Notes: generated by a model not told the origin, from the letters alone. Shown: positions 1 through 64,000, numbered from the stretch's first letter. The stretch is 64,000 nucleotides of DNA from Candidatus Methanomethylicia archaeon (GCA_038727515.1 JAVYVS010000003.1:96001-160000); one strand, 5' to 3'. Made by a program: numbers and translations.

Positions 1-181
1 CCTCATTGTAGCCGAAAACTTCAAGGCGCCTTTCCACTTCCTCTGAGGAAAGCCCATTTAATGAGGTCTTCAGGCGTGAAAAGATTTCTTCAACAGGCAA
101 TGTTAAAATTTCTTCGGTGCTCGGCAGAACCCATTCTAAAAATCCGCCAACCCTTGACATTTCTGAATTCTGATTACTCAT
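1..181 (-). CDS. P-type cation-transporting ATPase, N-terminal part (runs off window)
   Basis: Manual translation MSNQNSEMSRVGGFLEWVLPSTEEILTLPVEEIFSRLKTSLNGLSSEEVERRLEVFGYNE; GLSxEEVxxRLxxxGxNE is the Cation_ATPase_N motif; GGTGGA RBS upstream. Not in ORF track. Confidence 0.85.
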   Translation of the reverse strand, partial: MSNQNSEMSRVGGFLEWVLPSTEEILTLPVEEIFSRLKTSLNGLSSEEVERRLEVFGYNE

Positions 182-857
182 TATTTCCACCTACATCTAT
201 CTTCGCCGAATAACCTTTAAAGCTAGACTCTTACGTTCTTATAAAAATGCTGTTCATAAAGTTCTTTTTACCAACCCTAAAGTTAAAACCAACAACTGTT
301 TTATTAGAAGACTGTTAGGGGCGATTAAAAAGCCCTAAATACCAATTAGATAATTTGACTAGGGTATTTGTTTATGACCCTTTGGAGAGATATCTTCTAT
401 ACCTTCTGAAATCTTAGACATGATTATCGAAGTTATAAGTTGTTCAAGATATAAGTATTAGTATAACTTTCAATGGAAAATTTTGTTTTAGAACACATAA
501 TATCATCCCTCGATGTTTCCCCATTGAGTGCAATTTTGTTCTGCAGATATAGTTTGATGATGAAGACCCATTTGATATTATGGCGCTCAGCTATTAGCTC
601 CTTGAAATTGGCTATCTCGCGAAGGTTAAGGCGCATTAATAATTGAGGAAGAATATGTAAAGGAACAAAACATTATTCTGAAAAATTCTAGTTTTAAATT
701 TATTGAAATTTTTAGTACTACAAAAACGCAAAAAAGCAAAGAAAACTAACGGGGAAACTTCTAGATTATTAATGATTTTTGTTGGTTGAGTGTTCTTCTA
801 ACAACTCAATGCAGATATGGACCTCTTTTTTGGTGTCAATGTTAGTTAAAATCACGA

Positions 858-2219
858 TTATATTTTTTTACCAGGGTTCATTATTTCATAGGGGTCTAAT
901 GTTTTCTTTATGATTGAAAGTAATTTTAGCGTTTCACTTTTAATTTCTAGATGTAAATATTTTTTCTTTGCTAATCCAATGCCATGTTCCCCACTTAATG
1001 CACCTTTGTTTTTTATTGCTATTTTGAATATTTCTTCCTTTACCCTTTCTATCTCTGGAGTGTTTGATTTCTCTTTTTCCACCAATATACTTGGATGTAA
1101 ATGTCCATCTCCTGCATGACCAAATATTGCTATTCCTATATTCATCCTTCTACTTAATTCTTGTATTTCTCTAATGGTTTTTGGTAGGAAAGTTATTGGT
1201 ACAATTATATCTTCATCTATTCTTCCACCATAAACCTTTTCTAGGGATTCACCTGCCAATTTTCTAGTTTTCCACATATCATTTGAATCGTAGTATACAT
1301 GAACCATTTCATCCATAATTTTAATGCTTTTAAGATAATTGGCTAAATACTCAAGCTTATTATTTATATCTTCATTGGAAAATCCTTCGATTTCAAGTAG
1401 TATAATTGCTTCCACTTCTGGAAGTCTTTTTCCATGAACTGTATTTATTGCATTTATGGTTATTCTATCCATTAATTCTATGGCGGAAATATCTATTGTC
1501 GATTTCGTAAGTGCAACTATGGTTTTACCAGCATCTTCAAGGTTATCATGAGAAATAGATATACCAATTCTATACATAGGTTTAGGAGCTAATCTAAGTA
1601 GAGCTTTTGTTATTATTCCAAGGGTTCCTTCACTACCAACAAAAAGTGAGACTAAATTATAACCTGAAACCCACTTTTTAGTTTTTGATCCAATCCAGAC
1701 TTTACCTAGAGCTGAAGTAATAACTTCTAAACCCAAAACCCAATTTTTCATAGTACCATACTTATAGCTACGGGGACCAGCAGCATTCTCTCCAATCATT
1801 CCACCTATAGTACACTGATCACTCGTAGCTGGATTTGGAGGAAGGAATAAATTATATTCAGCTAAAAAATCATTTAAAACATCACATATAACTCCTGGTT
1901 CAACAAGCACTTGAGCATTATCTACATCTAGCTCAATTATTCTATTCATTCGTCTAAGATCTACAATAATGCCACCAGAAATTGGAACGCTGCCACCGCT
2001 AAGTGATGTACCCCCACCCCTTGGAATAACTGGAATTCTATACTTCTTAGCCACATCTACCAGTTTTTCAATTTCCTCAGTATTTTCAGGTATAACAGCA
2101 AGTGATGGTTTACCCTTAATATAAGATTGATCTTCCTCATATTGTTTAAGTTTTTCTTCATCAAAAATAACTCTATCTCCAAAAATAGTTATAAGTTCAT
2201 CTAGATAAGGCATTGACAT
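858..2219 (-). CDS. FAD-linked oxidase, GlcD / D-lactate dehydrogenase family
   Basis: PRGGGTSLSGG, FVGSEGTLGII, GHAGDGHLH, LSGEHGIG and C-terminal NPGK motifs; ATG at 2219 follows GGTGA RBS (track start 2255). Confidence 0.9.
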   Translation of the reverse strand: MSMPYLDELITIFGDRVIFDEEKLKQYEEDQSYIKGKPSLAVIPENTEEIEKLVDVAKKYRIPVIPRGGGTSLSGGSVPISGGIIVDLRRMNRIIELDVDNAQVLVEPGVICDVLNDFLAEYNLFLPPNPATSDQCTIGGMIGENAAGPRSYKYGTMKNWVLGLEVITSALGKVWIGSKTKKWVSGYNLVSLFVGSEGTLGIITKALLRLAPKPMYRIGISISHDNLEDAGKTIVALTKSTIDISAIELMDRITINAINTVHGKRLPEVEAIILLEIEGFSNEDINNKLEYLANYLKSIKIMDEMVHVYYDSNDMWKTRKLAGESLEKVYGGRIDEDIIVPITFLPKTIREIQELSRRMNIGIAIFGHAGDGHLHPSILVEKEKSNTPEIERVKEEIFKIAIKNKGALSGEHGIGLAKKKYLHLEIKSETLKLLSIIKKTLDPYEIMNPGKKI

Positions 2220-2322
2220 ACAATAATCACCAAATAGGCAAATCAATTTATACAAATAAAAATTAATAGTTTTCTAAATATCTTCAAGTCATACCATCAC
2301 TATTATAATGCTAATATTTCAA

Positions 2323-2397
2323 TGGGCCCGGTGGGATTTGAACCCACGACCACCCGGTTATCAGCCGAGTGCTCTAACCAGGCTGAGCTACGGGCCC
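2323..2397 (-). tRNA. tRNA-Ile(GAT)
   Basis: Cloverleaf GGGCCCG...CTCGG CT GAT AA CCGGG...GTTCAAATC...CGGGCCCA. Confidence 0.97.
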
Positions 2398-2465
2398 TAT
2401 GACAATATATGAAACTCATAAAAATTTAAAATTTTATATTAATAAATCCTTTTGGGTGTCATTAA

Positions 2466-3374
2466 ATGAGTGAAGAAAACATTGAGAAAACATTGAAAGC
2501 TGGAAGAATATTAAAGGAAGTCTTCGAAAAAATACCAAAAATGATCCAACCTGGAGAGAAAATAATAGATTTGTGTGAAAAAATAGAGAATAAGATAATT
2601 GAGTTAGGTGGAATACCTGCATTCCCATGTAATATCTCCATAAATAATATTGCTGCACATTATACATCACCTCCAAATGATACATCAATAATACCTGAAG
2701 ATTCTGTAATTAAAGTTGATATTGGGGTACATATTGATGGATATATAGTGGATGCAGCAAAAACATTCTCATTTAACTCAAAATATGATGATATGATTGA
2801 AGCTGTTGAACTAGCCTTAGAAAATGCCATAAGAATAATTAAACCAGGGGTAAAAGTTAAAACCATAGCAAGAGAAATAGAGAGGACAATAGTAGGATTT
2901 GGATATAAGCCAATAAGTAATTTAACTGGACATTTATTAAAGAGGTATATCCTACATGGAGGCAAAAATATACCAAATGTATATGGAGAATATCCATGGA
3001 TAATAGAGGAAGGAGAAATATATGCAATTGAACCATTTGCAACAAATGGATTTGGAAGCGTTATTGAAACAAACACTACAGTAATATACTCTTTAGCAAA
3101 GATAAAATCGGGAAAAACTAAACTTGAAAAAGATATGCTCAAATACATTTATACAAACTTCAGAATGCTACCATTCTGTGAGAGATGGATAATGAGAAGT
3201 GAATTAGGATTAAGTCAGGAAACCATACATACAATAGTTAATAGGTTACTTGAGGAGGGGATATTAACAAAATACCCAGTACTAAGAGAAGTTAGAAATG
3301 GCATAGTTACACAAGCAGAAACAACAATCATAATAACACGTGATAACATAATAAATATCATGGAAAACAAATAG
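2466..3374 (+). CDS. map: type II methionine aminopeptidase
   Basis: AFPCNISINNIAAHYT, KVDIGVHIDG, NLTGH, AIEPFAT motifs. Confidence 0.97.
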   Translation: MSEENIEKTLKAGRILKEVFEKIPKMIQPGEKIIDLCEKIENKIIELGGIPAFPCNISINNIAAHYTSPPNDTSIIPEDSVIKVDIGVHIDGYIVDAAKTFSFNSKYDDMIEAVELALENAIRIIKPGVKVKTIAREIERTIVGFGYKPISNLTGHLLKRYILHGGKNIPNVYGEYPWIIEEGEIYAIEPFATNGFGSVIETNTTVIYSLAKIKSGKTKLEKDMLKYIYTNFRMLPFCERWIMRSELGLSQETIHTIVNRLLEEGILTKYPVLREVRNGIVTQAETTIIITRDNIINIMENK

Positions 3375-3505
3375 GAAAACAGCTTAAATTCAAAGTAAAC
3401 TAAATTGCATGACATAGAAAAATCATTAATATTTACAATCACACTAACTCTCATATTCAAAGAATTAAACATTACATATATGTAAAACTCCAAAATTCAG
3501 AATAT

Positions 3506-3583
3506 TGGAGCCTCGGGCGGGATTTGAACCCGCGGCCTACGCCTTACCAAGGCGCCGCTCTAACCAGGCTGAGCTACCGAGGC
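3506..3583 (-). tRNA. tRNA-Thr(GGT), CCA encoded
   Basis: GCCTCGG...GCGCC TT GGT AA GGCGT...GTTCAAATC...CCGAGGCTCCA. Confidence 0.97.
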
Positions 3584-3657
3584 TATTAAATTTTAACAAC
3601 TAAATAGAAATATGAAGGGGGTTCCTTTAAATTTTGCTGATATCTAACTGGCGAAGC

Positions 3658-3807
3658 TTATTTTACTAGATCCATGAATTTTGCACAACTAGCGCAGACT
3701 CTCATACCCTCCCTCTCAGTTATACAGTTTTTGCATACATTTTTGAAGCACATTTCACATTTATGTACTTCATTAACCTTTGCACCGCATATTGGACATG
3801 TATACAT
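3658..3807 (-). CDS. 49-aa zinc-finger microprotein (four CxxC pairs)
   Basis: Manual translation MYTCPICGAKVNEVHKCEMCFKNVCKNCITEREGMRVCASCAKFMDLVK; AGGTGA RBS just upstream; below ORF-track cutoff. Confidence 0.85.
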   Translation of the reverse strand: MYTCPICGAKVNEVHKCEMCFKNVCKNCITEREGMRVCASCAKFMDLVK

Positions 3808-3862
3808 ATAACTTCACCTAAAATACTATTTTATCAAGTTAATTTATTTGTTTTCATTTATA

Positions 3863-5551
3863 TTAAAACCATTTTGCAACAATTTCATCTTTAATTGTTT
3901 TTGGTTGTATGCCTCTTTCAGGAAATGTTGGTTGACAATGTGTAATTTCCATTATTGAAACTGGTATTTCAATTTTGAAATTAACTAATACTCTTGGATG
4001 TATTTCACCAATTAACCCTATATTCCTTTCATCAACTTTTATGATTGCAACACGTCCATCTATAAATGTTGGATGTCTGTATGGTTCTACTTTCACTTCT
4101 ATTCCAAGTCCATCCATCAATGCAATTAAAACTTCTTTAATATCAGAGAAAGAAGCTTTAGAAGAAGCTATTGCAGCCGCTAGATTCCTCTGTACCATTA
4201 TATCATCGTCTAATGGTATTGCTACATATCCTATTTCGAATATTTTTTGTGGGTATTCAACATGTTTATTTTGTGAGAGGAAGTGAAGTAGATTTGGTGT
4301 TATCCAACGTCTATAACAATTGTATTCTTCCGTTACTGGATTGGAAAGCTTCAATACGTTTAGGTTATTGAGATTCACTAAGCTAGTTTGATGAATAATA
4401 CTGGTTAATGTGAATGTCATAACTTCCTGAAACCCCATTCCAATCATTAATTCCCTAATCTTACCCTCTAATACTTCTATTAGTGATGGCTTTCCAATAG
4501 TCATTAACGATGGCAATTCTGGGGTTATATTCTCATAACCATATGCTATTGCCATATCCTCGATAATATCCACAGGATGAAGAATATCAACTCTAAATGG
4601 GGGAATAGAAATTTTAAGAATTTCACCTCTAACATCACTAATACTATACCCCATCTTCCTCAAGAGTTTAAAAGCCTCTTCTACACTTATATTTAAACCT
4701 ATGAGTTTACGAAAATCTTCAAGATTAATATCTATATGTCTAAAGTTCAGATCTGGGGTTATTTTGCTACATGTTGGGTATTTTACTACAACTTTCTCTA
4801 GAACTCCACCTCTTTCAAGGATGTTACAAACAAGTACGTTTAGAGTTTGAGTGACGGCATTTTCATCTATTCCAGTCAACTCTATAAATAAGTTCCTTGT
4901 TTTTTCAGTAACCCTTGTTCTCTCCCCATTAATTACTGGTGGAAAGCTAAAAATACCTTTAGCATCAATATAGACTGGGTATAATTCACCCTTTAATAGT
5001 CCAGCATAAGTTTTACCTTTAGGATGTTTAACTAGAATTTCCCTAAGAGAAAGTTCTTCAGACATATCCAACGGTATCATCTTTTCATCGCCATTAACCT
5101 CCATATACATTATTGGAGGTTCTATTTTATCATAATCATGGATACCTATAGCTACTTTTCTACGATTTCTACCAATGGTTATGTGTAAAGCCTCTTGCAT
5201 GTTCATTAAACTTTTTATGAAATTATTGTCGATACGCATATCTCTTATAATTGCACATGCAATATAGGGACGCAACTTCACATTACCAACATATACCTCA
5301 ATATTTGGATTTTTAAAAGCTGAAAAAGGAAATTTGGGGTAGCAAATTTCTAAGAAACTTCTTATGGCTCGCGCAAGTCCTTCAACACATAGTATATCTG
5401 GTCTATCAGGTTCAAGTTCAACAATTATATTGTCACCTTCAATACCCTTCACTTCACCTTTGAATTGCCTTATAGCATAAATAATTTTTTCAAGATCTTT
5501 TACATAGCTCAATTCCATTAATTCACTTATACTAAGGTTTAATGTCGGCAT
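3863..5551 (-). CDS. pheT: phenylalanine--tRNA ligase beta subunit
   Basis: DRPDILCVEGLARA, RVDILHPVDIIEDMAIAYGY, IGEIHPRVL; follows pheS. Confidence 0.97.
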   Translation of the reverse strand: MPTLNLSISELMELSYVKDLEKIIYAIRQFKGEVKGIEGDNIIVELEPDRPDILCVEGLARAIRSFLEICYPKFPFSAFKNPNIEVYVGNVKLRPYIACAIIRDMRIDNNFIKSLMNMQEALHITIGRNRRKVAIGIHDYDKIEPPIMYMEVNGDEKMIPLDMSEELSLREILVKHPKGKTYAGLLKGELYPVYIDAKGIFSFPPVINGERTRVTEKTRNLFIELTGIDENAVTQTLNVLVCNILERGGVLEKVVVKYPTCSKITPDLNFRHIDINLEDFRKLIGLNISVEEAFKLLRKMGYSISDVRGEILKISIPPFRVDILHPVDIIEDMAIAYGYENITPELPSLMTIGKPSLIEVLEGKIRELMIGMGFQEVMTFTLTSIIHQTSLVNLNNLNVLKLSNPVTEEYNCYRRWITPNLLHFLSQNKHVEYPQKIFEIGYVAIPLDDDIMVQRNLAAAIASSKASFSDIKEVLIALMDGLGIEVKVEPYRHPTFIDGRVAIIKVDERNIGLIGEIHPRVLVNFKIEIPVSIMEITHCQPTFPERGIQPKTIKDEIVAKWF

Positions 5552-5552
5552 A

Positions 5553-7154
5553 TTAAACCCTCCATAGCGATGGAATTCTTTGGAATCTTAACCATTTAAG
5601 ATCATTCGAGAAGAGAAGTCTTATGTCTTCTATTTTCAATGCAACCATAGCCAATCTATCTATTCCAAGACCCCAAGCAAGTACGGGAACCTTTATTCCA
5701 AGCGGATACGTTACTTCTGGTCTAAATATACCAGCTGGTAGAGCTTCAATCCAACCAAGTTTTTCATGTTTCACGTATCCAACAACACTTGGTTCTGTAA
5801 ATGGGAAATAAGCTGGTTGAAATTTAACTTCTCTAATTCCAAAAGCTTCTGCAATAGTTTTAAGGAAGCCTAATAGATGCTTAAAATTAACATCTGATGA
5901 AACAACTATTCCTTCACATTGATTAAACTCAATTAAATGCGTTGCATCAATTTTATCAGGTCTATAATTTCTATCAATGGTAAATATTTTCTTGGGTAAA
6001 TCTTCATTTCTAAGTTGTGAAAGACAACGTACAGATAAAGCTGTTGTCTGACTTCTTAAAATCCTCTTTAAAGCTAATTCTGGATCCCAAAAACCCCAAC
6101 CCCTAGATCCAGTTTCCCAACCATTTTCATGAGTTTCCTTCACCCTTAACCAAATCTCACTTTTTGCAACTTTATCTATTGACATAGGTTTATAATCTAG
6201 GTAGAAGACGTCATGTATATCCCTAGCAGGATGATCTGATGGCATAAAAAGTGCATCTGCATTCCAAAAGTTCACTTCTATCGGGGGGCTAATAACTTCT
6301 TCAAACCCAAGACCTATTAGAATCTCCCTAACTTCATCAATTATCTCTCTATAAGGATGTTTCTTCCCCAAATAGAACTTTTTAACCGGAGCGGAAACAT
6401 CATATGGTCTAAAAAGAGTTCTTTCCCATTCACCAGAAATTATTAATTCTCTTGTTAATTCATTCACTATTTTTAAACTTTTCAGATCCAATTTTCTGTC
6501 TGATATTGGAAGCATTTTTTTAATTCTATCTACAATTTCAAATCCTCTGGTTGAAAGAAAAGCATTCAATTCTCTACGTTTTAAAATCTTTATTATTGAC
6601 CCCCTCAACTTCAATTCTTCTAATATTTTAAACTCATCCTTTGAAAGAGGCTCTCCACGCTTAATCTTTTTTAATAAGATGTATGGAGGATAATTCTCTA
6701 GGACTTCAACATCATTAACTTTTAACTTTAATATCCGCTTTCCATCCTTTTTTTCAATTGATGCAAAGCCTAATTTTAAAACCCAACTCAAACCTATTTT
6801 AATTTCATCTTCCGTTAAATGTAATTCTTCAATAGATGCTTCTCCACCAAACTCCGCTAATTTCTTAACTATCCTCTGCTCTGGGAAAAAGTTTTCAACA
6901 TATAATTCCCCCTCAACATCAAGATCGTATTCAACGAATATCCTTTCATCCAATACTATAAGTCCTTTTTCCTTTAATGATTCAAAAGCCCACATAATGG
7001 AATCTATTGGCAGTTCTGTATCTTCTGATATCTGTTTCAAATTAGCATTTCCACTTCCCAACGATAATAAAACTTTTATTTCAATTGGATGAAGTTGTTT
7101 GACCAATTCTAATATCGAAATTGGCTTTCCATCACCAAGTCCCTCATTAAACAT
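5553..7154 (-). CDS. pheS: phenylalanine--tRNA ligase alpha subunit
   Basis: HPARDIHD, DATHLIEFNQ, YFPFTEPS, AWGLGIDRL. Confidence 0.97.
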   Translation of the reverse strand: MFNEGLGDGKPISILELVKQLHPIEIKVLLSLGSGNANLKQISEDTELPIDSIMWAFESLKEKGLIVLDERIFVEYDLDVEGELYVENFFPEQRIVKKLAEFGGEASIEELHLTEDEIKIGLSWVLKLGFASIEKKDGKRILKLKVNDVEVLENYPPYILLKKIKRGEPLSKDEFKILEELKLRGSIIKILKRRELNAFLSTRGFEIVDRIKKMLPISDRKLDLKSLKIVNELTRELIISGEWERTLFRPYDVSAPVKKFYLGKKHPYREIIDEVREILIGLGFEEVISPPIEVNFWNADALFMPSDHPARDIHDVFYLDYKPMSIDKVAKSEIWLRVKETHENGWETGSRGWGFWDPELALKRILRSQTTALSVRCLSQLRNEDLPKKIFTIDRNYRPDKIDATHLIEFNQCEGIVVSSDVNFKHLLGFLKTIAEAFGIREVKFQPAYFPFTEPSVVGYVKHEKLGWIEALPAGIFRPEVTYPLGIKVPVLAWGLGIDRLAMVALKIEDIRLLFSNDLKWLRFQRIPSLWRV

Positions 7155-7232
7155 AAGCTTACCTTCATTATATATTTTATTCCAGTTATTAAACGTTTAA
7201 ATATAGTATGATAGAGAAAATATATCAAGTTA

Positions 7233-8132
7233 GTGGGTGTAAATATGGAGCTGAAGGGTATTTATGTGCCTCATGTAACACCATTTGATAAAGATGGAAA
7301 AATAGATTATAATTCATTGAATGAATGCATAGATTTTTGGATTAAGAGTAATGTTGATGGATTAGTAACTCTAGGTAGCAATGGAGAATTTCCATATCTA
7401 ACATATGAAGAAAAGATTTCCGTAGTAAGGGAAGTTGTAAACTATGTTAATGGAAGAACAAAGGTAATTGTGGGAACTGGTGCCCCAAGTACATATGAAA
7501 CAATAAAATTTTCAAAAGATGTCTTAGACATCGGAGGAATAGACGCACTAATAATAGTTACACCATACTATTTTCCTCTATCTTCACATGAACTAGTAGT
7601 CCATTACTCTGAAATATTAAACAAAATTGATGCTCCAATACTGTTATATGATGTACCGAAATTTACTGGATATAGCATGGATGTAAACGTAATTGAAAAA
7701 TTAGTTGATGAGTATAGCAATATAATTGGTATAAAAGATAGTACAGGAAACATGATACATATATCTGAAACTATAAGAACAGTAGGCAAGAAGATTAGTG
7801 TATTAGCTGGAACTGCAGACTACATTTTACCAACACTAATACTTGGGGGAAGGGGGGCTATAGTTGCCGTTGCTAACTTCATCCCGGAAGTCACTGTAAA
7901 ACTTTATAAAAGTTTTATTGAGGGAAGATATGAGGAAGCAGCAAAGATACAATTAAACATAAATGCCATATGGAATGCAATAAGAAGATATAATCAACTT
8001 TCAGCAGTAAAAGCATGCATGATTGCAAGAAATATAAATGCAGGCTATCCAAGAAAACCCTCAGTGCAACTAAACCTAGAGGATATTAAATATTTTAAGA
8101 ATATCTTATTAAAATACGCCAATATAAACTAA
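7233..8132 (+). CDS. DHDPS/NAL-family class I aldolase (HOGA-like GSNGE motif)
   Basis: GSNGEFPYL, Schiff-base GIKDS, VTPYY. Confidence 0.85.
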   Translation: MGVNMELKGIYVPHVTPFDKDGKIDYNSLNECIDFWIKSNVDGLVTLGSNGEFPYLTYEEKISVVREVVNYVNGRTKVIVGTGAPSTYETIKFSKDVLDIGGIDALIIVTPYYFPLSSHELVVHYSEILNKIDAPILLYDVPKFTGYSMDVNVIEKLVDEYSNIIGIKDSTGNMIHISETIRTVGKKISVLAGTADYILPTLILGGRGAIVAVANFIPEVTVKLYKSFIEGRYEEAAKIQLNINAIWNAIRRYNQLSAVKACMIARNINAGYPRKPSVQLNLEDIKYFKNILLKYANIN

Positions 8133-8173
8133 AGTTTTTATGAAGGAAGATCAAAAATTAAATCTGAAATTAT

Positions 8174-8824
8174 ATGATGGAAGAAGAGTATTTAAAAAAT
8201 AAGGCAAAAAGAATATTAGAATTGCTTAAACAAGCATACCCAGATGAAAAAGGTACTGAACTAAATTTTAGTAATCCATGGGAGTTACTAGTCGCCACAA
8301 TACTTGCAGCTCAAACACCAGATAAGAGAGTAAATGAAGTTACAAAGGTATTATTTCAAAAATATAGAAATGTAAAAGATTATGCAGAAGCAGATTTAAG
8401 TGAAATGGAGGAAATTTTGAAGAAAATAAATTTCTATCGTAAAAAGGCTCAACGAATAAAAGAAATAGCAAAAATAATTATGGAGAAATATAATGGAGAA
8501 ATCCCAAAATCAGTAGAAGAATTAACAAAATTACCTGGGATAGGTAGAAAAACTGCAAATATGGTTTTAGCAAATGCATTAAATATTATAGAGGGCATAA
8601 CTGTGGATACCCACGTAATGAGAGTTTCAAAAAGACTTGGGTTAACATCATATGACGATAGAAATAAAATTGAAAAAGACTTAATGGGATTATACCCAAA
8701 AAATGAATGGTTTAACGTATCAAACCTATTTATTGCACATGGAAAAAGAACCTGCAGTGCAAAGAAGCCAAAATGTGATGTATGCATTTTAAAGGAAATA
8801 TGCCCTTCAAAATCAATTTCATAA
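8174..8824 (+). CDS. nth: endonuclease III
   Basis: HhH LPGIGRKTAN, VDTHV, C-terminal CX6CX2CX5C [4Fe-4S] motif. Confidence 0.96.
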   Translation: MMEEEYLKNKAKRILELLKQAYPDEKGTELNFSNPWELLVATILAAQTPDKRVNEVTKVLFQKYRNVKDYAEADLSEMEEILKKINFYRKKAQRIKEIAKIIMEKYNGEIPKSVEELTKLPGIGRKTANMVLANALNIIEGITVDTHVMRVSKRLGLTSYDDRNKIEKDLMGLYPKNEWFNVSNLFIAHGKRTCSAKKPKCDVCILKEICPSKSIS

Positions 8825-9038
8825 GTTTACAGATAAGCCAATTGATTTAAGCAAAAATGGAAAAAATACAGATTTACTGGAATAAGGAAGCTTTAATCAT
8901 TAATATAAAGCTTCATTGTCGTGAATTACAACTTAATGATTTTAATCCTTAATCATATTAGCTTTCTACGTATCGATACATAAAATATAGTATCAAGAGG
9001 ATAGAGGTGTATTTAGAACATAAATTATTGGTAATTTA

Positions 9039-9139
9039 TGCGGGGGGTGGGATTTGAACCCACGAACCCCTTCGGGACAGCCGTTCCGAGAATATATCAC
9101 CTCAGGGCTGCGCCTTTGTCCTGGCTTGGCTACCCCCGC
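9039..9139 (-). tRNA. tRNA-Leu(GAG) with 16-nt canonical 37/38 intron (9084-9099)
   Basis: CAGCC CT GAG G [TGATATATTCTCGGAA] C GGCTG; BHB central helix CTGA/TCGG; long variable arm. Confidence 0.93.
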
Positions 9140-9153
9140 ATAAATTTAAAAAA

Positions 9154-9426
9154 TTATTGTACAACTCCAATCTTCGCAATTATATCCGCTTTTGCCTTTT
9201 TAAGTTTAACTGATGTTATTTTAACTTTAACTACTTCTCCAATTTTTGCTCCTGGAATAAATATTACGGTGTCTTTGATTTTTGCTATACCTTCACCTTT
9301 ATCGGAGTAATCCTCTATTACAACTGTATAAATTTCACCTTCATTGACTCTACTGAATGTGTATACCTTTCTCTTTTTACTAGATTTACGTTTAGACCCC
9401 TTTTTACCCATATTATCCCCCATCAA
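9154..9426 (-). CDS. stand-alone TRAM domain RNA-binding protein
   Basis: GEIYTVVIEDYSDKGEGIAKIKDTVIFIPGAKIGEVVKVKI; basic N-terminus. Confidence 0.88.
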   Translation of the reverse strand: MMGDNMGKKGSKRKSSKKRKVYTFSRVNEGEIYTVVIEDYSDKGEGIAKIKDTVIFIPGAKIGEVVKVKITSVKLKKAKADIIAKIGVVQ

Positions 9427-9432
9427 AAGATG

Positions 9433-10173
9433 CTAACGTGCTTTTCTTGGGGTACCCTTTTTCCTTCCAGTTCGTCTGGGCGCAATTATACCAACTTTCT
9501 GTCCTGGAGGCGCTGTTTTTGGCACTGGTGTACCACCTTTGGGATGTGAACCACCACCATGTGGATGACTTGCTGGAACCATAGCTTTACCTCTTACTAT
9601 AGGCCATTTTGTAGCTTTTCTCTTAATCAAGTGATATTTGTTTCCAGCTTTTACAAATGGTTTTTCTACTCTTCCACCAGCAGCAACTATTCCTATAGTT
9701 GCTCTACATTTCGAATCTAACGTTTTAAGTTTTCCCGATGGAAGTTTAATTGTTGTTTGTCCAAGAGAGTGTGCTACCACTACTGCATAGGTACCAGATC
9801 TACGCGCTAACTTTCCACCATCTCCAGGTCTTAGTTCAACATTACATATAGTAGTACCTTCCGGAATATTACCTATTGGAAGTATATTTCCTGTATCTAT
9901 TTCTGCTAATGCCCCCTTAGCTATGATTTTACCTACGTATATGCCTTCCGGTGCTACAATCAATTCTTTACTACCATCTTCAAATTTCAATAAAGCTAAT
10001 GGGCATCCCCTACCAGGATCATGCAATAACTCTTCTACAACCCCAGTAATCTTTGATTCATATTCGATTTTTTGTGGTATGCTATATTTTGCTTCACCAA
10101 CTTTAATCCATTTAGGTGATCTGAAATTTGATCCTCCTCTTCCTTTACGTTGAACAAGTATTCTTTTACCCAT
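9433..10173 (-). CDS. rpl2: 50S ribosomal protein L2
   Basis: MGKRILVQRKGRG, HDPGR, HPHGGG. Confidence 0.98.
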   Translation of the reverse strand: MGKRILVQRKGRGGSNFRSPKWIKVGEAKYSIPQKIEYESKITGVVEELLHDPGRGCPLALLKFEDGSKELIVAPEGIYVGKIIAKGALAEIDTGNILPIGNIPEGTTICNVELRPGDGGKLARRSGTYAVVVAHSLGQTTIKLPSGKLKTLDSKCRATIGIVAAGGRVEKPFVKAGNKYHLIKRKATKWPIVRGKAMVPASHPHGGGSHPKGGTPVPKTAPPGQKVGIIAPRRTGRKKGTPRKAR

Positions 10174-10185
10174 TTAAACAGCCTC

Positions 10186-10455
10186 CTACAATATACCCAT
10201 TTTTGAAGCTACATCTGAAGCAGAATATTCTGGTTTCAGTTTGACGTACGCCTTTTTCTCCCCCTTAGATGTTATTAACGTATTTACTTTTTCCACTTTT
10301 ACATTAAATAATCTTTCTACAGCCCACTTAATTTTATGTTTATTTGCTTTCCTATTAACAATAAACACCAATTTATTTTCCACTTCAGTTTTCCTTAAAG
10401 CAGATTCCGAAATCACAGGTCTAATTATTATTTCCCATGGATCTAAATTTTCCAT
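10186..10455 (-). CDS. rpl23: 50S ribosomal protein L23
   Basis: [19 protein letters not shown]; ATG at 10455 after GGAGGT. Confidence 0.97.
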
Positions 10456-10475
10456 TTCAAAACCTCCATATACTA

Positions 10476-11318
10476 TCACTTCGTAATATAGTTAAAAATG
10501 TTAGTTGTCAATAAATGTTTGTCCTTATACGTTGAAAATCTATTCATCAATATATTTATTGCACTCTTAGTCCATATGGTAAGTCTACCAGGAACTCCAC
10601 CAGGAGATAAATGCATTACACTTAGATTTGATGCTTTAACAACATCAACACCAGGGAAATTCCTAGCTGCTTCCATCAAAGGAGAGTCATCTGAAACTAC
10701 TATAAGGGGTCCTTTACCAATTTTATATCTTCTACCTCTCATTTTTCCTCTTCCAGCTCTAATTCTAATGTTTTCTTTAACCCTCTCAATATCAGCCCAA
10801 AAACCAAGTTTAATAGCAACTTCCTTGAAATCTCTACTTTTATTAATCTTTTCAAAATCATCGGAAACAATTAATGGTAATTGAGGGATTAAAGATGCTA
10901 TATGCCCTCTCTTATACACGAACTCTGCATTTGCAGTAGCAGAGATAGCTGATAAAATCGCATAAATACGTTCCTTCTTATTTATTCTTTCATGTATTAT
11001 CTTTTCAACTGTTGGTGCATGTGCACGTCTACCACCAACTGCCATAGTTACAAATGCAGCAGTCCCAGCTTCTGGATAACCAGAGCCCTTCACCCTTGGA
11101 ACACGGGCAACCCCATATCCAACACCCCAACTTTTAGCTGTTGTACGTTTACCAGCTAAGGGATCTCTACCCTGAGGTTGTATCCTCGCTGTTAATGATG
11201 ATAAATATGCCCTTTTTATTATGTCCTTTCTAATAGGTATGTTAAAAAGCCAAATATCACCTATTTCTTCTATAACTGAGCCACTTAAATCGTATACCTT
11301 AAACTTTCTTTCCTCCAT
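10476..11318 (-). CDS. rpl4: 50S ribosomal protein L4
   Basis: [25 protein letters not shown]. Confidence 0.97.
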
Positions 11319-11321
11319 AAT

Positions 11322-12329
11322 TTATTCACCTCTATATATGTAAATGACCTTTGGTTGAGTAATCATTTGAGTGCGAGGAGATCTAATTGCATACCTAATT
11401 TTAACTAAGCGTTTTGGTGGACCTGGTATTGAACCTTCAATTAATAAGCATGGTCCCTTTACTAAACCATAATGCTTAAATCCACCTTTCACATTCACTT
11501 CATTAGCACTGCAAATTTTTAGTATTCTCTTATTGAATTCAGTTCTACGATGAAAACCCATTTGCCCAGGACGAGGAACAGTCCACATAACTCCTGAGGG
11601 TGTACCGGGACCAATAGATCCAACTTTCCTAGACCCCTTCCTATGTTTATGCCATCTCCCTAAAACTTTAACACCAAATCTTTTAACAACACCTTGAAAT
11701 CCCTTACCCTTACTCACAGAAATAACATCAACATATTGTCCCTCTTTAAATACATCTTTTACATTTATTTCAGAACCTAAAAGTTTAGATGCAAATTCTA
11801 ATTGATCTTTTATTGTACCACCATCCACCTTTATTTCAAAGATTTCAGGCTTCTTCTTGTGAATACCAGCCTTTCTTGGTTGTGTACAAACAATCAATCG
11901 TACTTCACTTATCTCAGATATTCTTGAATATAATTCATTAATAGAAGATGTATCAAACTTTTCTGGTAACTTTAAAACACGTTCTAAATCTTTAGGTGGT
12001 TTTTCAACCCAAACTTCCTTTAAAGCACGTGAGGCCCCAAATTGTTTTGAATAAACTCTTACTCCAACAACTAGAAGTGGTGGTGTTTCCACAATAGTCA
12101 CAGCTTTTACAACTTCTCTACCAAACATGGGTGTACCAGCACGATCTTCAATTACAACAACATGAGTCATACCAACTTTATACCCAGAAAAACCAAGTAT
12201 TCTAATAGGACCTTCAATCTTAGGCCATGAACTTACCCGTGGAACTATACTCCTAGCTCTAACTCTAGGTGCAAATGCCAATGATCCTCTTCGCGGGGCA
12301 CTATACTTCCTACGACCCAATCTTCTCAC
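11322..12329 (-). CDS. rpl3: 50S ribosomal protein L3
   Basis: APRRGSL, GYKVGMTH, KGKGFQGVVKRFG, GQMGFHRRTE. Confidence 0.98.
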   Translation of the reverse strand: MRRLGRRKYSAPRRGSLAFAPRVRARSIVPRVSSWPKIEGPIRILGFSGYKVGMTHVVVIEDRAGTPMFGREVVKAVTIVETPPLLVVGVRVYSKQFGASRALKEVWVEKPPKDLERVLKLPEKFDTSSINELYSRISEISEVRLIVCTQPRKAGIHKKKPEIFEIKVDGGTIKDQLEFASKLLGSEINVKDVFKEGQYVDVISVSKGKGFQGVVKRFGVKVLGRWHKHRKGSRKVGSIGPGTPSGVMWTVPRPGQMGFHRRTEFNKRILKICSANEVNVKGGFKHYGLVKGPCLLIEGSIPGPPKRLVKIRYAIRSPRTQMITQPKVIYIYRGE

Positions 12330-12369
12330 CGAAAATCTTTAACTTGAAATGTAAATTGAAAGCCTATAT

Positions 12370-13254
12370 TTATCTTTTACGTGCCTGTAGGCAGAGTAAT
12401 AAATTAAAAATACTTAAAGTGGAAAATATTGATTCTTCAGTTCTAATAGTTTCACATCCTTGAGATGGTACTATATTAACTATAAAGTGAGAGATGCTGG
12501 ATAATTCTACCCTAAATCTTTTGCAAATTTCAAATAAGCCTTCTTGTGGAGCACCAAAGAGAATCAATATCTTTTTACTATTGGCTAGAGCGTTAATTAA
12601 GTCATTTAAAACACTATGAATTGGAACACCATATTTTGATGTAGCAATTACAAGATCAGCATTATATCTTCTAATACAATCAACTATATTTTCATAATTA
12701 TAATGGACGTTATAACCCCAATACATATCGACTTCATCTTTCGATGATAAGGATAGCTTTAAACTACCATCATCCTGTCTGATTAATTTCACAGTAATCC
12801 TTTCTCCCTTCTGCAGTCTTCTCGGTATAGGATATAGCTTCTCAAACCCGATATCTACTAAAGACTCTTTATCACCACTTTTTACAACTACACCCTCCCT
12901 AAATTCATAGTTTCTTATTTCGTTTACACTCGTTGAAACAGTATGTGATGGAATTTTTAATGGAGGTAGAAGCCCTGCATATCTTAGGAATGTGGATATT
13001 TTATATATTCGTTTCCGAAGGTATTGTGGTGTTTCACAATATCTCAATATTGTACTTAGCCATTCCCCTTCACCTTCAACACCATATCTATCAATGTATA
13101 TAATTATATCATCAACTCTGAATATTGCCGCAGCTCTAGCCACTAAACCAGCTTTTACAGTTTTCTCTCTAGGATGAAGATCAAGAATAAAACTAGCGGG
13201 TATAGCTATCCCCAAGGATTTCTCTCTCTTCTCTGGACGAAACATTATGATCAC
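12370..13254 (-). CDS. SPOUT RNA methyltransferase (MTH1/C9orf114 family)
   Basis: ETPQYLRK, AGLLPPL, QGCETIRTEE; conserved position upstream of rpl3. Confidence 0.9.
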   Translation of the reverse strand: MIIMFRPEKREKSLGIAIPASFILDLHPREKTVKAGLVARAAAIFRVDDIIIYIDRYGVEGEGEWLSTILRYCETPQYLRKRIYKISTFLRYAGLLPPLKIPSHTVSTSVNEIRNYEFREGVVVKSGDKESLVDIGFEKLYPIPRRLQKGERITVKLIRQDDGSLKLSLSSKDEVDMYWGYNVHYNYENIVDCIRRYNADLVIATSKYGVPIHSVLNDLINALANSKKILILFGAPQEGLFEICKRFRVELSSISHFIVNIVPSQGCETIRTEESIFSTLSIFNLLLCLQARKR

Positions 13255-13314
13255 ATATATTATAATAAGTAAAAATAAAAGATAACCCCATCATCAAAAG
13301 CATACGTAAGAAAT

Positions 13315-14772
13315 CTAACCTTTAGCAACTGCTATGGGAATAAATCTCGCCACTAATGTTGCTATTCCAACGTTATGAGATACTTGAGCAACCCTATCGA
13401 TATCCTTATAAGCTTCAGGAGCTTCTTCAATTATTCCATCTCTACTTGCCGCTTTAACTAAGATTCCTTTACTACCTAGTTCTCTGATAATTTCATCAGC
13501 TTTAAACTGTTTTAGAGCTTGCGCACGACTAAGCATCCTGCCAGCGCCATGTGCCGTTGATCCAAAACTTATATCCATTGCCTTTGGCTGACCTAGTAAT
13601 AGGTATGATGCAGTACCCATTGATCCTGGAATTATTACGGGTTGCCCGATATTTCTATATTCTTGTGGAAGTTCTACATGTCCCGCTGGAAAAGCTCTAG
13701 TAGCCCCTTTTCTATGTACATATACTTTACGGGTAACATTATCAATTTTATGTTCTTCAAGTTTAGCTATATTATGTGCTACATCATATACTAGGGTCAT
13801 GCCTAAGGACTCAGCAGATTGTTTAAAAACTTGTTCAAAGGATTCTCTAACCCAATGTAATATTAGCTGTCTATTAGCCCATGCATAATTTGACGCACAA
13901 GCCATAGCTGCAAAATAATCTTCAGCCTCCCTACTCTTTGCAGGAGCATAAACAAGCTCTCTATCAGGAAATCTAAGGTTATATTTCCTTGCAGCTCTCT
14001 CCATAATCATTAGGTAATCAGAGCATACTTGATGACCAAGTCCACGTGAACCCGTATGTATCATTACTGTAACTTGTCCCTCCTCCATTATGTTAAAAGC
14101 TTTAGCCACTTTAGCATCATATATTTTATCAACGATTTGGATTTCTAAAAAATGATTACCACTACCTAAAGTTCCTAACTGGGGGGCTCCTCTAGATTTG
14201 GCTTTACTTGAAACTTTACTTGGATCTGCATTTTCTAAACAACCATTAGCTTCACAACGTTCTATATCACTTTTCCAACCATAACCATTATTCACAGCCC
14301 ATCGAGCTCCTTCCATTAAAACTTCATCAAGCTGAGATTGGGAAAGACGAATTTTACCTTCAGAACCCACTCCAGAGGGCACCATCCTAAAAATAGTATC
14401 AAGTAATTGTTGAACTTTATTCTTGACATCATTGTAATTTAAATTTGTACTAATCAACCTTACACCACAATTGATATCATAACCAACTCCACCAGGACTT
14501 AAAACACCATCTTCAGCATCAAATGCAGCAACACCACCTATTGGAAAACCATAACCCTCATGACCATCTGGTAAAACTATCGAAAATTTATATATTCCAG
14601 GTAATTTTGCAACATTAATACATTGTTCAAGGGTTCTATCTTCCTTCATTTTTTGAAGTAAATAATTATCGGCATAAATGATTCCTGGAACACGCATATT
14701 TACATCAGAATCCTTTGGTATAATCCACGTGTAATCATTAACTCGCTCAATTTTAACCACGATCTCACCCAA
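13315..14772 (-). CDS. rtcB: tRNA-splicing ligase RtcB
   Basis: LPDGHEGYGFPIGG, GYDINCG, GSGNHF, HRKGAT, HGAGR. Confidence 0.98.
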   Translation of the reverse strand: MGEIVVKIERVNDYTWIIPKDSDVNMRVPGIIYADNYLLQKMKEDRTLEQCINVAKLPGIYKFSIVLPDGHEGYGFPIGGVAAFDAEDGVLSPGGVGYDINCGVRLISTNLNYNDVKNKVQQLLDTIFRMVPSGVGSEGKIRLSQSQLDEVLMEGARWAVNNGYGWKSDIERCEANGCLENADPSKVSSKAKSRGAPQLGTLGSGNHFLEIQIVDKIYDAKVAKAFNIMEEGQVTVMIHTGSRGLGHQVCSDYLMIMERAARKYNLRFPDRELVYAPAKSREAEDYFAAMACASNYAWANRQLILHWVRESFEQVFKQSAESLGMTLVYDVAHNIAKLEEHKIDNVTRKVYVHRKGATRAFPAGHVELPQEYRNIGQPVIIPGSMGTASYLLLGQPKAMDISFGSTAHGAGRMLSRAQALKQFKADEIIRELGSKGILVKAASRDGIIEEAPEAYKDIDRVAQVSHNVGIATLVARFIPIAVAKG

Positions 14773-14820
14773 ACTTTATAATGCACTAATTAAGAAAAAC
14801 TTTTTGTATGAAAAACAGGG

Positions 14821-15261
14821 TTAAATATCTAAAATGAATTTTACAATAAAATTATTATCTTCATGTTTTATTTCCATCTGAGAGTATGTTACAGCCTTAA
14901 CTATTGTTCTGCGAACATGCTTAAATGGATTAAATTTCTCCCCAAGTGCAAAAGCTTCTAAGACATAATTCTCCTCATCAGTTTTACTAATATTATATAC
15001 ATGGAATTGTGAAAAAACGATATTTTCAACATCAAAAATATATAAGAGTTCTTCAAGCCAAGAATATAATAGGGAGTATAAGTCAAAACCATGAACAGAT
15101 ATATTCCTCTTAATATTAGGCTCAACTTTTGAAGTATCTGTAATAACTTCAAACATAGCTTTTGCTGCATATTCAAAACTCTCATTTAAACTTTTACCAA
15201 ATGCCATTATATATACGTCAGCTTTATGATCAAGAAAAGAAAACCCACCGGTTCCACACAT
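14821..15261 (-). CDS. archease
   Basis: DHKADV, VKAVTYS, C-terminal LDI; adjacent to rtcB. Confidence 0.95.
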   Translation of the reverse strand: MCGTGGFSFLDHKADVYIMAFGKSLNESFEYAAKAMFEVITDTSKVEPNIKRNISVHGFDLYSLLYSWLEELLYIFDVENIVFSQFHVYNISKTDEENYVLEAFALGEKFNPFKHVRRTIVKAVTYSQMEIKHEDNNFIVKFILDI

Positions 15262-15335
15262 AATTTAACCGATATTTATTGAATAAAATACAACAATTTT
15301 TATTTTACTTAACACCATAAACTATAATGTAAGTT

Positions 15336-15442
15336 GCCGGGGTGGCTGAGCGGACCAAATAGTTTATGACTAGGTTAAAGCGCAGGCCTTGAGAGCCTGT
15401 GTCCCCTTAGGGGACTCGCGGGTTCAAATCCCGCCCCCGGCG
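15336..15442 (+). tRNA. tRNA-Ser(TGA) with ~20-nt non-canonical D-loop intron (15359-15378)
   Basis: GCCGGGG TG GCTGAGCGGACCAA[ATAGTTTATGACTAGGTTAA]AGC G CAGGC CT TGA GA GCCTG; long variable arm; T-loop GTTCAAATC. Confidence 0.92.
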
Positions 15443-15505
15443 TCATAATACTTATTGTGTTAAAAATGAAAAAACTTAATAAACTTTATAAGTGTATTAT
15501 GAGAT

Positions 15506-15840
15506 GGGGGTGGCGGCTAGGCGGGGTGCTCGGCCTACCCTTGCAGAGTTAAAAACTCTGCACCGCAAATGGTCGATATGGCGGGCCGAAGCCGATGTGA
15601 GGTGCCTCAATAAATGTTGGTGTTACACAGCCCAGCAATGAAGCCTTGTCCCGTGGGGTGCATGGAGGCAATAGACTCCTCGGAGGAGGAGTCGAATTGC
15701 CCTTACCAAGCGAACCGGGTTAGGCCAGGAATGGAGCAGCCCTAAGCTTGGACATGCACGTTCACGGGGTTACAGGGCTAAGTATGGTGTGTAAACACCG
15801 CATTTAGAGGGGCATCCAGCATCGGCGTGCCGCCACCCCT
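15506..15840 (+). ncRNA. ffs: archaeal SRP (7S) RNA
   Basis: GC-rich island; ends pair (GGGGTGGCGGC/GCCGCCACCCC); helix 6 GACTCCTC-GGAG-GAGGAGTC; helix 8 AGGCCA-GGAA-TGGAGCAG. Confidence 0.93.
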
Positions 15841-15844
15841 CTGA

Positions 15845-16768
15845 TTATATCATATTTAAATGTTCTAGTAATTCACAAGCTCTGCATATATCTCTAGTTG
15901 TAGGTTCACCACAATGTTTACACCTATTAAGTTGAACATCTTCTATTGTAATTTTATCCACTAATTTTTCAAAGAATGAAACTATTGATGATTTTACATC
16001 ACCATGTTTTAATTCATAATCGTTTAAAAAAGATCTAAATTCACTTCTTAGTGAAAACTTTGAAAAGGGACATTCACTGGAATAAAGGTTGATTCCAGAA
16101 TAATATGCATATAGTGCAATCTCCCTTTCGGATACATATCTTAATGGTTTAACTCGTGGTATAAATCCTTCCTGTCTATATGATTCCATTTTAAAAGATC
16201 TTATTAACTTATCTAAATCTCCACGTAGAATATTCATTAATATTGTTTGCGCTTCATCATCAAGATTATGAGCAGTAGCAATTTTTGTTCCACCAATCTC
16301 TTTACTCTTTACATTTAGAATTTTCCTTCTTAAAACACCACAAAAAGTACAAGGATTATGCGGAGAACCATACCTTTTTGCTTTTTCAACTATTTCCATC
16401 AATGTATAACCATAAAAATCTTTGAAGGAAAACGTTAAATGTTCAATTCCATATTCATTTGAAAAGTTCTTTGAAATCTCTATACCCTCCTTACGATAAT
16501 CACATATACCTTCATCAATTGTTATTGCAGTTAATTTTACATTTGGAAAATTCTTTTCAATTTTTGAAACTATCTTCATCATAACAATACTATCTTTACC
16601 ACCAGAAACAGCCAAAACTATGTGATCATTCCAATCAAAGAGCTTCCTCTTATTTATAGTCCAACGAACTAAACCTTCCACATATTCTATAAAACAACTT
16701 TTACAATATGCAACCCCAGAGCTCCTCTTAAAATAAACAGCATTTCTACCACATTTTGAGCATTTCAT
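15845..16768 (-). CDS. tRNA 2-thiolation protein, TtuA/Ncs6 (TIGR00269-like) family
   Basis: N- and C-terminal Zn fingers, PP-loop SGGKDS, CTFCGVLRR, HNLDD. Confidence 0.92.
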   Translation of the reverse strand: MKCSKCGRNAVYFKRSSGVAYCKSCFIEYVEGLVRWTINKRKLFDWNDHIVLAVSGGKDSIVMMKIVSKIEKNFPNVKLTAITIDEGICDYRKEGIEISKNFSNEYGIEHLTFSFKDFYGYTLMEIVEKAKRYGSPHNPCTFCGVLRRKILNVKSKEIGGTKIATAHNLDDEAQTILMNILRGDLDKLIRSFKMESYRQEGFIPRVKPLRYVSEREIALYAYYSGINLYSSECPFSKFSLRSEFRSFLNDYELKHGDVKSSIVSFFEKLVDKITIEDVQLNRCKHCGEPTTRDICRACELLEHLNMI

Positions 16769-16772
16769 ACGA

Positions 16773-17990
16773 TCACCTCAAAAATATTGAACCCATAAAT
16801 AGTGATTGAGAAATATTTAGAAGTAAGAAGGTTAAGGAAGTGAACTTCAAAATCTCAAGAATTAATTCACCAACACCAATTTCTCTCCCCTTAAAAAGAG
16901 CCTTTTTAGAATTAATTATTCTATTACGAAGAAGAACCTCAAAAAATCTACCACCATCAAAAAATGGTATTGGAAGCATATTTATAAATGCAGCACTCAA
17001 AGATATTACTTCAAACCAATTTAGAAAATTGTAATAATGATATGGAAATTCTGGAGTAAATATAAAAGGCATAATTTTAGGTGGATAATAATTAAAAACT
17101 CTAATGCCTAAAAAGACCTTTGATGGATTAATTGGATGAGCTCCTCCAACTATAATTAAATCACCACGAGCTGTATTCAATACAACAGTTGAATTTGCAG
17201 GAATATTACTAAGAACATTGGAAAAACTTAATGAATCATAAATTCTGACACCATTAATATAAAAGAGGATGTCACCATTTTTTACACCATATAAACTTGC
17301 AGGTGAACCATTAATAACTTCAACAACTATAACACCAGAAGATGAACCATAAAATGGAGATATTACAAAGGAAAAATTTGCAATCATAAAAAGAGATAAG
17401 ATTCCAGTTACAAGGTTTGCAGTAGATCCAGAGGATAAAATTCTTAGTTTAGAGATAAAACTAGCTGAATTCATATCATTTTCATCTAATTCAACAAATC
17501 CCCCACCAACAAAAACTGCCAAAAGGAGACCAACATTTTTAACTGTTAAATTTTCCGCAAAAGCTGCAATACCATGGGCAAACTCATGAAAAATAAATAC
17601 AAGTACTATGGAAATTATGAAATATGGCAGTGAATTCAAAGAAAATGTAATTCCAGGAATTAATGGAATAACAGGTTGAACCTCGCCAACCCTATAATAG
17701 TAGGAAATCAAATTTCCTAAGAGAAAGTTTAATGTAAAGAGAGTTTCACCAATAGCTAAAAAAATCCCTACAGTAAATACTATCTTCCAAAACCCTCTAA
17801 AACCCATTGCAATTTTAAAGAGTATGCTGTTAAGTCTTCTTGTTCTCCATAAAATGACTAAATAAGGTTTAAATTCTAATTGATAACGCTCCAACTTAAA
17901 TAGTTTATGTAAAATAAATAAGACAACCCAAAAGATGAATAAGTATATAAAGAAGGTTACCGCATCAGTATTCATATCATCCCCAACCAA
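16773..17990 (-). CDS. site-2 (M50) intramembrane protease with PDZ domain
   Basis: HEFAH, NMLPIPFFDGG, PDZ-like GSPA..GVKNGDIL. Confidence 0.92.
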   Translation of the reverse strand: MVGDDMNTDAVTFFIYLFIFWVVLFILHKLFKLERYQLEFKPYLVILWRTRRLNSILFKIAMGFRGFWKIVFTVGIFLAIGETLFTLNFLLGNLISYYYRVGEVQPVIPLIPGITFSLNSLPYFIISIVLVFIFHEFAHGIAAFAENLTVKNVGLLLAVFVGGGFVELDENDMNSASFISKLRILSSGSTANLVTGILSLFMIANFSFVISPFYGSSSGVIVVEVINGSPASLYGVKNGDILFYINGVRIYDSLSFSNVLSNIPANSTVVLNTARGDLIIVGGAHPINPSKVFLGIRVFNYYPPKIMPFIFTPEFPYHYYNFLNWFEVISLSAAFINMLPIPFFDGGRFFEVLLRNRIINSKKALFKGREIGVGELILEILKFTSLTFLLLNISQSLFMGSIFLR

Positions 17991-18033
17991 CTAAAAACTT
18001 AACAGTAACTATAAAATAAATATTCTTAGAGAA

Positions 18034-18741
18034 ATGAGGGAGAAAGTGATTATAAAAGGAGATATAAGAAAGGTTGTATATAATCAGGAGCAATGGATTC
18101 TTTTTTCTAACTTAAGAAGTAGAGCAATTAAGATTATGGAAACATTGGAAAATAACGGTTTAAAGTGTGTAGTGCATGGAAGCATAGCAAGAGGTGATGT
18201 ACATAAGAAAAGCGATATAGACATATTAATTCCATATCCAATACCATCATATAAATTAGAAATCATAATTGAAGAAAACAATCTAACAGTTTTAAATAGA
18301 AAACTCGTACAAGCAACACCATCACATGTAATGAAAGCCCATATTGAATTACAAGACAATATAGTGCTAACATTTCCAATGATGGAAATGAGAAGGTTAG
18401 AAAGAGAATTTTATAAATTTGGAGGAGAAGCAGATCTAGAAGATTTAATCAATAACATAAGGAAACCAGGGGTCTCGAAAAAACTTTTATTGATAGAACC
18501 AATAGAAGAAGGACATATAGAATCCCCAGTGATTGGAAGAGAAGAATATGTTGCAGAAAAGGTTGGAGTATCAATAGACATCGTTAAAGAAAGAGAACGT
18601 GTACTATTAAGACGAGATAAAATTGGTAGAACAGGGGTATATTTTAAATATGCACTTAAACCAGATGAAACTTTTGAAGATATCTTCAAGAAAATATTGG
18701 ATAGAAATCCAGCAATAAGGAGAAGATCATTCAGGATTTAA
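18034..18741 (+). CDS. Pol-beta superfamily nucleotidyltransferase domain protein
   Basis: HGSIARGDVHKKSDIDI, VQATP, RRDKIGRTGV. Confidence 0.85.
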   Translation: MREKVIIKGDIRKVVYNQEQWILFSNLRSRAIKIMETLENNGLKCVVHGSIARGDVHKKSDIDILIPYPIPSYKLEIIIEENNLTVLNRKLVQATPSHVMKAHIELQDNIVLTFPMMEMRRLEREFYKFGGEADLEDLINNIRKPGVSKKLLLIEPIEEGHIESPVIGREEYVAEKVGVSIDIVKERERVLLRRDKIGRTGVYFKYALKPDETFEDIFKKILDRNPAIRRRSFRI

Positions 18742-18775
18742 ATATTTAACGCTAACGATAAAATAAAGGAGTGAG

Positions 18776-19042
18776 ATGAGTGCATTTTTCGTAATTATGA
18801 AACAGACTCTCGAAGACCGATTTAAAGACATAATATATAATTGGATCAAAAAAATTGAAGAAAATATAATATGGATTGTTTCAACAATAAAAGATGCTGC
18901 ATTAACTATAGGTAGAGCATCTTATTCCTCAATGATAATAATTGGAATAATACTTTGGTGTATGAACATACAGAAGTATTATGCAAAAAGATTAATTTAT
19001 GGTGGGGTTGCATTAGCCTTGATAATTGAAGTACTATCATAA
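18776..19042 (+). CDS. small two-TM membrane protein
   Basis: Two hydrophobic segments separated by basic KYYAKR; GGAGTGA RBS. Confidence 0.65.
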   Translation: MSAFFVIMKQTLEDRFKDIIYNWIKKIEENIIWIVSTIKDAALTIGRASYSSMIIIGIILWCMNIQKYYAKRLIYGGVALALIIEVLS

Positions 19043-19049
19043 AAATAAT

Positions 19050-19778
19050 TTAATTATCACTTTTATTGCATAATTTATTTAATTCAAGTAATATATGTCT
19101 AAAAACTCCCATTAAAGTGTAAGCTTCTCTACCTGAAATAAACGCTCTACCAATAACATGCTTAAAAATTATAAAGGCTCTTTCTTTACGATGAGAAGGT
19201 ATATTTAGAGTTTCTAAGATTTTACTGAAATATTCCAAAAGTTTTTCTTTTTCTATTCTAGAAGCTTCTCGAAAACCTTCTTGTCTTGAAGAAAGTTGTG
19301 ATGATGAAAGCTCATAAAGTATTATTGCAACTGCATGACTAAGATTTAATGATGGATACATCTTACTAGTAGGTATAGTCACTATTATATCACATAGTTT
19401 TAATTCTTCATTTTTAAGACCAATACTTTCTCTACCAAAAATTAGCCCTATATTACCCTTAACATCCTTCATCGATTCAACAAGCATTTTAGGGGTTATT
19501 GACATTCTTGCAACATTATAATCATGACCACTTTTACTTGTAGTGCCCACCATAAAATCTACGAAATCCTTAACTTCATATAAACTATTAAGAATCATTG
19601 CATTCTCAAGTACACTTTTTGCATGAACAGCATAAACATATGCTTCATTTAAATTACACTTAGGATTAACCAAAATAATATGTTTAAAATTGAAATTCAT
19701 TAAACTTCTTGCAATAAAACCAACATTAGCTGAATTTTCAGGTTCAACGAGTACAACATATATGTTTTCGTTAATCAT
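19050..19778 (-). CDS. trmJ: tRNA (C32/U32) 2'-O-methyltransferase, TrmJ family
   Basis: NVGFIARSLMNF, FGRESIGL, YPSLNLSHAV. Confidence 0.92.
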   Translation of the reverse strand: MINENIYVVLVEPENSANVGFIARSLMNFNFKHIILVNPKCNLNEAYVYAVHAKSVLENAMILNSLYEVKDFVDFMVGTTSKSGHDYNVARMSITPKMLVESMKDVKGNIGLIFGRESIGLKNEELKLCDIIVTIPTSKMYPSLNLSHAVAIILYELSSSQLSSRQEGFREASRIEKEKLLEYFSKILETLNIPSHRKERAFIIFKHVIGRAFISGREAYTLMGVFRHILLELNKLCNKSDN

Positions 19779-20416
19779 GCTAGAGTCACCTTAAAGAGAT
19801 ACAGCTTTTCATAAAAGAAACTTTTCTCAGAAATAATTGAAATTTTAAACCCCATATTGGTGAGTTTATCAATAGTTTTTTTGTGATCAGAAAGAGAAGA
19901 TTGTAAAAGAAGTACTTCGCCAGATGGTTTAAGTATATTTTTAAAGGTATCTAAAAATCTATCCAATAACAACCTACCATTAAATCCACCACACCACATC
20001 CTTAATTCTTCCTCATATACGTATTTATCAAAGTCATTCATAGGTAAGTATGGTGGATTAAAAGTTATTATATCAAATATTGGTTTAAATTTTATTGAAG
20101 TTATCAAATCTCCTCTAATTACAGAAACTTTTTGTTGAAGACCATTTAACTTTACATTATAAAAAGTATTTTTAGTAGCTAAACTACTTACATCAATAGC
20201 AATAACATGTTTACAAATCCTTGTTAACATCAAGGTTAATATACCACACCCACACCCGATATCAAGACCATATTCATATTCATTGTTAAGCGAATATAAA
20301 AAGTCAGCAATCATATAGCTATCATCAGATGGATAATAAACTCTTGGGAAGACTACTATTTTAAAACCGTAAAATACTATTGACTGGCTATTTTCAATAG
20401 TTTTTATACTATCAAT
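19775..20416 (-). CDS. HemK2/Mtq2-like N5-glutamine methyltransferase (probable ATT start)
   Basis: DIGCGCG, FNPPY; the conserved VYYPSDDS motif lies upstream of the track ATG (20314) in the same open frame. Confidence 0.85.
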   Translation of the reverse strand: MDSIKTIENSQSIVFYGFKIVVFPRVYYPSDDSYMIADFLYSLNNEYEYGLDIGCGCGILTLMLTRICKHVIAIDVSSLATKNTFYNVKLNGLQQKVSVIRGDLITSIKFKPIFDIITFNPPYLPMNDFDKYVYEEELRMWCGGFNGRLLLDRFLDTFKNILKPSGEVLLLQSSLSDHKKTIDKLTNMGFKISIISEKSFFYEKLYLFKVTLA

Positions 20417-20419
20417 AAT

Positions 20420-21265
20420 TTAATCACCCCTCCTTAAAGTCTCTACATATTTATACACATATGAGGAAATCTCATATACATCATTTACGCTAAGATCAAT
20501 CACTCTTATTTCTTGAAGAGAAATTCCACTTAAAATTTTATTCCACATGTCTTTAGGAATCTTAATAACTTCAAAGAACTTAGGTAAAACGTTTTTTAAC
20601 TTTCTATTCCTTTGAGTGAAGATAAATCGTGTTAATTCCAAGAAAAATTCATCCAATGGATTTAAAGGAGTGCTTCTATTCATTGAGATACGTATTAGGG
20701 ATACGTCCACTTTAGGTGGTGGATAAAAACATACTCTAGGTACTTTATCTATAAACTCTATAGAGAAAAAGAAGTTTGAAGTAACACTTAACCTGCCATA
20801 ATCTCTTGAGCCAGGTTTAGCTAACATTCTATCTACAAATTCTTTTTGTAATGTTAAAACAGCCTTATTGAAATGATATTCCTTTGCTATCTTAAAAAGT
20901 AAAGGTGATGATATATTAAATGGAACATTTGAAATTATCTTATCTACATTAATTGGGCCTAATTTCATAATATCAGCCTGTATAATCTCTACATTATTAA
21001 AATCTTTCAGTAAACTTCTAAGTACATTCACAAGTTTCCCATCTATCTCAACAGCTATAACTTTTCTAGCTTTTTCAGCTATTCTTTTAGTTAAAAATCC
21101 AAGTCCAGCTCCAATTTCAAGTACGATGTCGCTACTTTCAATGTTTGCACAATCTATTATCTTAAAAATTAAATTTGAACATACAACGAAATTTTGACTT
21201 AATCTCTTTTTCGGTTTAATATCATACTGCTTTAATAACTTTCTAACTTCACTCAACAGATCCAT
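20420..21265 (-). CDS. rsmA: 16S rRNA dimethyladenosine transferase KsgA/Dim1
   Basis: KKRLSQNF, LEIGAGLG, SNVPFNISS, YGRLSV, FYPPPKVD. Confidence 0.96.
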   Translation of the reverse strand: MDLLSEVRKLLKQYDIKPKKRLSQNFVVCSNLIFKIIDCANIESSDIVLEIGAGLGFLTKRIAEKARKVIAVEIDGKLVNVLRSLLKDFNNVEIIQADIMKLGPINVDKIISNVPFNISSPLLFKIAKEYHFNKAVLTLQKEFVDRMLAKPGSRDYGRLSVTSNFFFSIEFIDKVPRVCFYPPPKVDVSLIRISMNRSTPLNPLDEFFLELTRFIFTQRNRKLKNVLPKFFEVIKIPKDMWNKILSGISLQEIRVIDLSVNDVYEISSYVYKYVETLRRGD

Positions 21266-21270
21266 ATAAA

Positions 21271-21861
21271 CTAACCTTTAACAAACAGCTTATACTTGTC
21301 TTCCCCCATCAATTCAGATATTATCCGCTTAATTATTAATTTCTTTGGATCGGATATTTTAGTTCTTGCACGAATATCATCAAAGCTCTCAAATGGTTTA
21401 GATCTTCTTTCTTGAAGTATAACCCATAAATGTTTTTTGCCAATTCCGGGTAAGAGTTGTAGTGAATGCATCCTAGTTGTCAAGGCACCAGCACTATTAA
21501 AGAAATCAACAAACTTCTTTTCCTTTTGTGAAACTATAATTTCTAACACATTTGGTAATTCATCTTTAGCTGTAACAGTTAAATCATTGTAAGTTATCTT
21601 ACGTTTAATTCGTAAAATTTTGTCTCTTACACCTTTACCGATATAAACTAGTTCTCTCAGTGCTAAGTGTACATCAGGTCTTACAATAACTTCTAAAAGA
21701 ACAAAATAGTTGATTCCTATAACCTGAGCGAGAGGTTCGCTTTTAAATAATGTCTTCTCAGCAAGAGGATGCCCATATGGTAAAAAATCTAATACATATG
21801 CATAATCTTCATAAATTATGCTTTCAATTCTATCTTTTTTTATAGAAGCCATTAAAAACAC
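21271..21861 (-). CDS. DUF655 family RNA-binding protein
   Basis: YAYVLDFLPYG, RMHSLQLLPGIGKK; conserved position between rpoF and ksgA. Confidence 0.92.
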   Translation of the reverse strand: MFLMASIKKDRIESIIYEDYAYVLDFLPYGHPLAEKTLFKSEPLAQVIGINYFVLLEVIVRPDVHLALRELVYIGKGVRDKILRIKRKITYNDLTVTAKDELPNVLEIIVSQKEKKFVDFFNSAGALTTRMHSLQLLPGIGKKHLWVILQERRSKPFESFDDIRARTKISDPKKLIIKRIISELMGEDKYKLFVKG

Positions 21862-21886
21862 CTAAGATAAAATAATTGAATTGAAA

Positions 21887-22225
21887 CTAATAGAACCTTT
21901 TTATAACTTCTAACATTTCCTGTAATTCTGATGTTAAGAAGATGCGTCCTTCTGTTAGAAGTAAAATTCTTAATTCTTCTATACTTCTTGGGAGTATATT
22001 AACTATTTGAACAGCTGAGAAACGGGATATATTAAAATCTTTAGTTAATTTTTCTATTAAAGCTTCAGCACGTTGAGGATCAATCTTTGAAAATTTTGAT
22101 GAAACATCTAAAGTTAAATTTTGTAAAGCAGAAAGTTCACCACTTTCCTTTCTCTTCTGAAGAAAATCTCTAACAATTGTATAAGGTACTTCTATTTTTT
22201 CAATAATTTTCCTTGAAATAAACAC
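21887..22225 (-). CDS. rpoF: RNA polymerase subunit Rpo4 (RpoF)
   Basis: AVQIVNILPRSIEELRILL; conserved synteny. Confidence 0.9.
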   Translation of the reverse strand: MFISRKIIEKIEVPYTIVRDFLQKRKESGELSALQNLTLDVSSKFSKIDPQRAEALIEKLTKDFNISRFSAVQIVNILPRSIEELRILLLTEGRIFLTSELQEMLEVIKRFY

Positions 22226-22244
22226 ACCCCCTAAACATGAAATA

Positions 22245-22541
22245 TTATGTAATTAAAGGTTTTATGTGTTGTGGCCGAATTATGAGAGTTTTTTCTTTAT
22301 TCCCAAGATAAACTTTAATGATATATGCTCTACCTCTGCGACCCACTATTTCACCTATTTTACCATGATAACGTCTATGAGGCATCCCCTTGTGCATACT
22401 TGGATCAATATCTATGACGACTTTTTCTCCTTCCTTATATGGATAAATTACTCTACTTAATGGTGTAACTCCTCTTTCACGAATACCTTTACGTAATAGT
22501 TTTCGAGTTCTACTTCTATAACCAACGGAATGCTTTACCAA
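22245..22541 (-). CDS. rpl21e: 50S ribosomal protein L21e
   Basis: GYRSRTRKLL, KGMPHRRYHGK; TTG start at 22541 after GGTGA. Confidence 0.96.
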   Translation of the reverse strand: MVKHSVGYRSRTRKLLRKGIRERGVTPLSRVIYPYKEGEKVVIDIDPSMHKGMPHRRYHGKIGEIVGRRGRAYIIKVYLGNKEKTLIIRPQHIKPLIT

Positions 22542-22605
22542 TTCTTCTTCACCTAATAGCGCATTATTACAATAGTTTATATGTAGAGTGCCTAATAAAT
22601 ATTCG

Positions 22606-23949
22606 CTACAAATGTTCAGAAACAAAAATAACTGCTAGTTCTATACATCTAGCATTTGAATTTAATATTTGAGAAAAGTTCGGCAAAGTTCTACCATTGT
22701 CTCCGCTGATAAGCTCTTTAACGTAAAGGCCGCCTTGACATTCAATTATTGCTTTAAACGTCTTTTTATTTATGATCTCAGTTTTTAATGAATAAACCTT
22801 TTTAATCCTCAATTTATCAGCCCTTCTATGTAAAACACGCAATGGTGTATATTGCCTAATTTCTCTATTATAGAAGTACTCTTCTAAATTTTTAAGAAGT
22901 ACTTCATTTATTTCATTATCAACTTCAACAATGGCTTGATAAACTTTCTTTGCAAGTGAAGAAATATTTTTCAACATCCTTACCTCCCTTCTATTTGAGA
23001 ATTTAATTAATTTAACATCAATCTTCCCATCAGATAGTTCGTTGATCTTTTTCTCTAAAGCATTTAAATCAATAAACCTATACCTAGGATTTTTAATTTC
23101 AACTATAAAAGGGCGTCCATTTCCAAGCGTCAATGTATCTACATCCTCCCTCCCCGCTCCATGGAAAATTCCTTCTGAACCTTTTACTAATTCTAATGTT
23201 GGATTTATTATAAGCTCAGAAATGGAAGTATTGTAACGTTTCCCAGTAAAATTACACTTAGAACATCCTCTCCCAAAACAATTACTACAAAACCACGTTG
23301 TCTGGGGAATATCACGTACAAATTTTCTATATCTACCATAAATGAATATTGGTTTTGATTGAATGTCAACGCTATTGTTGACAATGTCTATTACTATTAC
23401 TATGTCTGGGTCGTTAAATGATACTTCTTTATTTAATGTATTCTGCAATTTTTTACCTAATAATCGGTTAACTTCTGATTTTAATGACTCACCAACATTT
23501 ATACAAAATTGAGATCTAATGGAATCTTCTCTCTCTAAAAAGATTGCAGGAATTTTTGTTCCGACGAGAAATGTCTTAAATTCATATTCATTTATTATTT
23601 TTAGAACTTCCTTGATGTAATCATCTAATTTGCTGAATATGCCTCCACATACATAACATTCATTTGGAGGTGGAAGATCGTACCCAAGATGAACCAATAT
23701 ATCCTTAGCAGGCTCAAAAAGGCCATTAACTGCTAAAACCTTTAAATTATCTATAGCTGTATTTACGGATTCTGATTCTTCATCTTTTAATATTGAATGA
23801 TATAACATCGTTAATACTAACTTTATTGAATACCCCCTCTCAAAGTTATTAATACCTTTACTTAATCTTGCAAATAATCTACCTAAACAATGATTACATA
23901 ATGGATATTTTCGAAGTATTTCCATTGAAAGTCCCAAAATGTCGATCAT
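22606..23949 (-). CDS. pus10: tRNA pseudouridine(54/55) synthase Pus10
   Basis: LCNHCLGR, FHGAGREDVD, GLYVKELISGD. Confidence 0.96.
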   Translation of the reverse strand: MIDILGLSMEILRKYPLCNHCLGRLFARLSKGINNFERGYSIKLVLTMLYHSILKDEESESVNTAIDNLKVLAVNGLFEPAKDILVHLGYDLPPPNECYVCGGIFSKLDDYIKEVLKIINEYEFKTFLVGTKIPAIFLEREDSIRSQFCINVGESLKSEVNRLLGKKLQNTLNKEVSFNDPDIVIVIDIVNNSVDIQSKPIFIYGRYRKFVRDIPQTTWFCSNCFGRGCSKCNFTGKRYNTSISELIINPTLELVKGSEGIFHGAGREDVDTLTLGNGRPFIVEIKNPRYRFIDLNALEKKINELSDGKIDVKLIKFSNRREVRMLKNISSLAKKVYQAIVEVDNEINEVLLKNLEEYFYNREIRQYTPLRVLHRRADKLRIKKVYSLKTEIINKKTFKAIIECQGGLYVKELISGDNGRTLPNFSQILNSNARCIELAVIFVSEHL

Positions 23950-24506
23950 AGCAATTCCCCTACCTGTTTATCTATATAATTATTTATCACCATTATAATA
24001 GGTCCAGGTAATTTATATTTTGAGTAAATCTTAACAGATTTTGCCCCACCTTCAATTAATAATTTTAAATAATTTGATTCAATATTTGGATAACAAATTA
24101 AAAACTTAAAGTTTTTGGGAAAAGAAATATTTTCAATTCTAATACCTTTATCTTCATAAAAAAAGAGGTTACCCAAACTACCAATGATACCAAGAAAATC
24201 TTTGTATCCACATACGATTCCAGGTAAAATTCTAAACACTTTGCTTGTTTTCTCACTTTTTGATAAAAATGATGAAGCTTTACGGAAAATTCCCATGATC
24301 GACTGCATATCAGGTCTTAGATTCTTCAGAGTACTAGAAGTAAAACTAATATATATAGAATTAGGGAAGTATAAGATTAATTTTGTGTCTAATCGAATTC
24401 CATGAGAAAGAAGAAGTGCTGAATAAACTGTTGAAGATAGTATGTATGGTATTTTATCCATCAAATATTTCAATTCTCTATTAAACTTTACTATAAAAGT
24501 TCTTAT
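23946..24506 (-). CDS. TrmY-like (m1-pseudouridine-54) SPOUT methyltransferase, divergent; probable ATA start
   Basis: SALLLSHGIRLD and LRPD motifs; next to pus10; frame extends upstream to (ATA)RTFIVK. Confidence 0.7.
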   Translation of the reverse strand: MRTFIVKFNRELKYLMDKIPYILSSTVYSALLLSHGIRLDTKLILYFPNSIYISFTSSTLKNLRPDMQSIMGIFRKASSFLSKSEKTSKVFRILPGIVCGYKDFLGIIGSLGNLFFYEDKGIRIENISFPKNFKFLICYPNIESNYLKLLIEGGAKSVKIYSKYKLPGPIIMVINNYIDKQVGELL

Positions 24507-24509
24507 AGT

Positions 24510-25847
24510 CTAAACCCCTATAACTCCCTTTAACTTACCAAATAATTTTGTTCGTCTCTTTAATGTTCTCATTAACTTTTTCATATTTTTATATTGATCT
24601 AAAAGCTCTTGAACATCGCGTATAGACGTTCCTGAACCAAAGGCTATTCTACGCATCCTAGATCTATCGATGATTTCAGGATTCTCTCTTTCTTCCTTTG
24701 TCATTGACTCTATTATGGCAGAATACTTCTTGATCTTCTCTTTAGAAACTTCTTGAAATTCTTCTGGAAGATTTATTGAAAAACCTGGAATCAACTGAAT
24801 TAATTTATGTAAAGGTCCCATACTTGATATAGCTTTCAATTGTGTTAATAAATCCTCCAATGTAAATTTTCCGGAGAGAAAACGTTGTGCATCTTCTTCT
24901 GATGGCGTATACTGTACAGCTTCGAATTTCTCAATTAGAGATTCTATATCACCAAATCCAAGTATTCTCCCAACGAATTTACGGGAATCAAATATTTCTA
25001 TTTCCTCCACTTTCTCACCAGTACCTATGAATTTTATTGGAGCTCCTGTAACTGCAACTGCAGATAAGGCACCACCACCTCTTGCAGATCCATCAAGTTT
25101 TGTTAAGAAGATGGATCCTATTTTCGTAGCTTCATGAAAAGCTTTAGCTTGAATAGCTGCTTGTTGTCCTATTGTAGCATCAATCACGAGCATTATTTCA
25201 TCTGGATTTACCTTTTCTGCTATTTCATGCATCTCATTTATTAATCCTTTTTCCTCTTTATGTCTACCTGCTGTATCAAGAATTATTATGTCAAAACCTT
25301 CTTTAATGAATTTATTAACACCATTAATAGCAATGCTAATAACATCTCTAGCAGTATCTTCCCCATATACTGGAACACCTATTTTTTCACCTAATTGTTT
25401 TAATTGTGCAAACGCTCCAGGACGGTAGTTATCAGCACAGACTAATCCAACCTTGAAATTCCTCTTTTTATAATATAATGCTAATTTTGCAGCCGAAGTT
25501 GTTTTCCCAGATCCCTGTATACCAACAAGCATAATAATATAAGGCTTTTTCGTAGGAAGCTTAAATTTTTCAGTCAAATTTCCACCGAGTAATTTGACCA
25601 ATTCATCATAAACAATTTTTAATAATAAATCTCTCTTTGAAAAACCTTGTGGAATTTTTTCCTCTTTTACTCTTTTTTCAATATTTTGTGATATTTGAAA
25701 AACTAGATTAACATTAACATCTGCTTGTAAAAGAGCTCTTTGAATATCTCTTATAAACTCCTTTAATGTTTTTTCATCAATTATAGGAGCTTTCGTTATC
25801 TTTCGTATAGCATCTCCCAAAGCTTTGCTCAGAGCTTCTAACACCAT
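24510..25847 (-). CDS. srp54: signal recognition particle protein Srp54
   Basis: GIQGSGKTT, DTAGRH, TKLDGSARGGGALS, M domain. Confidence 0.98.
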   Translation of the reverse strand: MVLEALSKALGDAIRKITKAPIIDEKTLKEFIRDIQRALLQADVNVNLVFQISQNIEKRVKEEKIPQGFSKRDLLLKIVYDELVKLLGGNLTEKFKLPTKKPYIIMLVGIQGSGKTTSAAKLALYYKKRNFKVGLVCADNYRPGAFAQLKQLGEKIGVPVYGEDTARDVISIAINGVNKFIKEGFDIIILDTAGRHKEEKGLINEMHEIAEKVNPDEIMLVIDATIGQQAAIQAKAFHEATKIGSIFLTKLDGSARGGGALSAVAVTGAPIKFIGTGEKVEEIEIFDSRKFVGRILGFGDIESLIEKFEAVQYTPSEEDAQRFLSGKFTLEDLLTQLKAISSMGPLHKLIQLIPGFSINLPEEFQEVSKEKIKKYSAIIESMTKEERENPEIIDRSRMRRIAFGSGTSIRDVQELLDQYKNMKKLMRTLKRRTKLFGKLKGVIGV

Positions 25848-25904
25848 ATTGTAACCTCATATATAAGTGTTTAAATATTCATAAATAAATGTATACTAAC
25901 TTAC

Positions 25905-26573
25905 TTGGAGAAAGTTATGATAGCATCTTTGTTTAGCGGTGGAAAGGATTCGATATTTTCAATATATTATGCTTTAAATCAAGGATTAGAAGTAAAATAT
26001 CTAATAACCGTAAAAGCAAAAGAAGATTCAATGTATTGGCATTACCAGAATATTGAATGGACAAAATTACAGGCAGAAGCTATGGGGATACCACTTGTAG
26101 AGATACCTAATGAAGACTCATTAAAAATAATACTAGAAAAAATGAAGAGGGAAAGAGAAATATTTGGATTGCTTTCAGGAGTAGTATATTCTGATTTCCA
26201 AAGAGATTACTTAATTAAAGTTTGTAAAGAAGTTGGATTAAAACTGATTACACCGCTTTGGATGAAAAATCCAATAAAACTATTGGAGAAAATTGTAGAA
26301 TGTAAAATTCACGCAATAATAGTTTTTGTGGCTGCAGAAGGATTAAATCAAGAATGGTTAGGGGTTGAAATAAATCGAGAAGTCATAAATAAGTTGATTG
26401 AAAAAAACAAAAAGTATGGAATAAGTATATGTGGGGAAGGGGGAGAATATGAGACTTTTGTGTATGATGCCCCGTTTTTCAATAAAAGAATAGAAATAAG
26501 GGAAATGGAAAAGATCTGGATGAAAGATCGAGGATTATTAAAAATTAAAAGTGCAGAATTAACTAGTAAATAA
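25905..26573 (+). CDS. diphthine--ammonia ligase / PP-loop ATPase (Dph6 family)
   Basis: FSGGKDS, CGEGGEYETFV. Confidence 0.88.
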   Translation: MEKVMIASLFSGGKDSIFSIYYALNQGLEVKYLITVKAKEDSMYWHYQNIEWTKLQAEAMGIPLVEIPNEDSLKIILEKMKREREIFGLLSGVVYSDFQRDYLIKVCKEVGLKLITPLWMKNPIKLLEKIVECKIHAIIVFVAAEGLNQEWLGVEINREVINKLIEKNKKYGISICGEGGEYETFVYDAPFFNKRIEIREMEKIWMKDRGLLKIKSAELTSK

Positions 26574-27863
26574 ATCTAAACAAGTTTGTTCGAATTCTTC
26601 ATAAACTTTCTGTTCATTAACTTTAGTTAAAACACCATTAAAAAGAACTATCTCCCCATCTATAATCACATGTGATATATTAATGGGAGAGATATCAGCA
26701 TAAACAAGATGGGATATAATATTCTCCTCAAATAGAGGGAAAACATTTGGGTTACGTGTATTTAAAATTACTATATCTGCCGGACCATTTTCAACGATTT
26801 TACCTATAGAATTAACATAATTTGTTGCTGCAGCACCATTTATAGTTCCAAAATTAAAAACGAGTGGAGCTGGTGCTATTGAAGGGTCAAGAGAATGATG
26901 TTTATGTATTAGTGCACAGAATTTCATTACATCAAACATATTTAAGGAATTATTACTTGCAGCACTATCAGTTCCTAAACTTATTATCACGTTGTTTTTT
27001 AAACATTCATCTAAAGGTAAAACGCCACCAACAGCCAATTTCATATTGGATATAGGGCAATGTGATATCTTTACCCCATTTTTCCCAAGTAAACGAATTT
27101 CATTTTTACTAAGCCATACGCAATGAACAGCAACAACATTAGGTGATAGAAAACCAATATCATCCAAATATTCAACTTCACGTTTACCATATTTCTCTTT
27201 GAACTCAGATTGTTCCTCCATAGTTTCAGCTATATGTATTTGTAGTAATCTTCCCTCTTTATCAGCAATATCTTTACACTTCATTAATAATTCATTGGAG
27301 CAAGTATATGGTGCATGGGGACCTATAGCCCCAATAATTTTAGGTTCATACTTTTTCACATCATTTAAAAAAGAGTTAATAAAATGAATCATATGATCCC
27401 TCATGGCAGAATCTCCAAAATCAAAAACCCCTATTGAAACTATGGCTTTTAACCCAACTTCTGCAGCTGCTTTCACACACATCATTGGATTAAGATACAT
27501 ATCCCAAAAAAGTGTAGTTCCACTTTTAATCATTTCAATGCAGGAAAGTAGAGAACCAATATAGTAATCTTTTTCTTTAAGTTTCTTCTCCATAGGCCAT
27601 ATCTTATCATTCAACCATGTTTTAAGCGGCAAATCATCAGCATAACCTCTAAATATTGACATTGCAGCATGGGTATGCGTATTTATTAACCCAGGAATAC
27701 AAATGTTTTCTCTACAATCTATTGTATACTCCGCTTCAACCCCTATCCTTTCGGATAATTCAACTACTCTGCCATCTTCAATAAACATGGAGGTATTTTT
27801 TAAAATTTTACCTTTATCCTGCGTAATAATAAATTTGCAGTTTTTTAATTTTATGCTGCCCAA
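26559..27863 (-). CDS. amidohydrolase, MTA/SAH deaminase-like
   Basis: NTHTH, GPHAPYTC, HIAET, SNMKL, LGTDSAASNN. Confidence 0.88.
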   Translation of the reverse strand: MGSIKLKNCKFIITQDKGKILKNTSMFIEDGRVVELSERIGVEAEYTIDCRENICIPGLINTHTHAAMSIFRGYADDLPLKTWLNDKIWPMEKKLKEKDYYIGSLLSCIEMIKSGTTLFWDMYLNPMMCVKAAAEVGLKAIVSIGVFDFGDSAMRDHMIHFINSFLNDVKKYEPKIIGAIGPHAPYTCSNELLMKCKDIADKEGRLLQIHIAETMEEQSEFKEKYGKREVEYLDDIGFLSPNVVAVHCVWLSKNEIRLLGKNGVKISHCPISNMKLAVGGVLPLDECLKNNVIISLGTDSAASNNSLNMFDVMKFCALIHKHHSLDPSIAPAPLVFNFGTINGAAATNYVNSIGKIVENGPADIVILNTRNPNVFPLFEENIISHLVYADISPINISHVIIDGEIVLFNGVLTKVNEQKVYEEFEQTCLDLFTS

Positions 27864-27887
27864 AATTTGGCACCCAATAATTTAAAT

Positions 27888-28289
27888 TTATTTTACCCGA
27901 ATAATCTTTTTCCTACCCATGATTTCCCAATATTCAACTTCAACTCCTGAAGTAAGTTTATCCTTCAATTCAGGTTCTTCAGGGGTGGGGACATCAAATA
28001 TTTCATAGCTTGACAAATCCATTAGTTGTATAGATGAAGAAGAGACAGAGATTACTTGTCCCACTTTTTTTTCAATTATAGGTACTTCAACTTGCGCATC
28101 GGCAGGACCAACATATGACCGTTTTTTACCATCGAAAATCCCTAAAGCGACTATTCTCACTTTGGCAGAACCATGTTTCCCAGCCTTTGATTTATCTATA
28201 CTAACTATCTTGCAAGGTTCATCATCAATAATAATAAACGACCCTACTTTTAGTGAACCTGCTTCTTCAGGCCTCTTCAAAACAGACAC
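27888..28289 (-). CDS. eif5a: translation factor aIF-5A
   Basis: Hypusine loop KAGKHGSAK. Confidence 0.97.
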   Translation of the reverse strand: MSVLKRPEEAGSLKVGSFIIIDDEPCKIVSIDKSKAGKHGSAKVRIVALGIFDGKKRSYVGPADAQVEVPIIEKKVGQVISVSSSSIQLMDLSSYEIFDVPTPEEPELKDKLTSGVEVEYWEIMGRKKIIRVK

Positions 28290-28367
28290 CTAACACATTA
28301 TTGAAATCTCTTCTTAAAAATATTTACATTTATATTTTAAGGTAAAATACTTATTAGGAAGAAACAT

Positions 28368-29249
28368 ATGAATGAACTTAAAAGGATACTAATAACTGCA
28401 AGGATAGATTCTGAAAGAGCAATAAATATATCCAGTAAAATATATGAAATGCTGTCTTTAATGGATTTTGAAACATTATTGGAAAGAGAATTAGCATGGA
28501 AATTGAATCTTAAAGGAGGAGTATCTATAAGAGACGTTGATGTAGATGCAGTCATAGTTGTCGGGGGAGATGGAACAATTTTAAAAGTTGCAAATGAAGT
28601 AAAAGAAAGAGGAATCCCAATATTATCCGTAAATGCAGGAACGGTAGGATTTCTCTCAGAATTGGATCCTGAAGAAATATATAAAATACCGGAGGTATTA
28701 AGTGGAAAATATACCATAAAGGAGTGTACAAGAGTAAAAGCAACCATAAAAAGCTTTTTCACTAAAAATCAAGTGATAAAAAATGCAGAAGAAATTTATC
28801 CAGTAAAGGACGCATTAAATGAAATAACCGTTATAACAAGTATACCATCGAAAGTAATAAATCTAGAGGTAAGAGTTGAGGATGAAGAATTATTTAGTGG
28901 TAGAGGTGACGGAATAATAATATCAACTACAACTGGAGCTACAGCATATTCGTTATCTGCAGGTGGACCAATAGTGGACCCTGCACTTGATGTTTTTATA
29001 ATTACAATGCTTTCACCATTGAGTCTAATCAATAGATCAATAATAGTACCTGTAAACTCCAAAATAGAGGTAAGAGTATGTGATGATGGTGTTGACGCCT
29101 ATATGTCTACAGATGGAAGAGACCATATATTTATACCGGCTGGAACAAACATATTGTTCGAGAAAAGTGAGTTTAAAACAAAGATTATATGTACAAAGGA
29201 GAAAGATTTTTATAAAAAGTTAAAAAGAAGGCTGAAAAGGGAGTTATGA
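28368..29249 (+). CDS. nadK: NAD(+) kinase
   Basis: GGDGTIL, GTVGFL, LNE, TTTGATAYSLSAGGP. Confidence 0.95.
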   Translation: MNELKRILITARIDSERAINISSKIYEMLSLMDFETLLERELAWKLNLKGGVSIRDVDVDAVIVVGGDGTILKVANEVKERGIPILSVNAGTVGFLSELDPEEIYKIPEVLSGKYTIKECTRVKATIKSFFTKNQVIKNAEEIYPVKDALNEITVITSIPSKVINLEVRVEDEELFSGRGDGIIISTTTGATAYSLSAGGPIVDPALDVFIITMLSPLSLINRSIIVPVNSKIEVRVCDDGVDAYMSTDGRDHIFIPAGTNILFEKSEFKTKIICTKEKDFYKKLKRRLKREL

Positions 29250-29250
29250 A

Positions 29251-29754
29251 ATGGAAAAAATTATAGTTTTAGATACATCAGCAATAATAAATGGATATAA
29301 TCCACTATTAATGATTGGAAATAGGCAAGTGATATCTATCGACGCATTAAATGAAATCATACAGGAAGATAAAAGAAAGATAGTTGAGGAAGCTTTAGAA
29401 ATAAAAAGATTAGAAAAAATAAATCCTGAAGAAAAGTTTATAATAAAGGCAGAGGAAATTGCAAAAGAAACTAATGACATAAAGTATCTCTCCAAAAGCG
29501 ACATTTCAACAATAGCATTAGCATTAGAATTAAAGGAAAAGGGGTTTGAACCGATAATAATAACTGATGATTTCTCAATCCAAAACGTGATAAAGTTTTT
29601 AGGATTAAAATATGCTCCAATGGCAACAAGAGGTATAAGGAAACTGATAAAGTGGAAGTTATATTGTCCTGCTTGCGGAAGGAAATATAATGGTGAAAAG
29701 TTAAATGAATGTTTAGTGTGTGGAGTAAAATTAAAACGAAAACCTATACTTTAA
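29251..29754 (+). CDS. nob1: Nob1 endoribonuclease (PIN + Zn ribbon)
   Basis: VLDTSA, LSKSD, TDDFSIQNV, CPAC/CLVC. Confidence 0.92.
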   Translation: MEKIIVLDTSAIINGYNPLLMIGNRQVISIDALNEIIQEDKRKIVEEALEIKRLEKINPEEKFIIKAEEIAKETNDIKYLSKSDISTIALALELKEKGFEPIIITDDFSIQNVIKFLGLKYAPMATRGIRKLIKWKLYCPACGRKYNGEKLNECLVCGVKLKRKPIL

Positions 29755-30931
29755 CAAATTTAGCTATAAAAAATCCAGGAGTATCATGTTCATCTGGGTA
29801 AAAACGTTGAAGTAAATTGTAGTTAGGCATAATCTCTAAACCCCGTGAACCGAGATATAAGATTTGAGTATCTAATTCTAATGGATAATTTTCTAAGGCG
29901 TATTTCACTATCAATTCATTTTCATCAGGAGTTATAGTGCATGTTGAATAAACAAGAACACCACCTTTCTTAAGAATTTCTGTAGCTGATTTAAAGAATT
30001 GCATTTGATACTTTGCACAAGCTAAGATATCCTTAACTGACTTACGTTCAAATAATTTAGGTCTAACACCCAAGGCAGAACATGGTGGATCCAATAAGAC
30101 TTTATCAGCTTTCAAATAAGGATAGTCTATGTGAAGATACCTAGAATCAGCAAACACAACATTTACATTTTTTACGCCTAATCTTTCAATATTCTCCTTT
30201 AATTTGTTTAATTTAGAGATAGAATTATCGAAAGCATATATTTTAGCATTATTGGAAGTTAGTTGTGCTATATGAGTCGTTTTTCCGCCAGGAGCTGCAC
30301 ACATATCAACTATAACTTCTCCTGGATTAGATTCCAATATTATGCTTGTTAGCATTGCAGGTATACTTTGTTCATATATTTTACCCTGATTATATTCATC
30401 TAAGTTTCTAATCGGAGCGCTATGATAAACAGATTCTAAAACTTTTACAGCGATGCCTTTTCTATTACTGAAAATCTCTTTTTCATCTTGCATGGCAATA
30501 CCATTTGCTATTAAGTATCCTCTTTCATCAGTTATAGTAACCAAATCTCCCTTCTTAACGTTTTCAGCAGATAAAACCCCTGGAGCATATAAATCTGCCC
30601 CTATATAAACACTTTCCGCGGCATTTTTATCGGCAATAACGATCTTACCTTTTTTGCAGATTTTAAATGGTCCTTTCAATTTAATTAGTAAAGCCTCATT
30701 TAACTTTGGGTGATATAATACATCTATTCCCTTTTTCTCTAGAGAATTATATACTTCATCAACATCCGCCTTTAATGTGTTTACACGAATAGAATAAAAT
30801 TTTGGTGGTAATGTTAAATAGGTAATTATAGATTTTAACTTTGTAAAATTGAAGAAATTACTTAAGTAGGAAAGTATATCTTTAGGAAAGCCGCTAGTCT
30901 CAGAAAGCTTATTTATATCTTCCTCAGACAT
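29744..30931 (-). CDS. RsmB/NOP2 family m5C RNA methyltransferase with PUA domain (NSun6-like)
   Basis: GADLYAPGV (PUA), DMCAAPGGKT, DPPCS, YSTCT. Confidence 0.92.
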   Translation of the reverse strand: MSEEDINKLSETSGFPKDILSYLSNFFNFTKLKSIITYLTLPPKFYSIRVNTLKADVDEVYNSLEKKGIDVLYHPKLNEALLIKLKGPFKICKKGKIVIADKNAAESVYIGADLYAPGVLSAENVKKGDLVTITDERGYLIANGIAMQDEKEIFSNRKGIAVKVLESVYHSAPIRNLDEYNQGKIYEQSIPAMLTSIILESNPGEVIVDMCAAPGGKTTHIAQLTSNNAKIYAFDNSISKLNKLKENIERLGVKNVNVVFADSRYLHIDYPYLKADKVLLDPPCSALGVRPKLFERKSVKDILACAKYQMQFFKSATEILKKGGVLVYSTCTITPDENELIVKYALENYPLELDTQILYLGSRGLEIMPNYNLLQRFYPDEHDTPGFFIAKFVKV

Positions 30932-30960
30932 TTTATCTCAATTATGAAATTGAGGAAGTA

Positions 30961-32367
30961 TTAAAATGTCTTCTTGGGGTAACGTATAATAGAATTCATA
31001 TTTTCAATGTAAATTTCAAGTATAAGTGGAAATTCATAGGTATGTGTTGCACATGATAAACATGGATCATAGTTTCTTATCAATTTTGAAATTTCACTAT
31101 ACAATCGTTCTTCTGATAATCCTTCTTTTGAAATTATGCTTTCAGATATAGCTGCTATCTCTTTCTCTATGACTGGAATATTTTGTACTGTAGCAACTAT
31201 TAGATTTGCATCGCAAATATATCCTTCATTGTCAACTTTATAGTAATGAATTAACGTTCCCCTTGGAGCTTCTATAACGCCTAAACCTTCATTATTTTTA
31301 ACCCTAAGATTTTTCTGAGGAAGAGAAGGTTCTTGAATACATTTATTATTTAAAATTTCAAACATTTTATCTAAGACATATACTATTTCTGCAACTCTGA
31401 TTATGTTATAGTAATTTGATGTCAATAGGGGTCGTGACCTATTTGATAGAAATCTTTTAACAAATGCTTCAGAATTTTCAGAGTCAAAAATATCATTTAC
31501 GTTAAATCTTGCTAAAGGACCAACTCTATAATAACCATAATTTAAAATGTATGGTGTTTTTGTATAACTCCAAGGAGTGTCTTTCTCACAAATACTTTTA
31601 AGACACTCATTGTACTTGAAAAAAGTTAGTAATTCACCATGTTGAGAAATAACACGAATATCATCTGAATGATAAAGTGGATATGTTGAATTAGAATATA
31701 GTGCTACAAAATTGCTAGGTACATATACATCATAATCTTCAAGTATAACGGTTAATTTGTCTTCAATATTATCAATAATCTCTTTAATCATTTTTATTGA
31801 ATTAATTGATTTTTCTTGCAATTCAAGTTGTTGAGAAGGCTTTATTGAATTAAGAAAACCTCCGGGTATTGCTCCAGAGGGATGAACAGATGAACCCCCA
31901 AGTATTTCTATAACTTGTCTTGCAAAATCCCTTATTTCTAAAATTTGCTTAACCAATGATGGATAATGTTTTACCATTCCAAGAAATCCTGGATTTTTGT
32001 CACATTCTCTAAATAGGATATCGGGTAGGTATAGTATGAAAAAGTGTAGAATGTGACTATGTAGTATTCCAGCAAAATGAAGTAATTCCCTCAATTTTAA
32101 AGCATTTTCTTTTATTGTTAATCCAAAAATATCATCTAATGCTTTTACTGAAGCTAAATGATGAGATGGAGAGCAAAGTCCACAAATCCTTGGAACTATT
32201 AAAGGGGCTTCCTCGATAGGTCTATTTATAAGTAGTTTTTCAAATCCCCTAAACTCAGTAACTTGAAGATATGAGTTTAAAACTTTACCATCATTGCTTA
32301 CGAAAAGCGATACTTTAGCATGCCCTTCTATTCTCGTTATTGGTTTAAAAATTAATTTTCTACTCAT
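30961..32367 (-). CDS. mvhA: [NiFe]-hydrogenase large subunit, group 3c-like
   Basis: TRIEGH, L1 PRICGLC, EAPRG, L2 DPCLSCATH plus C-terminal extension. Confidence 0.9.
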   Translation of the reverse strand: MSRKLIFKPITRIEGHAKVSLFVSNDGKVLNSYLQVTEFRGFEKLLINRPIEEAPLIVPRICGLCSPSHHLASVKALDDIFGLTIKENALKLRELLHFAGILHSHILHFFILYLPDILFRECDKNPGFLGMVKHYPSLVKQILEIRDFARQVIEILGGSSVHPSGAIPGGFLNSIKPSQQLELQEKSINSIKMIKEIIDNIEDKLTVILEDYDVYVPSNFVALYSNSTYPLYHSDDIRVISQHGELLTFFKYNECLKSICEKDTPWSYTKTPYILNYGYYRVGPLARFNVNDIFDSENSEAFVKRFLSNRSRPLLTSNYYNIIRVAEIVYVLDKMFEILNNKCIQEPSLPQKNLRVKNNEGLGVIEAPRGTLIHYYKVDNEGYICDANLIVATVQNIPVIEKEIAAISESIISKEGLSEERLYSEISKLIRNYDPCLSCATHTYEFPLILEIYIENMNSIIRYPKKTF

Positions 32368-33277
32368 AATTTTTAACCTCTCTTTTTATTGAAAATAATT
32401 TGGAGGATGGAAGAGTAAACCTATACAAAAGACCTGTTAAGTCTCTAATAGTTTTTAATTTTTCTATATTGTTGACATCATAAGATGCAGCTGATGCTAA
32501 AGATGACAAAAATTTAAATGCCGCTTCATCGATTCCATTTAGAGGCCCTAAACACCCTCTACAAGGAGTATTGGATTTTATACATCTAGCATCACAACCA
32601 CTTAAGGTTACAGGCCCTAAACATAAAACGCCTTGTTCTAAAAAACAGTGATTTAAATCCACTGGTTGTAAAGAGAATCTTTTTATGTCCTTTACTAACT
32701 TATTTTCTCCAGTATTCAATGGACACTCCATGCATAAACTTTTGTTTGACAATTTAAACGGTGCATCTCCAGTTAAACTGTTAAGTAAATTAAGAATAAT
32801 CTTTCTAGGAGGGGGACATCCTGGAACTGCCATATCTATCTTTACAAGCTCATGTAATGGTCGTATGTACTCAGATAATTTTGGTAGGTCATATTCTTCA
32901 GAAATTAAATCTTTGTTGCAACCATACACATCTTTTAAAACATTAGATATATTCAGTATATTTAACAATCCTGGTAAACCGCCATAACAAGAACAACTTC
33001 CAAAAGCGATAAGTATTTTGCTTTTCATCCTCCATTTCAATAGTTTATCATAATCTTCTAATAACCGCAAACTACCAGTTACAATTCCCACATCTACATT
33101 AGCAGGTTCTTCAAAATCTGTGAGTAATGGCGAGTACACTATATCAATAATATCTTCAGTTAAATTATCAGAAAGAAGCCTCAATATGTCAAGTATGGCA
33201 TTTTCACATCCACTACACGTTGTTAATGGAAAGAAAGCCACAGAAAGCTTTTTATGATGCATATTACCACCCACCAA
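32360..33277 (-). CDS. mvhG: [NiFe]-hydrogenase small subunit
   Basis: CSGC, GSC, PGCPP, CMEC, CLGPVT..GC...C.....PCRGC. Confidence 0.9.
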   Translation of the reverse strand: MVGGNMHHKKLSVAFFPLTTCSGCENAILDILRLLSDNLTEDIIDIVYSPLLTDFEEPANVDVGIVTGSLRLLEDYDKLLKWRMKSKILIAFGSCSCYGGLPGLLNILNISNVLKDVYGCNKDLISEEYDLPKLSEYIRPLHELVKIDMAVPGCPPPRKIILNLLNSLTGDAPFKLSNKSLCMECPLNTGENKLVKDIKRFSLQPVDLNHCFLEQGVLCLGPVTLSGCDARCIKSNTPCRGCLGPLNGIDEAAFKFLSSLASAASYDVNNIEKLKTIRDLTGLLYRFTLPSSKLFSIKREVKNYE

Positions 33278-33680
33278 TGGAAAATAGGGGCCCCATCTTA
33301 GTTATTCTATCAACAAAGTTATTAACAATAGAGGAAAAACGATCTCCTTCACCGGCAGAAGCCCAATCTATATGTAATCGATCTGGATTAATTCCAATTT
33401 CACTTAGGAGTTTTTTAACAAGTACAACTTTTGCCTTAGCTTTGTAATTCCCATTTATATAATGACAGTCGCCGGGGTGACAACCCACAATTAATACACC
33501 GTCAGCACCATTAAGAAATGCAGACATGATATTTATTGGATCAACACGACCACTACACATTACACGTATAATTCTTAAATTTACCTTATATAGTCTTCTT
33601 AAATTACCGGCTAAATCAGCAGCTGCGTATCCGCACCAATTACATAAGAAACCAACTATCTTTGGCTTAAATTCAAGCAT
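33264..33680 (-). CDS. mvhD: hydrogenase [2Fe-2S] subunit
   Basis: GFLCNWCGY, IRVMCSGRV, GCHPGDCHY. Confidence 0.93.
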   Translation of the reverse strand: MLEFKPKIVGFLCNWCGYAAADLAGNLRRLYKVNLRIIRVMCSGRVDPINIMSAFLNGADGVLIVGCHPGDCHYINGNYKAKAKVVLVKKLLSEIGINPDRLHIDWASAGEGDRFSSIVNNFVDRITKMGPLFSIGGW

Positions 33681-34224
33681 TTGAAAGGATTCTCTTTCCA
33701 TATTCATACCCTTCACGTAGAGCTTTTAAATTTATTTCTTCTAGACCTTTAGGAACGCTGTCAATAATTGCTTTTTCTAAAGCAGAATACGTTACAGCAT
33801 TAGTTACAGCACAAAGTACACCGAGTAGTACTATGTTTGCAACGATCTTTCTACCTATAGATGTTGCAATTCTTGTGGCAGGTACTTTGTATATTTTTAC
33901 ATTATTATTTGGTGGATCCACATCCTTTACAAGATCTTCATCTAAGATTATTATACCATTATCACATACATACTTTTTATAGTAATTGTATGCGTCTTGT
34001 GATAGAACAATCAAAATATTATTTGAAGTTATATATGGATAATCTATTGCTTCATCTGATATTATAACATCAGTTTTAGATCTACTACCTCTAGCTTCGG
34101 GACCATAGGATTCTGTTTGAACAACATTCTTATTATCAAAAATTGCAGAAGCTTTACCTAAAATATACCCAGCAAAAAGAATGCCTTGACCCCCAAGTCC
34201 CGAGATCCTTATTTCCCATTTCAT
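33673..34224 (-). CDS. 2-oxoacid:ferredoxin oxidoreductase gamma subunit
   Basis: GLGGQG, YGPEARG, ANIVLLG. Confidence 0.93.
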   Translation of the reverse strand: MKWEIRISGLGGQGILFAGYILGKASAIFDNKNVVQTESYGPEARGSRSKTDVIISDEAIDYPYITSNNILIVLSQDAYNYYKKYVCDNGIIILDEDLVKDVDPPNNNVKIYKVPATRIATSIGRKIVANIVLLGVLCAVTNAVTYSALEKAIIDSVPKGLEEINLKALREGYEYGKRILSNA

Positions 34225-34229
34225 ATACC

Positions 34230-35102
34230 TTATCCTCCATCAACCAATGACTTTATATCTTTACCACATTGTTCTCTGATTAACTTATAAAGCTCATCTA
34301 CAAATTCTGGTCTATCTCTTTCAACAAATTCACCTACGATTATTTTCTTGTTTAAGTCTATGTCAGCAATTGAAGGATCGATATTATTTTTAATGACACT
34401 GTTATTCAACAAAAATTTCAAAATTTCTGGGGGGTCTCCAAGTTTATTGTATCTTGCATATAAAGTAATGCAGGGAGCTATTACCTCTATAAAAGAGAAC
34501 CCCTTCCTCTGTAAAGCTTTTTTAAAGGTTCTGATCATAGAAAAAGGTTGAGCAATAGTCCATCTTGCTACAAAAGTTGCTCCTGCAGCTGTTGCAAGAG
34601 AAGGTAAATTAAATGGATGTTCAATATTTCCATAAGGTGTTGTTGTAGTTTTTGAATATAATGGAGTTGTTGGACCTACTTGTCCTCCAGTCATACCATA
34701 ATTAAAGTTGTTAATACATATAACTAATAGGTCAATATTTCTTCTTGCAGCATGTATAAAGTGATTTCCACCTATTGCGAATAAATCTCCATCTCCACTA
34801 ATAACACTAACTTTAAGATATGGTTTGGCTATTTTAATACCCATAGCCACAGGGATTGCACGTCCATGAGTAGTATGAAATGAATCTAATGCTACATAAT
34901 TTGCAATTCTACCGCTACAACCTATGCCTGAAACCACGACTACATTGTTTAAATCGATATTGGATTCAAGTAATGCTCTTAAATAACAGTTTAATACTAT
35001 ACCTATTCCACAACCTGGACACCATATATGAGGCAGATGTTCAGATAACAAAAGTGAATCTAAAGTATGCATCTCACTATTTCTGGGTAGCTTAATTGAC
35101 AA
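34230..35102 (-). CDS. 2-oxoacid:ferredoxin oxidoreductase beta subunit
   Basis: WCPGCG, SGIGCS, TPP-binding GDGD...NN, YGMTGGQ. Confidence 0.94.
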   Translation of the reverse strand: MSIKLPRNSEMHTLDSLLLSEHLPHIWCPGCGIGIVLNCYLRALLESNIDLNNVVVVSGIGCSGRIANYVALDSFHTTHGRAIPVAMGIKIAKPYLKVSVISGDGDLFAIGGNHFIHAARRNIDLLVICINNFNYGMTGGQVGPTTPLYSKTTTTPYGNIEHPFNLPSLATAAGATFVARWTIAQPFSMIRTFKKALQRKGFSFIEVIAPCITLYARYNKLGDPPEILKFLLNNSVIKNNIDPSIADIDLNKKIIVGEFVERDRPEFVDELYKLIREQCGKDIKSLVDGG

Positions 35103-36246
35103 GTTTGTTCACCTCGTGTATAAAATCGATCAATTCATCAGGGGTGTGAGGATCACCGCCAATTTTAGGAAAAGAAAACGTAGGCTTCCCCTGAACACTT
35201 CCTTCAACTTCTTTAACTAATTGACCATAATTCATTTCAACAACTATGAAGGCTTTAGCGTACTTTGAATATTCAATAAATAAATGTTTGGGAAAAGGCC
35301 ATATAGTTATCAATCTACATAAACCAACCTTCAACCCTTTTTCTCTACATATTTTCACAGCTCTTAATGCAGACCTAGCTGGTGCACCATATGATACAAC
35401 TATTATCTTAGCATCTTTAGTGAATATCTCATCAAACATCGTAATTTTGTCAATATTAAGTCTAATCTTATCGCATAACCTTTTCACTAAATAACTGTGT
35501 ACATTAGGATCCAATGTTGAAGGAAAACCGGAAAAATCATGTGTCAATCCTGTTACATGAACTTTAAATCCTTCACCAAAACAAGCCATTGGTGGAATGA
35601 GATCTTCATCAGGCATGAATGGTAAATATCCATTTTTAGAATCCTTTTTTGGTTTTTTCCTATTTACTATCTTAACTTCCTCTGGACGTTTTATTATCAC
35701 TTTCTCTCTCATATGACCAATTATTTCATCTGCAAGTAGTATTGTTGGGACCCTAAACCTTTCAGCAAGATTAAAAGCCTCTATCGTTAAATCAAACATT
35801 TCTTGAACTGAAAATGGATAAAGGGCAATAATTTCATAGTCACCATGGCTACCCCATTTTGCTTGCATAATGTCACCTTGTGCAGCTCTAGTTGGCTGTC
35901 CAGTGCTTGGTCCTCCACGCATTACATTTACCACTACTATTGGTGCTTCAACCATAGCAGCCAATCCTATGTTTTCCATCATTAAGCTCATACCAGGACC
36001 ACTTGTAGCGGTCATTGCTTTTACACCAGCATATGATGCTCCTATAATTAATGCTATAGAAGAAAGTTCATCTTCCATTTGCACAAAAGCGCCGCCTACT
36101 TGTGGCAGCCTAAAGGCTAATCTTTCAGCAATTTCTGTAGATGGCGTTATTGGGTAACCAGCAAATAATCTACATCCTGCAACAATAGCTCCTTCAGCGC
36201 ATGCTTCATCTCCTTGCATGAAAAAAGCATTTTGCAAAAATTTCAT
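35092..36246 (-). CDS. 2-oxoacid:ferredoxin oxidoreductase alpha subunit (KorA-like)
   Basis: YPITP, QMEDE, TSGPG, RGGPSTGQPT, EMNYGQ. Confidence 0.94.
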   Translation of the reverse strand: MKFLQNAFFMQGDEACAEGAIVAGCRLFAGYPITPSTEIAERLAFRLPQVGGAFVQMEDELSSIALIIGASYAGVKAMTATSGPGMSLMMENIGLAAMVEAPIVVVNVMRGGPSTGQPTRAAQGDIMQAKWGSHGDYEIIALYPFSVQEMFDLTIEAFNLAERFRVPTILLADEIIGHMREKVIIKRPEEVKIVNRKKPKKDSKNGYLPFMPDEDLIPPMACFGEGFKVHVTGLTHDFSGFPSTLDPNVHSYLVKRLCDKIRLNIDKITMFDEIFTKDAKIIVVSYGAPARSALRAVKICREKGLKVGLCRLITIWPFPKHLFIEYSKYAKAFIVVEMNYGQLVKEVEGSVQGKPTFSFPKIGGDPHTPDELIDFIHEVNKLVN

Positions 36247-36416
36247 AGAGTTTACACTATAAAAACAAATAACAAATAAAGATTAATAAACACTTTCATT
36301 ATTAATTAATAAAAATGCTGAATATCTTATTATCATTATGTGATGTATTAACTATACAAGTGTATAAATGTTAAAAGACTTATGTAAAAGAATTTGTCTT
36401 AAAATGATAAATATAA

Positions 36417-36501
36417 TGCGGGGGGTGGGATTTGAACCCACGAAGGCCTACGCCAACGGATCTTGAGTCCGTCGCCTTTAACCTGGCTCGGCAACCCCCG
36501 C
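36417..36501 (-). tRNA. tRNA-Leu(CAA)
   Basis: GCGGGGG...ACGGA CT CAA GA TCCGT, long variable arm, no intron. Confidence 0.96.
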
Positions 36502-36537
36502 TTTAATAAATACTATAATAAATTGAGATTTATGAAT

Positions 36538-37578
36538 TTATTTTTCCAAGATTTTTCGTATATTATGAGGAAATGGAGGTGTAACTATCCCTTTTTCAGT
36601 TATTATTGCAGAGATATACTCTGGGGGTGTCATATCAAATGCGTAATTTAATGCTTTTACACCTTTTGGGGTGATATTATACTTTAACAGCACTTTAGTT
36701 ACTTCATATGGACTTCTTTCTTCTATAATAACATCTTCTTTTCGTGATTGAAAATCGAATGTTGAAATTGGTGCAGCAACATAAAATGGAATATTATGAA
36801 CTTTAGATAGAATGGCAACAGTGTAAGTTCCAATTTTATTGTATACGGTTCCATCGGCTAGAATTCTATCGGCTCCTACGATCACTTTATTTATCTCACC
36901 CTTTTTCATTAAAAAACCAATAGCATTATCAGTTATTAACACTAGAGGTATTTTTTCACGTTTTAACTCAAAAGCTGTAAGTCTTGCACCTTGTAATTGA
37001 GGTCTAGTTTCAGCCACAAAAACCCGTATCTTTTTCCCTTTTTTCCATGCAGATCTTATAACTCCAAGAGCTGTTCCATAATAAACAGTTGCGAGAGAAC
37101 CAGCATTACAATAGGTTAATATTGAATCCCCATCTTCAATTAGTTTCTCACCATTTTCACCTATCCTAATATTGATGTTAACATCTTCATCAGCCATTTT
37201 TAGAGCTTCATTAATTATATCATTTACTATCTCTAAAGAGCTCTTATTTGGATTTATAACATTAAGTATCCTATCGACAGCCCAAAATAGGTTCCTCGCT
37301 GTGGGTCTTGACTCCATTAATTTTTTCGCGGTCTCCTGTATTTTCATTAGAAGGAAGGCTTTTTCTTCATGTGAAAAACTTTTTGCTGTTAATGCAAGAG
37401 CCATAGCTGCTGCTATACCTATAGCTGGGGCCCCCCTTATTTTCATCTTCATGATCGCATCTATTACTTCGTCTGCAGATTTGCATTCCACTATCTTTAG
37501 TTTTTTAGGTAGTAATGTTTGATCAATTATTCTTACTGTACCGTTTACCCATTCAATAGTTTTTGGTAATTTTTGCAT
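36538..37578 (-). CDS. mtnA: S-methyl-5-thioribose-1-phosphate isomerase (eIF-2B-like family)
   Basis: IDQTLLP, RGAPAIG, SRPTA, YCNAGSLAT, ETRP.LQGARLT, NKIGTY. Confidence 0.9.
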   Translation of the reverse strand: MQKLPKTIEWVNGTVRIIDQTLLPKKLKIVECKSADEVIDAIMKMKIRGAPAIGIAAAMALALTAKSFSHEEKAFLLMKIQETAKKLMESRPTARNLFWAVDRILNVINPNKSSLEIVNDIINEALKMADEDVNINIRIGENGEKLIEDGDSILTYCNAGSLATVYYGTALGVIRSAWKKGKKIRVFVAETRPQLQGARLTAFELKREKIPLVLITDNAIGFLMKKGEINKVIVGADRILADGTVYNKIGTYTVAILSKVHNIPFYVAAPISTFDFQSRKEDVIIEERSPYEVTKVLLKYNITPKGVKALNYAFDMTPPEYISAIITEKGIVTPPFPHNIRKILEK

Positions 37579-38095
37579 TTTTAATCACTTCCACTAAGAT
37601 ATCTGAAATTATATTTGCAGCATTATAAATTTCACTAGAAATACTCCTACCAAAGTTTAAATTTTTAGGTTGAATTCCAATAATTACAACCTTTGCTCCA
37701 ACTATTTCTTCTATATATGTAAACAATAACTTTGGTGAAATATTATGAGTGGATGTAGTAATAAAGTCAAATATATCATTTTTTCCAAAAAGACCAATAG
37801 ATCCGGGGCATGAATTCATTTGTACAGCATCTATTAATATTACATGAGAAGGAGATAAATTTTCTAATTTACCGAGGAAAGATTCAGGGGAAGTTTCACA
37901 ATTTAAAATTGTAACAAAATCATCTAGCATTTTAGTTTTCTGAAGTTTCTTTTCTAATAATTCAATGGTCTTTAAACCAGCAGCATCATCACTTCTAAAG
38001 TAATTCCCAATACCCATTATCACAATCTTTTTGGCATCCTTAACAAAAATACTTAAGAGCCTTTTTAAACCATTAATTTCATTTATATCTTTCAT
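37553..38095 (-). CDS. hydrogenase maturation endopeptidase (HycI-like)
   Basis: GIGNYFRSDDAAG, PE, IDA, STH, GIQP. Confidence 0.92.
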   Translation of the reverse strand: MKDINEINGLKRLLSIFVKDAKKIVIMGIGNYFRSDDAAGLKTIELLEKKLQKTKMLDDFVTILNCETSPESFLGKLENLSPSHVILIDAVQMNSCPGSIGLFGKNDIFDFITTSTHNISPKLLFTYIEEIVGAKVVIIGIQPKNLNFGRSISSEIYNAANIISDILVEVIKNAKITKNY

Positions 38096-38125
38096 TTCAT
38101 TTAATATTTTATTTGGGAAGTATAT

Positions 38126-38650
38126 ATGGCTGCTTATATCCCGATTGGTATGTTGTTGGAAGAGAAAACAATATTTTATGGTAATGATGTAAACGATGTT
38201 TGGAATATGGGCTTTTATGGGGAAAAAATAGAAAATCAGCTTATATTATTGCCTTTTGAAACTCTTTATTTGGTTGAACGTGGAAAAATAAAGGTTTGTT
38301 CAAAAGAAGGAAAATTTTTATCATTTAATGAATTACTTCATTATTTTTTGAAATATGATCCTGATGTATGGACAAAATATGTTATATATTCAGACTTACG
38401 TCAAAGAGGATATATAGTTAAAGGTGGTTTTGACAATATTTCATTTAGAGTCTATGAAAAGGGGGCTATTGTGGGAAAAGATGTAGCAAAGATGATAGTA
38501 TATGGAGTTGTAGAAGGGAAACCTATAAGTTTACATGAGATAAAGGAAATGGTTAAATCAGCGAGAAGTATAAAAAAAGATCTAATCTTAGCCATTTTAA
38601 ATAGTCAAGGGGAAATATCGTATTACAGTGTTAATGAGGTGTCTTTTTGA
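38126..38650 (+). CDS. tRNA-splicing endonuclease, probable structural (non-catalytic) subunit
   Basis: ETLYL, YSDLRQRGY, GEISYY; lacks the catalytic KYG Tyr and His. Confidence 0.85.
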   Translation: MAAYIPIGMLLEEKTIFYGNDVNDVWNMGFYGEKIENQLILLPFETLYLVERGKIKVCSKEGKFLSFNELLHYFLKYDPDVWTKYVIYSDLRQRGYIVKGGFDNISFRVYEKGAIVGKDVAKMIVYGVVEGKPISLHEIKEMVKSARSIKKDLILAILNSQGEISYYSVNEVSF

Positions 38651-39492
38651 GAAAGGTGATGGCCCTTATTAAGGTTATCAGACCGATAAATTCGGTAATG
38701 ATGGGTTTTAGTGTATGTTTAAGCGAATTTATAGCACTTAGAAGTTTTCCATCAAATTCGTTAATGATACATGGATTTCTAACAGGATTTTCCCTAACAG
38801 GAGCTTCAATGGTTATAAACGATATATACGATTATGAAGTAGATCTAATAAACGCTCCAAAAAGACCCATACCTAGCGGTATTTTGAAGATAAAGGAAGC
38901 ATGGATATATGGGCTTACATTATCTCTTTTAGGCATTATATCAGCATATATGATAAATCAATATTGTCTCATAATAGCATTAACTTCATTTGTGATATCA
39001 ATTTTGTACAATGTACACTTTAAAAAATATGGGCTCATAGGAAATTTTATGGTAAGTTTCTGCGTAGCTATGCCCTTCATCTTTGGAGCATATGCTGTGG
39101 GAGGAGGAAGCAAAATATTATTAACATTTTCAATTACAGCATTCCTTGTGAATACAAGTAGGGAAGTGATAAAGGGCATAGCAGACGTGGAAGGTGATAT
39201 AAAAAGACAAGTGAAAACAGTAGCCATAGAATATGGAATAAAAACAGCAAGAACAGTTGCGATATTACTTTTTATTTTGGCAATAATTGCTGCTATTGTA
39301 CCGATAATCTTTAAATGGGTTTCATGGCTTTACGTTCCAATCATAATGTTATCATTGATTGGATTATCCTATGAAATTCTCTCTTTGTTAAATGAAATAA
39401 ATAGAGAGAAAGCAATAAAAATTAAAAATAGACTTTTACTGTATATGTTTCTCGCATTAATAGCAATGTTCACAGGTGGATATTATGAGTAA
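38647..39492 (+). CDS. digeranylgeranylglyceryl phosphate synthase (UbiA family)
   Basis: NDIYDYEVDLINAPKRPIPSG, REVIKGIADVEGD. Confidence 0.92.
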   Translation: MRKVMALIKVIRPINSVMMGFSVCLSEFIALRSFPSNSLMIHGFLTGFSLTGASMVINDIYDYEVDLINAPKRPIPSGILKIKEAWIYGLTLSLLGIISAYMINQYCLIIALTSFVISILYNVHFKKYGLIGNFMVSFCVAMPFIFGAYAVGGGSKILLTFSITAFLVNTSREVIKGIADVEGDIKRQVKTVAIEYGIKTARTVAILLFILAIIAAIVPIIFKWVSWLYVPIIMLSLIGLSYEILSLLNEINREKAIKIKNRLLLYMFLALIAMFTGGYYE

Positions 39493-40789
39493 AGAGAAGT
39501 TTAAAGTTCTACGTGGTTTAAGAGACTTATTACCAGAAGAAGTTGAAAAAATGAATTATGTTAAATCAGTTATAAGAGAACTTTTTACGTTATATGGATA
39601 TAAAGAGATAATAACGCCAACTTTGGAATCATATGATCTTTTTGAAGCAAAAGCAGGTGAAGAATTGAGACATAGAATGTATACCTTCAAAGATTTAGGA
39701 AATAGGAAAGTTGCATTAAGACCAGAGATAACACCATCAGTCGCAAGGTTTTATATTAATCATATGCTCTCTAAACCAAAACCCGTTAGACTAGGTTATA
39801 TATCAAACTGTTTTAGATATGATGAACCACAATATGGTAGGTATAGGGAATTTTGGCAGGGAGGCTTTGAACTAATTGGTTCGCCAAATCCTGAGGCAGA
39901 TGTTGAAATACTAAGTATTGCAGATATGTTAATGAGGCGTTTGGGATTTTCAGATTATTATTTGAAATTAAACCACATTGGAATATTGAAGGGAATATTA
40001 ATTTCAGAAAATGTTTCTGAAAAAACCCAGAACACTGTACTTGGATTATTTGATAAATTAAGGTATGAAGAAGCCATCAAAATATTGGAATCTAATGGTG
40101 TTACGAAAAAATGCATAGATGATATAAAAGAACTTATAAATTTAAAAGGGCAACAAATTGAGCTAATTATTAGAAATGTTGAAGAAATTGTAAATAAATA
40201 CCCAATTTCTCTAGAAGCATTATCAAATTTAAAAAATATAATTAAGATAATTGAGTTAGCTGAATTAAAAATACCAATAAGATTAGATTTAGGATTTGCG
40301 AGAGGACTTGAATATTACACGGGAATAATTTTTGAATGTTTTACATCAAAAATGAAATTATCGGTAGGCGGTGGGGGTAGATACGATAACTTAATAGAAA
40401 CATTTGGAGGACCACATGTACCAGCTGTGGGATATGCACCTGGAATTGACAGGATAGTATTAGCAATTGAAGAAGAAGGCATAAATTTGCCCATCGATAG
40501 GAAAAAGAAAAAGGTTATTATAATCCCTATATCTCAAAATGCTATCCCCAACGCATTTAAAGTTGCTTCAAAATTCAGAGAAGCACAATTCATTACAGAA
40601 ATAGATGTCGCCAGAAAAGGATTGAAAAAAATGTTATCATATGCAAGTTCCTGCGGATTTAATTACGCCATAATAATAGGGGAAACCGAACTAAAGAACG
40701 AAAAAATAACTTTAAAAAACTTGGAGAGGGGTGCTCAGTATACAATTACCGTGGAAGAAGCTATTAATATAGTGAGGGATGATATTTAA
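39485..40789 (+). CDS. hisS: histidine--tRNA ligase
   Basis: LRPEITPS, FRYDEPQYGRYREF, RGLEYYTG, GGGRYD. Confidence 0.97.
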   Translation: MSKEKFKVLRGLRDLLPEEVEKMNYVKSVIRELFTLYGYKEIITPTLESYDLFEAKAGEELRHRMYTFKDLGNRKVALRPEITPSVARFYINHMLSKPKPVRLGYISNCFRYDEPQYGRYREFWQGGFELIGSPNPEADVEILSIADMLMRRLGFSDYYLKLNHIGILKGILISENVSEKTQNTVLGLFDKLRYEEAIKILESNGVTKKCIDDIKELINLKGQQIELIIRNVEEIVNKYPISLEALSNLKNIIKIIELAELKIPIRLDLGFARGLEYYTGIIFECFTSKMKLSVGGGGRYDNLIETFGGPHVPAVGYAPGIDRIVLAIEEEGINLPIDRKKKKVIIIPISQNAIPNAFKVASKFREAQFITEIDVARKGLKKMLSYASSCGFNYAIIIGETELKNEKITLKNLERGAQYTITVEEAINIVRDDI

Positions 40790-40792
40790 ATA

Positions 40793-41104
40793 TTGGAAGA
40801 AAATGAAATGAAGGAAACTTTACAAGAAATTTACATAATAGCTAAAGATAAGAACCTAAAAATTAGATTTTTCTTTAAAGGAGTAAGGTATATACTATGT
40901 ATTAATGGATTGATAAGAGCAAGAGATAAAAATTTCAATATAGTTCCATGGTCTTTAGCTTTTGGATCTAAAACCCCATACAGCGTCTTACAAACAATCA
41001 GCATTGAAAAAATCGAGGTAGAAGATAAAGATGGAGATATAATGATATTTGAAAAATTAGATGAATTGATATCATGGTTAAAAAAGATTAGATACGAAAA
41101 ATGA
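40793..41104 (+). CDS. hypothetical protein
   Basis: 103-aa ORF 3 bp after hisS, same strand; no recognised motif. Confidence 0.7.
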   Translation: MEENEMKETLQEIYIIAKDKNLKIRFFFKGVRYILCINGLIRARDKNFNIVPWSLAFGSKTPYSVLQTISIEKIEVEDKDGDIMIFEKLDELISWLKKIRYEK

Positions 41105-41168
41105 AAATACTGAATATAATAAGAACAATAAATTTAAACTAGCTTCTTTTAATAAATTAAATAATGAG

Positions 41169-41243
41169 GGGCCCGTAGCTCAGCTAGGATAGAGCAGCGG
41201 CCTCCTAAGCCGTTGGTCGTGGGTTCAAATCCCACCGGGCCCG
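41169..41243 (+). tRNA. tRNA-Arg(CCT); integration site
   Basis: GGGCCCG...GCGGC CT CCT AA GCCGT...GTTCAAATC...CGGGCCCG. Confidence 0.97.
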
Positions 41244-41302
41244 CATCTAATTGAGTGCGAAACCTTTAAATTCAGCCTGGCTTTTTACTCTCCTGAGCTA
41301 AA

Positions 41303-41403
41303 ATGCCGAAAAAAGAGTCAGCAAATATTCCTCTATTATGGATGAAGAGGTTAAGCGTTGGCTTAGAAACTTAGCTAGAGGAAGTCCCATAACAGCTGAA
41401 GTT
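41303..41403 (+). pseudogene. tyrosine integrase N-terminal remnant
   Basis: With one frameshift in an A6 run reads MPKK-RVSKYSSIMDEEVKRWLRNLARGSPITAEV, resembling the N-terminus of tRNA-targeting archaeal integrases; homology ends abruptly. Confidence 0.6.
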
Positions 41404-41496
41404 TTTAAATCAAAATTAGATAATAATGAAATTATCAATAATAATTCCTGTTAAAATGGTGAAAAATTTATTAAGAAAACCTTGGAAGAAATTACT

Positions 41497-42332
41497 GAAC
41501 TCATCGCAAAACCCTTAGGTATATTATTATGCATGTTATTTGTATGAATCCTAGGAATGTTGATGCTAGTCTTTCATATCTTATGGATAATCTTCTGAAT
41601 GATGTTATCCATGCGAAGAATCTTTCAACGGTGCTCCTCATGCTCTTATATGACTTCTTATTGAGCCTGTATGGTCTTCCATGCTTGGGCTTACGCCTCG
41701 AGTTGACATCTATGTTTGCTTTACTCCTCTACGCTTGAGGTAATCTCTAATCTCTCTAGCGTCGTATGCTGATTCTCCTATAACCTCTTTAGATCTGCTC
41801 CTAGGCTTACCATGCTTAACCCTCACATCTTCAAGGAGCTTTATGAAGCGTTTTGAGTCATGTTCATCTCCAGGCCCTACTTGAACGCTTAGCGGCAGGG
41901 CTTCACGTGATACAATGCATGGACCTTCGTGCCCTTAATATGCTTATATCCATCGTATCCAACTATCCCCCCTCCCTAGCTCTAATGGTTGTGCTGTCAA
42001 CGGCAACCCTATCTAGGCTTACCCATAGAATATCCCTTATCCATTAATGCTTTGAAAACATCAGCCCATACACCTTTAATACTCCAACGCTTAAACCTAT
42101 CCCAAGCAGTCTTATATGAGCCATACTTAGAAGGCATATCCATCCAACGGCAACCAGTAACAAGCCGTACAGTATTCCGTTAACAATAATCCTATCGTCG
42201 ATCCTAGGCCTACCAGTCCCAGCCCTAGGAGGAAGCAAAAACCTAATAAGCTCCCACTCACTATTAGTAAGCTCCCTAAACTCCATAACAAAACCCTACT
42301 CAGAAACATTTAAATAGTTTTCAGATGAATTC
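41497..42332 (-). mobile_element. IS5-family insertion sequence, degenerate
   Basis: Imperfect TIRs GAACTCATCGCAAAAC / GTTTTCAGATGAATTC (13/16 match) flanking a broken transposase. Confidence 0.8.
41501..42286 (-). pseudogene. IS5-family transposase, frameshifted
   Basis: ELTNSEWELIRFLLP..GRPR, TGCRWMDMP..YG, VDSTTI, YDA, RSTVERFFAW..FRRL..RYER spread over several frames. Confidence 0.88.
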
Positions 42333-42338
42333 AAAGTT

Positions 42339-42450
42339 TAATGTTAAATATGATTATATGATAATAAGTCATCTCTTGCTTTCTCCCACTCATATTGTCA
42401 TGACGACAACATGATTATCGTCATACTGTCGATAATCATATTTAACATTA
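42339..42450. repeat. 112-bp cassette bounded by perfect 19-bp inverted repeats
   Basis: TAATGTTAAATATGATTAT (42339-42357) / ATAATCATATTTAACATTA (42432-42450); internal ATGA..TCAT palindromes. Confidence 0.85.
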
Positions 42451-42540
42451 TCCAGACAGAACCAAGAATTAAATCACAAAGCTTATAAACTTTAATTTTC
42501 GACAGTATGAAAGAAATAATTTAGGGTAGAGGGTTTTTCG

Positions 42541-43941
42541 ATGAGTGTTCATTATAATGAGCGTTGGGCTCAGGGCGTCGTTTTGCAGTGGATTAATGAA
42601 GTTATTCGTGATTTTGGGGTTGGTTTAGTTAGGGCTGGTCAGAAGGTTCAGATGAGGGGCAGACAAAATTTGAGGCTGAGCAATGAAAGATTCTTTGAAG
42701 TAGCAAAGTATTGGGTGCTGCCCTTAATTTTAGGCTCAATAATTAGCTTAGCCATATTCCTCCTTGTCTACATTTACAAACTGCTAAATTATGCTTCATT
42801 TATTATTGTAAACTGGAATTCTTCATTTCTTTTAGCCTCAACAATTGTTGCACTCCTCGGAGGATATTTAACAATAAGACTGTTGGCGGAAAATAAAGAG
42901 TGCGGTTGCGGAACAGAACTTGTAATTGAAAGATACCATTTCAAAAACGGCTTTGTTAGCTTAAGAGATACCATAAGCAGAACTTTAGCTTCTGCGATAA
43001 CCATAGGTTTTGGTGGAAGCGCCGGATTAGAGGGGCCAAGTCTTTTGTTAGGTGGAGGAATCTCTTCTTTTATCGCTAGAAGGCTAAAGTTGGATCAAAA
43101 AGATGTAAAAACACTGTTTCTATGTGGAGCAGCAGCGGGATTTTCAGCGATCTTTAAGGCTCCATTGACGGGGATATTATTTGCCCTTGAAATACCTTAC
43201 AAGAGAGATGTTGAAACCGAGGTTTTTATTCCAGCATCTATTGCTTCTGTTACCGCCTATTTTACGTCCGCCATAACCCTTGGAACAGAAACCGTTTTTC
43301 CAACTCCAACATTTATTATACCAACTCTTTCCACCCTTATGCATGCAATTTTTCTAGGAATCCTAGCGGCGTTAGTTGCGTTGGCATTCATGGAAGCCCT
43401 TGAAAGAACAAACATCATAAGCAAACAGCTTGCCAGCAGACTTCCAATGTTGCTTATGACAATATTTGCTGGATTAATTCTTGGTTTTATGGGCTTGTTT
43501 TACCCTGAAGCACTTGGGCTAGGTTACGATTTCATTCACAAAATCACAATAGCCGGATTAGGAGAATTAACTTTGACAAATTTGACCGCACTTTTGATTT
43601 TAAAAATTGTAGCCACAAGCGTAACACTGAATTTCGGTGGAAACGGGGGGCTATTCATTCCATCGCTTTATGTTGGCGGCGCACTTGGGCTCATTTACGC
43701 ACAAACTTTGAACCTTGAGACGCCTGCTTTATATGTCATATTGTCAATGGCTGCAGTGCTGGCTGCGACGAGCAAAAGCCTTTTGACAAGTATAACTCTG
43801 GTTGCTGAAACTATGGGTCCAAGCTTTATAATCCCCACAGTTGTTTCCGCTGCTGTCAGCTATTTTCTTACGGGAAGCAGATCATTCTATAGAAGTCAAC
43901 TTGTGAATAAATTGCAGCAAGGCATGCTAGGATGTTGCTAA
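42541..43941 (+). CDS. ClC-family chloride channel/transporter (no CBS domains); true start possibly 42652 or 42670
   Basis: GCGTE, GGSAGLEGP, GGLFIP, FKAPLTG.LFALE and C-terminal SFY motifs. Confidence 0.92.
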   Translation: MSVHYNERWAQGVVLQWINEVIRDFGVGLVRAGQKVQMRGRQNLRLSNERFFEVAKYWVLPLILGSIISLAIFLLVYIYKLLNYASFIIVNWNSSFLLASTIVALLGGYLTIRLLAENKECGCGTELVIERYHFKNGFVSLRDTISRTLASAITIGFGGSAGLEGPSLLLGGGISSFIARRLKLDQKDVKTLFLCGAAAGFSAIFKAPLTGILFALEIPYKRDVETEVFIPASIASVTAYFTSAITLGTETVFPTPTFIIPTLSTLMHAIFLGILAALVALAFMEALERTNIISKQLASRLPMLLMTIFAGLILGFMGLFYPEALGLGYDFIHKITIAGLGELTLTNLTALLILKIVATSVTLNFGGNGGLFIPSLYVGGALGLIYAQTLNLETPALYVILSMAAVLAATSKSLLTSITLVAETMGPSFIIPTVVSAAVSYFLTGSRSFYRSQLVNKLQQGMLGCC

Positions 43942-44530
43942 ATTGATGTTTTCTTGTTTATTTTATGTGAGGGTTGCTATTGCCCTTATTTTGTCTGGTT
44001 TCCCAAGTTTTATGGCTGCTAAAGCTGTAAGCAGCATGGCTAAGATGCATAGTAAAGCGTGAACTAGTATGTTTCTTAAGCCTCTAACCTTGTGGTTTTC
44101 TAGGCTTAAATGCTGCTTGAGCCTTGAAATAGCCCTTTCAGCTGAAGCCTTAAAGGCATAAAGTCTCTTCAGCCTTTCAGGACCATGAGTCCTAAAGCTT
44201 TTGTCAACGCGTAGAAACTCAGCTTCAACAGGCTTCTGATTTGAAGGATATGGTATTACAGATTTTACTCCATAACTGACTATGCATCTCCTAAGCTTTT
44301 GGCTTGAATACTGAGAATCGGCAACAAAAACCTTCATTTGGCCATTAGAGGCTTTAATGGCTTTCTTCAGCAGTTTTGAAGCATGTTTCTTCTCGTTTTC
44401 ATTCGCAGGAGCAGCCAAGACGGCTAATGGAAGCTCTGAATTGGCGTCTACGGCTAAATGAAGCTTATAGCCAAGCCTATAGGTTTTACCGGCTCTACCA
44501 ACCCTAGCCTCCGGATCAGAGTATCCCTTC
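43929..44530 (-). mobile_element. truncated IS (DDE transposase, IS5/IS1182-like): C-terminal half plus one end
   Basis: SDPEARVG, GYKLHLAVD, ADSQY, ERAISRLK; putative TIR GGATGTTGCTAAA at 43930; N-terminal half absent. Confidence 0.8.
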
Positions 44531-44531
44531 A

Positions 44532-44744
44532 AGGATATGCCCAAACTGCGGAGAAGTTAATACAGTGCTAACTCACTTCTGCAAAAAATGCAACTTCCTC
44601 TTGGATTTAAGCCTAGCATGGAAAGAAAAGGATGAGGCTGTAGCTAAAGTTTTAGAGGTTTTAAAGCAAGATAATTGGTTTGTCGAAAAGGTGAAGAAAA
44701 TAATTAAAGAGCTAGGATTGGAGAGAAAATTCAAGGAGGTTTAA
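44532..44744 (+). pseudogene. C-terminal Zn-ribbon remnant, probably of a tyrosine integrase
   Basis: Manual translation RICPNCGEVNTVLTHFCKKCNFLLDL...KEV*; no start codon; abuts the truncated IS. Confidence 0.6.
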
Positions 44745-44817
44745 ATCTATAAAGAAAAACTTGCAATCTATGAGCAAGCTATTTATTCTCTATGCTTAAG
44801 AAAATTCAATACGCCTA

Positions 44818-45786
44818 ATGGAATCATTGCTAACAAAGACGTTTTAGAGGAAGACTATATTCCCGAAGGCATTCCTTGTAGGGAAGTTCAGAAGAAGGAG
44901 TTGGCTTTTTGCCTTTCTCCTGCTGAAAAGGAAAGAAAGCCCTTTGATTGTTTATGTCATGGAAAGCCTGGGACAGGTAAGACTGCCTTAGTTAAATATG
45001 TTCTTCGCCAACTTAGCGAAAGTACGGATGCTTTTGCATTTTACGTGAACTGTTGGGAGAATAGGACTTTAAATCAAGTTTTGGATGAACTTCTTAGACA
45101 AGCTCAACTACCAATTGTTGAGGCAAGCCATTCAGTCAAGCTTAGTGGGTTAAAGAAAAAGATTGGAAGCAAAGCTTGCGTTATAGCATTAGATGAAATT
45201 GATAAGCTCGATAGAAAAGAACTTAACGATATCCTTTACTTGCTGAAAGAGGTTGGAAGAGTCGGTCTAATATGCATATCCAATACGAGAAAGTATTTGC
45301 TTAACCTAGATCCAAGAGTTGATTCTAGGCTTAGCTTCAACTCGATAAACTTCCCCCCATACTCTAATGAAGAACTTATGGCAATTCTAAAGCATAGGAT
45401 AGTTGATTGTAAGGCATTATATCCTAATACTTGGTCAAAAGAAGTCCTTGAACGCATAACTGACTTAGCTTGCGGAGAATAGAACAAGAATTAGTTTGGA
45501 GGATGTTAAGAAGGCGTATGAGGAAGTTAAGGATATTAAGAGGAAGTATCTTCTAGAAAAGCTAGGAGAACATCATAAGCTGATTTATGAAATTGTAAAG
45601 AAAAATCCTAGCATAACATCAAGCGAGTTTTACGAAGTCTATAAGAAAGAAGTAAAAGAGCACGGACTAAATCCAAAGTCAGACAGGACATTTAACAATT
45701 ACATTAATGAATTGATTGAATTAGGATATCTGAAAGTTGATAGGGCTAAAACTAGAGGAAATATAAGATTATTTAACGTAGTTTGA
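44818..45786 (+). pseudogene. Cdc6/Orc1-like AAA+ ATPase with wHTH, disrupted
   Basis: VLEEDYIP...RE, Walker A GKPGTGKT, Walker B LDEID, SRL, FPPY; frameshift at start, stop at 45482, wHTH in a separate ORF 45496-45786. Confidence 0.85.
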
Positions 45787-45832
45787 ATAAACACTTTCAA
45801 TTTCTTCTACCATCAAGTTCAATTTATCCTCT

Positions 45833-46057
45833 TTGGAGTTACTAATCAAATTGGTTTCAATAATAACTGAAGGAGATATAAGAGTTGGATTAGAAATTTT
45901 GAGAAAATTTGGAGCTGAAAAGAAAGCTGAAGATAAGAACTTGAGAAAAATTACGATGGAAGAGATAAAGCAAGCCGCAAACAGAACTCCAGCAACATAT
46001 ATAAGTTCTTTAGCTGAAGATGACTCTAAAAAACTTCAACTTTTATGGATAAGTTAA
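45833..46057 (+). pseudogene. fragment of a second Cdc6/Orc1-like gene
   Basis: Sensor-2 region GDIRVGLEILRK...AE..ITMEEIKQA. Confidence 0.7.
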
Positions 46058-46553
46058 GACTTCTAATACCAATTGTTCAGAGTGTGATAAAACCGCTTGA
46101 TCATCTTTCAATTGCACTTCAAAGATACAACGATTCCCTGTTTAAGACGGATCCAATTGAAGGGCTTACTTATACCATTATGGGCTTGGAAGCATTGTTC
46201 CTTAAATCGCTAGAGCATGAAGAATTAGAACATAGATTAGCACAACGAGCTGCTAAATGTCTCAGTATAATTGGTTACCAACAACTAGAAGTATACAACA
46301 TCATAAAGCAGTCCTACGATGTAAGAAGCGAGTTCATTCACGGCTATTTAGTAAGCGAAGAAAAACGTCTCGATGCAAGTAAACTATGTGATAAAATCGT
46401 TGAATTCTTGCGAAGTTCTGTTATCGTATTCATGCAATTAAAAGAAAAGGTTGAAAAGAGAGCTTTTTGAGCAAGATTGATAGTGCTATGCTTTATCAAG
46501 ATGCGCTGACAAAATTAGAAAAGCTAATAGAAGAAGATTGTTTGATTAAATAA
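46045..46553 (+). pseudogene. HEPN (ApeA-like) domain fragment
   Basis: GLEALFL..E..ELEHRLAQR, YDVRSEFIHG (RX4H); tail continues in another frame to 46553; N-terminus missing. Confidence 0.72.
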
Positions 46554-46709
46554 GCGAACTATAGGAAACATAGATTCTTTCGACTCTATCCTCATTATTA
46601 ATGATGCGAAAATGTGAACGAGGATATGAGCCCATCTCCAGGCACCATACTTAAAGATTAAAATAAGCCAGAATCGCTTTTAGGACTCGCACCTAATTGA
46701 GTATAGATA

Positions 46710-46722
46710 CCACCGGGCCCGC
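46710..46722 (+). repeat. attR-like copy of tRNA-Arg 3' end
   Basis: CCACCGGGCCCGC identical to 41232-41244. Confidence 0.85.
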
Positions 46723-46820
46723 TATCTTTTCTATATTAGGCATTTTTATGTAGTATTTGATATCAATATTCTTAAACGGTTTATAATTAAAGCAATTGAA
46801 TTTACGTTTATTGATCGCAC

Positions 46821-47966
46821 TTATGATTTTTTAAGTATTTCATTCATTTCTTCTATGTATTTTGACCCTTCATTTTTAAAGTATTTTATGGCAGGTTTAA
46901 GTATTTCTATGAGTTTAGTTGCAACGAAAGATTTTAGATCCAATGGATGAATTTCCCCTTTACGATATGCTTCTTCCAACTCATGGAAATTTTGATAAAC
47001 TTTACGCTCATTTGTTTTTTGATTTAAAATTTCTATTTTATCTTCTTTTAAATGTCTTATAATCACATATTTTAATAACTCTAAAGGAGGGTTATATAGA
47101 ATTTCTTTGGGAGGGCAAAATGCGTTAAAGATTTTTCGCTTTATAGTATCTTCATCATCATGTATAAAAATTGCACTTTCTGGTTTTGATTTAGACATTT
47201 TGACTTCGATTAATTTATCTTCAATTAGTTCACTATTGTCAGATCTGTTTGCATTGATTAAGTCTAAGTAATCTTCTTTTTTAATATTTAGCCCCACCAA
47301 TATATGATGATGTAAAGCTATTGGCTTATATCCAAATGTTTTTTCTCCTATTTCAATAGCAATAATATGGGCTTTCCGTTGATCCATTCCTCCATGAGCA
47401 AGATTTACATTAAGTGAAAAAATATCTGCGACTTGCATAACAGGATATAGGAAATCAGAAAAATGTAAAGCTTCTTCTTTTCTTCTTCCCATTATTGATA
47501 TAGAGCGTCTGATTCTTGAAAAAGTTGTATTCATGGACACCTTTATAACATTTTCCAAATAAGAGAGTTCCATCTTCCCATAAAGATCTGAACCAAGGAT
47601 AAAATCGGTTTTTTCAGGATCCCCCCCAGAAATTTTAAGAGAGATTTTTAATGCTTCCTTAAAATACCCTCCCGCAACTTTTCTTATGGTGTCAAGATCT
47701 CCATTAAGTTTTCTATTTATCCATGAGTGATAATCTGCAAGGAAAACTGTGGTTTTTATACCGACTTTCTGTAGATCTGCGACTTTTTGCATGCACATCA
47801 ATCCAGTGCCTATGTGTACGAACCCTGAAATTTCAAGACCAATATAGTGTTTTAATGGTATTCCCAATTCAATATAATCTGCTAATCTTTCCTCAGTCAA
47901 TATTTCTTCCGTTGGAGGCAATTTTGCATAATGAAGAATCAAGTCTTTGTCCATTACTGCCCTCAT
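46821..47966 (-). CDS. tyrS: tyrosine--tRNA ligase
   Basis: YIGLEISGFVHIG, YPVMQVAD, GGMDQRKAH, KMSKS. Confidence 0.97.
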   Translation of the reverse strand: MRAVMDKDLILHYAKLPPTEEILTEERLADYIELGIPLKHYIGLEISGFVHIGTGLMCMQKVADLQKVGIKTTVFLADYHSWINRKLNGDLDTIRKVAGGYFKEALKISLKISGGDPEKTDFILGSDLYGKMELSYLENVIKVSMNTTFSRIRRSISIMGRRKEEALHFSDFLYPVMQVADIFSLNVNLAHGGMDQRKAHIIAIEIGEKTFGYKPIALHHHILVGLNIKKEDYLDLINANRSDNSELIEDKLIEVKMSKSKPESAIFIHDDEDTIKRKIFNAFCPPKEILYNPPLELLKYVIIRHLKEDKIEILNQKTNERKVYQNFHELEEAYRKGEIHPLDLKSFVATKLIEILKPAIKYFKNEGSKYIEEMNEILKKS

Positions 47967-48046
47967 AATAGTTTAAAATTAAACAAGGATAAGAGTTTTT
48001 TGTTATGTTATTATCATTATTTTATCGTTGTAATAATATTTATGAT

Positions 48047-48466
48047 TTAACTCTCTATCATGAATATTATCTGTATAGGATCTTTCGATCTTCTTATATG
48101 TGAAATCAAATTTCTATTGATATCACATGCTGCCTTACTTGCATTTATCAAAAGGGTTCTAGGACATACATAGTTGCTTTTTCTAATAACAATACTTACG
48201 TCATCACTTAGCGTTAAACGTGGATCCCCATAGCCAATTAAATGATCTTCAAAATTTCCAGCTTTAAGTATTACTTTCACCAAAACTTTACCCTTTAATG
48301 CTTCCTTAAATTTTTCAGAAAAATCCTTACAGGCTTTATTTGCTCTAATACCAATTATACAGTCTCCTTTTTTAGTCAATATACTTTCCTTTGTGATTTC
48401 AAAGGTAGATTTATGAGTAGCAACTATATTTGGATGCCCGTATGCGATGACTTCTTCAATGATCAT
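48047..48466 (-). CDS. DUF371 family protein
   Basis: GHPNIVATHKSTFEITKE..LTKKGDCIIG. Confidence 0.9.
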   Translation of the reverse strand: MIIEEVIAYGHPNIVATHKSTFEITKESILTKKGDCIIGIRANKACKDFSEKFKEALKGKVLVKVILKAGNFEDHLIGYGDPRLTLSDDVSIVIRKSNYVCPRTLLINASKAACDINRNLISHIRRSKDPIQIIFMIES

Positions 48467-48570
48467 ACTAGTTTTATTTTATAAATTGAAAAAATAAATT
48501 TTCACTTCTAACATGGTAAAAAGTTATTAAAATTTAATAATCAAGACTGGAATATAATAATTAGTATAAA

Positions 48571-49263
48571 ATGGCTATTAAAAAATCATTCGAAAATGAG
48601 AGAAAAGAACTTGTTAGGAAATTAATAATGGAAGGTGTATTGAAAACTTCAAACGTGATAAGAGCGATGTTAACGGTTCCGAGAGAAGAATTCGTACCAC
48701 AAAAATATAGAGATTTAGCATACATAGATTCACCGCTACCTACATTAGAAGGACAAACAATATCTGCACCTCATATGGTGGCAATAATGTGCGAATTATT
48801 AATGATGGATGTAGGTATGAAAGTATTGGAAGTGGGTGGAGGATCCGGATATCATGCAGCAGTTTGTGCAGAAATAGTTGCACCTAAGGAAGCGCCACGT
48901 GAAAATTGGGGGCATGTATACAGTATTGAAAGAATACCAGCTTTGGTTGAATTTGCAAGACAGAATTTGAAAAGGTGTGGATATGATGATAGAGTGGACA
49001 TAATTCTTGGTGATGGAACATTGGGATATCCAAAAGCCGCCCCCTTTGATAGAATACTTGTTACAGCTGCAGCACCAGATATTCCAGAACCCTTAATAAA
49101 TCAATTGAAATGTGGAGGTATAATGGTTATACCTGTTGGTGGAACATTCTATCAAGAATTAATTGTTTGTATTAAAAGAGAAAATGGGAAAATAACGAAA
49201 CATAGTGCTGGAGGATGTGTATTTGTACCATTAATTGGGAAATATGGATGGAAGAAAAGCTAA
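48571..49263 (+). CDS. pcm: protein-L-isoaspartate O-methyltransferase
   Basis: GQTISAPHM, LEVGGGSGY, APFDRI, FVPLIG. Confidence 0.96.
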   Translation: MAIKKSFENERKELVRKLIMEGVLKTSNVIRAMLTVPREEFVPQKYRDLAYIDSPLPTLEGQTISAPHMVAIMCELLMMDVGMKVLEVGGGSGYHAAVCAEIVAPKEAPRENWGHVYSIERIPALVEFARQNLKRCGYDDRVDIILGDGTLGYPKAAPFDRILVTAAAPDIPEPLINQLKCGGIMVIPVGGTFYQELIVCIKRENGKITKHSAGGCVFVPLIGKYGWKKS

Positions 49264-50306
49264 TTAAACCATCTTTTTAAAGTGGTTTGTTTAGATCTTT
49301 CTTCATAAATCTTTAGTACTTTATCAAGAGCTTTTTCAACTCTTTCTATTGAAAAATCATATTCTTCACATAGTATTTGTATAACTTTGTCTTTATTTGG
49401 TTTTTTCCACGTTAGGATATAGTCAGTAGTAACTTGTGGGTTTAAGAATAAATCTTTTATTTTGAAGGGATCTATTGGAAAAATTGCTTTATCTCCAAGA
49501 TATTCAAGTATTTTTGAGAAATTGGGGAATTGTTTAATAAGTTTTAATGCGGTTTTTGGTCCAATACCTTCGATCCCATCTGGATTGTAATCCGTTCCCA
49601 TTAATATGCCAATTTCAATGAGTTGATCTCTGGTTATATTTAATTGTGTAAGTAGTTTGACTAGATGTATTATTTCAGGTTTAACTTCTACGTAAACATC
49701 TTTTCTAGGAAGTTTTCTTTTACCACTAATAGTTAAATTTCTTAATAATCTAGGGGACCCAAAAAGTAGGGAATCATAATCTTGACTAGCAGTTGCCCAT
49801 GCATCACCTTTTTGAACCATGTATGCGCTTTGCGCTTCACCTTCTGAGGGGGCTTGAACCCAAGGTACACCTAATGCATCTAAAAGTGTTTTAGCTTCAT
49901 TAACCATATCCTCAGTTAATTGCGCCATTTGTTGAGCAAAAATACGAGCACTCTTGATATCACCAGATCTTATTGCTTCTTCGTATTTTTTAGCAGCTTC
50001 CTCCTTTCTTCGCTTCCTAGTTAATATCTCGATCTCTTTAAGTTCAGGAGGCTTTCCATCAAATACATAAGCTACCTTTATTTGAAGTTCTAATAAGTTT
50101 ATAGTCCTATAAAAAAGGCCGCTTAAATGACTTGTTATTCTGCCTTTACTATCTCTTAAGGGGGTGCCATCTGGTTGTCGAATGGTGGCAAGAAACTGAT
50201 ATAAAGCATTATACCCGTCTACTACGATAACTTTGTCTTTTAAAGAGGTTAATTCAATTTCTTCTATAGCTTCTTTTGGTATAATATCTCTTAAATCTAT
50301 TCCCAC
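49260..50306 (-). CDS. fen: flap endonuclease 1
   Basis: YQFLATIRQPDG, APSEGEAQ, SQDYD, GTDYN, PIP box QTTLKRWF. Confidence 0.98.
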   Translation of the reverse strand: MGIDLRDIIPKEAIEEIELTSLKDKVIVVDGYNALYQFLATIRQPDGTPLRDSKGRITSHLSGLFYRTINLLELQIKVAYVFDGKPPELKEIEILTRKRRKEEAAKKYEEAIRSGDIKSARIFAQQMAQLTEDMVNEAKTLLDALGVPWVQAPSEGEAQSAYMVQKGDAWATASQDYDSLLFGSPRLLRNLTISGKRKLPRKDVYVEVKPEIIHLVKLLTQLNITRDQLIEIGILMGTDYNPDGIEGIGPKTALKLIKQFPNFSKILEYLGDKAIFPIDPFKIKDLFLNPQVTTDYILTWKKPNKDKVIQILCEEYDFSIERVEKALDKVLKIYEERSKQTTLKRWFN

Positions 50307-50312
50307 AGTTTA

Positions 50313-50561
50313 TTACCCTGCAGCTAAACTTATAATCTTTTGCCCTTTTCTACCTGAAGATACGTTTATTTTCCCCCATAATTCTAGTTTTATAAGAGCT
50401 TTAATAAACTGGTTATATGAAAAATTACTGCCACTTTGTTTAATCTTATCGTATAATTCAGTTTCATCAAATGCCTTCTTAGGAGCCTTGTAAAGAAGGG
50501 ACATTATTACTAATTCTAGTGGTTCACTTGTCCATATAGAATTTTTATCTACTTTATCCAT
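50313..50561 (-). CDS. small winged-helix-like conserved protein
   Basis: 82 aa, FIKALIKLELWGKINV; lies between cdc48 and fen. Confidence 0.7.
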   Translation of the reverse strand: MDKVDKNSIWTSEPLELVIMSLLYKAPKKAFDETELYDKIKQSGSNFSYNQFIKALIKLELWGKINVSSGRKGQKIISLAAG

Positions 50562-50570
50562 AGCTTTCCC

Positions 50571-52805
<2,235 letters not shown>

Positions 52806-52883
52806 TTATTTGTTTGTTATGTAAGTTTGTAGATTGATAGCAAGAAATCATCGATGTTACTCTTTAACCTTTAAACAAGTCTA

Positions 52884-53153
52884 CTATATTCTGCTAACAT
52901 ATTCAACCTCTACTTGACTAACGTTAGGTATTTTACTTATAGCATCTTCAATAGAAGATGTGCCACCTTGTGTTTCTTCAGGCATAACTAAGGCTATTTT
53001 TAGCACATTAATACCAAAGGCAATAGGTTCCTTTACATAACTGCCTAAAACTACCCCTATGGGCAAAACCTCTTTTATTTCAGCTACTAATTGGTCTAAG
53101 TTTACATCTATAGAGGAGGGATACACTTTCAATAAGACATATACTTTCCCCAA
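52884..53153 (-). CDS. ef1b: elongation factor 1-beta
   Basis: EPIAFGINVL; TTG start at 53153. Confidence 0.93.
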   Translation of the reverse strand: MGKVYVLLKVYPSSIDVNLDQLVAEIKEVLPIGVVLGSYVKEPIAFGINVLKIALVMPEETQGGTSSIEDAISKIPNVSQVEVEYVSRI

Positions 53154-53169
53154 GAAGACCACCTTAAGT

Positions 53170-53361
53170 TTAGGGACCTTCAAATCCACAATTAGGGCAA
53201 CGATATGTATTAGCTAGTTTTCTACATCGTTTATCTCTCCATAATGTGTAACCACAATTTGGACAAGGGAAACTGACACCTTTCTCAAGTGGTAATATAG
53301 GATATTTACATGAGACGCAAATAGGCAATTTTAGTTGCGTGTTTTCAGCCATAGTTTTCAC
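53170..53361 (-). CDS. Zn-ribbon RNA-binding protein (DUF1610/HVO_2753-like)
   Basis: CVSC, FPCPNCG, YRCPNCGFEGP; conserved position upstream of ef1b. Confidence 0.92.
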   Translation of the reverse strand: MKTMAENTQLKLPICVSCKYPILPLEKGVSFPCPNCGYTLWRDKRCRKLANTYRCPNCGFEGP

Positions 53362-53439
53362 TCTTCTCGTACCTTCCCTTTATATGTAACTTGCCAATAA
53401 AAATTTTACTATCAAAATTAGAAAGTAACATTTTATAAA

Positions 53440-53832
53440 ATGTTTTTATTTAAATGTAAAGAGATGTTGAGTATGATTGATGATATTAAACAAGTTATAG
53501 TCATTAGAAGCGATTTGAAAATAAGCATAGGCAAAATAGCTGTACAGGTGGCGCATGCTGCAGTAAGTGCATCAGAAAAAGCTAAAAAAGAAGAATACAA
53601 CTGGTGGGAAAAATGGATGAAAAGTGGTCAAAAGAAGATTGTATTGAAAGTTAGTAGCGAAGAAGAACTAGTGGAACTATACAATAAATCATTGTCAGCA
53701 AGGCTTCCAGTAGCATTAATTTATGATGCAGGATTAACAGAGCTCCCTCCAAATACGCTTACTTGTTTAGGCATAGGACCTGCACCTTCTAATTTAATAG
53801 ATAAAGTAACAGGCCATTTACCATTACTATAA
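53440..53832 (+). CDS. pth2: peptidyl-tRNA hydrolase Pth2
   Basis: GKIAVQVAHA, GQKKIVLK, DAGLTE, GIGP. Confidence 0.96.
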   Translation: MFLFKCKEMLSMIDDIKQVIVIRSDLKISIGKIAVQVAHAAVSASEKAKKEEYNWWEKWMKSGQKKIVLKVSSEEELVELYNKSLSARLPVALIYDAGLTELPPNTLTCLGIGPAPSNLIDKVTGHLPLL

Positions 53833-53849
53833 GGAGAAAGAGAAGTAAG

Positions 53850-55133
53850 ATGTTTTACGAGACAAAAAGTGGTAGAGAAAAGTTAATCGGGTTAAAGTAC
53901 TATTCTACCCCAAACGATATTAGTATTAGTGATTTTAATATTGAAAACATAGAGGATTTTATAGTTCAAGAAGTTTTAAGAGGATGGTTAACTCTACCCA
54001 TAAATGAAAAACATGGAGTATTTTTACCAGTTTCTTGCAGAGGTAATTATGTAAGAGCGATACTAGTTAAAAAAGGCATAGACACACTTACAGCAATTCA
54101 CACTATTTCGAAAATTGTTAATATTCCACTCGATGAAATACAATTCTTGGGATTAAAAGACGCAAAAGGAATTACTAGTCAGTTAATAAGCTTAAAATAT
54201 ACAAAAAAACTGGGAAAATTAAAAACTAGTAACATAAATATAGTATGTTCATATGAATCATGTGCACCAGTAAGTACACAAGAATTATGGGGAAATAAAT
54301 TTACGATAACCTTGAGGAAGAGAAAAAAAGAGGGAGAAAACGATGAGAATTTCTTAAAAAACATGATAAAACTTCAAAAACTAATTTCAACAAACGCATT
54401 AATTTCGTATTTTGGTTATCAAAGATTTGGAATACTTCCACCCTTAAACCACATTATTGGAAAATACATTCTAAAGAGAGAGTATCATGATGCTATAAAA
54501 ATAATTCTCTCAGATAAAAACATCAGTAATGTAAACAACGATTACAGGTTAATATATGAAAAAGAAATAATTGATTTGATGAATAAGTTTAAGAAGGACT
54601 ATCTATGTGTATTTAAAAATATTCCCAAAATAATAGTTAAGATCTTTTTACAGTCTTATCAATCGTTTTTATTTAATAAGATGATAAATAAAAGGATAGA
54701 ATTGGGATTACCATTGGACCAAGCAGTAATTGGAGATATAGTAGGATATAGTGAGGCAACGATTTATAGAGATGATGATATAATTGTTGTGACGAACAGT
54801 AATTTTGATAAGATTAATCGTCTTGTTAAACAAGGACAGTTATCTATTTTATATCCACTTCTAGGATATTTAACTGAAAAAAGAAAAATGCCCAGTGGAG
54901 AAGCATATGAGCCGATAGCGAAAGTTATAGAGGAGGAAGAAATATGCCCTGATGATTTTTTATTTAATGATATACCAGAGATCTCATTAGCAGGATACTA
55001 TAGGCCTTTAACGTTTAGAGTTTACAATTTCCTATGGCACTTAACAAAAAGTAGCGATATTAAATGTAGCTTTTTTCTAAAAAGAGGATTTTACGCAACC
55101 ATAGTCTTGAGAGAATTGATAAAACCAGCGTAA
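53850..55133 (+). CDS. truD: tRNA pseudouridine(13) synthase TruD
   Basis: EDFIVQE, GLKDA, GNKFTI, YFGYQRFG, YATIVLRE. Confidence 0.92.
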   Translation: MFYETKSGREKLIGLKYYSTPNDISISDFNIENIEDFIVQEVLRGWLTLPINEKHGVFLPVSCRGNYVRAILVKKGIDTLTAIHTISKIVNIPLDEIQFLGLKDAKGITSQLISLKYTKKLGKLKTSNINIVCSYESCAPVSTQELWGNKFTITLRKRKKEGENDENFLKNMIKLQKLISTNALISYFGYQRFGILPPLNHIIGKYILKREYHDAIKIILSDKNISNVNNDYRLIYEKEIIDLMNKFKKDYLCVFKNIPKIIVKIFLQSYQSFLFNKMINKRIELGLPLDQAVIGDIVGYSEATIYRDDDIIVVTNSNFDKINRLVKQGQLSILYPLLGYLTEKRKMPSGEAYEPIAKVIEEEEICPDDFLFNDIPEISLAGYYRPLTFRVYNFLWHLTKSSDIKCSFFLKRGFYATIVLRELIKPA

Positions 55134-55145
55134 ATTTGAGTATTT

Positions 55146-56474
55146 TCATGGAACTAGTCTATTTTTGTCACGTGGAAATAGAGTAACTTCACGTATATCG
55201 TTTACATTTGTTATGATCATTAAAAGTCTTTGTAAACCCATCCCCCATCCAGCATGAGGGGGCATTCCATAATCGTAATATGTTATAAATGGTTCAAATT
55301 TACTGGGATCTAAACCAAGTTTTGTCAATCTATCTATGAGCTGTTCTTTTAAGTGAATCCTTGATCCTCCACTTGCTATTTCCAACCAAGACCAGTTTAA
55401 ATCAAAAGATTCACTTAATTCAGGATTATCATTTTTCGGTTTTATATAAAACGGTTTCAAGGATAAAGGCCAATCAATTATAAAATATGGTTCTTTAATT
55501 TCTGTTCCAAGGATTTTATTTCCAGCTGTTGGAATGTCTTCGCCAAAATTTATTTTAAAGTTTTTGTTTTTTAGAATTTCTAAAGCATCATTATATGTTA
55601 TTCTTTTAAATGGTAGCTTTGGTTGTTTTAATTCTATATTCAATGCTTCTAATTCCCTTTTATTACATGTAATTATTTTATCAATGGCAAAGCATATCAG
55701 TTCTTCTAATATTTTCATGACATCTTCTCTATTTGCAAATGCCATTTCTATATCAACGGATATAAATTCATTTAAATGATAGGAGGTATCGGATTCTTCC
55801 GCTCTATAAAATTGTGATATTTCATATACTTTTTCAAATGCTGAAGTTAAAGCTTCTTTATATAATTGTGGGCTTTGAGCTAAAAAAGCCTTTTTACCAA
55901 AATAATCAACTGAGAAAAGTGCAGCTCCACCTTCAGTGGCAGTAGCTAATATTTTAGGAGTGAAAACTTCAATAAATCCATGATTTTTAAGATATTCTCT
56001 TATTGCATCGATTAAAGTATTTTTAATTTTAAAGATCGCTACCCTCTTGTGATTCCTTAGGTCTAATACCCTCATATTGAGCCTTTTTTCAAGACTCGTA
56101 AACACTCTTCCAGAAGTATCTATTGGTAATGGTTTTTTGGATATATTCAGTATTTTTATGTCTTCAGGTATTATTTCAACTCCATATTTTGCAATTTCAC
56201 TCTTCTTTATAATTCCTTTTACACCTATTACAGATTCTCTAGTTATCTTTTTTATTTCATTTATTCTCTCTTTGGAAAAATTACTTTTATTTAATGTTAT
56301 TTGGGCTTTACCTTCCCTATCTTTTAAAATAATAAATAAAATACTTCCAAGATCTCTTATTTCATCTACCCATCCAAATATTACAATAGGTTTCCCATCT
56401 CTATCCTTTGTGACATCATTTGTGTAATGTGTTTTCCTCCAATTCTCTAAATCATCTAACCTCATATCAATCAC
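55146..56474 (-). CDS. aspS: aspartate--tRNA ligase (archaeal type)
   Basis: LAQSPQLYK, YRAEES, EIASG..RIH, GMPPHAGWGMG. Confidence 0.96.
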   Translation of the reverse strand: MIDMRLDDLENWRKTHYTNDVTKDRDGKPIVIFGWVDEIRDLGSILFIILKDREGKAQITLNKSNFSKERINEIKKITRESVIGVKGIIKKSEIAKYGVEIIPEDIKILNISKKPLPIDTSGRVFTSLEKRLNMRVLDLRNHKRVAIFKIKNTLIDAIREYLKNHGFIEVFTPKILATATEGGAALFSVDYFGKKAFLAQSPQLYKEALTSAFEKVYEISQFYRAEESDTSYHLNEFISVDIEMAFANREDVMKILEELICFAIDKIITCNKRELEALNIELKQPKLPFKRITYNDALEILKNKNFKINFGEDIPTAGNKILGTEIKEPYFIIDWPLSLKPFYIKPKNDNPELSESFDLNWSWLEIASGGSRIHLKEQLIDRLTKLGLDPSKFEPFITYYDYGMPPHAGWGMGLQRLLMIITNVNDIREVTLFPRDKNRLVP

Positions 56475-56486
56475 ACATATGTATAA

Positions 56487-56990
56487 CTATTCCTGTACTA
56501 TACGAATAACTTCTTTTGTAAACTTTGATAATACTTTTTCTATGATTTCTTTATTCATTCCAAGTTTAATTAGTTCCGACTTAGGTATTTTAATATAATT
56601 TTCGCAAGTTCCATCTGGAAGCCAAAGGGTATTTACACTTTTAACCTTTATAGGTGAAAGTATCTGCTCTGCCAATTGACGTATACTAGCTGCTTTTTCT
56701 ATTACTTTAACGTTTTTATTAAGTTTATCCTTTATCTTTAGTGCAATTTTGTTCCAAGTTGATTTAGATAACCTACCACTACTTTTAACTAATATCATTA
56801 TAGTATCATCTACAGCCATAGCTTTATAAAAAGTAGCGTCTTTTAATTCTGGAAATTTACTTTCCAACTCTAGTAGTATTTTACTTATTTCGATGTCAAG
56901 TTCATCTATTTCTCCAGAATCTAATTTATTTTGACAACTTTTACATAAAATTCCACTTTTTATACAGATTAAACATAAGGGCAAATTCAA
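56487..56990 (-). CDS. NusA-like KH-domain protein with N-terminal Zn motif
   Basis: PLCLICIKSGILCKSC, WLPDG. Confidence 0.8.
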   Translation of the reverse strand: MNLPLCLICIKSGILCKSCQNKLDSGEIDELDIEISKILLELESKFPELKDATFYKAMAVDDTIMILVKSSGRLSKSTWNKIALKIKDKLNKNVKVIEKAASIRQLAEQILSPIKVKSVNTLWLPDGTCENYIKIPKSELIKLGMNKEIIEKVLSKFTKEVIRIVQE

Positions 56991-57093
56991 AAGCAGCTCC
57001 TCCGCGTAAACTAATCAACTAAGTTTAAATAGTTTTAAAATATATGTGTTTTCATCATTTGTTATATAATTGTGAAAATGAAAAGATTAAAAT

Positions 57094-57633
57094 ATGCAAA
57101 CTTTCATGTATTATCAAAAGGTGTTTGACTTTAATAAAATGGTGAAAAAAATGGCGAGCAAGAAACAAAATGAAATTTTCCTCACAGAAAAACAATTTAA
57201 AATGTTATCAAAACTATATGAAAATTCTAGAGAAATAAATGTGAGAAGCATATATAAATCCCAAAGTGAACTAGCTAATGAACTTGGAATAACAAGACAA
57301 GCTTTAAGCATCCATTTGAGAAAATTAAAGGAAAATGGTCTAATAAGAACTGGAAGAGGGTTCATAGATTTAACCGAAAAAGCACTAAAGATTCTTGAAG
57401 AAACTACTAGTGATTCATTCGTAATGATTAAAGTACAGCCGCAAAAAAGAAATCAAGTGTATGAACAGATGACTCGTATACCATATTTAAAAAGTGCATA
57501 TAGAGTGACTGGTGAAATAGATATTATAGCTGTCGTAAAACAATCAGTTCTTGATGACTTCCTTAAAGAAATATCAAAGATAGATGGTATAATACTTACT
57601 TCTACACATGTGGTGATAACAAAAATAAAGTAA
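57094..57633 (+). CDS. Lrp/AsnC family transcriptional regulator
   Basis: HTH SQSELANELGITRQALSIHL; RAM domain YRVTGEIDI; true start probably a downstream ATG. Confidence 0.88.
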   Translation: MQTFMYYQKVFDFNKMVKKMASKKQNEIFLTEKQFKMLSKLYENSREINVRSIYKSQSELANELGITRQALSIHLRKLKENGLIRTGRGFIDLTEKALKILEETTSDSFVMIKVQPQKRNQVYEQMTRIPYLKSAYRVTGEIDIIAVVKQSVLDDFLKEISKIDGIILTSTHVVITKIK

Positions 57634-57725
57634 TGGAATAAAAGTTACTACTTTTAAAACAGTATAAATGGAAAGAACAAAAATTTTATTTCAATGTAAC
57701 ATTTTAAAAAGTTGGGTGTTGCAAT

Positions 57726-57887
57726 ATGCCTTTACAGGACCAGGAGGCCTTAAAAATAGCACAACAAAAAAGACTCTTTTTCATGATATGTAGGGAGTGT
57801 GGTGCTAGAAACCCGCCTTATGCTACAAAATGTAGACGATGTAGAAGAAAGAATTTAAGATGGAAAAAACGTGAAAAGTCTAAATAA
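57726..57887 (+). CDS. rpl40e: 50S ribosomal protein L40e
   Basis: Manual translation MPLQDQEALKIAQQKRLFFMICRECGARNPPYATKCRRCRRKNLRWKKREKSK; not in ORF track. Confidence 0.96.
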   Translation: MPLQDQEALKIAQQKRLFFMICRECGARNPPYATKCRRCRRKNLRWKKREKSK

Positions 57888-57900
57888 GAATCCTATTTAT

Positions 57901-57974
57901 GGGCGGGTCGTCTAGTTGGTTAGGATGTCGCCCTCACACGGCGGTGGTCGTGGGTTCAAATCCCACCCCGCCCA
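57901..57974 (+). tRNA. tRNA-Val(CAC)
   Basis: GGGCGGG...TCGCC CT CAC AC GGCGG...GTTCAAATC...CCCGCCCA. Confidence 0.96.
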
Positions 57975-58026
57975 TATACCTCTTCTCCAAAGAAAAACTT
58001 GAAGCAAAAATAATTAGAGCTTATAT

Positions 58027-59286
58027 TTATAATGGTATTTCTTCCCCGACCTCTGGTATGATGACCTGTTCAGCTAATTTTTCCTCTTCAAGGATTTCTT
58101 TAAATTGTTCTAGTTTTTTCTTTTCACCATGTACTAATATTACCCTTTTTGCGTTAATTGATTTTATCACATTCACCAACTCTTTATTACCACAATGCGA
58201 TGAAAAATCAAAATATTTAACTTTTGCACTTATTTTCTCAACATTCTTACCAAAGTTATATTCACCGCTTTTAATTAACATAGCTCCAGGAGTATCTTCA
58301 ACCTGATATGACACAAGAAATATTGCGTTTCTCTCTTCTTTAGCTATCTTCTTTACATAAAATCGTACTATACCACCTTTAAGCATACCAGCAGGAGCTA
58401 TTATAACTCCAGATTCCTTACATATTTTCCGACGTTTAGACCAACTATCCACCCATGTGGCTTTTTTAAGCGCATCAGATAAAAGTTTATAATCTCTAAA
58501 GTATTGAGGATGATCAAGGAAGATGGTACTTGCAGTTTTAGCCATACCATCAATAAAAATTCTATCTCTAATTCCGTGATGATATAATACACAAAGTATT
58601 TCTTGGGATCTTCCAACAGAAAATGCAGGTATAACTACGGTTCCATTACTATTTATAACTTCATGAATGGAATTTATAAAGTTGGCTTCAACAATCGATC
58701 TTTCTTCATGATCAACCGTCGCATAGGTTCCTTCCATAATTATAACATCTATATCTGGAAAATTTATCTTCGCCCCATGTAACATCTTTGTATCAATAGT
58801 GTTAAAATCTCCAGTATAGAGAATCTTTTTACCATAAGCCCTTATTAAAAACATTACACTTCCGGGAACATGTCCAGCATTCAATACATATATGTTCAAA
58901 TCTTTTATTCTTAATTCATCTCCAATTTCTATGGGTTCAATGGATTTAAGCATATAGTTAAGTTCTAAAAATTCATAAGGCAAGTAGTATGAGGATATTT
59001 TTATTAAATCCTTTATAAGTAGGTTGGTTATCTCTCCAGTAAGCTTTGTGGTTAATAATTTTGGTTTTGAAGATGCATAAAATAGGGGAATGCCACCAGA
59101 ATGATCCAAATGCGCATGAGTTAATAATATTGCATTTAAATCCCTACTTGAAACAGGTAAAGGAAACTTTGGTTCATCTCTGTGAATCAAAACACCATAA
59201 TCTAACAATAGTTTAGAGTTATCGGTACTTAGTTTTATTGCGGATCTTCCTATTTCCATGGCTGCGCCAAGCACCTCTATTTTCAT
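58027..59286 (-). CDS. MBL-fold beta-CASP ribonuclease
   Basis: THAHLDHSG, AGHVPGS, YTGD, PAFSVGRSQE, FSSH, LVHGE. Confidence 0.93.
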   Translation of the reverse strand: MKIEVLGAAMEIGRSAIKLSTDNSKLLLDYGVLIHRDEPKFPLPVSSRDLNAILLTHAHLDHSGGIPLFYASSKPKLLTTKLTGEITNLLIKDLIKISSYYLPYEFLELNYMLKSIEPIEIGDELRIKDLNIYVLNAGHVPGSVMFLIRAYGKKILYTGDFNTIDTKMLHGAKINFPDIDVIIMEGTYATVDHEERSIVEANFINSIHEVINSNGTVVIPAFSVGRSQEILCVLYHHGIRDRIFIDGMAKTASTIFLDHPQYFRDYKLLSDALKKATWVDSWSKRRKICKESGVIIAPAGMLKGGIVRFYVKKIAKEERNAIFLVSYQVEDTPGAMLIKSGEYNFGKNVEKISAKVKYFDFSSHCGNKELVNVIKSINAKRVILVHGEKKKLEQFKEILEEEKLAEQVIIPEVGEEIPL

Positions 59287-59367
59287 GATTTACCAACCCA
59301 AGACTATTGTATGGGTACAATTATTAGGAAATCTCAAATATAATTTTTACTTTAGAGTAGTGAAAAG

Positions 59368-60963
59368 TTATTGTTTAATTTTTTCTAGAATAATTTTAAA
59401 TTGTGGAAATTTTTTAAATATTAAACTTATTTTGATACCTTTATATTTGAGTAACCTAATTAGTTTCTTTAGTGAAGATTTAGTCATATAATTGCTATTG
59501 AAAATTAGTATCACTTTGTTATAATTTCCTTTTTCGATAAGTATTTTTAAGGCATGGAGTATTACCTTTTCAGATTCTTTATCTACAATATCAGGTTTTT
59601 CATACTGCGAAAGAGGATAAACCTCAAGAAGTTCTATTGGTATTATACCAAAAGGAAATCCATAAATACATATGTGAATCTTATAGAATAGATCATTATA
59701 TAATAAAAGTTTGTCTAATAGATATTTTGCATATTTCCGATATTCCGTATTTTCTGGTATGAGTATAAGTATATTTTTTTCAGTAAAAGAAACATTTTCC
59801 TTTAATCTTAAAAGATGTCTTGTAATTTCAGGTCGTGCAAGGCAGTGAGAAGAATTACAAAAAATGCCCCTAACTACACTTTTTGTTAATGGATCATTTT
59901 TTTCAATAAACTTTTTATATTTTTTAAACTTGATCAATAAGTTAAATAGTTTAGGATGCGCTTTTGATCTTACTTCCATAAGCTCCCATAAGCGTCCTTC
60001 ATAGATCGCTTGTTTTATTGAATTTATTTCAGTTGTGATAACCCATAAGTTATGTTTTGCTAGTAGTACTTCACGATCCTTTTTATTAATTTCAATTAAA
60101 TCTTTAACATCATACTTCCTACAAACATCACATGAACAAGGCAAATACTTTAAGTTTGAGAACTTTACAGTACCATATGGGGTCATATATCTATCATCTT
60201 TTGCAAATAGAGCATAAGATGCTGAATCAAATGTATCGCATCCTAATGCCACTAAGAAGGAAAATAATATTGGATGTCCAGCTCCAAAAATGTGCAGTGG
60301 TTTATTTGCTGGCAAAGATAGTTTGATGGTCATAATAATATCAATTAACTTATCAAAATCATAACTTTTCATATATTGTGTTAATCCTCCGATAGCATAC
60401 ATTTGGAAAAAGGGCATTTCACTTATCTTTATTGCACATTTTTTAACTAATTCAAGATATTTCCCTCCCTGTATGGGGCCAACCCAAATGATGTCGTCCC
60501 TAGTTTTCTTATTTCCTAGCATCATAGCATTGTTTATAGTTGCAATCACAGATTTCTCAGCTTCAAGTCGTGTATAACTTTTTAACGTAGGTACATCAAG
60601 AATTACAGAGATATCACTATTTATTTTCTCCTGCAATTCTATTACTTCTTCAGGGGTAATAGATATTTTTCCATATTCCAGCATTTGGTAAGCACCAGAA
60701 TCAGTCATTATAACACCATCAAAGTTCAGTAAAGTATGAACATCATTAAAATGCAATTTACCTTTTTCTACAGCCTGTTTAATTAAATAAATATTTGTTA
60801 TTAATTGGTTAATTTTAAAATCCTTCTTCATATCATTAGGGCTGATGATATTTTTTACTGGATCTACTACGGGAAAAACTGTAGGTGTATGAACAATTCC
60901 ACTTTTAGTTTTTATTGTACCTATTCTACCAACTAAGTCCCTATCTATTATTTCGAAGGACAT
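59368..60963 (-). CDS. tgtA: archaeosine tRNA-guanine(15) transglycosylase
   Basis: MTDSGAYQ, PIQGG, HIFGAGHP, DTFDSASY. Confidence 0.95.
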   Translation of the reverse strand: MSFEIIDRDLVGRIGTIKTKSGIVHTPTVFPVVDPVKNIISPNDMKKDFKINQLITNIYLIKQAVEKGKLHFNDVHTLLNFDGVIMTDSGAYQMLEYGKISITPEEVIELQEKINSDISVILDVPTLKSYTRLEAEKSVIATINNAMMLGNKKTRDDIIWVGPIQGGKYLELVKKCAIKISEMPFFQMYAIGGLTQYMKSYDFDKLIDIIMTIKLSLPANKPLHIFGAGHPILFSFLVALGCDTFDSASYALFAKDDRYMTPYGTVKFSNLKYLPCSCDVCRKYDVKDLIEINKKDREVLLAKHNLWVITTEINSIKQAIYEGRLWELMEVRSKAHPKLFNLLIKFKKYKKFIEKNDPLTKSVVRGIFCNSSHCLARPEITRHLLRLKENVSFTEKNILILIPENTEYRKYAKYLLDKLLLYNDLFYKIHICIYGFPFGIIPIELLEVYPLSQYEKPDIVDKESEKVILHALKILIEKGNYNKVILIFNSNYMTKSSLKKLIRLLKYKGIKISLIFKKFPQFKIILEKIKQ

Positions 60964-61409
60964 TAAGTTTCACTTTGTTGCTTCTTCTCCTGCATAAACT
61001 GCTCATATATTTTCTTTACACGTTCTGCTATAGGACCACTGCCTTCAATCGTTCCATCCTCAGTTATTCGAACTTTATCCATAACTATTATGACACCAGC
61101 ATCTTCGATCATAACGACATTATTTGGAAAAACTTTCTCCAACCTTTGAGCAAATCCTTTTAAATCAAACGGTTCTTCTTCTCTAACTATTTCTGATATA
61201 ACCTCCCCCTTTATTAGTATCCTTGTATAGTGATTATTATCATCATCCTTTGCATTGGATAGAAACAAATTTAGTGTGTTTGGATCATATCCTATAAGCT
61301 TTCCTCTAAACTTCTTGTTGTAGATAGTTTTGACGCTTATTTCTTTGTCTAGTAATGATGCAAGTTCTTTCATATATCTTGCCATACTTGGAGTACTAAT
61401 ACTGCTCAT
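60963..61409 (-). CDS. Lsm/Sm-like protein with C-terminal domain (SmAP3 type)
   Basis: Sm fold GKLIGYD..LNL plus C-terminal DKVRITEDG..EGSGPIAERVKK. Confidence 0.88.
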   Translation of the reverse strand: MSSISTPSMARYMKELASLLDKEISVKTIYNKKFRGKLIGYDPNTLNLFLSNAKDDDNNHYTRILIKGEVISEIVREEEPFDLKGFAQRLEKVFPNNVVMIEDAGVIIVMDKVRITEDGTIEGSGPIAERVKKIYEQFMQEKKQQSET

Positions 61410-61621
61410 TATGATTCCTCCATAGATAATCGTTTTATAGGTGGTTTATTTATTTTATTTTCTAACATAAAAACATATACGTGTTTCAAAATACTTTCAT
61501 AAGAGGGTATTACAAACCAATTTGTTAAAATACATATATATTATGTTTAAAAGTAATATTAATATAGTTAAATGTATAATATTGTAGAAAAAAATTTATT
61601 AAATAATAAAAAAATATAATT

Positions 61622-62641
61622 TTGAAGAAAATGAATAATTCAGAATTATCATTAAAATGTAAAGAATGCGGAGGTAAATTAGTTGTTTCAGAATATGGGG
61701 AAGTCGTATGTTCCGAATGCGGATTAGTTCATGAAAAAGTGTACTTACAACCATTATTTGAAATAGAACCATTATCAGATTTTTCTGCTATAGAGAAACT
61801 CTATGTAAGTCCTGATGGAAAACCCTTAAGGGTGGAAGGATTAGGGTCTACGTTTATAAAAGTAAAAGGAAAATTTAGGGATGTTAGAGGAAAAGACATT
61901 GAAAATCCGCATTTTTTAAAACTTAAAAAAATAGATGCGATATACGTTAAAAGCAGATGTAAAGGTTTAGATGCTTCATTATCATTACGTAGAGTATGTT
62001 CAATATTAAATATACCTAAAAATGTTTATGAGAGAGCAAGCTATATTTATGGAAAAATATTAAACGTAAATAAATATTTCGGAACATCGTATCAGCTTAC
62101 AGCAGCAGCATTGCTAATCGCATCAAGGGAACTAAAACATCCATTAACATTACGAGATTTAATATCTATTTATCGTAAGTTAGGCCATAAAATATCGGCA
62201 AAATCCATAATGCGAATAGTATCGAGTATATCAACTGAATTATCTATAAAAAAGGTTTTAAGAACCCCTAAAGATTATCTCTTACACATAATTAATAAAT
62301 TGAAGGCTAATGATATAATAAATAGAAAAATAATTTATTTTACTGGTAAGAGTCCTGAGGAGTATTATACTGAGTTAATTAACTATTCTAGTAAGATTTA
62401 CGAATTAATTGACGAAAGATTTAGAATTGGGAAAAATCCATATCTTTTAGCTACCTCAATAGTATATGTTGCAGATAAAGTTCTTTGTAGAGAAAAGGGG
62501 TATTACCAACCAGTTTTATCTCAAAAATTGGTTGCAGAAACTGTTGGATCTACAGAATACACCATTAGACAACATTGTAAATACCTAGACAAAGTAGTAA
62601 ACAATACATTTAATGATAGAAGAAATGAAACAATAGCCTAG
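61622..62641 (+). CDS. divergent TFIIB/TFB paralog
   Basis: Zn ribbon CKECGG..GEVVCSECG, two cyclin folds, GKNP, C-terminal HTH SQKLVAETVGSTEYTIR. Confidence 0.85.
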   Translation: MKKMNNSELSLKCKECGGKLVVSEYGEVVCSECGLVHEKVYLQPLFEIEPLSDFSAIEKLYVSPDGKPLRVEGLGSTFIKVKGKFRDVRGKDIENPHFLKLKKIDAIYVKSRCKGLDASLSLRRVCSILNIPKNVYERASYIYGKILNVNKYFGTSYQLTAAALLIASRELKHPLTLRDLISIYRKLGHKISAKSIMRIVSSISTELSIKKVLRTPKDYLLHIINKLKANDIINRKIIYFTGKSPEEYYTELINYSSKIYELIDERFRIGKNPYLLATSIVYVADKVLCREKGYYQPVLSQKLVAETVGSTEYTIRQHCKYLDKVVNNTFNDRRNETIA

Positions 62642-62684
62642 TACTAGTATTAAAATATCAAATTCAAAATTTTTATAAAGGGAA

Positions 62685-64000
62685 TTGGAAACTTTATTAT
62701 CACCTCCAACAGTAATTTATACAAATGATAACAGTGTATTAATAAAATACAATTACAAAATATACAATGGGAATCTGAATCTAATGTATACGTCAAAAGA
62801 TGTTAACTTTAGTTATTTAACTTTAGTAATAATTTCTTTAATACCAACATTCATTAATAAATTAAAGAAAATTGAACTGAAAGGCATAGAGAAAAATCTT
62901 GAAAAGACCATCATAAAGTATGTTAGTTTACTATCGAACTTAAGATTTTTAAATAAAGAAATCACGTATTTGATTTCACGTAGTATAGATTGTGAAAATA
63001 AAATCTTGAAGGAAATGCTTCAATTATATCCGGAAGTTGGTTTTTCATATAAACCTCCCCTTAAATATGAAGAAATAAACAAAATAAAAGCGGTAACGAA
63101 AAAACTACCAGTAAATATTGGGAAGATGTTATCAAATCTATTATTTTATTCAAAGATATTCAATGAATCACTAATGACTATAGAAGGCAACAATTATAAA
63201 TGGGATGCAAAAGTGGTTAGCACTTATGAAAAATGCCATAAAGAAGAAGGATATCCAATAAATATATTCTATATTAGCAAACTTGTTGACGAGAAAAAAT
63301 CAAAGATATATTATCATGTCGACATAGATAAATCATTAATAAGATTAATACCAACATTATGGCTTTTAACTACATATTTGGAGATCAATATACCAAGGGA
63401 AGAATTAATCTTCGGACCAGGTTTTTTGGATAAAATAATAGAAAATAGGATCAATGCCGCAAAAAACTTTTTAAATGAATATTTAGTAGAGGTACCAGTA
63501 AATTTCTTTGAAAAGATATCTATTGCATCAACCTTTGCATCTTTAGGCTTATTAAAGTTAGCACCATTTCTATTAGATCAGAATATTGAAGAAGTATACA
63601 TAGATGCACCTCAAAGGAATATCTATTTAGATCATAGTGAATGGGGGAGATGTGAAACTAACTTGTCATTAAACGAAGAAGATATTGAACGTTTTGCTAC
63701 GTTTTTGAAGGTTGAAAGTGGGTTACAATTAGATCATGGTTCTCCCTCGCTTAAAACAGATATAAATACTAATCTATTTAAATTAAGGGTCTCTATCGAT
63801 GCGTACCCATTAATAGATGAAAAATATTCATTAGTAATTAGAAAGTTTCGAAATAGACCTCTAACAATAATTGATTTAATAAATAACGGCACAATTACTG
63901 TTGATGCAGCAACTTATCTCTTGATATCGCTAGCTCATAGATGCAATATCTTAGTTGTCGGGGAACCTTCATCTGGAAAAACAACATTAATAAATGCATT
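62685..64000 (+). CDS. type II/IV secretion system ATPase (VirB11/CpaF/FlaI family), runs off window
   Basis: Open frame from TTG 62685 read manually; GLLKLAPFLLDQNIEEVYID, VIRKF, Walker A GEPSSGKTT at window end; start uncertain. Confidence 0.85.
   Translation, partial: METLLSPPTVIYTNDNSVLIKYNYKIYNGNLNLMYTSKDVNFSYLTLVIISLIPTFINKLKKIELKGIEKNLEKTIIKYVSLLSNLRFLNKEITYLISRSIDCENKILKEMLQLYPEVGFSYKPPLKYEEINKIKAVTKKLPVNIGKMLSNLLFYSKIFNESLMTIEGNNYKWDAKVVSTYEKCHKEEGYPINIFYISKLVDEKKSKIYYHVDIDKSLIRLIPTLWLLTTYLEINIPREELIFGPGFLDKIIENRINAAKNFLNEYLVEVPVNFFEKISIASTFASLGLLKLAPFLLDQNIEEVYIDAPQRNIYLDHSEWGRCETNLSLNEEDIERFATFLKVESGLQLDHGSPSLKTDINTNLFKLRVSIDAYPLIDEKYSLVIRKFRNRPLTIIDLINNGTITVDAATYLLISLAHRCNILVVGEPSSGKTTLINA

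Follow-up and report, generated by a model that had tools for sequence, protein, structure and literature searches.

The window analysed, a stretch of 64,000 nt from a hot-spring archaeon of the Culexarchaeales, contains six genes on the minus strand between positions 30961 and 36246 that overlap or almost abut one another in the ORF list. These are korA (35092-36246; alpha subunit of a 2-oxoacid:ferredoxin oxidoreductase, 384 aa), korB (34230-35102; TPP-binding beta subunit with one [4Fe-4S] site, 290 aa), korC (33673-34224; gamma subunit, 183 aa), mvhD (33264-33716; [2Fe-2S] adaptor subunit, 150 aa as ORF), mvhG (32360-33277; [NiFe]-hydrogenase small subunit, 305 aa) and mvhA (30961-32367; [NiFe]-hydrogenase large subunit, group 3c-like, 468 aa). 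The reading frames of korA and korB overlap by 11 nt, those of mvhD and mvhG by 14 nt and those of mvhG and mvhA by 8 nt, and korB and korC are separated by a gap of 5 nt. At the korC/mvhD junction the overlap amounts to 8-44 nt and is set by the choice of the mvhD start. The mvhD ORF opens at GTG 33716, an ATG at 33680 overlaps the TGA of korC (read as ATGCTTGA), and the alignment with the solved relatives 5ODC_D and 9SW2_D begins at query residue 13; an ATG within 33680-33707, overlapping the korC end, is the likelier start. ORFs, domain profiles and junction reading agree with an earlier sequence-only reading, in which six co-directional genes overlapping or a few bp apart had been described.

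Upstream of korA, an AT-rich spacer of 170 bp (36247-36416, minus strand), in which no ORF lies, is the presumed promoter region, and beyond it lies a tRNA-Leu(CAA) gene at 36417-36501. The maturation protease gene that had been noted at a distance of about 1.3 kb was located at 37553-38095 on the minus strand, 1.3 kb from korA; its product is of the HycI type (matches to the HycI Pfam model and to TIGR00072/TIGR00142) and may serve Mvh. Five [NiFe] large subunits are encoded in the genome, and the HycI gene is close to the kor-mvh operon in some relatives only.

Conservation and expression of the operon

The korABC-mvhDGA arrangement was found in 10 of the 12 Culexarchaeales species genomes, distributed over three families, as had been asked of relatives in the earlier reading. 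In all 10 of these, korC and mvhD either overlap or are separated by 4-11 nt, and the junctions together with this distribution mark the six genes as one tight conserved unit. In none of the 10 genomes does an hdr gene lie in or adjoining the operon. In one metatranscriptome, the kor and mvh genes were covered by contigs of similar depth, whereas none covered the flanking rsmB and hycI genes and one short contig covered mtnA; no RNA contig of this dataset, which consists of contigs rather than reads, bridged the korC/mvhD junction.

The downstream block rsmB, orf167, nadK, orf133 and orf434 is equally conserved within the order, so that within-order conservation alone is weak evidence. Such generally stable local synteny speaks for an absence of specific coupling, in which an ordinary ferredoxin-dependent 2-oxoglutarate oxidoreductase would stand beside an ordinary mvhDGA set partnering HdrABC, the adjacency would be a leftover of ancestral gene order or a matter of co-regulation, and only the ferredoxin pool would be shared. 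In methanogens, too, mvhDGA(B) is commonly not linked to hdrA. For the lineage itself, KOR and MvhADG-HdrABC were modelled separately by Kohtz et al. 2022 (PMC9723716). However, with overlapping reading frames there is no space for separate promoters within the operon, and the kor-mvh junction is conserved although the upstream flank is not. Together with the recurrence of the linkage in relatives described below, these points make an uncoupled operon clearly improbable.

Subunits of the oxidoreductase and the hydrogenase

Protein families were called with Pfam and NCBIfam profiles, and NCBIfam matches were judged against the model cut-offs. KorA matched POR_N (PF01855, 2e-68) and PFOR_II (PF17147, 3e-20) and passed PRK08659 (2-oxoacid:acceptor oxidoreductase alpha; 566 bits, cut-off 411), its best solved relatives being 1YD7 and 8YS5_A. 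KorB matched TPP_enzyme_C (PF02775, 9e-36) and aligns with 8YS5_C, 5B48_B and 6N2N_B; Cys28, Cys31, Cys62 and Cys211 are invariant in 49 of 49 sequences from all clades, and no additional cysteines occur. KorC, which is 61-83% identical across the Culexarchaeales, carries the POR domain (PF01558, 4e-33) and has PRK08537 as its best NCBIfam match. The best NCBIfam families for the three subunits are of the Kor/OGOR type, with only the generic alpha model above cut-off and beta and gamma below the equivalog cut-offs, and KorABC is best read as a three-subunit 2-oxoacid:ferredoxin oxidoreductase of the 2-oxoglutarate type, 2-oxoglutarate being the predicted substrate.

The earlier observation that no delta or ferredoxin ORF precedes korA was upheld by the ORF list, by reading of the spacer sequence and by tblastn with the KorD of a relative, which gave no match in this or in related Culexarchaeal loci. 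Since the delta subunit is absent, KorABC probably exchanges electrons via free ferredoxin and not through a hard-wired relay. The delta-less state is not special in this genome, because a second korABC paralogue, which stands alone, is also without delta; the resemblance of the operon Kor to this paralogue is a further point for an uncoupled enzyme. The Sulfolobus tokodaii OFOR (5B46/5B48) and the Magnetococcus OGOR (6N2N) likewise have a single [4Fe-4S] cluster in beta, lack delta and use free ferredoxin, and KorB matches their beta subunits with E about 1e-44 to 1e-46 and keeps the four cluster cysteines. In these two-subunit enzymes gamma is fused to alpha, whereas the Culexarchaeal Kor has a gene of its own for gamma, followed in the same operon by the hydrogenase genes.

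The three hydrogenase proteins are clear homologues of their counterparts in the methanogen MvhAGD-HdrABC complex (5ODC). MvhD, with a FlpD domain (2.5e-51), gave matches to 5ODC_D and 9SW2_D with E about 1e-45 (9e-45 for the 5ODC homologue) and, with CNWC, MCSGR and GCHxGDCHY, retains the conserved [2Fe-2S] cysteines. MvhG (Oxidored_q6 domain) can be aligned with 5ODC_E from end to end, the cysteine-rich C-terminal stretch included (2e-48), and MvhA (NiFeSe_Hases domain) matches 5ODC_F at 5e-88. The nickel-binding motifs of MvhA are present as PRICGLCSPSHH (N-terminal, RxCGxCxxxH type) and DPCLSCATH (C-terminal, DPCxxCxxH type), and in the alignment to 5ODC_F the latter is followed by a tail of about 25 residues. 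The best NCBIfam matches are VhuA, VhuG and VhuD, all with scores below the equivalog cut-offs; MvhDGA appears closest to Mvh/Vhu among the hydrogenase groups and is predicted to be of group 3c type.

Hdr genes of the genome and Kor-Hdr-Mvh operons of relatives

The ORF list contains no hdr gene in the window, and the earlier statement that Hdr is lacking therefore stands for the window and the operon. It does not hold genome-wide, where two hdrA genes and several hdrB and hdrC genes are encoded elsewhere. The first hdrA belongs to the locus hdrA::mvhD-hdrC-hdrB-tfrB-tfrA (L003; contig C2, 290.7-296.7 kb), so that kor, on contig C3 with mvh, does not form one cluster with hdrA, hdrBC and tfrAB. 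In this locus HdrA carries its own fused MvhD domain, TfrB is a Fer2/Fer4 protein encoded directly after hdrB, and TfrA is a FAD_binding_2 protein with TfrA as its best NCBIfam match (310 bits, below cut-off). The second HdrA, of 655 aa and without MvhD, is encoded in an etfB-etfA-hdrA-larA operon, pointing to a different electron donor. The genome inventory was thus at odds with a lack of hdrA but in agreement with a lack of delta in the operon Kor, as TIGR02179 scored above cut-off at two places only, both adjoining POR/VOR-type alphas. Within the order, HdrA is present in 11 of the 12 genomes, the hdr-tfr locus is conserved in at least eight, and the separation of kor-mvh and hdr-tfr into different loci recurs in other genomes.

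A direct, Hdr-independent enzyme, raised as a possibility in the earlier reading, was considered in this context; in it, KorABC, MvhD and MvhAG would form one complex and the [2Fe-2S] cluster of MvhD would replace the lost delta and wire the KorB [4Fe-4S] cluster to MvhG. Its activity would be that of a ferredoxin-free 2-oxoacid:H+ oxidoreductase, which would form H2 from 2-oxoacids derived from amino acids or, when H2 is high, carboxylate acyl-CoA reductively. By standard potentials, electron transfer from 2-oxoacid oxidation at about -500 mV to H2 at -414 mV is downhill. The close korC/mvhD spacing in all three families with hdrA never nearby is in favour of such an enzyme, delta and hdrA are missing together, as predicted if a short circuit replaced both, and the free MvhD is without an obligatory Hdr partner, because the Tfr-linked HdrA has a fused MvhD and the other HdrA lies in the Etf operon. 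In four loci of relatives (L109, L122, L131 and L147) mvhD is directly beside korD and the hydrogenase is absent, so that MvhD may be a general Kor-docking adaptor. To our knowledge, however, MvhD sits on HdrA in every characterised complex (5ODC, 7BKB, 9SW2). The Culexarchaeal MvhD keeps 42 of the 46 columns with a conservation of at least 90% among HdrA-adjacent MvhDs, has only one lineage-specific position, and shows no lineage-specific cysteines, insertions or losses of conserved positions suggestive of a Kor-MvhD interface. The aligned KorABC proteins (49 sequences for the KorB cysteines) likewise lack cysteines or insertions peculiar to the lineage, have lost no conserved positions and show few fixed differences at most, so that nothing in the sequences points to a new interface. 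The near-universal HdrA of the order is a further counterargument, as are the membrane-bound group 4 hydrogenases already present for disposal of ferredoxin electrons (this genome; PMC9723716), and the direct enzyme is regarded as rather unlikely.

Among metagenomes and genomes, the closest relatives of KorC were found overwhelmingly in operons with hdrA-mvhD. The form korDABC-hdrA-mvhDGA occurs in L028, L112, L117, L126, L129 and L133, L174 reads korDABC-hdrA-mvhDGA-hdrCB-tfrB, and hdrA-mvhD-korDABC, korDABC-hdrA-mvhD-hdrCB and korDABC-tfrBA-hdrCB-hdrA-mvhD were also seen. The full operons found in Bathyarchaeia and further uncultured anaerobes, korDABC-hdrA-mvhDGA(-hdrCB-tfrBA) (L028, L112, L174), share the order korABC...mvhD-mvhG-mvhA with the Culexarchaeal operon, and their Kor proteins are 49-62% identical to it, but a 93-aa 2x[4Fe-4S] KorD precedes korA and hdrA lies between korC and mvhD. 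The hdrA-less, delta-less form sets the Culexarchaeal operon apart from them. In a concatenated KorABC tree, the Culexarchaeal operon Kor falls with them inside a clade of 100/100 support, whose other two lineages are delta-bearing and linked to hdrA-mvhD; the second paralogue of the genome belongs to a separate clade of stand-alone, delta-less enzymes. No supported branching order among the three lineages of the former clade was obtained from this tree. It is likely that hdrA and korD were lost from an ancestral full operon. The Kor-hdrA-mvhD linkage recurs on many unrelated contigs with differing gene orders, and the linked Kor and HdrA proteins each form a clade or group of their own, a pattern that points to long-term selection for the association and speaks against an uncoupled operon; with this independent recurrence, a functional link of Kor to MvhD/Mvh, as envisaged earlier, is likely. 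No paper describing the full operons was found in the literature searches made, and the paper describing the lineage (PMC9723716) does not mention the hdrA-less, delta-less operon.

On balance, the kor-mvh operon would represent two modules of an Mvh-Hdr-Tfr-Kor system that is predicted to be split over two loci. This reading is based on the Hdr linkage of the nearest Kor relatives, the support of their common clade and the hdr-tfr locus of the genome itself, which corresponds in genes and gene order to what the operon lacks by comparison with L174 and whose TfrB and TfrA are 55-66% identical to those of Kor-linked operons. Because relatives hold the same Hdr/Tfr set in one operon with kor, often also with mvhDGA, the hdrA encoded elsewhere is the predicted partner, and the notion of an Hdr-free module is largely contradicted on genomic grounds. 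In the split system, MvhAG with the adaptor MvhD, a group 3c-type [NiFe]-hydrogenase, would oxidise H2 and pass the electrons via MvhD to the flavin of HdrA, where bifurcation would take place in the core encoded on contig C2. The high-potential electron would flow through HdrBC to the soluble, fumarate-reductase-like TfrAB for reduction of fumarate to succinate, and the low-potential electron to ferredoxin and then to Kor, or straight to Kor. Operating at ferredoxin potential, the 2-oxoglutarate-type KorABC would be driven reductively from succinyl-CoA and CO2 to 2-oxoglutarate; the reverse, H2-evolving direction may be used during peptide fermentation. What was observed is the gene content, the tightness of the operon, its conservation and the kinship of its Kor with those of Hdr-linked operons; the physical partners, direction and substrates are proposed. 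The operon most likely encodes one half of a predicted hydrogenase-Hdr-fumarate reductase-Kor system that is widespread, with the Hdr half at the second locus.

Counting against the split system, kor and mvh stay welded together in the 10 genomes without any hdr nearby, and there is no delta, which would be the obvious connection to HdrA. The same is true of the MvhD fusion in the Tfr-locus HdrA, of the placement of the other HdrA in an Etf operon, and of the position of both Culexarchaeal HdrAs just outside the group of Kor-linked HdrAs.

Comparison with known systems

The korABCD-tfrAB-hdrABC-flxABCD rTCA gene cluster of Candidatus Endoriftia and relatives, for which expression data were given by Mitchell et al. 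2024 (PMC11636981), has parts that are all present in the Culexarchaeal genome as far as kor, hdrA/hdrBC and tfrAB are concerned. In the gene-cluster model for the tubeworm symbionts (PMC11636981; Rubin-Blum 2019, as cited in PMC13147460), KorABCD is placed between HdrA and HdrBC, with Flx and TfrAB, and NADH-fed electrons are proposed to flow to fumarate reductase and OGOR. In both systems, which are known from genes, a 2-oxoglutarate oxidoreductase of the Kor type is linked genetically with HdrA/HdrBC and with a soluble fumarate reductase resembling TfrAB, and flavin-based bifurcation to fumarate and OGOR/ferredoxin is proposed. They differ in the donor (H2 via Mvh here, NADH via Flx there), in the absence of delta from the Culexarchaeal Kor, in the number of loci (kor with mvhDGA and hdr with tfr, against one cluster) and in the host, a predicted heterotroph from hot springs as opposed to an rTCA autotroph.

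Unlike in the methanogen MvhAGD-HdrABC, there is no CoM/CoB heterodisulfide metabolism in the Culexarchaeal lineage (PMC9723716), no polyferredoxin is present, and hdr lies outside the operon. The Hdr-Fwd complexes (Fwd/Fmd super-assemblies 7BKB and 9SW2-9SW6) are a solved precedent for the attachment of a CO2-fixing, ferredoxin-level enzyme to Mvh-Hdr, in which the place that Kor would take here is held by formylmethanofuran dehydrogenase.

The korABC-mvhDGA operon and its gene products

Six ORFs on the minus strand (30961-36246) were assigned by Pfam and NCBIfam to a three-subunit 2-oxoacid:ferredoxin oxidoreductase (OFOR), probably of the 2-oxoglutarate type, and to a group 3c-type [NiFe]-hydrogenase with its [2Fe-2S] adaptor MvhD. 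These are korA (POR_N and PFOR_II; NCBIfam PRK08659 at 566 bits, exceeding its cut-off), korB (TPP_enzyme_C), korC (POR), mvhD (FlpD, E=2.5e-51), mvhG (Oxidored_q6) and mvhA (NiFeSe_Hases), the top NCBIfam matches of the last two being VhuG and VhuA, respectively. Adjacent genes overlap or are separated by at most 5 nt, and the korC stop codon is overlapped, as ATGCTTGA, by the first ATG that fits the N-termini of solved MvhD proteins. On its 5′ side, korA is preceded only by an AT-rich spacer of 170 bp, beyond which lies tRNA-Leu(CAA) (36417-36501); therefore, no delta subunit gene is present there. A HycI-type protease gene is located 1.3 kb upstream of korA. The ORFs, the Pfam and NCBIfam matches and the upstream sequence thus bear out the sequence-only reading of a six-gene co-directional unit lacking an upstream delta gene, with a protease about 1.3 kb away.

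As judged from alignments, the cofactor sites of the encoded proteins look intact. MvhA contains the nickel-binding motifs PRICGLCSPSHH and DPCLSCATH as well as the C-terminal tail, MvhG can be matched along its length to the small subunit of the solved methanogen enzyme, which has three clusters (5ODC_E), MvhD retains the cysteine motifs of the corresponding methanogen chain (5ODC_D), and KorB still has all four cysteines for its only [4Fe-4S] cluster.

For expression, contigs were examined from the one metatranscriptome that contains the stretch; it derives from a related strain (identity, 90-99%). RNA contigs with depths of ~4-10 cover mvhA, mvhG-mvhD, korC-korB, korB-korA and korA, while in this metatranscriptome rsmB and hycI are without contigs and mtnA has one short contig only; the bare flanks beside the covered kor and mvh genes are a weak hint of co-transcription. 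The korC/mvhD junction (33637-33753; 115 nt) is bridged by no RNA contig, so that co-transcription of both halves as one RNA is not demonstrated. Contig joints in one DNA run, leading from 31471 and 31806 to ~36417 at the end of tRNA-Leu(CAA) and skipping most of the operon, were rejected as spurious; their matching sides are 23-25 nt long and they are probably artefacts from tRNA genes of other organisms.

Conservation in the Culexarchaeales and inventory of the genome

The source assembly (1.59 Mb, 12 contigs) is 94% complete, the nearest named relatives of the operon are found in Candidatus Culexarchaeum and Culexmicrobium MAGs, and the DNA runs containing the stretch are hot-spring metagenomes. 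Among contigs representing one genome per species, korABC-mvhDGA occurs at all six best MvhD relatives; the remaining MvhDs of the best 80 adjoin hdrA or head mvhGA, with the sole exception of a Bathyarchaeia contig (L028) with the order hdrC-hdrB-korD-korABC-hdrA-mvhDGA. An order-wide search of 12 species genomes confirmed the synteny within the Culexarchaeales, as ten of them, from 3 families and 8 genera, carry the KorC orthologue ~1.3 kb from that of MvhA on the same strand; of the other two, one is interrupted by contig ends and one, 57% complete, is without KorC and MvhA. The region 3′ of mvhA (26559-30931) encodes an rsmB-like methyltransferase, starting 30 bp after the mvhA end, followed by orf167, NAD kinase, orf133 and orf434, and this order is kept in most Culexarchaeal loci examined, three loci ending within the block; the upstream flank of the operon is not conserved across the order. 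Since the unrelated downstream block is conserved like the operon, synteny within the order alone is weak evidence. That Kor and Mvh have no specific coupling at all is nevertheless improbable in our estimate, kor genes being joined to hdr and mvh genes outside the order as well.

Identities within the order amount to 44-66% for MvhA, 44-58% for MvhG, 61-83% for Kor and 63-77% for MvhD. In six Culexarchaeal comparison loci (L004-L009), the hydrogenase subunits (30961-33277) diverge much faster than Kor and MvhD (33264-36246).

Six OFOR alpha genes are present in the genome, namely those of the operon Kor, a second korABC, two POR/VOR-type enzymes, both with true delta subunits, and two IORs. 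The second korABC (C5:58232-60631; L186:6221-8653) is delta-less, 46-50% identical to the operon Kor, has no partner genes beside it, its neighbours being genes for a CbiQ-like protein and an ERCC4 nuclease, and is kept in 12 of 12 genomes of the order. Five [NiFe] large subunits were counted. MvhD domains occur only twice, as the free MvhD of the operon and at the C-terminus of a 796-aa HdrA, which is encoded first in a second locus (C2:290.7-296.7 kb) with the order hdrA::mvhD-hdrC-hdrB-tfrB-like-tfrA-like-gcvH..., after which a group 4 hydrogenase is encoded; tfrB and tfrA encode a soluble fumarate-reductase-like pair. This locus is kept in at least eight genomes of the order, its TfrA being 74-90% identical within the order. 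The absence of Hdr is consequently confined to the window, as the organism has two hdrA genes at other loci.

The only MvhD-less HdrA of the genome (655 aa) is encoded in an etfB-etfA-hdrA-larA-like operon (C2:276-281 kb; L185:7801-12770), convergent with another hdrC-hdrB pair. This layout suggests an Etf-fed HdrA system with the lactate-racemase-like protein as a possible partner. Two small free ferredoxins (C1:238.5 kb; C1:663 kb) with 43-44% identity to KorD were considered as a displaced delta subunit and rejected because the genes around them (aminotransferase and thiolase; PGI) are unrelated; both are ordinary ferredoxins.

Kor-Hdr-linked relatives and the candidate electron transfer system

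A KorC alignment was used to scan metagenome contigs, and the majority of the best 80 loci, where the sequence reaches far enough, are joined to hdrA-mvhD. The orders found were korDABC-hdrA-mvhDGA, hdrA-mvhD-korDABC, korDABC-hdrA-mvhD-hdrCB and korDABC-2.6 kb-hdrCB-hdrA-mvhD, all of them with the 2x[4Fe-4S] delta subunit KorD. The 2.6-kb stretch after korC encodes TfrB and TfrA with 55-59% identity to those of the Culexarchaeal genome, and the full order korDABC-tfrB-tfrA-hdrC-hdrB-hdrA-mvhD occurs in contigs L148-L159 (e.g. L153:4729-13819) with no hydrogenase in the slice. At L109, L110, L122, L131 and L147 (e.g. L122:2334-7537; hdrA-mvhD-korD-korABC), mvhD adjoins korD and the slice again holds no hydrogenase, so MvhD may be an adaptor between HdrA and Kor there. 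The best solved relatives of the KorD of Hdr-linked operons (L028:2215-2496) are FwdF/MvhB polyferredoxin modules of methanogen Hdr-Fwd super-assemblies, which outrank OFOR delta subunits; this may reflect generic ferredoxin similarity alone.

Operons that combine Kor, Hdr and Mvh were seen on L028, L112 and L174. L174 (korDABC-hdrA-mvhDGA-hdrCB-tfrB) has korD, hdrA and hdrCB-tfrB, whereas the Culexarchaeal operon is without korD, hdrA and hdrCB-tfr; if hdrA and hdrCB-tfrBA are taken out of the L174 order, exactly korABC-mvhDGA remains, korD apart, and the second locus has the genes thus removed side by side with their order unchanged. The concatenated KorABC tree consists of two clades, one stand-alone and delta-less, including the C5 paralogue, and one with 100/100 support that comprises two delta-bearing Hdr-linked lineages and Culexarchaeal korABC-mvhDGA. 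These three form a trichotomy in the 28-row tree, and hdrA and korD may have been lost from an ancestral full operon. In the HdrA tree, Kor-linked HdrAs form a single group (25 sequences, support 87) that includes neither Culexarchaeal HdrA; the two Culexarchaeal paralogues pair on long branches and their placement is unreliable. Culexarchaeal MvhA is a long-branched clade of its own.

The most likely reading, to which we give somewhat better than even chances, is that the operon encodes the H2-input and low-potential 2-oxoacid modules of a split-encoded Mvh-Hdr-Tfr-Kor system. Electrons from H2 would be bifurcated at HdrA, one passing via HdrBC-TfrAB to fumarate and the other to ferredoxin and Kor, where it would drive the conversion of succinyl-CoA and CO2 to 2-oxoglutarate; we infer this direction of flow in vivo. 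Standard potentials are -414 mV for H2, about +30 mV for fumarate and about -500 mV for 2-oxoglutarate synthesis, so the sum is exergonic toward 2-oxoglutarate synthesis. The missing delta subunit suggests that Kor uses free ferredoxin here.

Direct wiring of Kor to MvhD, as proposed from sequence only, would instead make KorABC, MvhD and MvhAG a free-standing, Hdr- and ferredoxin-independent 2-oxoacid:H2 oxidoreductase, which we regard as unlikely. It would act either as a 2-oxoacid hydrogen-lyase or as a 2-oxoacid synthase driven by H2, with MvhD re-used as an iron-sulfur wire in place of the OFOR delta subunit. That delta and hdrA are missing together and that the kor-mvhD weld is unbroken speak for such an enzyme; if it existed, its MvhD would be the first known to function independently of HdrA, and its OFOR the first with a hard-wired hydrogenase. 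However, the proteins fit a change of partner less well. Of the 46 MvhD columns with a conservation of at least 90% among HdrA-adjacent MvhDs, 42 are kept and four altered (E to K/R, I to L, R to K, L to I/F). Alignment comparison revealed no lineage-specific cysteines in Culexarchaeal KorA, KorB or KorC; their inserts are 1-2 residues long only, each subunit has between 1 and 5 fixed differences, and no compensating Fe-S site or insert was found in KorABC or MvhD. This conservation is a better fit to the ancestral HdrA-docking role of MvhD.

Relation to described gene clusters

Gene clusters of the Kor-Hdr(-Mvh/Flx)-Tfr kind occur widely in uncultured anaerobes. They imply that the low-potential electron of flavin-based bifurcation is passed to an enzyme forming carbon-carbon bonds, fumarate being the high-potential sink. 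To our knowledge, no member has been purified. The split-encoded reading follows a published gene-cluster model for NADH-fed korABCD-tfrAB-hdrABC-flxABCD clusters, as set out in PMC11636981 and PMC13147460 (citing Rubin-Blum 2019); input is by NADH in the Flx clusters and by H2 via Mvh in the Culexarchaeal reading. In the literature searched, no description of a kor-mvh or kor-hdr-mvh linkage was found, only the Flx version in Endoriftia papers; PMC12054007, PMC9012536 and PMC6046458 contain nothing on Kor, and the hdrA-less, delta-less korABC-mvhDGA form is in no paper found. The description of the Culexarchaeia (Kohtz 2022, PMC9723716) modelled KOR and MvhADG-HdrABC separately and left their co-location unmentioned; the operon linkage corrects this metabolic model, in which KOR and MvhADG are treated as unrelated enzymes. 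With hydrogenase and Kor welded together and HdrA and delta absent from the operon, nature has in effect dissected the system in the Culexarchaeales, which bears on the ability of MvhD to dock to Kor and on whether a wired relay is needed by Kor at all.
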